From Octopus bimaculoides (Eukaryota): DNA of 48,278 nucleotides. The translations under genes were made by a program, and so were the position numbers. Positions 1 to 48,278 of the stretch are shown here, piece by piece. Within the stretch, counting starts at the first letter, position 1. The number at the start of each line of letters is the position of its first letter. Below the pieces are notes generated by a model. The model worked only from the letters and a program-made list of their open reading frames with translations. It did not search any database and was not told the DNA's origin. Location: positions 35,689,888-35,738,165 of the forward strand of contig NC_068993.1 in the NCBI RefSeq assembly GCF_001194135.2, written 5' to 3'.

Positions 1-57
1 TGTGTGTGTGCGTGTGTCTGTGTGTGTCTGTGTGTCTGTGTGTGTGTGTGTGTGTGC

Positions 58-89
<32 letters not shown>

Positions 90-95
90 ATGTAA
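1..95. repeat. (TG)n/(TATG)n microsatellite
   Basis: Directly visible tandem dinucleotide and tetranucleotide repeats. Confidence 0.95.
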
Positions 96-990
96 AAGCT
101 GGCTCCCTCCATTAAATCAACATTGAACTGCGTCACATGTCGCCATAATCGCAGAATTGTTGCTGATATCGGCGAGTATGTTGTTGGTGTTGTTACTTTT
201 GCTGCTACCAAAGCTGTTACTGTTGTTGCCAGTGCCGTTCACCACCTTAGCTTCATATACTACACTTTCTGAGTTGGGTCGACGCCCCTACACACATACA
301 CACATATACTGGACACTCATTTGTAACTCTGCATGTGCACTTTACCTCTGCGCGTGGTTTAGTGGTGCTCACTAATGATTTCTCAACACTGGGTGTGCAG
401 CTGAAAGAGACCTTTAAGTTGTGTTTATTAAACAAACGCCAGTATCTATATGACTGTGTGAAGTATTTGTCCACTAATCTAAGGAATGTCCTTCCCACAC
501 AAGTCCTGATGCCGATTAAGAAGGGTGGAGCAAACCAACCAACATTACTGTAGCGCTTCCTTTTGTGGGTGTTAAGACTTGGCATATAGGTGGTGCGGTC
601 TTTAAACTCACTGGCAGCCTAAGCCTCCTTGTAATAAGGATAATCGGCGTCGAAAATGTCTTTCCTGGAGGACAGGTTTCAGTTCCTTTCACTAGATTCT
701 TGGGCACGAAAGGTGGGTGGCAGGAAGCTGTGTTAATGTACGACAGCCTTTCGTTTGTTTTGCGAAAGGGCCTGTATGAACAGGTGTCCAGTTCCAACAT
801 ACCGTCAAAAAATTTAACAATGGTATGTTTGGTCTCAATTGTAATCTGGAGTCCAAGGGATTTAAGGGAGTGAATTAGGTCCTTCCCGAGCCTATTTCGA
901 CTATGTCCGTTAGCGCCTCTAGAGATGGCTAAGGCATCACTTCTGTACAAACCGAAGAGGATGAACGGGAACCTCTTCAGTTAGATGTTA
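96..990 (-). mobile_element. Decayed Penelope-like retroelement: RT C-terminus/thumb and start of GIY-YIG domain
   Basis: Minus frames read FGLYRSDALA (degenerate LYRDDGLA), YRPFRKTNERLSYINTASCHPP, WFAPPF...VGRTFLRLVDKYF...LFNKHNLKVSFSCTP, then CTCRVTNECP..SESVVYEAKV. This is the motif order of Penelope-class ORFs. Frameshifted. Confidence 0.85.
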
Positions 991-2668
991 AATATGTATA
1001 TGTTTAACGTTTTTCGTGTAGGCGATGCGTGCGGTCTAAGGCAGTTACACAGTTTACGTTCCCTCTCATATTTATAGAACAGTATATTTATTCCCCACCT
1101 TATTTTTCTTTATATTATTCATCCCCTTTTGCTCAAGGAGTGCAGTATTAAGATGTGCTCACATTACTTTGATGCATTCTAAATATTTTTATAATGGCTG
1201 ACAGACAATTTTCTATTTCTTTTATCTAAAAAATCTCCGAAAGAAAACATCTAAAATCTCTATCTATTCTCCTTTATATAAAAAAAACATTTGCACTGCT
1301 TTACTGTGCAACATTTCTTTATAGAAAGATTGATTCCTCTACGTTTATTGAACCCAACTTCGCTTTCCATTTATTCCCGTTTTACTCTTTTATATAAAAA
1401 AAAAAATTCAGTATTTTGACTGAAATCCGTCTCTTCTACATTCTCCAAAATAGCAGTTTCTAAATAAATTAGAGTTTTGAATAGAATACTAATATAATAA
1501 ACACACTTTCATTGAAAAGCCCTACAGGAATACAACGGAATTAGTTTATCAAGTAAATATAGAAAGAAAAAAAACTATATTCGTCGATAATTAGAAGAAT
1601 TGTAAAAACATTAGAAAAAAATGGAGTCGAACATCTAAGCAGGAGTTTGCGTTAATGTAAAGAGGCTTGTTAATATTGGAACATAATGATCTCACATCAC
1701 TCTGCAGACATTTCCACCTTGTATATCAACAGTTACTGTATACAAAAATAGCATCAGATTACTTCCTAGTGACTGACTTAAAATGTCACTGCAAGCAAAG
1801 TGTATAGAATACGATTGATAGAGGCACTTCGACAAAAGATTCCCAACAATCTGGATAATCTTTTTATATTGTTTTTTTTTGTTTTTGTTTTTTCTTTGTT
1901 TTTCTTGTTTTTCTTTTTTTCTTTTTTCATGGCTCTATTTTCTTCTATTTTTTTTTTCTGCAGCGTTTCCTTGTGACAGATCAGTATCAGTTTTCTGTGT
2001 CGATATTTCTGAATATATTTTACTTTCATTTTATGTAGTTTTATGTCTGTTTCATTCACTCTCACACAATATCTTTCTCATTCTCTTCGACTACATTTAT
2101 TTTCTCCGATTCTAAGTGTAATTTTACTGTTAATACAAAATATCTAGTTTACAGAAAAAAAATGATGGAGAAGTATTTCTTTACCTTATTCTTATAGAAT
2201 TACATCATATACAAACAAGCTTGATACCATAAGATGGTTTTTCCTGATGAGAATCTTGGAATTGTTTCCTATTCTTAACCTTAGGCTAATCCAACTCACA
2301 AACACCTGATCAAATCTTCCTCGATTTTCTCATTCAGTCACGTTTGCTTTCACGTATCTCAATCAAATAAATTCACATTGAACACATTTCTTCATTGTTT
2401 GTTTGTTTTTTCATAAACTACCTGAAATTTTATGGAAAGCAATATTTAAAGAATCAATATATTACTAGGTGTGACTAGACGTGTCAGTGTCTCAACATGG
2501 TTGTATAGACATAGTCACGTTGCTACAACAGTCATTGCTCAAAAGGAAACTAATTTCTTCCGGTTCATGTAGAAGTTAGTGTTAACATGGTTATTTCAAT
2601 TTTTAAACAATGACAAGGTCAGTTAATGAAGTAGAGATGAAAGAATGCACGTCAACATTTTAATGGGT

Positions 2669-2890
2669 ATATATTAAGGGACACTAGAAGTACCTGGCTT
2701 TGGTTAAAAGAAAATACAGGAGATAAGTTAATTATGATTTTATTCAACGCATTCCCCTGTTAGATTCATACACTTATTGCAGTTGTCCTTCCGTTTTTCT
2801 AAGCCTAGTATAAGAACTTGGAAAGTTTGGCATCGAACCAGCCCTTTCGAGATACCCGTAAAGCCAGGAATGTTTCAGCACCCCCTCGTA
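2669..2890 (-). mobile_element. Mariner-derived MITE retaining the transposase C-terminus
   Basis: Right TIR AAAGCCAGGAATGTTTCAGCACCCCCTCGTA ends in TA. The left TIR is degenerate (..GAAGTACCTGGCTTT). Minus frame 2805-2740 reads GLEKRKDNCNKCMNLTGECVE*, resembling the mariner RWxKCxxxxGxYVE* terminus. Confidence 0.75.
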
Positions 2891-2977
2891 TATATACATA
2901 TATGAAAATATATACAAATAAGAATATATATATATATGTACACACATACACAGACTCACCCCCCACCACCACACACA

Positions 2978-2980
<3 letters not shown>

Positions 2981-3049
<69 letters not shown>
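2981..3049. repeat. (GT)n microsatellite running into a gap
   Basis: Directly visible. Confidence 0.95.
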
Positions 3050-3810
3050 NNNNNNNNNNNNNNNNNNNNNNNNNNNNNNNNNNNNNNNNNNNNNNNNNNN
3101 NNNNNNNNNNNNNNNNNNNNNNNNNNNNNNNNNNNNNNNNNNNNNNNNNNNNNNNNNNNNNNNNNNNNNNNNNNNNNNNNNNNNNNNNNNNNNNNNNNNN
3201 NNNNNNNNNNNNNNNNNNNNNNNNNNNNNNNNNNNNNNNNNNNNNNNNNNNNNNNNNNNNNNNNNNNNNNNNNNNNNNNNNNNNNNNNNNNNNNNNNNNN
3301 NNNNNNNNNNNNNNNNNNNNNNNNNNNNNNNNNNNNNNNNNNNNNNNNNNNNNNNNNNNNNNNNNNNNNNNNNNNNNNNNNNNNNNNNNNNNNNNNNNNN
3401 NNNNNNNNNNNNNNNNNNNNNNNNNNNNNNNNNNNNNNNNNNNNNNNNNNNNNNNNNNNNNNNNNNNNNNNNNNNNNNNNNNNNNNNNNNNNNNNNNNNN
3501 NNNNNNNNNNNNNNNNNNNNNNNNNNNNNNNNNNNNNNNNNNNNNNNNNNNNNNNNNNNNNNNNNNNNNNNNNNNNNNNNNNNNNNNNNNNNNNNNNNNN
3601 NNNNNNNNNNNNNNNNNNNNNNNNNNNNNNNNNNNNNNNNNNNNNNNNNNNNNNNNNNNNNNNNNNNNNNNNNNNNNNNNNNNNNNNNNNNNNNNNNNNN
3701 NNNNNNNNNNNNNNNNNNNNNNNNNNNNNNNNNNNNNNNNNNNNNNNNNNNNNNNNNNNNNNNNNNNNNNNNNNNNNNNNNNNNNNNNNNNNNNNNNNNN
3801 NNNNNNNNNN
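3050..3810. other. Assembly gap (N)
   Basis: Run of N. Confidence 1.
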
Positions 3811-4203
3811 TGTGTAATTTTATATCCGAGTATATACTTTGTAGCATGCCGTTTAAAGACGTTAGGTTGCCTAATGTCTTCAATAGTGGGGAAGTATATG
3901 CTATTGCAGAAACTCTTTCGTGTCCGTAGGGTTTTTAAAAATATAAGAGACAGAAAATGCGTTTCAGGAAGCTCTTTATTACTCACTACGATCGTTTATG
4001 CCCATCGTGTAGTGGTGCCGTGTGGGTGAGATGATGTACAAACCGTTGAAGTGCATTGTAGGGGCGGATGTCTCACCAGATGACTTGTCAAAAGATTACT
4101 TTTTTCTTAATCTCAAATACAATTTCCAAAATGTATTCTAATACACATAAGCAAAACACACAAACACATACACACACACACACACACATATGTATGTATG
4201 TAT

Positions 4204-4507
4204 GGAGGCGCAATGGCCCAGTGGTTAGGGCAGCGGACTCGCGGTCATAGGATCGCGGTTTCGATTCCCGGAACGGGCGCTATGAGTGTTTATTGAGCGA
4301 AAACACCTAAAGCTCCACGAGGTTCCGGCAGGGGATAGTGGCGAACCCTGCTGTACTCTTTCACCACAACTTTCTCTCACTCTTTCTTCCTGTTTCTGTT
4401 GTACCTGTAATTCAAAGGCTCAGCCTTGTCACACTGTGTTACGCTGAATATCCTCGAGAACTACGTTAAGGGTACGCGTGTCTGTGGAGTGCTCAGCCAC
4501 TTGCACG
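4204..4507 (+). mobile_element. tRNA-headed SINE (family B-type 3' tail), truncated by the gap
   Basis: A-box TGGCCCAGTGG (4214-4224) and B-box GTTTCGATTCC (4258-4268). The 3' 52 nt match 47665-47716 at 48/52. Confidence 0.85.
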
Positions 4508-5366
4508 NNNNNNNNNNNNNNNNNNNNNNNNNNNNNNNNNNNNNNNNNNNNNNNNNNNNNNNNNNNNNNNNNNNNNNNNNNNNNNNNNNNNNNNNNNNNN
4601 NNNNNNNNNNNNNNNNNNNNNNNNNNNNNNNNNNNNNNNNNNNNNNNNNNNNNNNNNNNNNNNNNNNNNNNNNNNNNNNNNNNNNNNNNNNNNNNNNNNN
4701 NNNNNNNNNNNNNNNNNNNNNNNNNNNNNNNNNNNNNNNNNNNNNNNNNNNNNNNNNNNNNNNNNNNNNNNNNNNNNNNNNNNNNNNNNNNNNNNNNNNN
4801 NNNNNNNNNNNNNNNNNNNNNNNNNNNNNNNNNNNNNNNNNNNNNNNNNNNNNNNNNNNNNNNNNNNNNNNNNNNNNNNNNNNNNNNNNNNNNNNNNNNN
4901 NNNNNNNNNNNNNNNNNNNNNNNNNNNNNNNNNNNNNNNNNNNNNNNNNNNNNNNNNNNNNNNNNNNNNNNNNNNNNNNNNNNNNNNNNNNNNNNNNNNN
5001 NNNNNNNNNNNNNNNNNNNNNNNNNNNNNNNNNNNNNNNNNNNNNNNNNNNNNNNNNNNNNNNNNNNNNNNNNNNNNNNNNNNNNNNNNNNNNNNNNNNN
5101 NNNNNNNNNNNNNNNNNNNNNNNNNNNNNNNNNNNNNNNNNNNNNNNNNNNNNNNNNNNNNNNNNNNNNNNNNNNNNNNNNNNNNNNNNNNNNNNNNNNN
5201 NNNNNNNNNNNNNNNNNNNNNNNNNNNNNNNNNNNNNNNNNNNNNNNNNNNNNNNNNNNNNNNNNNNNNNNNNNNNNNNNNNNNNNNNNNNNNNNNNNNN
5301 NNNNNNNNNNNNNNNNNNNNNNNNNNNNNNNNNNNNNNNNNNNNNNNNNNNNNNNNNNNNNNNNNN
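4508..5366. other. Assembly gap (N)
   Basis: Run of N. Confidence 1.
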
Positions 5367-5378
5367 ATAATCATTTTT

Positions 5379-5422
<44 letters not shown>

Positions 5423-5482
5423 GTGTGCGTGTGTGTGTGTGTGTCTGTGTGTGTGTGTGTCTGCGTGTCTGTGTGTGTGTGT

Positions 5483-5569
5483 CTGTGTGACTATGTCTGT
5501 ATCTGTGTCTGTGTGACTATGTCTGTATCTGTGTCTGTGTGACTATGTCTGTATCTGTGTCTGTGTGAC
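5483..5569. repeat. 26-bp minisatellite, about 3.3 identical copies (CTGTGTGACTATGTCTGTATCTGTGT), after (CT)n/(GT)n
   Basis: Units start at 5483, 5509 and 5535, with a partial unit at 5561. Confidence 0.9.
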
Positions 5570-6397
5570 ATTAGACAATTTCTGTCTTCTGGAACCAATG
5601 AGCATCTGGCAATATTTATTTATATCTGGTCACAGTTAATATTCCATTTACTAATTAGCAAACATTCGCTTTTATGAATCCTTCTTAAACCATCCTCAAG
5701 ATAAGATTTTATCTGTTCATTTTACTAGACTTAAAAATATAAATAGACCAATTCATTTTAATATATGTATGCGTATCCACGTCTATATACATGCGTGTGT
5801 GCTTGTGCTTGTATATGTATATTTGTATGTGTGAATGAGTGTATTTTAACTAACAAACAGTATACATTTTTTAAACATTTTGTTGAAATTATCTCCGCTT
5901 CCAAATGAGTTAGTCCTATCGCTAAATGGTATTTGGTACTAACTCCAAATAGGAGAGGAAAATTATCTCAGAAGTCAAGAATTAAATTCTGCAAAACTGA
6001 CATATCACAAAGCGAAATACAGTTTGGTTGTCTGGAGAGAACAGCTCAAAAGCAGACTCCTTTTTCTGCTTTAGTTGACGCCACCAGTACAGCGATTGTT
6101 CTACCTTATATTCGGTACTATTGTTTGACATTAATCTTCATTTAAAAATATACATAAAAGTTTAATATATTTATGGCCGACGTAATTTGCTTACATGAAA
6201 CGAAAATTAGCTAAGAAAAATAATGCAGTGTCATCATTGGCATGGATTTGAACAACAAAGACAAATAGGTGTTTGTATATATGTATGTATGTTTTCAGGT
6301 GTGTTTGTATGTATCATTATGTTAAGAATAACAATATTCTATTCTCTATTGTGGAATATATACACCTTAGGTATTATCTCTGACTAGAAACCTCTAT

Positions 6398-8109
6398 ACA
6401 CTGTCACTGACAGTTTTAACTCTACAAAATCACCAAAAGCCAGAGATGTTTTGGCAAGTACAGGCCTACCAAGAAACCATAGATCACACTAGAAATTTTA
6501 GACTTGTATGACAAAAGAAGAGAGTTGAAGAAGAAAAAGTTTGACTAGGAAGGTGACCAAAGAGTCATGGATAGAGGAACAGTGTAGGGATATTGAGGGA
6601 AACCTAAAGAAGAACAACAGTAAGAAAGATTATCAGCTGATCAAAGAAGTTACAAGCAACAAGCAAGGACGGCCCAGCACAATACTTAATAAAGAGGAGA
6701 AATCAGGCAAGGGAAGAGGCCATGTGGATGCACTCCAAGTAATATGTAATAAGATGTGGCAGACAGGAGAGTGGCCGGCACATTAGACTCAGATGCTGGT
6801 GATCACCTTACCAAAAAAGGGCATCTACAACAATGCCAGGACTACAGAACAATTACCTTGATATGCCACACAAGCAAAGTGTTGTTGAGAATCACCCTTA
6901 ATAGACTCAAACCCCAAGCAAAGAAAATCATTGCCGAGGAGCAAGCAAGTTTCAGGGCGGTTTGCAGCACAATAGAGAAGATTTTCAATTCTGTGTGAGG
7001 GCTCTCTTCAGCACCAGTAACAACTTTTTCATGTGTTCGTGGACTTCAAAATGGCATTTGACAGGGTGTAGCATTCGAGACTCTGGTCCACCATGAGGCT
7101 ATATAACATCAACGCGAATCTCATTCGTGCCTTTGATAGTCTGTATGATAAAACAAGTGGTGCGGTTTACCTGAACGGCTACATTGGCATGTGGTTCAAA
7201 ACAACAATCGGTGTAAGACAATGCTGTCCAATCTCGCCAATCTTTTTCAACATCTTCCTTGACCGCTGCACTGGAAGACTACAATGGTACGATTAGCATT
7301 GGCGGCAGAGCCCTAACAAAACTGCGATTTGCATATGATATTGTCGGACTGGCGAGCTCAGAGCAAGAACTAAAACAACTAGTAAAACGCCTGGACAAGA
7401 CTTCCAATGAATTTAACATAGAGAAAACAAAGGTTATGACAAACTGCCCAAACGGAATCAGTACCAACATACGCGTCAGTGGAGTTGAGCTTGAAGAAGT
7501 TCAAAACTTCAAATATCTTGGGGTGATACTGAATGACCAAGGTTCCAAGTCTTAATGAATATCCCGCATTGCCAAAATGACAGCAGCAATGACCAAATTC
7601 AGAACACTATGGAAAGCCAGAAGTATCTCACTGAGCTCCAAAATTAGGCTAATGAGATCACTAGTGATCTTAATATTCTTGTATGCCTGTGAGACATGGA
7701 CACTGACAGCAGAAATCGAAAGAACAATCCAGGTTACAGAGATGAAATGCTTCAGGAGACTTTTGGGAATATCATATAGAGATCGAGTCCCAAATGAGGA
7801 AGTAAAAATAAGAATAATGCAGGCAATAGGTCCCTATGAGTAACTTCTTACCACAATGAAGAAACATAAACTCAGGTAGTTTAAGCATGTCACACGCTCA
7901 TCAAGGTTGGCCAAAACAATCCTTCAGCGAACAGTCAAATCTGAAGCAGACAGAGAAAGAAGGAAGGAAACAACATGTGTGGGTGGGCAGGCCGAAACAT
8001 GAGAGAAGCAGTGCGAGAAGCAGAAGACAGAGGTACGTGGAGGGATTTGGTCGCAATGTCACCAGTGGTGCCACAATGGTCAGACTACGGAATATGTAAT
8101 GTAATGTAA
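6398..8109 (+). mobile_element. RTE-clade LINE, 5'-truncated and decayed reverse transcriptase with short tandem 3' tail
   Basis: Consecutive frames give WIEEQC..IEGNLKKNNSKK, ICNKMWQTGEWP, YRTITLI..SKVLLRI.LNRL, EEQASFR, VDFKMAFDRV, GVRQCCPISP, LRFAYD (degenerate FADD), FKYLG, FLYACETWTL and IGPYE. The 3' tail is (ATGTA)3. There are many stops and frameshifts and an internal deletion near 6710. Confidence 0.93.
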
Positions 8110-8294
8110 CACCCATGAGCTGCAAAGTCTCCCCAAAATATATTTTAAGATTACATACATATATTACTCAAGAATTTAGTTAGATAGATATTATATGCAT
8201 GAACCATATTGGGAATCGTCTTAATAGACAGGAAATAACAATATTGATAAATATTCCAATGGTTTCATAGAGACGAAAATGCAAATCTGGCAAG

Positions 8295-8383
8295 TGTTGT
8301 TGTTGTTGTTGTTGTTGTTACTATTATTATTATTATTATTATTATTATCATCATCATTATCATCATCATCATCATCATCATCG

Positions 8384-8420
<37 letters not shown>

Positions 8421-8460
8421 TATTATTATTATTAGTATTACCATTATTATTATTATTATG

Positions 8461-8496
<36 letters not shown>

Positions 8497-8500
8497 ATTA
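8295..8500. repeat. Compound (GTT)n(ATT)n(ATC)n(ATT)n trinucleotide microsatellite
   Basis: Directly visible; explains the poly-N/D/I/M ORFs. Confidence 0.95.
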
Positions 8501-9439
8501 TTATTCACTTTCAAAGCTGATATTTCAGAAAACGATTGTACAAAGAAATAAATCTTAATTCAGTTTAGCAATAGTTAGTTTCAGTGAAGGGTTCAACTGA
8601 GATAATTTCAGGTAATATATTAGTTGTTTGATTAAAATTAAATCCGAGCACAATACGGCAGCTTTGTTTCTGTGCTTATGAGATTTTCTATTGAATTTCA
8701 TATTTGCATAAGAATATATTGCTTGTCGATGATAATGTTGAAATTGATTTGTTACCGATCGATATTCCTTTATCAGCTTATTTAAATTTTGTGTAGCAAC
8801 CTGGTTGTATTAACCCGATTAATAAACCTATTCATTTGGCTTCAAATATTTTAGATTCAACGGTTTAAAGGATGCTATTTCAAAGGGTTCAGACCCTCTT
8901 TCAAGAATGATTGAATAACGGATACCTTTTATAGATATCCCGAAATCTCCCTATCACAATCTATTTCAAATGTATCGTGATCTGAGGATGTACGTGTCTC
9001 ACTGAAGCATTACTTAGAAATTGGCCACCATCTCATTATAATTTATTCATGGTTGGGTGAAAATTATTCATGTTTACACACCTGATAGTTATGATTCTTC
9101 AAGGTGATGCGATTTTCCTTTTATATATTCTTACACAAATAATTACAATACTTAATTTACAATATTTCATTTCATTTCAAAGTATTCGCTGAGGGTTTTT
9201 TGCGTAAGATCAAGTTCATTGTTTTTCAAGTATTTATTGAAAAGAAACAGTGTAGAAATTTTAAGAGTAAAACTTGCTTCAAGGGAGAATTGGTTGAAAA
9301 TGTAAACACTCTTATATTTAATTCTGGCCTTGAAGGACTAATTTTCTATATTAGAAGAAATACCAACCGGTTAAATTGGGAGGTTAATCCAATCGCCTGG
9401 ATTCCCCTTCATGGCTAAAACTGATATTTGAACTATGCA

Positions 9440-9550
9440 AGCAACGGTGTTTTGCTCAAGAACACAACGGATCACCCGCACTAGGAATAAAATGTACACT
9501 TTTACGATGATGAGTGCAACATGGTAACCACTTAACCATGCTCCTCCTCC
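9440..9550 (-). mobile_element. Degenerate SINE head (family B)
   Basis: GTGTTTTGCTCAAGAACACAACG is nearly identical to the block in the 11565-11803 copy, followed by a reverse tRNA-like head. Confidence 0.65.
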
Positions 9551-9601
9551 CCATTTGTACTTAAAAGTACCCGTTTTAGTTATTTCTAATCAGAGTCTGA
9601 C

Positions 9602-9606
<5 letters not shown>

Positions 9607-9682
<76 letters not shown>

Positions 9683-9690
9683 TACATATA
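9607..9690. repeat. (TA)n microsatellite
   Basis: Directly visible. Confidence 0.95.
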
Positions 9691-10829
9691 CAAGCTTCCC
9701 TTTTTTACTCAACCAAATTTCACTCGGTAGTGTCTTCCCGGAATATTTCCTTAACTCGGAAGAAGCAGTTTTTATAACTTTGAATTCCAAAACCAAACTA
9801 ATTAAATTTCTTTTAAAAGAAATTCCTAAAGTAATTTTAATTGAATTTAATATTGATGACTAATTATATGGAATTATTTTCTACAATTTTAAATCGTTAT
9901 TAAATTTGAAATTTGTTTAAATGCTCGGCTTGTGCATTATGTTAGCTTGGTCTTCATACAATATATACTTAGAATCAGAACAGTATTTTGCAAGATAAAA
10001 ACACTCTTCCAGTTAGAAATGGTAATGGTGGTGTTATTTAAGTATATGGGCTTAAACTAGGAATGAAATTTCTTGGGATCGTGCATTAGACACTAATTTC
10101 GTGGATTGTCTTCTTAGATTGTAGATCAGCCACTAATACCGTAATTTGCAGTGTTGTAATCAAAGACTGGATATCATATTCGATTTGATGTGCCAAATAA
10201 TGTCTGGTCAGTTATTAAAATTGTCATTAAGAACTTGGAGTATACGAAAGTCCAAGAAGCTAAGGTTACGAATGTGGGATGAGGAGCTAAAATAAACATT
10301 CTCTATTAACTGAAAAGTAGCGTGGCAGCCTTCCCTTGAGTACACTCTCCCCATTTCCTCCATTATACCTCATACGGAACGAAGACAACTCAACATCCAC
10401 GTGTATGCCTCGCCACCTTAACAGTCACCCTGAAAAAGGATACTTAGAGAAGATTCTGGAGAACTTCTACATGGTCACTCGAATAATTCTCTAGGAATAG
10501 TAGCATACAGATATCCCTCAGATCAGACATTGTTGTCGTTAAAACTAGAATGTTACATCAGAGAATCTTAAATATACATAAAGAGATGATAGGCAGGGTT
10601 GAAATTGTCTTTGATCATAAGTCGTTAGAAACAGCACACTGAATAATATAACCTTTGATACACGATGTCGAAACAAATTTAAATCGAAGGATCCGGAATG
10701 AAACACCTTTACAAATAATACGTTCTCTCCATTGAAGCAGAGTTGCACTTGAGAGGCTGTCGTCAATGAATAACTGATAAACAATGAAAGTAAACGCAGC
10801 CTGAATTTAAATGTAAAAGTTATATTCTC

Positions 10830-11340
10830 TTCTACTCTAGGCACAGAGCCCGAAATTTGGGGGGAGGGGGCCAGTCGATTACATCGACCCCAGTGAGGAA
10901 CGAGTACTAACGATTGTGCCAGCTCACCGCNNNNNNNNNNNNNNNNNNNNATTAGATTGAATCCAGTACGCAACTGTTACTTAATTTATCTACCCTGAAA
11001 GGATGAAAGGCAAAGTTAACCTCGGCGGAATTTGAACTCAGAATGTAATGGCAGACTTAATAAAGAATCTTTTCTACTCTAGGCACAGAGCCCGAAATTT
11101 GGGGGGAGGGGGCCAGTCGATTACATCGACCCCAGTGAGGAACGAGTACTAACGATTGTGCCAGCTCACCGCCTTATCATGTGTAAATATTAGGTTGAAA
11201 TGTTATCACAATGCTAACAACTTCGGGGCATGGAGTAGTCAATTACATTACCAGTTAATATGTACATTAACTGATACATATTTTATTGACTCCGAAACAA
11301 TAAAAGGTAAAGTCAACCTCGGCGAAATTTGAACTCAGTT
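10830..11340 (-). mobile_element. Cluster of four family A SINE pieces (10830-10930, 10951-11056, 11072-11175, ~11225-11340)
   Basis: Shared blocks TTTAT(C/T)GACCCCGAAAGGATGAAAGGCAAAGTC.ACCTCGGCGGAATTTGAACTCAG (reverse B-box GAGTTCAAATTCC) and GTCGATTACATCGACCCCAGT. Confidence 0.8.
10931..10950. other. Assembly gap (20 N)
   Basis: Run of N. Confidence 1.
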
Positions 11341-11564
11341 GTGAGTAAATATTACAAGACGGTCCTTTTCAGCCTCTCAACAATTTATGTTAATCTACAA
11401 TCCGTTAATCCGTAAGTGGCTCCATATTTTGGACACCTCTACATAGTCGCACTTGTATTGATTCACTAGAGAAGACACACTTTGATCATCAGACAGAAGA
11501 CACTGGATGTCACTGAGAGGTACTATGAAATGACTGGGAATGTTGATACACATGGAGGATGTAA

Positions 11565-11803
11565 AGTTTCTTCTCGAGTTATAAAGACTCATCGGAACGG
11601 TTTCCCTGTTTCCAAGGCGTATATATTCCCCACCTGGTTGTAACGCTGGTCCATCGCAGAATTACTCCTTTTTGCCAACTGAATAGGCTGGATCAATGTG
11701 AAATGAAGTGTTTTGCTCAAGAATACAACGCGTCACCCGGTCCAGGAATCAAAACTACAACACCCTGGCCACTAGGTCCAACACCCTAGCCATGCACCTC
11801 CAC
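11565..11803 (-). mobile_element. tRNA-headed SINE (family B)
   Basis: The reverse strand begins GTGGAGGTGCATGGCTAG... and contains GTTTTGATTCCTGGACCGGG (B-box-like) and GTTGTATTCTTGAGCAAAACACTTCATTTCAC, a block shared with 9440 and 47553. Confidence 0.8.
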
Positions 11804-12020
11804 AAGATGGAGGATGGGAGTCTAAGTAAATCCAAACAGACAAGATCCGGCAGCGAGTGTGATGACCGTACGGCCATAATAATAACACAAAATATCTCCA
11901 TAAATCATTATGATTTCACTTCAATTATATGAGATATTGGTCCTGAATATGCAAAGGTAAATTAATGTAGTATAAGAATATAATATATTACCTTTTAAAC
12001 TTGAAAGTGAAACACATATA

Positions 12021-12096
12021 CACACATACACAAACCCCACACACATTCACAAACCCTACACACATACACAAACCCCACACACATACACAAACCCCA
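12021..12096. repeat. 19-bp minisatellite, 4 copies (CACACATACACAAACCCCA)
   Basis: Units start at 12021, 12040, 12059 and 12078. Confidence 0.85.
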
Positions 12097-12345
12097 CACA
12101 CACACAATCACGTGCGCGCTCGTATGTAATTACTACATTTATTACCGGGAAAAAAACATCTGTGACTACTTTAATCAATGTATCTATCGTTTATACTTAA
12201 ATGGATAAATAAATATGCGTGATCAAAGCATTTCAATTGCTAATGTAACATAGGCTGTAAATGAATTGTAGCACTCGGGAATGTGGCTATATCTGCACAA
12301 TCAAGCAAGAGGATATCGTGGTGTTATGGAGGTCCCTTGAAATAG

Positions 12346-12377
<32 letters not shown>

Positions 12378-13356
12378 TATATGTATTTATACTCATATAC
12401 ACACATTCAAACACATGTGTATAGATGTGTTCGTGCGTGTAATTATGTATATATGTATTCTTGCGTGCATGTGTACATCTGTGTGTGTTTAGTTTGTGCT
12501 TTCATAATGTTGATTCCCCATGTTCAACAAACATTGTTTATTCCTATCTGAGATTATGGAAAATGAGAAGTGAGACTATATTTCACAAATAACTATTTGG
12601 AATCGGAATGAGGTCAGCGTCCGTCAAACTGTGTAGTCAATCGATTTGGTTTTTAATTTCTTTTGCCTAACAAACTTGCAAACCAGCAATATTTTGTCCC
12701 AGTAGCAGCAGCGTGTGTAACGAAATTTATCTCCTTCTTTTGTGGGTAAAGGATGAAAAACATACACAATGCTATCAAGTTCACTAATCGTGGTATATCT
12801 TTTCCCAATCTCCAATACCTTCAGCTAATATAGTCAACAAATATGGACATCCTGATTTTTATGAAACCAATTTATTTCAGACTCAAATTTCCATTCAAGA
12901 TCGACAGAAAATAACTATTGTTTTCAAACTGATAACAAATGTTTCTTTTCCGTTTTGTTACCGTTTTTTTCTCAACCTCCTTCAGCCTTATGTCCTTTTA
13001 TATTCATTATACTTTCCCTTTATTTTCCGCACGACTATTCATTTTTTTCTTTCTGTGGTTTGTCTTGTCTTAGTTTTATTTTCTGTAATCATGCTTTAAT
13101 ACTGTGTATTCTTCGTTCTACGCCTTTATTGTCGGTACATTGTAGTTGTTACAGACATAACCGAGTCATCGAGAGGTTCGATTTGCATTCCTGACGTCTT
13201 GGTTGCATCCTAGTGCGTGGCACCATTTGAATGTCGAACGAGACTTGTGAGTGAAACTGAGTTAAAAGAAGGAAGCTTTATGGAAGACCTAGAATTAGAT
13301 TTATCACAGTATTACGTTGATTCTGACAGAGGATGGTATTAACAGTGCATATAAAA

Positions 13357-13570
13357 CCACGAGCTAGCGGAATAGTTAGCGCGTCGGACAAAATTCTTAA
13401 CGGCATGTCTTCTGGCTCTTTACATTTTGCGATCAAATTCCGCCGAGGTCGACTTTAATTTTCATTCTTTCAGCGTCGATGATATAAGTACCAGTTGACA
13501 ACTGACGTCAATATAATCAGCTCACCTCTCCCCTAATATTGCTGGACTTATACCAAAGTTTAAAAACATT
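13357..13570 (+). mobile_element. Family A SINE
   Basis: GAGCTAGCGGAATAGTTAGC head, CAAATTCCGCCGAGGTCGACTTT and TAAGTACCAGTTG blocks. Confidence 0.8.
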
Positions 13571-14324
13571 AACAGTGCTTACAGTTGCGGAATATTGTTC
13601 AAATTACCCTAAAATATAATGTGTATTACAGAAGAATTATGAATTAACACAGAAATATTCTGGTCTATCTAAATTTTATGTTTTAAGTTCGAATGCTAAG
13701 GTAGCTATGCCACTTTGAGGAATATTTAAATTAGACTATTCTCTTCGGAAATTCTATACCATTGTATAGAGAGGGGAGGGGGACTTGAGCGGGAAGATAA
13801 GGGGAGGGAGATGGAGAGAGGAGAAGGAAAGGAAAGGGGAGTGAAAGGTGGTGTTGAGGGAAATGCGTAATTTTTTTGGAAATAAGATTTTCCTCCGTTA
13901 CTTAGCCCGTCTATAACGCTTTCACGTGGTTAGTTGAGTGTAAAGGTGAAGAGCGAAAGAAAAAGGACAGAGAAAAAGAGAGTAAGGCGAAGAGGGAGAG
14001 TGGTGCGTATTAAGCCTATAAAATTGTGCATACAACATATAAAGTGTATATATAAGGTGCATTAATTAATCAACGTATTCCAATTCCCTTCACTTTTCAA
14101 TGCATAGCAGATGAGCGACTACCTATTGATAGAAACACAACACAGGTTGTTTCAGGTTTTTTGGATGAAGTTTTCAGAAATAACCCAGTAAGTTTACCAT
14201 TAATTCCGTGAAATATTCACGGGTCCCACTACTATAACATATTCTACAGCATTGTACCATGTTATACTATATTTATACATATCTATATAATACACACAGA
14301 CGCACACACACACAAACACACGCG

Positions 14325-14399
<75 letters not shown>

Positions 14400-14479
14400 G
14401 AGCGTAGATAGAGATAGAGAGACATGCATACGCTTCAGCAATCGTAATACATACACCTCAGTAATGTAATTACAACGTG

Positions 14480-14640
14480 CTTTTGACGATTTCTTTTCCT
14501 TCTTTGAGCATTTTTACGCTTTCTCCTTCCGATGAAGAGTAATGCTCGAAACGTCAAACTCTCTCTTGTTACCGAGTGTCAACCTAATACATTCCTTGTG
14601 CACGGTCTCTAGTAGTCCCTTCATTTTATTCGTTTATTTG
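14480..14640 (+). mobile_element. Penelope-type terminal module with hammerhead-like motif
   Basis: CCGATGAAGAGTAATGCTCGAAACGTC followed by CCGAGTGTCAACCTAATACA; homologous to the reverse strand of 24355-24460 and 29905-30040. Confidence 0.7.
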
Positions 14641-14869
14641 AATTGACTACATACACACACACACATATATGTACATATATATGTATGTATGTATGAATGT
14701 ATCTATGTATGTGTGTATGTATGTATGTATGTATGTATGTATGTATTTATATATATATACACATAGTAATATGCAGGTAGAATTAATGATATATATGAAT
14801 ACATGTTTGTATATTTAAGAGAGATAGAGATTCAGTGAAATGGGGAACAATAAGGAAAATACTTGCGAT

Positions 14870-14966
14870 GTGTTTGTGTGTGCAGTAATGTGTGAGTGTG
14901 TGTGTGTGTGTGCATGTATGTGTTTGTTTGTTTGTGTGTGTGTGTGTGCGTTTGTGTGTGTGTGTA

Positions 14967-15028
<62 letters not shown>

Positions 15029-15030
15029 TG
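14870..15030. repeat. (GT)n-based microsatellite
   Basis: Directly visible. Confidence 0.95.
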
Positions 15031-15744
15031 TTTGATAGTGCGTGCTTGTGTATATGTTTATATCAACTGCTGATTGCAATCATTTCTGTATATAGACTGA
15101 CACCAATTCTACATTTTAAAGCAAGAGAAATATACATAGAATATGTTATTTATTCAAAAGCATCTAGTCGACACTTTTGTATTGAAATACAAATGAAAAA
15201 ACCTTTTGTACAGTGTTGGCATTGTGCATCTTTAGAATTCTTCTCAACTATAAATTTTATCATACATCGACCATACAAAAGATAAGGAACAACAAGACAA
15301 AAATTGTAAAATAAAATAAAACTTATGAATTTTCTACGAAGATGCCTGGTGTATTGTGTGGAAGTATGCTTATTCCATTGTCGTGGTGTGTGATTGTAGA
15401 GCGTCGTAGCATGTGAAAACGGATTGCTTCAGTAGGTTTGTGACAGTGCGTTGCCGTGATCTGCTTTCTAATAATACTATAATATACGTATTCAAACAAG
15501 GTAAAATATATTTTATTATAAATATATGAATTCTACTGGATGCGCATGCTGGTACATAAACTACCGTACAAACACACATACATAACTTTTAAGCATGCAT
15601 ACATACATACATACATACGTACGTGCATACATACATACGTACGTACGTACGTATATGCATACACACATACATACATGCATATATATATATATATATATAT
15701 ACATACATACACTCTCCTTCCTTCACTCTCCCTTATATATATAT

Positions 15745-16082
15745 NNNNNNNNNNNNNNNNNNNNNNNNNNNNNNNNNNNNNNNNNNNNNNNNNNNNNNNN
15801 NNNNNNNNNNNNNNNNNNNNNNNNNNNNNNNNNNNNNNNNNNNNNNNNNNNNNNNNNNNNNNNNNNNNNNNNNNNNNNNNNNNNNNNNNNNNNNNNNNNN
15901 NNNNNNNNNNNNNNNNNNNNNNNNNNNNNNNNNNNNNNNNNNNNNNNNNNNNNNNNNNNNNNNNNNNNNNNNNNNNNNNNNNNNNNNNNNNNNNNNNNNN
16001 NNNNNNNNNNNNNNNNNNNNNNNNNNNNNNNNNNNNNNNNNNNNNNNNNNNNNNNNNNNNNNNNNNNNNNNNNNNNNNNNNN
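15745..16082. other. Assembly gap (N) within (TA)n
   Basis: Run of N. Confidence 1.
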
Positions 16083-16132
<50 letters not shown>

Positions 16133-16299
16133 CAGTACTTATTTGAAAAACGTTGAACCTGAATTGCATAAATTTGAGAAGAACCGGCCTGCGGGTGCTC
16201 CTCTCCTGTTAATAAGTACATTTAGCAATAATTCTATCAGATGACGTGAATATAGACAAATGTACTGAATGAAACAAATCCGGAAATCAATCATTTTAA

Positions 16300-17910
16300 C
16301 TAGCTAGAGCTTCTAAATATACGATGTTTTGAGTGTGTTCTCTAATTGGTGTATAAATGAAAAGATTTTGGGGACTTCCAACTCGTAAACATTCTACATG
16401 CAATTGCCCATGACAAAAGTAAGGTGAAATCCAATAACCTTGAGAGATTGTCTTTGAGATTTAGTCACAGAGCGAAGCTTAGTTTCACCGAGAACTGGAA
16501 CCGTTTAAATTCAAACAGGTGGTTATATGGGATTAACGAGATCCATAGAATGTAGACATCATTACCTTTATAGTTCCCGGTCATAATTGTTGCCTCTAGG
16601 ACATCGGATCACATTGCTTTCACCACCAGTCTGGTGCCATAGCACAGACCAGGTGGATCCAGATTCCTGAGCAGCATGATTCGGGTCCCCCTTTTAAGCA
16701 GTAAGTGGTGAGGTGGAAAAACTACAGCCTTGTCTTGGTCAATGACAGTGTCGATGGATTTGAAAGACTGTTCTTGTGCTGGCGGCATCTGCAAGAGATC
16801 CCAGTTGGTTTTGTCGACAGTATCATTACGTGGGGCTAAGATGGCTCACTGACAGAGTCATTGACTGTTGCTAAAGTTTTGTGCAATGTTTGGGGCACAT
16901 GCGTTATGAGATCATTAACAGTTGGTACCATCTCACTACAGGGTAGCCAGTGTTGCTATATATGGTTGACATACGGTAGTAGCCCATTCCCTATCTTCGG
17001 AAGCTGCCAGCCCGGCAGTTTGACCACCAAATAATTGGGCCCTCATGTTAACTCTCAGGTGCAGTTTAGTCAGTTGCTTCCACAGATAGGATTGCTTGAG
17101 ACAGACCTGTAGTTTATCTGATTTTGTACATTTTGGGATCACAGGAAGGGTTTGTCTGAAATCCCCAGCCAAAGCTACAGTGACCCCCACCTATAAGAAT
17201 GTCCTTTCCTCTCAAATCTCTTAGGATACGGTCACCAGCCTCAAGTGCTCCACGGTGAGACATAGTGCATTCATCCCAGACAAGACCTTGACCTTTGCTG
17301 ATGTCTTAGAAATGTTGTAAATCGGAGTCTCTGTCCTAACTAAATTCAAGGGAACTTTGAAAGTAGAATGAGCTGTTCGTCTACCTATCATGAGTGTAGC
17401 TGCTATTCCAGAATACGTTACCGTCAATGCAATGCACCCATGTAGACGGACTTTTGTTAACAAAAGATTGATCAAAAACCTTTTTCCATTACCCCACAGG
17501 AGCATCCAAAAAGAACAGGTCTCTCTTTTCCTCCTGAGTCAATGGAATGTCAAATACTCATAGAGAATGTTCATGTTATAGGATGATGGTCTTTTCTGGG
17601 CTGTTCTCTTATTGGATATGGCAAGCCATACTCCTGCAAAGGGTTTCTTCCAAGCGGAAGAACTTTGTCTTGAAGAAGAAGTAGAGCCTCATTCTTGATG
17701 TTCACAGTCAGCTGAATTTCGAGACCTTTATCTTGCCTCTGCAATCTATTGACAATGTCTTCACAGAAGGATTCATAGTGATTCTCCAAAAGCTGGTGAG
17801 GGTTAGAGATATCACAAGCCTGAAGCATAATGGTGAAGAGATTTCGCAACTGAAATGCAGAGCAGAAAACAAGTGCCTCATTCAGAATCGCATTTCAGTG
17901 ACTGTCTTCT
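16300..17910 (-). mobile_element. Helitron RepHel fragment (Pif1-family helicase half), decayed
   Basis: Minus frames read QLRNLFTIMLQACDISNPHQL (linker), FLDAP.G.GK.FLINLLL (frameshifted Walker A), SGIAATLMIGRRTAHSTFKVP, LAGDFRQTLPVIP, NMRAQL, IMLLRNLDPPGLCYGTRLVV, LEATIMTG and FEFKRFQFSVKLSFA. No Rep domain is seen. Confidence 0.93.
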
Positions 17911-18040
17911 CACACACACACTCACATAACTATATATCTTACACAAATAGAAATCGGGAGAATATATAAAAAAAAAAATGAAAGTATCTTTAGAATTTTT
18001 TTTATCTGAAATCGTCACAACTGTAATGGTGTATACATAT

Positions 18041-18113
<73 letters not shown>

Positions 18114-18659
18114 GCTGGTTACTTAACTGGTTACTATGTTAACATTGACAAAACAGTTGAGTGAAAGTGTTAAGTCGAGGTGCGCCGAGAATAATCACAT
18201 ATTGAACTATCAAGTGTTGATAAGGTGACTTGTTCCAAAAATGTCCGAAGTATGTATTGGAAAATCAATGTACAATATACAATACCTCATTCAATTAATT
18301 GATAAAAAGGCGTCTATCTCCATATGAATTTTTTTTCTGACGAGAAAGTACCTTTAGAAATTCGTATTTTATCAGAAATCATCACACCTCTAATGATGTA
18401 TACGTACGTGTGAGGGTAAATATCTGGTTACTTAGATACTACGTGATGATGCCAAATACAGGAAGACGAAAATTAGTTACTACGTCAGGACGCCAAACAA
18501 CAAGAACTTGACTTTAACAAAACGATTTTAATAAGTGAATATTTATATATAAAGCAATATTATTTATTTTTAATAAAAAATAAATCAAGACCGTATTATT
18601 CAGATTGATCCAGAGGTTTGAGCGTGCATAAAGTACACACACAGACAACGTATTATATA

Positions 18660-18957
18660 NNNNNNNNNNNNNNNNNNNNNNNNNNNNNNNNNNNNNNNNN
18701 NNNNNNNNNNNNNNNNNNNNNNNNNNNNNNNNNNNNNNNNNNNNNNNNNNNNNNNNNNNNNNNNNNNNNNNNNNNNNNNNNNNNNNNNNNNNNNNNNNNN
18801 NNNNNNNNNNNNNNNNNNNNNNNNNNNNNNNNNNNNNNNNNNNNNNNNNNNNNNNNNNNNNNNNNNNNNNNNNNNNNNNNNNNNNNNNNNNNNNNNNNNN
18901 NNNNNNNNNNNNNNNNNNNNNNNNNNNNNNNNNNNNNNNNNNNNNNNNNNNNNNNNN
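18660..18957. other. Assembly gap (N)
   Basis: Run of N. Confidence 1.
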
Positions 18958-21729
18958 GAATGGTATAAAAATATTTTTAATCAATTGAAATTATAGAATT
19001 AATAAGAAGAATCCGCTTTAGCGTTAATATATACTCATCTCAAAATTAGAAGGGGAGGGAACTTCGGCGTTCCATTTGAAAAATATATTATTTTCACACA
19101 AAATCTATACATTCTTCAAGAAAGTTTAGTAGCATGCTGATGAACAGCCTATACAGGCAGAGAGAGGTTGAGGAATGTCGTTATCGGCAAATATATACAT
19201 AGCTATTTAGACAAGGAGACACAACTATCCCGACACACAAGCGCACATATATAATACTTTTAATGATGCATAGAGATACACCAGCAGACAGACAGTATGT
19301 TTCCGACATACACACACACATATATATATATATACATATATATATATATGCAGGATTGTATAAAGAGAAAATGTAAGATTTAAATTAGATCTTTTACATC
19401 AAAAGGTTTTCTGCACGACCTACTTTTTAAGCAGTTTTACGCTTTTAGCTACACTAAGAACTATATGCTATTATAGTTGTTCTTTATAGATGGAAATCTA
19501 TAAAGTACTGACATAATAGCATGCATTACTTTGTATGGCTAGAATGTGAAGTAAACCTTTTAATAAACATGAAATGTTAGTGCCCCAGCTCGATTAGACG
19601 TACGTAAATTACTGCTTTTGGTATTTGTTGTTATTGCCTCGAAAGTCAATAATTTTTATTAATTCACATCCATTGATTATTGTTAAAGAAAAGAGTTACC
19701 TATTTGTATAAATTACCTCCTTCTCGAATAGATTCTTCTAATTATCATGAATAATTAATTCTAGTTTACTATTTATTATTAGGGTCCTTATTTACCACAC
19801 TAATTAGCATTCGACTCTATTCAAAGTTAATTGATCTGTAAAGCTTATTATGATACGTAACCAATTGATAGAACTGTTTTCATAATACATATGCTGTGGA
19901 GGTCATTACTGTATTAAAGGAGGTAATTAACTATGAAAAAACACTGCAGAGAAAATAAATTAATGAACGGCGATTATGAAAGATATATGTAGCCCTGATA
20001 AAAAGGAATTCGTGAAATGAAATACAGAGATAGAGAGACGTGCAAATGTTAATATGTGTGGGTATGCATATGTCAGATATTTCAGTTAAAAATCCAAGAA
20101 GACCAGCTGTCAATAAAGTGCTCAATACCAGTTAAGATTCTTGAGTCTCCATCTTTTTCTCTTGTTGCTTCATTTTTATTTTGTTCTGTTTTTCATTTAC
20201 CAATCGATTTCTGCCAGGATTGATTGCACAGAGAAATAGAAATTGAGAGGAACTGAAAAATCAACGTTATTACAAAATTTTTCCACGCAGAATTAATTGC
20301 ATACAGAATTAAGAATTTCTACTCTTCTTCAATACTCGTGAAACTTCGCAGCCGCTCAAGAATGTGTATTAACGAAGACAAATGAACAATTTGAAATTAT
20401 AGATACATTCTGCAACAGTGACGACATCTTCATGTTTACAATTAGGTTTTGCAAGTAATTCTTAGTTTCATCGAGGATCTCTATATGAAATGTCTTTCTT
20501 GGGTTTGTTTGAGCATTTGAGCAGGCGTTGACAGTAAACATTAATAAGACGTGTGTATCTGGTTTATACAGCATTAAGCTTCCCTTTGATCGCTGTGCCT
20601 CTTAATATATCACTGGTACTTTTGGAACTCTAAGGTGATACATATTAGTATTTCAGTTTTCTCCATGGAGTAAATGGAGTTATTTTATATTCTAGAAGAG
20701 AGCAACAAATTGTAATTATTACCTGTTGAAACAAGCGACTAAGCCATCAGAAAAACTAAGATAAAATAATTTCACTTGACGTTTGAGACTAACTAAATAT
20801 CGGCCACCATCAACACACGTAATAAATAGAACGAAAGTCGCCACTTGTGGATGACAGTTGTTAAAATGCCTTCGATGGGACACAGGCATAAGAAATGCAA
20901 TTATTCAAAGCCAAAGGAACACTATAAAGAAATTTAATGTATGGCTGTAAGTGAAAGAACTAAATACGGGAGACAATAAACGGCGTAGCTGAAGAGTAGA
21001 GAAAACTAGAGCATGGCACTACAAGAGAGATCAAAAGCTGCTGGTAGCTAAACTCACAGCCTCATACGGGTATATAATGATGTAAACGCAAGTACACGTG
21101 TGTGTACGCGCGCGCTTGAAAGCATTTGTCCATGTATGAATGCATATGTGCATTTATGTTGACACCTATAAACAGAGAACCGTGTGAATTCCTCGACGGT
21201 TCTACTGATTGATACCGTCATCTTCACAAGCACAGTATTCTTCTGTTACTAGAATCACCAGAGTCACTACCATCGTCACCATCATCAATATCAACATCGT
21301 CGTCTTCACCATCAGAAATATCTCCTTCAATATCTCCACTTTCACCTTTCATTTCACTGTTAGACACTCTAATAACCACTGCCACCGCTTCCATCTCCAT
21401 AATTATCTTTATCCTCAGCATCATCATCTTCATCACAACAACTACTGCTCTACTATCGGCCCTATCTCAAAACACCAGCGACACAAAACTCGTTCCCCAT
21501 TAACAACCCTGGCTATAGTAGTCTGGTTATCTGTGCTCTCTCTTGCATATTTCTCTTTCGATATATAATTTACATAACAAAGAATTAGGAAATTTGAAAA
21601 TATATCCCTGACCACAGTATCAGACGAAACAATGCTTATTTTGTTGGACTCTTTCATTTTGATAAAAGACACAAAAAAATACACACACATACGTATGGTT
21701 ACATGAATATATATATATATATATATATA

Positions 21730-22230
21730 NNNNNNNNNNNNNNNNNNNNNNNNNNNNNNNNNNNNNNNNNNNNNNNNNNNNNNNNNNNNNNNNNNNNNNN
21801 NNNNNNNNNNNNNNNNNNNNNNNNNNNNNNNNNNNNNNNNNNNNNNNNNNNNNNNNNNNNNNNNNNNNNNNNNNNNNNNNNNNNNNNNNNNNNNNNNNNN
21901 NNNNNNNNNNNNNNNNNNNNNNNNNNNNNNNNNNNNNNNNNNNNNNNNNNNNNNNNNNNNNNNNNNNNNNNNNNNNNNNNNNNNNNNNNNNNNNNNNNNN
22001 NNNNNNNNNNNNNNNNNNNNNNNNNNNNNNNNNNNNNNNNNNNNNNNNNNNNNNNNNNNNNNNNNNNNNNNNNNNNNNNNNNNNNNNNNNNNNNNNNNNN
22101 NNNNNNNNNNNNNNNNNNNNNNNNNNNNNNNNNNNNNNNNNNNNNNNNNNNNNNNNNNNNNNNNNNNNNNNNNNNNNNNNNNNNNNNNNNNNNNNNNNNN
22201 NNNNNNNNNNNNNNNNNNNNNNNNNNNNNN
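21730..22230. other. Assembly gap (N) within (TA)n
   Basis: Run of N. Confidence 1.
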
Positions 22231-22250
22231 ATATATATATATATATATAT

Positions 22251-22408
22251 ACTACGGGTTTCTTTGAGTTTCTGTCTACCAAATCCACTCACAAGGTTGG
22301 TCCAGAGCTATGGTAGAAGAAACTTCCACAAGATACCACGCAGTGGGACTGAACCCAAAATCATGTGGTTACAAAGCAAGCTTCTTACCACACTACCACG
22401 CCTATGCA
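22251..22408 (-). mobile_element. Family C SINE, 5' half
   Basis: Reverse strand reads GGTAGTGTGGTAAGAAGCTTGC..GGGTTCAGTCCCACTGCGTGG..CCTTGTGAGTGGATTTGGTAGAC; matches 45101-45271. Confidence 0.85.
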
Positions 22409-22959
22409 TATATATATATATATATGTATGTCTATGCATATATGTTTGCATGTATGTGTATAGATGTGTATGTGTGTATGTGTGTGTATTTGTGTTTTGT
22501 AACTAGTAGAAGACGAGTGCAAATGCAGTAAACTACATAAAAAAAAATTCGTTTTCGTTCACTTTCTTTTTCTCATTCTCAGCCTAAACGCCACACCGTT
22601 CCAGCAGATCTCTGAGTGGAGATATTCCGGTCAAGATTAACACGTCTCTTAAAACTTTAGAGATTTTTGTTTGAAAATGAAGGAATTCGAAATGAGTGGG
22701 AGACTAGCTGCTTCATCCAGTGACAATGAGAAAGAAGCACCACCATTGTATTGTAGTTCTCTTAATAGTTTATCTTTCAGTGAACTTAAAACAGTTCAAT
22801 ATCAATAGTGTGGCCCTAGATAAAACAAGTAGACTGATTTATTGTCTCGGTCAAATATATGGAGTCGGAACTGTCCCAACGGTGCAATCGATTTTGAAGC
22901 TATAATCTTGTAGACATATGCTCAAGAATATACAGATATACGGACGTATAAACTGACAT

Positions 22960-23104
22960 ATGTATGTACCACGACACACACATAAACTGACACACACACA
23001 TGAATATGTATACATATATATACATATATATATATGCGTGTGTCTGTGTGTATGTATGTATATATATAGACACACACGCGTATAAACATATATATATACA
23101 TACA

Positions 23105-23166
<62 letters not shown>

Positions 23167-23226
23167 TATATATATATAGAGAGAGAGAGAGTGACAGAGA
23201 AAAGACAAAGGGAGAGGGAGTGAACA

Positions 23227-23285
<59 letters not shown>

Positions 23286-23820
23286 TTCATAAACACATAC
23301 GTATAAGCACATATAGAAGAACGTACGTATATATTTTATACATACACATAAAATATGTATACGCACATATACAGTTCAACAATTTCTACGTACATACGAG
23401 AATGGAGACAACGACATACATGCATACTCACTTCACATAGTCACACAGACTCACACATTTTCTTTTCAATTGTCTTATTATCAGCTGCTCATATACGCAA
23501 AATTATACACATACGCACACACACACACATACACGTATATATATTATACATATACACATACATGTTTATGTTCATGCATATGTATACACATATCAATATG
23601 CACGTATATGTATATGTATATGTATATATAGGTACAAGGATAAATGAATATGCATACATATATACATGCAAACTCATGCATATGCATATATGTGAATGCA
23701 TGTACATACATATGTATGCATAAACACACACACATATAAATATGCATATATGCATACATAGATACATATACACACATACGCACGCAAATATACATACATA
23801 CATTCATACATATGCTCAAC
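22960..23820. repeat. Long compound microsatellite (TA, GA, GATA, degenerate CA/TA/TG)
   Basis: Directly visible; explains the YI/MCV-rich ORFs. Confidence 0.9.
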
Positions 23821-24354
23821 AGTGTGTATCGGATACATTGGAGTGAATCTACATATAGTAGAACTCCATTAAATGTTAAATAAGAATTAAGAATATTCTA
23901 CTGTAAGTTTTTGTAACATTTATCTCATTTCTTCTAATTTACGCCTTGTTGGTGATAAATAGACATTGCGTAATTAATCATGCGTCGCCGACACATCCAA
24001 GTTAGTCTATCCACCACGGTGCTGGCTTAATTCATGACTACTTTGTAAGCGACTAATGTATTTACTAGAGACAGGAAGCTGCCAATATCTTTCCTGAAGT
24101 ACTGTCAAAACAAATGTGAAACGATCCGTCTGATGACTCCTTTTTTCCTGCATCTCGTATATAAATACATGCTTACATACGCACATCTACATGCATATAT
24201 AGATGCATACACACGTACACGTGCATATATGTGTATGTGTGTATCTTAATATATAAAAGACAGTTTGTGTATGTGTGTGTGCGCGCGTGCACGGATGTTC
24301 CTTATGGATTCGAAAACTGAGTTGCTGATTTCGACGCATGAGGTATCACGAGAT

Positions 24355-26870
24355 TCAGTAAGACAGGTGTATGAACAACAAGCAGGTGTATAAGTTTGAC
24401 GCTCGGAAAAGTGAAAGAGTCTTTTACGTTTCGAGTCTGTGCTCTTCAACAGAAAGGAATAAGAGAAAATAAATAAAGGGAGAATAAAAAACAAACTTGT
24501 GGATTTAGTGATCAAGCATGGCGACTGGTTGGAAGAAAATAGTTTGACAGGAGAGAAAGAAAGAAGAGGAGATAAAGTATTGATGATCCCAAAACAAAGG
24601 TGCGTGTACGTGTGTGTGTATGTGAGAATGTGTAAGTGTATGTGTATGGATAGGGGCTAGTGACTTTGATGTGTGTGGATGTGTTGTGTGTGTGTAAGTA
24701 TGTACGTCTGTAATGTGTGGGTGTGTGAGTGATGGTGCTTCGATGTGCGAATGATGATGTGTGGGTGTGCAGATGATGGTGTGTGGTGAGGGTGCTGAGA
24801 AGTGCTAGTGTGTGTGGAGTGGTGTGGAGTGGTGTGGAGTGGTGTGGAGTGGTGTGGAGTGGTGTGGAGTGGTGTGGAGTGGTGTGGAGGTGTGTGATGT
24901 GGGCGTGGAGGTGGAAATGTGGGGTAGGGTGTTGGGGCACGTTGTAGGGGGAGGGAGTATCAATGAAGACAGTATGTGGGTAAGAGTGAAGTGAGGAGAA
25001 GTAGGTGTCAGACGAAGAGAGGAGGGTAGGAGTGAAGAGAAGAAGTAAGCTCAGATGAGGAGAGGAGGTGAAGGGAGTGGCATAAAGAGAGGGTATGAGT
25101 CAAATGAAGAAAGGAGTGAAGAGAGATTAATTCCTCTTCACGGCGAAGGCGAACACAGACAGGTGTTGTAATGAATGACCGGTAGAGCAGAGATGGCGTT
25201 AACCAGGGTGTCATTGCTGAGTCTCATGTCTCGGAGCGTCTCCGAGAACCGGTCAGCCAAGGGGTGTCCCATTTCACCGATGTACAGAGAAGGGGAGAAA
25301 GAGCAGGAGATGCAGTAATTGACAGTGGCTAGAAGTGCAGATAAAGGAGTTGGTGGTATGATAGGGACAATGATGGGTACCTGTGAGGATGATGGTGTTG
25401 GAGAGGTAGGGGGCAAGTGCGGCAGCTTGGGTGGGAGCAGGAGAACGAGCCAGGTTGGGAGGTGGTGTTAGGGAAGGAACTGTGGACCAGGAAGTCACGC
25501 ATGGTGTGGGCTCGTTTGAAGGATAAAAGAGGTAGTTAGGGGGAAATGTGCGAGGTGGAGGGTCGGACTTGAGTCGCTGAAAGTCTCGGAGAATGGTGTG
25601 ATGGAAGGACAGAGTGGAGGGGTGTTAGGTTAGGGGAAAAGGGAGACAGGCAACGGCGGGGGAAGTGCGGGGAGATAGAGCCGAGGCACGGTCCACGGAA
25701 AGTGCTCTGGCAAGAGCTGTGTGGATAGTGGTGAGGAAATATCCACGAAAGTTGAAGTAGTGAGCCATGAGTTGAGACTGAGTCTCGAAGTCATGATTGT
25801 CACTGCGGAGCCTGCTCAGACAGAGGATTTGGAAGTAAGGGACGGATAGCTTGGTGTGGGTAGGGAGGGAGGAGGAGAAGTTAAGTTATGTGTGTGAGTT
25901 GGTGTGTTTGTAGTGGATGGAGGTATTAAGAGCAGAGAGGTGTATGCTGATCAAAATGTCGAGAAATGCAACGTAAGTGTTGGAAATAGTGCAGATTTCG
26001 AGGGCAGGATGGAAGGATTGGACAACAGCGAGGAAGGAGTCTAGTTGTTCACGGGAGAGTGAGATCGCACCGATACAGTCATCAATATAACGACCTTTCC
26101 CTCCCAAAGGGGCGCGTACGTGTGTGTGTGTATGTGAGAATGTGTAAGTGTATGTGTATGGATAGGGGCTAGTGATGTTGATGTGTGTGGATGTGTTATG
26201 TGTGTGTAAGTGTGTGAATTTTGGGGAGTGGAACCAGTGAATCCTGAGAATATTTGGGCCTCCACGTAGCCAACGAAAAGGTTCGGAGCCTGTTCTCATT
26301 CTCATAGTCACTCCCGAGATATGTTTGTAAAAATCCCCCGCGAACAAAAAGTAGTAGAGGGAGAGAATAAGTTCGGCCAGACGAAGAAGTGTGGAGGTGT
26401 CAGGTTGGGGTTTGCGTCGAAGGTCTAGGAAGTGTATGAGTGCAAAGAAGTCCTTCCTCATGTTGGATCACCGTATATAGACTCATGATGTCAGGAGTGC
26501 AGAGAAGTTTAGAAGAGTCACGGCGGAAGGAGAAAGAGTTGGAGAGACGTAGATCGTAGTTAGTGTCGTGGATGGGGGACGGGAGGGAAGCACTTAGAGG
26601 GCAAGGATACGGTCAAGGTATTTTGTGATAAACTCCGTAGGGATGTTACAAGCGGAGACGATAGGGCGACCAGGGTTGTTTGGGCTTGTGAATTTGGGGC
26701 AGGAAGTAAATATAGGTGCGTGGAGTGCGGACAATGAGGCCGGAGGCGGTGGGAAGGAGACGGGAGGAGAAGATGAGGTCATGGATAGTGGAAGACACAG
26801 TCTGTTGGTAGTTAGACGTGGGGTTGGAGGGCAGAGGGAAATAGAAGGAGGTGTCATATATGTAGTTATG
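24355..26870 (-). mobile_element. Penelope-like retroelement: most of RT, GIY-YIG, 3' UTR and terminal module; decayed
   Basis: Minus frames read NPTSNYQQTV, IYFLPQIHKP/NNPGRPIVSACNIPTEFITKYLDRIL, LLRLAELILSL, GRYIDDCIG, VAFLDI, IHYKHTNSH and VNYCISCSFSPSLYIGE..LADRFSE (GIY-YIG). A pyrimidine-rich 3' UTR follows, then the CTGTTGAAGAG..CTCGAAACGT terminus. Confidence 0.93.
24811..24889. repeat. 10-bp tandem repeat (GGTGTGGAGT) x ~8 within the Penelope 3' UTR
   Basis: Directly visible. Confidence 0.95.
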
Positions 26871-26896
26871 TAAATAGTGATAGATTGATATACAAA

Positions 26897-26936
<40 letters not shown>

Positions 26937-26939
26937 TAC

Positions 26940-26971
<32 letters not shown>

Positions 26972-26976
26972 GTATA

Positions 26977-27678
26977 NNNNNNNNNNNNNNNNNNNNNNNN
27001 NNNNNNNNNNNNNNNNNNNNNNNNNNNNNNNNNNNNNNNNNNNNNNNNNNNNNNNNNNNNNNNNNNNNNNNNNNNNNNNNNNNNNNNNNNNNNNNNNNNN
27101 NNNNNNNNNNNNNNNNNNNNNNNNNNNNNNNNNNNNNNNNNNNNNNNNNNNNNNNNNNNNNNNNNNNNNNNNNNNNNNNNNNNNNNNNNNNNNNNNNNNN
27201 NNNNNNNNNNNNNNNNNNNNNNNNNNNNNNNNNNNNNNNNNNNNNNNNNNNNNNNNNNNNNNNNNNNNNNNNNNNNNNNNNNNNNNNNNNNNNNNNNNNN
27301 NNNNNNNNNNNNNNNNNNNNNNNNNNNNNNNNNNNNNNNNNNNNNNNNNNNNNNNNNNNNNNNNNNNNNNNNNNNNNNNNNNNNNNNNNNNNNNNNNNNN
27401 NNNNNNNNNNNNNNNNNNNNNNNNNNNNNNNNNNNNNNNNNNNNNNNNNNNNNNNNNNNNNNNNNNNNNNNNNNNNNNNNNNNNNNNNNNNNNNNNNNNN
27501 NNNNNNNNNNNNNNNNNNNNNNNNNNNNNNNNNNNNNNNNNNNNNNNNNNNNNNNNNNNNNNNNNNNNNNNNNNNNNNNNNNNNNNNNNNNNNNNNNNNN
27601 NNNNNNNNNNNNNNNNNNNNNNNNNNNNNNNNNNNNNNNNNNNNNNNNNNNNNNNNNNNNNNNNNNNNNNNNNNNNNN
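26977..27678. other. Assembly gap (N)
   Basis: Run of N. Confidence 1.
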
Positions 27679-27884
27679 TATATATATATATATATATCAT
27701 ATAAAGGAGAAATAAACTATATTAAATCTCTGGGCGAGATATAAACAGTAGCAATACGGAATCGTAACATATAATTGCCAACCAAGTATGGCGTCCTGTA
27801 CGGCACAGTGCTACTGGCGTTTGTAGCCCCAGGAGGATATCTCTTCCAGCTGACTAACAACACATACATGATATATTTTTCGTA

Positions 27885-28078
27885 TTTTACTTGTTTCAAG
27901 CATTTGGCTTCAGCTACGCTTGGGCTTTACTTTGAAGAATTATTAGTTGAATGAATCGATCCAGTACTATATTTTCTTATTCTACCGCCACTCTTTTGCT
28001 AGACTTCTAACATACAGGGACGTAAATACACTAACACTGGTTGTCAAGCAGTGGAGTAGCACATACACAGACACAAAG

Positions 28079-28112
<34 letters not shown>

Positions 28113-28258
28113 CATATTAAATCTCAGTTTTATTAAATTTCAGTTTTCGTCTCCAAAATCCACTTAGAAGGCTTTGGTAGGCACGAGACAACAATAAAAA
28201 ACACTGATCCTGGAACCATGTGGTGGAGAAGCAAACTTCTTACCACACAGCCGCGCCT
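27885..28258 (-). mobile_element. Degenerate near-full family C SINE with internal (CA)n
   Basis: Head ..GCGGCTGTGTGGTAAGAAGTTTGC..ACATGGTTCCAGG; tail blocks TTGACAACCAGTG..TTTACGTCCC and TGAAACAAGTAAAA, as in 47866-48189. Confidence 0.75.
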
Positions 28259-28454
28259 AGATTCACAATTCACATGGAACATTGATATATTTAAACTCTA
28301 GTAATATTCTCTAGCACCATTTCATGCTTTCTAGGGCTCTTGAATGTTTAGGCTCTTCCTGAACACTTTTCGTTATCAGCAATGGGTGGACCTAAACGGT
28401 CATTAGTTTGAAGTCAGGGTTTCTTCTTTTAAGCCTAAATTCCGTTTGTAGGTC

Positions 28455-28500
28455 ATATAATCATTCAATGAGTATATACACTTTTTGGGACACCTGTGTG

Positions 28501-28502
<2 letters not shown>
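28455..28502 (-). mobile_element. Possible isolated Tc1/mariner TIR remnant
   Basis: Reverse strand TACACAGGTGTCCCAAAAAAGTGTATATACTCATTGAATGATTATA resembles recalled TACAGGGTGTCCCAAAA-type TIRs. No partner TIR was found. Confidence 0.35.
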
Positions 28503-28569
<67 letters not shown>

Positions 28570-28711
28570 CTATCTCTCTCTCTCTCGCTCGCTCTTGCTC
28601 ACCCTATATATATATATATATATATGTGGTGTGTGTGTGTGTATATATATATATGTGTGTGTGCATGTGCATATATATATGTGTGCGTGCGTGTGAATGT
28701 ATATCTATCTA

Positions 28712-28785
<74 letters not shown>
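28503..28785. repeat. Compound (CT)n/(TATC)n/(TA)n/(GT)n microsatellite
   Basis: Directly visible. Confidence 0.95.
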
Positions 28786-28787
<2 letters not shown>

Positions 28788-29312
28788 CAGGAATACACCC
28801 ACATATTCCCACAGAGTATTTAAATCACTTCTGATAGGAAACAATTGAAGCGGAAATACTATTTGATTCATTCGTAATTTTTATATTCATTTTCATTTGT
28901 TATTCCTCTTTTGTTCTTTCATTTTTTTTAATTTCTATATATTCTAGATCCGCTTGCCTCTCGTTGATTGGTAGTAGTGAAGAAGCTACGTGGAAGTGAT
29001 AGATTCATAGCATAAATAACACTAGGAAAGTGCTGGTAACCGGTTCCATTATTTATAACACCGTCTAAGAACAATGGTTGGCCTGCAAACTTCCTCTTCT
29101 CTTGATATGCCAATCAATCAAATACAATGAGATAGGGTCTAGCCATTTTCCTCTGCTATTAGTTTCTCCATTTAGTACAGTGAAATCGAGTCTATCGTTA
29201 TTTTTGTCTTGCACGTAGATATATATATATATATATATATATATTGACTTATTTCGTATGTGTATTTCGTGTGCAAGATTCTTGATGTGGATACGTGTGT
29301 TGAAAGAAATAC

Positions 29313-29443
29313 AATTAAACTTTGGGAGAGGCATTATGCCGGTAATAAACACACGCACTGGTTCAGTCCTTTATTAAATTAATAAAGGACTGAACCAGTG
29401 CGTGTGTTTATTACCGGCATAATGCCTCTCCCAAGGTTTAATT
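29313..29443. repeat. 131-bp palindrome (65-bp arms, 1-nt spacer, one mismatch)
   Basis: 29322-29377 is the exact reverse complement of 29379-29434. Pairing extends to 29313/29443 with a single mismatch at 29321/29435. Confidence 0.97.
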
Positions 29444-29904
29444 ATATATATTGACGTTAGCTCTCTATTTTCCATGAGTAGAGTTCTTAATCACATTGAA
29501 CAAAACGACAAAACGGCCTGGACTGCAAAGCATTATCAGAGTAGTGTCTAGCCACACGGTTCAAGAAATTCTCCTTCTTCACGCATTTGGTGTTGCTGGA
29601 ATGTTGATCTTTTAGCAACATCATGTAACCAATCTTGACAAATTGCAGCCTTGTTTCCGGTAGCCAACATGAACTTCCTGTATGCCACCATTCGGTTATC
29701 CTCCAAGCCAGATGAGCTAGCTTTCTTTTAAATCGCATGGGACCGAATCAAACTATTTTAAACAATATACATACATACAGAGGAAGGGGAGAGAGGGGTA
29801 ATTAAGCGGATAAACAAATTAAACATAGCAGCTTGGGTTTGATATACAAAATACGTATATATATATGTGTGTGTGTGTATGTGTGTATATATATATGTAT
29901 ATAT

Positions 29905-30090
29905 ATATTTATAGGAAGAATTCACAAAAAAGGAAAAGACGAAGGCAGGTGGTGTAGACAACAATCAGATGTATTAGTTTAACGCTTGGGAAGTGAAAAA
30001 GTTTTTAACGTTTTGAGCCAACGCTCTTCCACAGAAAAGAACACAGAAAGAAACAAGGACAAAAAATAAAGAATGTGTAGTGGCTAGCGT
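29905..30090 (-). mobile_element. Penelope-type terminal module
   Basis: Reverse strand CTGTGGAAGAGCGTTGGCTCAAAACGTT..TTCACTTCCCAAGCGTTAAACTAATACATCTG..CACCTG aligns with the terminus at 24355-24460. Confidence 0.75.
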
Positions 30091-30096
30091 TATATA

Positions 30097-31130
30097 TATA
30101 TAAAGACTGAAGGATTTCAGTCGATGAATATTTGAGTATAAATATATAGATATTTATATTAGTAGATCAAACTCACACAGAGTACAAAACACAAAGAAAG
30201 ATAAATGGAAGGAAGTAAGGTATTATAAGTCCAACAGCTGTTTCTGGGGGCTCGGAGATCCATCACAATGTTGGTAGATGTAGTTCATCGCAATATGCAG
30301 GCCGTAATGGTAGCAACCAACACTGGAGTAATCGAGTCTCCGTCAACAGGGTAGAAAAGGTCTTACATTTAAAATCATGATGCAGAGAATTTTAAAGGTG
30401 GAATGATTAAATGTGGAGACCAAGTAGTATTGAAGGGATGAAGTAGGGGCCTGGATGGTGTTATGGGAAGAGATAAGTCAATGAAGGTTGGAAGGATATA
30501 AGTTCAGGAAGAGGTAGGAGGGTTAAGAATGAAGGTATTAGGGAGGTAACAGTAGAGGTGAAGAGTTCAGAAATGAATGGGATGGGTGAGTGGGGAGGTA
30601 GTAATTAAAGAGCGGTCAGTTGTTGTTGGATTTGTGAACAGGTAGGGAAGTTTAGGGGTAATAGCTATAGAACTATGGGAAGTTCAGATAGTGAGAAAAG
30701 GAATGGCATTTATTTGAGGGAGGGAAGTGTCTAATTTAGAGATGGTTATAGGGTGACTTAGGGAGTAATTTGAAAAGAGAAATGAGCTTGGTGCGGAGGA
30801 AGATTACTAAAGTATGTAGAAAAGTATAAGAGAATATAGGAAGTCGACAGAGTGGGGGGAAGGTTCAGGGGTCAATATAGCAGTCTACAATGAAAGTGGG
30901 TTGGTGGTAAAGGGGGAATACTGATGTATGCAGAGTTGTATGAATTGAATAGATGGGGTTGGTAGGTTAGTAGCTAAGGGAGTGAGGTAGTTGAAAGTGC
31001 TTCTGGATGAAGAGAAGATATGAGAGAATGGGGAAAAAATATCTTTTGCGGATTGGGAGGCTGTGAGGTAGATGAGATGTGGTGAGAGGAATATTCAATG
31101 ATAATTTATACTGAGATCTCATCTCTTGAC
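30097..31130 (-). mobile_element. Probable 3' UTR/terminus of another retroelement (Penelope-like, tentative)
   Basis: About 750 bp of purine-rich (+) / pyrimidine-rich (-) sequence resembling the UTR of the 24355-26870 element, followed by a structured terminal block. No clear protein motif. Confidence 0.4.
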
Positions 31131-31153
31131 TACATATATATATTTGCACACAC

Positions 31154-31253
<100 letters not shown>

Positions 31254-32192
31254 CACAAAGTGAGATAGAACGAAAGTGTTAGAGGAAGGACCAGGGACAC
31301 ATCATCGATGGAGCTTTTAAGTTACTACCAAATTATTATTAAATTATTATAATAGCTTATCTCACGCAAATATGATAAATTGAAGCAAACATGAAAGACC
31401 TACATTTTCAGTAATTACTCTCCTCACAATTTTTCTCCCTCTCTTTCACTCTCTTTCTCTCTCTTTCTCTCACTTTTTCTCACTTTCTCTGAATAGGTAA
31501 ATACTTCAATAATTACCTCCTCCTATTCAAGTTACAAAGAAATGCAGGTTGTTAATATTCATGTGTTTCCCATGGTAACTGAATTTAAAGCAACTCAATT
31601 TACACTATTTCATGATTTAAAGGGAGACATTCTATTAAAGTCTCACTGATAAAATATTTTCAAATAAGGGACATAGAGACCTTATAATGACAGGAGCACT
31701 GTGTTGAAAACTTTAGGAACCAATACATTTTATTTATTATCTATTTGGTTTTGTTTCATAAATCTGCATTGCTGAAAGAAAAAAGAAAAAGATTCAAACA
31801 TGTTCGTTGCTTAAAGTAGTGGATTTTAAGCCAATATTCCCTCACATCTTCCTCATCTTGAATTTCGGAAACGTTCGCTTAGCCGATATTGAAATTATCA
31901 CTGTTGCTTATATTTCGAATTTAAATTTAGAGTCATGTATGTATGTATGTATGTATGTATGAAACAGATAAAGGAATAATCTCATCAGAAGTTTATCAAT
32001 TCAATGTATAACTTCAGTTCATCGAAGTTTCTTTCAAGTTCCCATGTAATTTGTGGGAAAATTATATATGTAATTTGTATACAGAAGATAGCCCTCATGT
32101 AATTTCCTTCTATTCAATTATTTATATTCATAATTAGCATCATTACACATACTGATTTCTTCGCTGACGAGGTTCAATGATATCGAAATATA

Positions 32193-32415
32193 TCCATGCT
32201 TTCATCAGCTGGGCACAAGGCCTCAAATTTCGAGAGAAGGAGTAAGTAGATTACATCGACCCCAGTACACACACAACTGATATTCGCTTTATCGACCCAA
32301 AGGGATGAAGAGGAAAGTCCGCATCGGCGGAATTCGAACTCAGAACGTAAAGACAGACGAAATGCCACTGAGCATTTTGCCCGGCGTTCTAACGATTCTT
32401 TCAGCTCGCTGCCTT
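32193..32415 (-). mobile_element. Family A SINE, near full length
   Basis: GGCACAAGGCC..ACATCGACCCCAGT..GGCGGAATTCGAACTCAGAACG..CAGCTCGCTGCCTT. Confidence 0.85.
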
Positions 32416-32469
32416 ATAAACTACGTATAATAATTATTTATTTCAACTACGAAATATACGAACCTGTGA

Positions 32470-32660
32470 GAAAGCCGCTTCGTTGTGGTTTGAACAGCAC
32501 TAAATAATAGCCAAATCTGTTGCGTAGTATTTTAAAAGCACAAAGGAGACATAATAGTTAAGTGTATTCTAAGGTAAACTGTCCGAAAAGTCGGGTTGGT
32601 TAAAAGCTGGAAAGCCTTTGATGAAATTCCATTGTGTTCGTAGCTTTCTTGGGCCAAAAC
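32470..32660 (+). mobile_element. Very degenerate SINE 3' tail
   Basis: Patchy similarity to the reverse complement of 34670-34840 and to a recalled octopus SINE tail (GCTGGAAAGCCTTTGAT..AAACAACAA). Confidence 0.35.
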
Positions 32661-33815
32661 AACAAAAACAGTATATTACTTTTATTTATTTTGTCAAGCC
32701 TTGAGGAATTAAAATGCAACTATTATTTCGACTCGTTTCGAAACCCGATGGTTGGTTTCAATAAATATCAGAAATTATTCAGACCGTTGACCAATCGTTT
32801 CTAGCAACTACTGATCTAAAATTCAGTTAGTTGTTAACACTGAGTATAAATGGAGTTTCTAGCTTAGTTACTAAGTTCGAGTTAACTACTTCTCCCGACG
32901 GTTTGAGTTCAATCTTGTCTTTCATTGCTCCAGGGGGTCAAGAAACTACGTACTAAGTAGTTAATGGAATTGATTCAGTCGACAACGAACCGTTATCAGA
33001 TATTTTTTGGCTTGTGGCAATTTGAAAATCGTATTTGGCCTATACAGTCATATAAATATCGATTTCTCTTCAGTAGCCAGAAGAAGAATATGTGAAAGTA
33101 TGGAACAATTTTGAAAGTGACGTTAATATATTAATTGGTTCTTGATGTAATGTATTACAGGTGCCTGGAAGAGAGCGGTGGATTATCACAGTCAATGGTG
33201 GAACGGATAAAGTACCTTGTTCCTTTCAGTTATACCCTTTTATTAGCGAAGTTCAAATCACACTGCCTTTGTCTTTTCATTCTTCTAAGTGTTGATATCT
33301 CCGGCTAAGTTTCTTTCCAAATGAGAGGTTACGTGACTCCGTCATATATCGTAATGGAAAACCATTATCATTAATTTATTAATATTGGCCAAGGGCTACT
33401 TTTGTGGAGTGGGATTATATTAATTAATTCGACCCTGCAATTGATTGATGCCTTATTTTAACGATCCTGAAGGAATAAAATACAAAGTAGTTTTTAGCTG
33501 ATTTCGAACTTACAAGTCCATTATCATAATGTTTGAAAGTCAAAACACATCTAATCACGATTAGAAATTTGAACGTTACTTGACGAATTATGAGAAAATA
33601 AAATATCTCCTAGTCAATCAGCCTCTTTCTGTCACTTATCGCTCTGAAGACTGAATACTAATTATAGATTTTACATTTAAAAAAAAATTATTGAAGAGAA
33701 GGCATACGATTAAAATAACCACAAATCTACGATAGCAATTATCATATAGCTCTTCAGAACGATGAACAGTTGATTGACTACGACGCGATTTGAACCAGTA
33801 ATATATAAGAACATT

Positions 33816-34032
33816 AAGGCAGCGAACTAGCAGAACCTTTAGAGGCCGGGTGAAATGCTTAGCAGCATTTCCTCTGTCCTTACGTTCAGAGTTTAAATTC
33901 TGCCGAGGTCGATTCTTGCCTGTCATCTTTTCGGGGTCGATAACATAAGTACCAGTTGAGCATTAGGGTCGCTGTAGTCGACTAAACCCCTCCTCTGAAA
34001 TAATTGGTCTTATGGTAATATTTGAAATCAAT
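33816..34032 (+). mobile_element. Family A SINE, near full length
   Basis: AAGGCAGCGAACTAGCAGAA head, GAGTTTAAATTCTGCCGAGGTCGA and TTTCGGGGTCGATAACATAAGTACCAG. Confidence 0.85.
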
Positions 34033-34045
34033 AAATAGGAACGTA

Positions 34046-34218
34046 CGGTATGTCATGGCACATAAGGCACACTTCTTTTCCAAACATGCTCTCAAAATAT
34101 CATATCCCGGTCCTATGTGCGAAGATAGGTTCCCCATAATCTAACTTTTCCCTGGTGCACGTTTTCCTCAATATGCACTGCTGAAATTAGCGTGTATCTA
34201 ATATGCCGTCAAATACTA
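34046..34218. mobile_element. pogo/Tigger-like MITE, TA-flanked
   Basis: Degenerate ~27-bp TIRs (CGGTATGTCATGGCACATAAGGCACAC versus reverse TAGTATTTGACGGCATATTAGATACAC), TA on both sides, and internal CACTGCTGAAATTAG shared with 39390-39554. Confidence 0.65.
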
Positions 34219-34457
34219 TAGCTATTATAACAGAGGGAATTATAGTGGGGGTAGTAACTTGTTGGTCGAACGACGTAAGAAAACAGCACCCCCTCCCCTT
34301 CCCCCTCTCTCTTACTGCACTTCACGATCTTCAAAAGAGGAAGGACAACATTGAACAATAAAGCGTTAGATATACAAAATTTCGTGACGATCACGGTTGG
34401 AATTCTTGTTCAATCTGAGTCATCCTAGATTAAAATAATTTAGGGTATAGCCCTTTA

Positions 34458-34611
34458 CATTGACCGCAGTATTAAACTAGTACTTGTTTTATCGACGTCG
34501 AAAGGAAAAAGCCGACCTCCGCTGAATTTGAACTTAGGAGGTAAAGACGGACGAAATGTCGGTAAGCATTTTTGCCTGACGTGCTACCGATTCTTCCAGC
34601 CCGCTGCCTTA
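34458..34611 (-). mobile_element. Family A SINE
   Basis: TAGTACTTGTTTTATCGAC..GAATTTGAACT..CCAGCCCGCTGCCTT. Confidence 0.8.
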
Positions 34612-34669
34612 TTCTGAAATAAGGAAATAAAGCAATGTAACTAAAATCTGATTGCTGTTGTTCACACCA

Positions 34670-34840
34670 ACTCATCTCTACCGAAGCAGACCTATTTGAA
34701 AGGCGCTCTAATTATATCACTGCGTCTAACTCTCAGATTTTCCCTATCTAGGACTACATTTATCTGATACCGATCTCGGTTTTCAAACTCGTAGAATATT
34801 TTGAGGGAGATATTGCTGCTATGTCTATCACATTTAGTGA
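34670..34840 (-). mobile_element. Very degenerate SINE 3' tail
   Basis: GCAGACCTAT..AAAGGC, TATCTAGGACTACATT and TTTGAGGGAGAT..GCTGCTAT blocks match a recalled octopus SINE tail. Confidence 0.4.
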
Positions 34841-35109
34841 CGGCGTAGAGCCTTCACTCTTGATGAAGCTACATTATTGTTTGTAAGGTTCTAGGATTTT
34901 GAAGATGAGAGCAATACAATCAATTTAATCTCACCCGTGATTCATGAAAGGATGAGGGTAAAGTAGAATTCAGAATTTAATGGGATCTAACACTACTAAA
35001 TGATGAAAATCATATTTTCTTTACCGGTTCTGACATTAACTAACCTGCAGTATATACTAAAATTAACACAATCACAGATGTATATGCATAATTGTGATTG
35101 TACAAATTT

Positions 35110-35154
35110 GAATTTGTTTATGTATACGTGTGTATGTATGTGTGTGTGTGTGTG

Positions 35155-35236
<82 letters not shown>
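35110..35236. repeat. (GT)n microsatellite
   Basis: Directly visible. Confidence 0.95.
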
Positions 35237-35238
<2 letters not shown>

Positions 35239-36682
35239 ATGATTAACTTATTTCCTAGGGTTGAGCATGATTATGTGAAGTACATGTAGTAATGATTATA
35301 TGAAGCACTTGTTTACGTGTTAGCATGTCTATAGTGTTCAGTGCATAGCTTGCCTGAATAGGTTAGAAAAGAGAGTAAATAACAAACACATCATTTCAAC
35401 TGCTACATGTTTCTGACATCAACGCTTCTATTGGAACATAAAACTTGTTTGCAATATATTGTCCGTCCGAAATATACACTTGTTTCCCTTTTGTTTTCTA
35501 CTTATATCGATCCAGTGTCCCGTTGAAATACAACGGATATTTCTAACTGTAGACATGTTATTATTGGATGAGAGTAAACGTTCTAAAAGATATGATTCTG
35601 GCTAGACAAACATCGAATGAATATCTCTATACAGAGAATCAACCTGTTTGGAAGAACAGCCAAATTCCCCTCAAGTTAACCCTACCATTTAAAGGCGGAA
35701 AAGTGCATACATTTTTAAAACACAGGACGGTCACGAATGGAACGCCTTTTACCTTAGACCCGTTCGGTAGGATAAGTTTGGCTTGGTGACGAGCAACAAG
35801 AACCGAATGATAAAGAGTTCGAATCCCGACAGTGTTTATCAAATGGTCATTTTTGATGACAAAAGTTCTCCACCAAACGTAGCTAAGATAGATTTAGTAA
35901 TAATAAATATCTAAAGAAAATTAAACCCACAACGTAGTCACCTACCTACACTAATAGCTCACCAACACCACCGAATAATTACAAAAAAAAACATCGTAAA
36001 TTTCCTACTAAATGAGAACTTGAGAAGTTAGTTTGCAATGCTGAATTAAAACTGATTTTTCTTCAAATGTGGCTACATAAATGAAAGGATAAAACCGAAA
36101 GTGAATTCCTCAATGAAACAATAGCAAGCAGTAGTGACAATGTTATAGATGACAGCTGTGATTAATGAGTTGATAGACATATTTAATCAACTGTAAACGA
36201 AGCACGGAGTCTTCCGAGTGAAATGTGTTTGGCATGAAACTTATTCTGTATAAAATATTAGTCTTAAATTACAGAGATAAGAGAGCTTTCTCTATCTCCC
36301 TCTCTCTCCCCCTCTCTATCCCTCTCTCTCTCTCTCTTTATCTGTCTATCAATCTATCTGTCTCCCTATCTCTCAGTTTTCTTCACCTTTTCTCCCTTAG
36401 CCAAATACGTTCTATTGGAAGATAGCTTCTAGCTATTAAACTGATACAAAATTCTTTCTACATAAGAAATATTATGCAAAATTTGTGCCGGTATAGCATT
36501 TCATGCTTGTTGTGCAGATTGGTAAACAGTGGTTAGCATGTTAGCATCCTTAGTAGCTTAGTACTAATGCCATCGGATACCCCAGAGCGGGAGTTCAAAA
36601 ACTGTTACATATATAAACAGTTCATTCTTCAACTGGTGCAACTCATTTGGTAATCAAAACACAGCACCTTGCGTAATAGCTC

Positions 36683-36850
36683 AAGGGTGGTGCATTGGCA
36701 GTGTCGTTAGAGCATCAGACAAAATGCCTCACAATATCCCATTTGGATAATTACGTTCTGGTTTGAAATATTGACGAGATCACCTTTGCACCTAATCCTT
36801 TCAGGGTCGATGAAATAAAGTACTGATAAAGTTATGGGTTTCGATATCAC
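36683..36850 (+). mobile_element. Degenerate family A SINE
   Basis: TTGGCAGTGTCGTTAGAGCATCAGACAAAATGC head and ATCCTTTCAGGGTCGATGAAATAAAGTAC core. Confidence 0.7.
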
Positions 36851-36998
36851 TGTTCTCCTCGTCGAAATGTAATGCCTAGGTCCTATGTAACTAAAGACAT
36901 ATCACCCTGCACTCAAACACACACACACACACACACGCACGCACACACGCATGCACGCACTCACACACACACACACACACACACACACGTACACACAC

Positions 36999-37039
36999 NN
37001 NNNNNNNNNNNNNNNNNNNNNNNNNNNNNNNNNNNNNNN
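36999..37039. other. Assembly gap (N) within (CA)n
   Basis: Run of N. Confidence 1.
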
Positions 37040-37111
<72 letters not shown>

Positions 37112-38239
37112 GTTCACGGTCTAACGGTTCCAAGATTTAATCATATTTTAATAAATCTAACAAACAATTTCTAACAGCTATGAATGTTTTAACTTAACTG
37201 AATTACGGGAGATATTTTTATTAGGTAACAGAACTAATGTAAAAGGAAAAGGTTATGTAAATGCTTGGAGCAAACGTCTTTGATCTTTATAATCAATTGG
37301 ATCATGTTCAATTCTTTACCGGTCTTCATAACAGATTTTTGCACCCACTTCCGATGATTATACAATTTACGACTCTTCCGAATGAAAGATTCTTTTCACA
37401 ATATTGGCCGAGTATCAAATTAAATATTTTATCGGACCAATATTCTATATAACAGTAAAATATCTTTTGTTGTGGAGGAAAACTATACAAATGCATGGCT
37501 CCAACCATTATTTGGTTTCTTTCATATATATATAACCTATGTGTTTGTTGGGTCACTTTTAATTATTCCCTCCTTCGAAAGATAATAAACTGAAGTTGCA
37601 TAACTCTTCGGTACTCCTTAGAGTACTACTGCCAACAAAGAACAGTGTTCCTCAGTTTTAAAGGACAAATGAAGCTTAGGAAATAAAAAAACTGGAAGCA
37701 ATAGAATTAACTAACACACATCTCTACTTCAATGTTTATAATTTTTTTCAATATAGATAAATGCAATGAATAAAAGGGTAGATGAGATGCATTTTACAGA
37801 TTCAGGCATTTCTTCCAAACGTGTCTTCTACTCATAAATTATATAAACATCATTTTTTGAAGTGTTTATAAGCAAATATTCTGATTGAGTCAGAATGCAC
37901 ATTGCTCCAGAGTTGTAATGTATTAAGTGTAATGTCTTTGATAAAAATCTAAACAACAAATGTGAAGTGATGACAACCCATGACACTTCGTTCAACGGAC
38001 TAACGGTCACTCAGCTTGGTCAACTGGAACATTTTGCTGTTTATAAGAGAAAACAATCGGTTTATTAGAGGAAACCGTCTATATAAACTTGACCAAGCTA
38101 CACATATAACCTGGATATATTTGTGGTACTGGCCAGATGTACCCATAACTCTGATTTCATAATGTGTACTCCCCAGATATATCGCGAATTTCGGCTATTT
38201 AAATACTAATCCATGCACTCTAATCTGCAGCTGTTTGGT

Positions 38240-38710
38240 TTAATTTAGATAACTTAGATATATTTCAGCCAAAGATTGGTCCAGGCCATGTCTAACTTAA
38301 TAGAACTCCCTGATAGGACCTGTTAAGTCATTTTCAAATCAAGTTTTGTGGTATCATGGCCCATTCATGTAGAGCGTTGTTGTTGACTGAGATGTACCCA
38401 GGTATAGATGGCTTATCTGGTATCCCTTGAATAAATTTGTCCCGGTTTTGTTTGAAGGTGATGGGATCTTTTGTTCTTTGATTTCTTTTGAGATAATGTT
38501 AAGTAGAACAGGGCCTGTTGAGGAACAGAAATTGCATTGCAGTGAATTTGTGTATTGTGAGCCTGAATTGTGTAGGGAGTGTATTGTCCGTGGCCCCAGT
38601 CTTAGCTGAATTCTGTATCTAATGTTAAGGTCAGCTAGGCAATGCCGTTGGTATGTTCTCCACCTTGAGCAAATGATGTAATGCTCACACTACGTAGGTG
38701 ATGGAAGTTA
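38240..38710 (-). mobile_element. 3' end of a CR1/L2-group LINE
   Basis: Minus frames read STGPVLLNIISKEIK and DPITFKQNRDKFIQGIPDKPSIPGYISVNNNALHEW (the FKxxLDKFLxxIPDxP-type ORF2 terminus), followed by a short UTR and an ATCTAAGTT-type repeated tail. Confidence 0.7.
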
Positions 38711-39389
38711 ACGAGACCTGACATTGATAGTTACTGTTCTACTTACTACACTTGATGGGAAATATTATTGACACTTGTAAAGACGACAAGAATACCACCT
38801 GCACAATCATCGTTATGAATGTTAACTTCTTTATTCATAAAAGTGAATGTATTCTTGTGCTCCAGATTGTAGACAACATTTTACACAGAGATATCTGAAA
38901 TGGTTCATTGGTGAACCTCTTTTCCAGAGGATATAGGGATTTTCCGATACTTTCTAACATAAGAAAGATTGCCGTTGTCAATGGTTAAATCCTTGCGAAT
39001 AAGAAAGAGCTTATACAATTACAACCTGTGAGTGAATGAAGCTCGAGATGTTAATAAGCAGGTAACAATAATATTCCCAAACATACATCTCAAATTCGAT
39101 GTTTTTAAATGATTTCAAGGAAGTGCTTTACACCCACAGTAAAAGAAGCAGCAAATGTGATGAATCTCAAAAATTTGTATTTCTTTCCAGAAGACTATTA
39201 TGAATACACTGCGCATAAAATTCAACTGAAACCATAAGTTGTGACTGAAAGAACATTCCAAGAATTGTTGAAGACTATCACCCACTTTCCACACAATTTA
39301 TCTTGGATATAGTAAATTAATTTGATTGTATTTATTTACTTAAGACATAAATAAACCTGGTCAAGGTTCGTTACTGCTCCTAATAGTTA

Positions 39390-39554
39390 CCGTATTTAAT
39401 GGCATATGATGCGCATTTTCTTTTCTAAAGTGGCTCAAAACATTGCCTGAAATTTCGGCCTCCTATAAGCACTAAAAACGCTATTTTTCTTATACACTGC
39501 TGAAATTAGGATGGGTCTAATATGTCTGTCTGATTTTTGTACCATCAAATACAG
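39390..39554. mobile_element. pogo/Tigger-like MITE (same family as 34046)
   Basis: TA|CCGTATTTAATGGCATATGATGCGCA left TIR, ..CCATCAAATACAG right end, and the shared CACTGCTGAAATTAG block. Confidence 0.65.
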
Positions 39555-41497
39555 CTATATACATTCAATGTCTTTAAAGAGACAAAACAGTAGGAAAAGA
39601 GGAATTTTTCTCATTCGAAAAGTTTCTAGCCGTTGTTAATTGAGGATAATTGAATGTTGTTACTTCTTCATCTAAGAATTTTTCTACTGCCACCATTTGA
39701 TCACACTCTAAATACGCCCTGTTTCCCTTCCTTATACTGTAACTATCGCTGGCCTCTTTGAAATTTCCTGAACTTGCAAAGTAATATACCATGCGTATGG
39801 AATGTTATACAATACAATGACTTTTCTTGCCATCACCTTTCTGTTGTCGTATAGCCAGAGGCCTGTCATTATAGCCTATTTTGATAACACCTCTCTAGTA
39901 CTATATTCCCCTTGGAATATGCTTCTTGATCAGATATGTTTCTTCAGATCCTCCACAGTTTAACTATCTGTTATTCTAGGAGCATTTGAACAAATTGCAC
40001 TGAATTACCCTTTCAATTTCATTGAAGCTGACAAACACAAAGAAAGATTGTTTACAAGGACCGGCATTTTCTTGAATATTGAATTCAAAAGATTTTAACT
40101 TCGACAATGACTATAGAAGATTGTTATTGACTGTGAAGAGGCCAAAGGGTGGTTTCTGTTTTATTCTTCTATCCAAACACCTCACGAAAGGAGAGAATGT
40201 TTACGCTTGATATATCCCTAGTTACGCCGAGATTTTGTTCTAGAATTGAAAATGTCATTGATCCACAAATGAATCACTGTGCCTAGATCCGTTAATAATC
40301 AATGATCAACGGAGGAATGGGACCTTGAAGCGAGTAAAGGCTCGTATAATTTTACCTCGGAAACGACAATTTGTTGTAAGCTGTGGAAATGCAAGCTAGA
40401 ATGGTACGGACAATCCTGTTGGATAACCTCAGCCTGAAACCAATGATTTACTCATAATAAATGTATTAACTTTGAAACACAAAACCAGCGGTGAAGGAGG
40501 AATATACCATTAAGTCAGTTCACGTTTGACCTGGTTCTTTTCTGATTATTGATATTTGACTAATTGATTTTCATTCAATAGTAATTCATTGTGATCTATT
40601 TTATATATAATCTGGGTACTTATATATACAAGTAGGTGGTTATATTTGTGCATGTATTTTTGTATGTAGACATTAATCCATTTATAAATGTCCTCATGCG
40701 CGCGTAATATTTCACAGTAGGAAATCACAAGTTTTGGAGTTGTAAGACTACAGTGTGTAGTAGAATGTGGGAGACGGAAAGAAACAGAGAGAGGGGGAAG
40801 AAACAGAGAGGGACTGTGAGAGATGTCGATTTTACGATATATATTGGAATATCTGTGTACAAGCGTTCTTTAAAACGGCTTAAATTACGCAGGCACATAT
40901 ACACACATACATGCAAATAAATACATCAATTACTTATACGCACACACATATATATATATATACGAAATACACGCATAAAATCTCACACATATGCATATAC
41001 GTTCAATTATATCTATGTATGTATACCAACATATGTTAATTTGTTGTATTATTTGTGGAAGACATGGATATGCTGAGGCCAACCAAGAAACATATACATA
41101 CACGCACACACACAACACGCACAAGCCACATACACACACATATACAGCATGCACAGACCACATGCACACAACACACACACACACACGCACAGATACACAC
41201 ACACACATACACACATAGCTACACTACATGTAGACAGAGTGTTAGATCGATCTATGCGAACCTGGTTATGAGTAGCGTTCGGTAAACAAGAGCTTTATTC
41301 AACTTTGATAACATTATTATTGCTTATATTGGACTAGAAGGAATCGACAAAGGACTCTGATCTGTTGTTACTAATCTCTATTATTGAACTTCTTCCTGTC
41401 TTTGTGATGTAGAAAAGAAATGGTTAGCACAATGTTCTAGCTATCATTGACGGATTACTTGAATTCATACTGGCATAAACAGTTGAAAGTAGGGAAT

Positions 41498-41546
<49 letters not shown>

Positions 41547-41609
41547 TTTTTTTCTCTCTCATCCGAGGAATACAATTAATTATTTCTGATATCAGCACAA
41601 GGTCATACA

Positions 41610-42250
41610 TTTGGGAGAGAGAATAGTCGATCACATCGAACCGAATAATTGAGTGATACTTATTTTATCGATCTCTAGAGATTTGAACACCGAACTTAAA
41701 GAGGCGTAACTAGGCCTCTCAAATCAATGCTGTCCATTGTTATACTCACTCAATCAACCACTGTTCTACTCCACCCACAGGTCTAGTCGGAGGATCAATC
41801 TTAAAAGTAGTATAGAAGGAGTATAATAATATTATGAAGTCTGCAATTTGAATGATGGTATAAATGATAATAACTCCTACCAAAGCATGCGGCCTGGAAT
41901 TTTGGGGACAGGACGTAAGTCGATTACATCGACCCCAATATTCAACTAGTATTTACTTTATTGGCGCCGAAAGGATGAAAGGCATAATCGGCCTCGGCGG
42001 AATTTGAACACAGAAAGTAAAGGGGAATAAAATGTTTAGCAGCATTTTATCCGGCACACAGGCAGCAATATGGATGGAGGATGAAAGTCGATCGATTACA
42101 TGGACGCCAGTGCTCAACTAATACTTATATTGTCGGCTCCCGAAAGAATGAGAAGCAAAGTCGGATTCGGCAGCATTTGAACTCAGAATGTAAAACCGGA
42201 AGAAATGCCGCTACGCATTTCGTTCGACGATGACACCAGCTCGCTGCCTC
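41610..42250 (-). mobile_element. Three consecutive family A SINE copies (~41610-41700, 41881-42058, 42075-42250)
   Basis: Repeated GTCGAT(T/C)ACAT..GA, TTAT..GAAAG.ATGA and TTTGAAC blocks. Confidence 0.75.
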
Positions 42251-42287
42251 AATAATAATAATAATGATGATAATAATAATAATAATG

Positions 42288-42336
<49 letters not shown>
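42250..42336. repeat. (AAT)n microsatellite
   Basis: Directly visible. Confidence 0.95.
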
Positions 42337-42338
<2 letters not shown>

Positions 42339-42549
42339 GCTTAACTGAAATTTAGCACACGTGACAGGAACTGAGAGGGATATCGTGGAACAGAGAAACT
42401 GTGGGTGATACAGATAATTGGACATTATTTTTGAATTCTGCATGCAAAAAAAAATATAAGATACAGGTATTCTTTTCTTTGGGACAAATTCTTTGTTGAC
42501 CAGTGTTATTCTTATCGCAGTTTACAAATCCAAGTATGGGACGCCCCGT

Positions 42550-42586
<37 letters not shown>

Positions 42587-42768
42587 TATGCACTTATATA
42601 TCAGTGATGTACATACATATATGCCAGGCATACATGATACTGAAGTATGCATAAAGTAAACACATGAAGACAAATATATTAATATAACAATTTTCTTTTA
42701 AATCATAAAAGCATACAATCAATGAAGAGACAAAAGAAACACTAAGATGATACATGTAGATTTTATTA

Positions 42769-42841
42769 GGTATTTCTGTTTATTTAGAAACCTACAATGA
42801 AATTGGGTATTCCTGTTTATTTAGAAACCAACAATGAGCAG
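42769..42841. repeat. 37-bp direct tandem duplication
   Basis: GGTATT(T/C)CTGTTTATTTAGAAACC(T/A)ACAATGA at 42769 and 42806. Confidence 0.85.
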
Positions 42842-43399
42842 GTTAGACGTTAAACTATAACAGAGTACAACTTTAAAGTTGACACCGCTACGCTAAACGC
42901 AGAACATTTGTCACGCTATTGGCTAAAAATACCCAGTTTTTTCGGTTTTTAAACCTCTGTGACATTTTCTCCAATGTTTTTTTCTCCAGGATATCACACC
43001 TTTCGAGCAATGAGATTGGAAGGCTAAATTATTATAGCCGATTTTCAGATTTTTTACTTCCTTTTAAAAAATGCATATTTTGCGAGTGAAAAAACTAGAT
43101 CCATTTTAAATGCTATAGGTAGAACGATGGTGGTAATGATAATCACTGTGGCTATGGAGGCGACGCAATGCGAGCACGTTATTTATATATATGTGTGTAT
43201 GTATATACAAATAAAGAGAGGAAGAGGGAGATGGGATGTCAATAACAACTCTCGTGAGAACCCACGAACGACTCATGGAAACATGAATTAACGGCGACAA
43301 TGAAGCTATATGGTGATCATGGTGAAGGTTTCCGCCCGGCGCGTCCGAAACCGCCCGCATCAGAGGCAGTGATCTGGCTTCGGACGGTCGTTATGTCAC

Positions 43400-43930
43400 A
43401 ACTGATTACATATACGGTGTGCACAAAAACAGACATCAGTGAATGTCATGAAAGAGCAAAGCTGGAAAGAAATCGTGGAGTAGACCGACGTACCTTTAAA
43501 TTTTGGATGGAAAAGAACATGTGTCCAATGTCAGAAAATAAACTAATGAACTAAATGAGAGTGATTAGGAGGAAGGATTACTTAACAGGAATAGAAATAT
43601 CTCGGATTAGTGAGAGTCTGAGAGCCCTTTAGATTGACTATGAAGGATGGTCAGAGTTGAAAACAGATAAGAATTGAAAGCATGGAGAAGAGTAGACAGG
43701 AGGAACAGGGAATGGTGATGGTGCTATTAAGGATGACAAACAGGAACGTTATACAGTGAACCCTGATACTGTGGTGGGTGGAGATGCAGGGGAAATGAAC
43801 CAACTAGATAAGGAATTGCTTGAAACGACTCACCAACTTGATGAATGCTCCAGAAGAAAAGATCCACATGAATATGAGAAGAGTAGATAGGAGTATGGTA
43901 AATAAAGTAACACAAAAGATAAATACATGT
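43400..43930 (-). mobile_element. Possible N-terminal region of a Penelope-like ORF
   Basis: Purine-rich + strand as in the 24355 element, with weak peptide resemblance (AIPYLVGSFPLHLHPPQYQGSL; FNSYLFSTLT). No catalytic motif. Confidence 0.3.
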
Positions 43931-44199
43931 GTGTGTGTATTTGTGTGTGTATCTGTCTTGTGTATGTGAAGTGTGAGTGTGTGTAGATGGTCATGTGCTT
44001 CTGTCTCCTTTTGTGTATTTTTATGTGTATGTATGTGCGTATGAATGTGTGTATGTATGTGTGTGTATGTGTATATGTATGTGTGTATGTGTTTCTGTAT
44101 TACCTATGTACCTATATAATACTTATCTATCTGCTTATTTACATATCTATTTACCTTTATATATATATATATATATATATATACACGTCTACATAACAG

Positions 44200-45400
44200 C
44201 CTACTACCGAATCTACCTGTGTATGTATAAAACTCGGGTATTGGGGTGTCACTACCTTCTACGTATATCTCATATTTAGTACTGGGGATGTTCCATTTAT
44301 GAGGACGTACTCTTGTATTTGTCTGAGAGTGGGGTCGTTCGGGTGTTTCGATAAAATGCGAATGTCAAACCGACCCAGCGTGCCTCTTTATTCGTCTTTG
44401 ACATGTTGGTAGACTAGGAGGACTGTTTTTGTCGTCGTACTGTCTCAAATGTCCGTAATTCTCCTAGATGTCTCACCAATATATGCCATGCTCTTGTCTT
44501 CACAAGCACCCTCTATTCATCTTATGCTGTAGATTACATTTTTAATTCTACAGTTAATGCCAGTGTTAATCTTACACACCATGCACTTTTTATTGGTGCA
44601 TATGCTATGCTCAAAGTGGTACGTCCTACTTAATTCTGATCTGATAGAGCTCTCTGGATTTTCAACTATCGTAATGTTGAGTTTGACCTCCTTCAGAGTT
44701 TTCTTCGGGCAAATCTTCGGGCTAGTTCTCCATGGGTTATGGCCTCTACAAACACGACTCTTTAATATTTGTCGGCCTTGTACCATGTGTTCACCTCGTT
44801 TACTTTGTCGGTCTATTCCAGTCTTTACTTCTGTATCTAGGACACGTATTATTGGTTTCATTACACATAATGTAATCTAATTTCTTTCTCGCTCCCCTGT
44901 ATACCCGAACCCTGTCATTCTGGTCATATCGAGAGAACTGCACGCGGTGCATGAAGTTCTGTACATGTTTATTTGTTTCAAAGATTTTTGTATAGGGAAG
45001 ACAAGTTCTTCGTTGTCCTAAGTCTGCTATCAGTATGTTGATTTTCATATTCTGTGCAAAAGCTGAGCTCTTGTGAGCTACATATTTAGAAGCTATATAT
45101 ACACCACGGGCTTCTTTCATTTTCCGCCTAACAAATCCACTCATAAGGCTTTGGTCGGCACCTGCATGTAACAGAAGACACTGAGTTCAATCCTACTGCC
45201 ATGCAGTGGGACTGAACGTGGAACCATGTGGTTGAGAGGTAAATTTCTTACCACACCGCCACTCCTGCACCTATACTTAACGTATCCCTCCTCTATAATC
45301 AATAAGTTGCTAATTATCCAACATAGCCGAATCACTATTTTCTGATTGCTCTTTTCTAGTTGTAGAAAACGTCTTTTTCGTAAAGTCAGTTGTGTATAGA
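44200..45400 (-). mobile_element. Decayed Penelope-like element (third lineage): RT thumb + GIY-YIG
   Basis: Minus frames read ASKYVAHKSSAFAQNMKINILIADL, NFMHRVQFSRYDQ, CTNKKCMVCK..CRIKNVIYSIR*..AYIGETSRR (VIY at 44529-44537, YIG at 44475-44483, same frame) and ILSKHPNDPTLRQIQEYVLI..PVLN. Interrupted by a SINE at 45101-45271. Confidence 0.8.
45101..45271 (-). mobile_element. Family C SINE 5' half nested in the Penelope-like element
   Basis: Reverse strand GGTGCAGGAGTGGCGGTGTGGTAAGAA..GTTCAGTCCCACTGCATGG..AAAGCCTTATGAGTGGATTTG. Confidence 0.85.
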
Positions 45401-46710
45401 TTGTCTTTCAGAAGATTCTCTTTTCTTTGACACTGCATCAAATGTAGAGTAGATTAAAGGATCACGCTCTCATCGTTACATAATGCCAATAATCATTTTA
45501 TGGTTAATATCTCAATCATGTCTCTATGTAATTTTCAAACAATATTGTTGATATGGTGTTCATTATTTATTCTTATATACGTAACTACAAAAATAACTAG
45601 TCATTAAAAAGTTAATTAAGGTTACAACTGAGATATACTTAAAGCCAATAACTAATATATAAAGAATAACTATAATGTAAGTGTTATTTTTAAAAAAATA
45701 TAACTATCGAGTATCCTAAAGAAATGTTTATTTTTGATAATTTTTTCAATGTTATAAAAATATTCCTTTCTTTTTGAAAATATAATTTTAGATAACACTT
45801 AATTGAATTTCAGCTCGGAAATCTGACATCAAAAGCGCTGTGGATTTATTTTTTACTATGCCTTTAAAAAAGGGTCATATTTACATGTTATCTCTCTCTT
45901 TCCCTCTCTCTATTTCTTTCTCTCCCTTTCTCTCTCTCTCTTTCTCTCTCTCCCTCTCTTTTAGTCTTCTAAATTTATTCTCTGTACCTTTCTCACTCAC
46001 TCATTTTGCTCGTCCACCTCTCTCGCTCTCTCTTTGTCTCTCTCTCTCTCTCTCTCTGTTCCTCTACTTCTCTCATTCTCTCTTTCAATCTCTCACTGAG
46101 CAAAATTAAACTTTGTAAATCTGTTGTATTATTTCTGCGTTCCTGATGGTTCATCATATTTCATATTTATGTGATAAATATCGATTCCCCTCTACCTGAG
46201 TTTAAAATAAATTTTTGTAGTCGGTGCAACTGATTTAATCAACCCCCATATATTACTTATAATTATTTTATTGACCTCGGTCAAGTGAAAATGTAACTTG
46301 GGTGGACGGGAATTCAAGACAGACAGGAATTAAACTAAATAGTAGACAATAATAAAGACATTTATTTTTCCCTGTCTTCTGTTTCTATAAGTTCAAAATT
46401 CCTATTGCTACAGCAGATACTGGTTCTTAAGTAGAAATAAGATCAATAATTCACTGGGAATTAAAGAAAATGTTATATTTTACAATATAAGAGCCAGTGT
46501 ACATGAGATAAAGAAGCTTCAACCAGGAAAAACAAAAAAAAACATAGGTTCAGGTATTCACCTTGGTTATAACTTGACTTTAGTCCCGAGCAGCATACAT
46601 CTCTCTTTATTGCTATAAATAAAATAGATCTTACTGACTGGCATCTCCTGCAGTAATGTTAACCGAAGTAAGTTATATAGAACTGTTCTGATTATAGTAC
46701 TGTACTGAAA

Positions 46711-46924
46711 TCTGTAGGTACAAGTCCTGAAATCTTGTGAGGTGAGGAAGTCGATTATATTGACTTTTCAAATAGCACTCATTTTATCAACCCTCAAAGG
46801 ATGAAATATTCAACCAGTACTTATTTTATCCATCCCGAAACAATAAAAGGCAACCTCGATGGTATTTGAACTCAAAACAAGCATGTTATCCGGCGTGCTA
46901 ACGATTCTGTAATTTCACCATCTT
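46711..46924 (-). mobile_element. Family A SINE with duplicated central block and shortened head
   Basis: Two ACT(C/T)ATTTTATC..CC..AAA..AT.AAA blocks precede TTTGAACTC and CCGGCGTGCTAACGATTCTG. Confidence 0.65.
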
Positions 46925-47333
46925 AGCCATGAATATAACAAACACTAGGAATATTTCATAGGTTGATTGTATTATAAAGAGATAACATGATGAATCTGGT
47001 ATTATTTCTTAAGCTTAGGACGTAGTAAAGCAGACCAAATACGAAAGACGATCATTATTTTTTACGAACTCAGCCAAGATGTAGCAAACCTATGACACAA
47101 AGTATTCTAACTATGGCATTACAGCCAATTTTTTTTTTTCTTGTTTGAAATAGCGTAATTAAGATAAGGTTAATAAATTATCCTTTCTTTTAAACAACTG
47201 GTTGTATATCTAGCGAGTTGAAGCCCGCTGTGCGAATGCGTATATGTGCGTATGTACATACACACACGCGCGCGCGCGCGCGCGCACGCACACACGCACA
47301 CAAACCCACACTCATTCACACACATACACATAC

Positions 47334-47374
<41 letters not shown>

Positions 47375-47552
47375 NNNNNNNNNNNNNNNNNNNNNNNNNN
47401 NNNNNNNNNNNNNNNNNNNNNNNNNNNNNNNNNNNNNNNNNNNNNNNNNNNNNNNNNNNNNNNNNNNNNNNNNNNNNNNNNNNNNNNNNNNNNNNNNNNN
47501 NNNNNNNNNNNNNNNNNNNNNNNNNNNNNNNNNNNNNNNNNNNNNNNNNNNN
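47375..47552. other. Assembly gap (N)
   Basis: Run of N. Confidence 1.
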
Positions 47553-47772
47553 GAGTTCAATTCCCGGTGGCGCGTTGTATCCTTGAACAAGACACTTTAT
47601 TTCACATTGCTCGGGCCGACTTAGCTAGCAAAAATGAGTAGTACCTGTCACACGGAATCTACCTGAGAACTACGTTAAGGATACACATGTCTGTGGAGTG
47701 CTCAGCCAGTTGCACGTTAATTTCACGAGCAAGCTATTCATTTCACCCCCGTCATCGTGACTGACGGAGTGC
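47553..47772 (+). mobile_element. Family B SINE (head partly in the gap)
   Basis: B-box GAGTTCAATTCC, CORE-like GTTGTATCCTTGAACAAGACACTTTATTTCAC, and a 3' tail shared with 4204-4507 ending ACGGAGTGC. Confidence 0.85.
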
Positions 47773-47787
47773 TTATATACTTATATA

Positions 47788-47818
<31 letters not shown>

Positions 47819-47820
<2 letters not shown>

Positions 47821-47847
47821 TAGCAGAGATACCCAGCCTTTCTCAGG
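47819..47847 (-). mobile_element. Possible Helitron 3' terminus
   Basis: Reverse strand CCTGAGAAAGGCTGGGTATCTCTGCTAGT: a degenerate GC-rich hairpin-like segment followed by CTAG|T, abutting (TA)n. Confidence 0.4.
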
Positions 47848-47865
47848 ATTATAATGGCATTGATT

Positions 47866-48189
47866 TCTTTTATTGTTTCACTTGGTTCAGTGATGTGATT
47901 GCGGCCATACTGGAGCACCGTCTTTGGTTGGAAAAGATCGACAACAGCATTTATTCTTTGTAAGCTTAGTACTATTCTATCAGACTCTGTTGCCGAACCG
48001 CTAAGTTAAGGAAACATATACACACCAACTCGGTTGTCAAGCGATGGTGGGAGTACAAACACAGATATTCACAAATACACACACGCACACACACAAATAT
48101 ATACATATATACGACAGTCTTATTTCAGTTTCCATGCACGAAATCCACTCACAAGTCTTTGGTCAGCCTGAGGTTACTGAGGCTATAAT
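47866..48189 (-). mobile_element. Family C SINE (body and tail, internal CA/TA repeat)
   Basis: GCGGCCATACTGGAGCACC, GCCGAACCGCTAAGTT, GGTTGTCAAGCGATG and AAATCCACTCACAAG blocks. Confidence 0.85.
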
Positions 48190-48191
48190 GT

Positions 48192-48278
<87 letters not shown>
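48192..48278. repeat. (CA)n(TA)n microsatellite
   Basis: Directly visible. Confidence 0.95.

Follow-up and report, generated by a model that had tools for sequence, protein, structure and literature searches.

Why does a stretch of DNA that is otherwise full of decayed repeats hold a palindrome of 131 bp (2 x 65 bp + 1 bp) whose arms differ at a single position, and what put it there? The window around it, by which we mean the whole stretch of 48,278 nucleotides that was analyzed, is AT-rich (36.7% GC), has about 5% simple repeats, and is full of decayed retroelements. Apart from (TA)n runs, one seldom meets near-perfect palindromes as large as this; they can be fragile, and hairpin small RNAs can arise from them. 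And because assemblers are known to stumble over such sequences, it helps to establish that the one at 29313-29443 is probably real. The palindrome is genuine in sequence and non-coding, and the likeliest account is a selfish or neutral insertion whose general kind is already known. Which kind of insertion is a harder question, to which we give a graded answer.

The two arms pair at 64 of their 65 positions around one central base. The innermost 56 pairs (29322-29377 against 29379-29434) are perfect, pair 57 from the center is the sole mismatch (29321 T, 29435 G), and 8 more perfect pairs come after it. Outside the 65-bp arms, the match string shows that complementarity falls to chance level. 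A previous reading of this DNA, made from the sequence only, had described 56-bp perfect arms about a single A at 29378 and 65 bp per arm with one mismatch, and we find both. It had also described a 1-nt spacer; the single A is indeed unpaired, but the predicted folds, both as RNA and as DNA, have a 3-nt loop, AAT. When one arm is compared to the other with BLAST, the identity is 98.5% over 65 nt. A repeat finder stretches the arms to 74 nt at 95%, and the added bases are A/T chance matches in the flanks. Even allowing gaps, there is no inverted similarity beyond the arms, as the alignment of the flanks gives microsatellite matches only, and on those grounds a longer, older inverted repeat around the palindrome was rejected. 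The coordinates of all features are collected in Table 1.

Table 1. Features of the palindrome, of its flanks, and of the rest of the window (position 1 is the first base of the window).
Feature	Position	Strand	Remarks
Left arm	29313-29377		65 nt, AATTAAACTTTGGGAGAGGCATTATGCCGGTAATAAACACACGCACTGGTTCAGTCCTTTATTAA; 38% GC, 2 CpG, without tandem repeat
Central unpaired A	29378		predicted hairpin loop of 3 nt, 29377-29379
Right arm	29379-29443		65 nt; reverse complement of the left arm bar one position
Only mismatch	29321		T against G at 29435, from the match string
AT-rich core mini-palindrome	29370-29386		TTTATTAA-A-TTAATAAA, at the center
Mini-palindrome GGCAT-T-ATGCC	29330-29340		within the left arm; mirror GGCAT-A-ATGCC at 29416-29426
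TA, candidate 2-bp target-site duplication	29310-29311		one base outside the left arm; partner TA at 29445-29446
TTAA, alternative candidate 4-bp target-site duplication	29315-29318		2 nt inside the left end; partner TTAA at 29438-29441
13-bp direct repeat TATATATATTGAC, left copy	29236-29248	+	at the end of the (AT)13 microsatellite 29219-29244
13-bp direct repeat TATATATATTGAC, right copy	29443-29455	+	starts on the last base of the right arm
64-bp non-palindromic stretch	29249-29312		TG/TA-rich, TATTTCGT twice; separates the left arm from the left copy of the direct repeat
Frameshifted LINE	6529-8101	+	RVT_1 pieces (6753-7552); (TGTAA)3 tail at about 8085-8101
Broken PIF1-like helicase	16612-17894	-	PF05970, PF21530; several frames, pieces 16612-17538; looks like a Helitron-type relic
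Nine N runs	3050-3810, 4508-5366, 10931-10950, 15745-16082, 18660-18957, 21730-22230, 26977-27678, 36999-37039, 47375-47552		varied length

The predicted folds are far more stable than those of shuffled sequences. Folded as RNA, the palindrome has a predicted free energy of -118.7 kcal/mol, where shuffles average -34.8 (z = -19.6); folded as DNA, it has -75.8 kcal/mol (z = -23.6). A 40-nt core of the arm has exactly 2 exact occurrences, one per strand, where 0 are expected from 100 shuffles. The palindrome is the sole non-microsatellite one with a short spacer in the 48-kb window; the other perfect palindromes with arms of at least 28 bp are all (TA)n runs. That the arms are not microsatellite, that their CpGs are intact, and that each arm carries its own mini-hairpin GGCAT-T-ATGCC had been proposed in the sequence-only reading, and all of it holds: there is no tandem repeat inside 29313-29443, each arm has two CpGs, and the mini-hairpins lie at 29330-29340 and, as GGCAT-A-ATGCC, at 29416-29426. 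A CCGG site is present in each arm, at 29339-29342 and at 29414-29417. The other repeats are more diverged, as that reading had also said, with dispersed repeats near the palindrome at 77-84% identity. With 1 difference in 65 pairs, the palindrome is evolutionarily young. The intact CpGs of the arms are weak evidence of youth, because the CpG observed/expected ratio of the window is 0.72.

What kind of young insertion is it? Our first choice, which we hold tentatively, is a palindromic (fold-back) MITE, a copy of a DNA transposon that moves by cut-and-paste but is non-autonomous. Its two identical ends would be recognized by a transposase from another locus, which would excise the element, after which the element would be pasted into a TA or TTAA target, and the target would be duplicated. 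The terminal inverted repeats that characterize a MITE are here the 65-nt arms, with 64/65 positions paired and sharp ends; the element is small (131 bp) and non-coding, the overlapping open reading frames having neither a Pfam match nor a homologue. The insertion site is AT-rich and lies at the start of a (TA)4 run, as would be fitting for an element that targets TA. Once inserted, the element probably has no local role. If a polymerase read through it, the product would be a hairpin of 64-65 bp that Dicer-type enzymes could cut.

How would such a symmetric element arise? The founder of the family may have come from one transposon end, copied by strand-switch (snap-back) DNA synthesis, because the two-fold symmetry is exact about the AT-rich mini-palindrome, and a simple internal deletion would not yield such symmetry. 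For the same reason, that the symmetry is base-exact about TTTATTAA-A-TTAATAAA, two independent deletion breakpoints are disfavored as the source of the arms. Snap-back synthesis primed by a short inverted repeat is on record both for breaks and for free single strands (PMC11724301, PMC5728401), and strand-switch or snap-back has been put forward to account for MITEs whose inverted repeats are longer than expected (PMC3814204). By analogy with the events in PMC11724301, the core at 29370-29386 appears to be the kind of short inverted repeat able to prime snap-back synthesis. The structure of the palindrome, its uniqueness in the window, its youth, and its non-coding nature are observed; its mobility, superfamily, and snap-back origin are inferred.

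MITEs that fold back over essentially their whole length are known, among them PALTA1/2/4_CE, PALTTAA1/3_CE, and Hairpin, and their origin is acknowledged as unexplained (PMC3814204). Like PALTA and PALTTAA in C. elegans and Hairpin in Arabidopsis, our palindrome is short and non-coding, nearly the whole element is one inverted repeat, it has TA or TTAA at its ends, and its inverted repeats are too long for a simple internal deletion. The likeness is drawn without sequence comparison, and unlike those families, which have many copies and defined target duplications, here there is one visible copy and an ambiguous duplication. Another relevant element is the Hsmar1-derived Made1, which at 80 bp consists of two 37-bp inverted repeats plus 6 bp (PMC1784062). 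As in Made1 and hsa-mir-548, we have a near-perfect palindrome of two terminal inverted repeats with a tiny spacer that would make a very stable RNA hairpin if transcribed. On the other hand, Made1 matches a known autonomous mariner, whereas the palindrome, longer than the 80 bp of Made1, has no known parent.

The target-site duplication is where this reading is least tidy. The TA dinucleotides at 29310-11 and 29445-46, which had been remarked upon in the sequence-only reading, are present. A symmetric TA at offset 0 or 1 is found by chance at 1.7% of positions, and the chance of a TTAA within the terminal 8-mer is 3.5%. Both symmetric patterns count for the MITE. Neither one abuts the arm ends cleanly, the TA being 1 nt outside and the TTAA 2 nt inside. 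If the target was TA, the putative termini C (29312) and A (29444) are unpaired; if it was TTAA, pairing runs 2 bp past the duplication, a 1-in-16 coincidence. The proposed fold-back MITE is still the likeliest single reading, though unproven; the TA that it was said to target is one base outside the pairing, and TTAA fits equally well. The pogo/Tigger-like look of its end is no more than a resemblance. The two targets predict different empty sites, ...GTTGAAAGAAA-TA-TATATTGACGTTAGC... for TA and ...GAAAGAAATACAA-TTAA-TTATATATATTGACG... for TTAA.

The 48-kb window has no second copy of the arm and no other MITE-like inverted repeats. No DNA-transposase remnant was seen in it either; its coding remnants are reverse-transcriptase and PIF1-helicase fragments. 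Exact-pattern scans for the arm in metagenome contigs, viral contigs, and prokaryote genomes returned zero matches, as did blastn against plasmids; the source eukaryote is in none of these collections, so what the zeros argue against is chiefly contamination from vectors or microbes. The arm is also absent from three ENA loci of sample ERZ26696912, which belong to another organism (43-49% GC, about 70% nucleotide identity). We know of no sequencing junction adapter or linker that the palindrome matches. Should the palindrome be a copy of a MITE, then some DNA-transposon family has been active recently in this genome, which in the window is otherwise dominated by decayed retroelements.

A further observation goes against the MITE, which leaves it unexplained: a 13-bp direct repeat, TATATATATTGAC, that is absent from the sequence-only reading. 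Its two copies bracket 194 bp (29249-29442), made of the 64-bp TG/TA-rich stretch and the palindrome. The repeat is sharp-edged, with no similarity past it when 29249-29312 is compared to 29456-29560. Because the sequences after the two copies are unrelated, the repeat is duplication-like, and an old tandem duplication was rejected as its source. In the same geometry, 0.2% of random positions have an exact direct repeat of at least 13 bp by chance; for the starts of (TA)n runs, the figure is about 3.5% (3/86, its own site counted). The motif TTGAC follows just 2 of the 51 (TA)≥4 runs in the window, and those are the two TATATATATTGAC copies.

The alternative that takes this repeat at face value is that a 194-bp piece (29249-29442) entered a staggered break beside the (TA)13 run, duplicating TATATATATTGAC; we consider it possible, if somewhat unlikely. 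In detail, only 129 bp (29249-29377, minus strand) would have come from a source; the 3′ end of the new strand would then have snapped back on the AT-rich core, copied 65 nt, and joined the other end of the target at an A/T microhomology. The break could have been made by a LINE endonuclease (target-primed reverse transcription), or repair could have captured a folded-back single strand. The predicted empty site is ...CACGTAGA(TA)nTTGAC-GTTAGCTCTCTATTTTCC... A LINE-type insert has a target-site duplication of about 7-20 bp, and the 13-bp exact repeat that flanks 29249-29442 falls within that range. Besides the sharp edges and the low chance of the repeat, and the rarity of TTGAC after (TA)≥4 runs, this alternative has in its favor that the right copy starts exactly at the outer end of the palindrome. 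On the minus strand, the far end of 29249-29442 reads ACGAAATACACATACGAAATAA, which is rich in A and has a short unit in duplicate, and there are LINEs with short-repeat tails in the window, such as the one ending in (TGTAA)3. For that resident LINE, we found no clear target-site duplication.

Several points count against this insertion. The A-rich tail is weak, there is no source copy in the window, and the repeat is partly low-complexity, which leaves it with moderate significance. Moreover, the 64-bp stretch could well be taken for the usual decayed flank of a TG/TA microsatellite and may belong to the site; 29249-29312 is either that or the tail end of the 194-bp insert. Snap-back inverted insertions have been documented at breaks and also within free single strands, and the documented inserts are mostly 5-34 bp, below the 65 bp needed here (PMC11724301). 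At L1 insertion sites, inverted duplications that formed through small hairpins have been observed (bioRxiv 10.1101/2024.12.14.628481), and those L1 events are tied to staggered-break insertion, as ours would be. The palindrome is like the snap-back insertions of PMC11724301 and PMC5728401 in having an inverted copy beside its template, a short inverted repeat at the turn-around, and microhomology at the far junction. It is unlike the yeast events, mostly 5-34 bp and with a loop that can be long, in that the copy is 65 bp with effectively zero spacer, and is fixed in a germline assembly.

Stated in full, the claim would be that the palindrome belongs to no family, and is the single insertion of a 129-bp nucleic acid at a staggered break, with a 13-bp duplication, whose leading end copied 65 nt of itself. 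As a whole we regard this claim as rather doubtful. If it is true, we would be looking at a perfect hairpin element at the moment of its birth, the locus would document a one-step origin of a whole-length fold-back element, and events of this sort could be how whole-length fold-back MITEs, whose origin has long been sought, and new hairpin-RNA loci come about. How does it compare with the fold-back MITE? The two are about equally supported. By a rough likelihood comparison, the local evidence favors the 194-bp insertion about ten-fold, and we judged the prior for a MITE to be about ten-fold higher; it is because the one offsets the other that they come near parity. Under either insertion reading, the locus is a single insertion and probably neutral.

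The palindrome could also have been made in place, without anything being inserted from elsewhere. In that case the left arm and the sequence leftward of it are native; a break occurred just to the right of 29377, snap-back synthesis copied 65 nt, and end joining linked the copy to the right flank, so that the 13-bp repeat is a coincidence. The empty site would have the left arm and lack the right one. We think this improbable. The AT-rich mini-palindrome at the center can prime fold-back synthesis (PMC11724301; PMC5728401), the 64-bp left flank appears native, and there is A/T microhomology at the junction 29443/29444; however, both the 13-bp direct repeat and the symmetric TA/TTAA are left to chance, and a copied stretch of 65 bp is long for the pathway. 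The sequence-only reading had suggested a palindrome made by hairpin-mediated repair and kept homogeneous by conversion between the arms. Hairpin-mediated synthesis is probably right for the origin of the arms, but the 13-bp direct repeat suggests insertion and not repair in place, and arm-to-arm conversion is not needed for a young element.

Can we be sure that the palindrome is in the genome at all? The window is a scaffolded draft with contigs broken by microsatellites: it has nine N gaps, and these mostly abut (TA)n, (TG)n, or (TC)n arrays. A fold-back chimeric read, gap filling, or a collapsed join could have made one of the arms or removed an interior. Chimeric reads do form at inverted repeats in library preparation, at a low read fraction that should lose to the true path (PMC10908179), and whole-genome amplification and long-read methods also yield artificial palindromes (PMC6218980, PMC12870357). 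Yet a fold-back copy would match its template up to an arbitrary breakpoint, and here there is a mismatch at pair 57 and then 8 further pairs, an internal difference from which we take the arms to be physically distinct. Two independent false joins would be required, one at the center and one at 29443/4. The flanks are unique, the nearest gaps in the contig are 1.6 kb away on the left and 7.5 kb away on the right, and the window has no other such palindrome. An assembly or library artefact, which had been listed among the options, is therefore disfavored, and we give it only a small chance of being the explanation.

The last option that had been listed is a hairpin-RNA locus, where the DNA would be transcribed and diced into 21-23-nt RNAs that regulate targets, be it as a hairpin-RNA, endo-siRNA, or microRNA gene; such a function would be compatible with a mobile-element origin. 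A canonical animal microRNA precursor has an imperfect stem of about 33-35 bp and an apical loop of about 10 nt or more. Here, 64-65 uninterrupted pairs are predicted around a 3-nt loop, a stem about twice the canonical length and without bulges. In Drosophila, the endo-siRNA (hpRNA) genes are expressed and act on targets, and their hairpins have longer arms and a true loop. The palindrome resembles them in being a long perfectly paired predicted hairpin, one that would be a substrate for Dicer rather than Drosha, and differs in its shorter arms and 3-nt loop. The stability of the predicted hairpin, with 64-65 continuous pairs, favors such a gene, and microRNA genes have arisen from palindromic MITEs, as in Made1 giving rise to hsa-mir-548 (PMC1784062). 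But no Rfam family reaches its gathering score, either in the palindrome or elsewhere in the window, and in a permissive scan both strands match a large number of unrelated microRNA models, from plants as well as animals, far under their thresholds. The best of these matches has 60.7 bits against a threshold of 140, which is how any perfect hairpin would behave. So while the structure is compatible, a small-RNA hairpin gene has no support, and we find it very unlikely.

Other classes of element were dismissed more briefly: a Helitron, because the structure is a whole-length palindrome, despite the PIF1-type helicase relic in the window; a tRNA-derived SINE, because the window has no tRNA-like sequence (and no tRNAs); and a Mutator-like element, with its 9-11-bp duplication, because the two ends of 29249-29442 do not form a pair of inverted repeats. 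Drosophila-type Foldback (FB) elements have long arms of tandem sub-repeats and a 9-bp duplication abutting the arms, and here there is no tandem repeat inside 29313-29443 and the left copy of the direct repeat is 64 bp away from the left arm. Coding flanks were considered at 28928-29113, 29487-29738, and 29548-29706 (minus strand) and rejected, these being open reading frames without a Pfam match or a homologue; an exact-protein look-up of two local open reading frames gave no match.

Elsewhere in the window, three longer open reading frames (25889-26467, 256-980, and 44520-45186, all on the minus strand) have the appearance of retroelement fragments, and one of them contains a YIDD motif; Pfam gives no match for any, and the one that was searched has no homologue. 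The closest relatives of the LINE fragment are ENA contigs at most 72% identical to it. Two records named Thiolapillus sp. are about 61-63% identical to the LINE, and are probably host DNA in a symbiont assembly; this LINE family has relatives in records that look like invertebrate host contamination. A dispersed repeat of about 56 bp is present at 28203-28258, 45211-45266, and 22348-22404, in copies 77-84% identical. The block at 24-26 kb is unusually G-rich, with a GC content of 0.475 and a GC skew of 0.51. Finally, just downstream of the LINE tail there is a long compound trinucleotide array (8290-8500) of GTT/ATT/ATC units.
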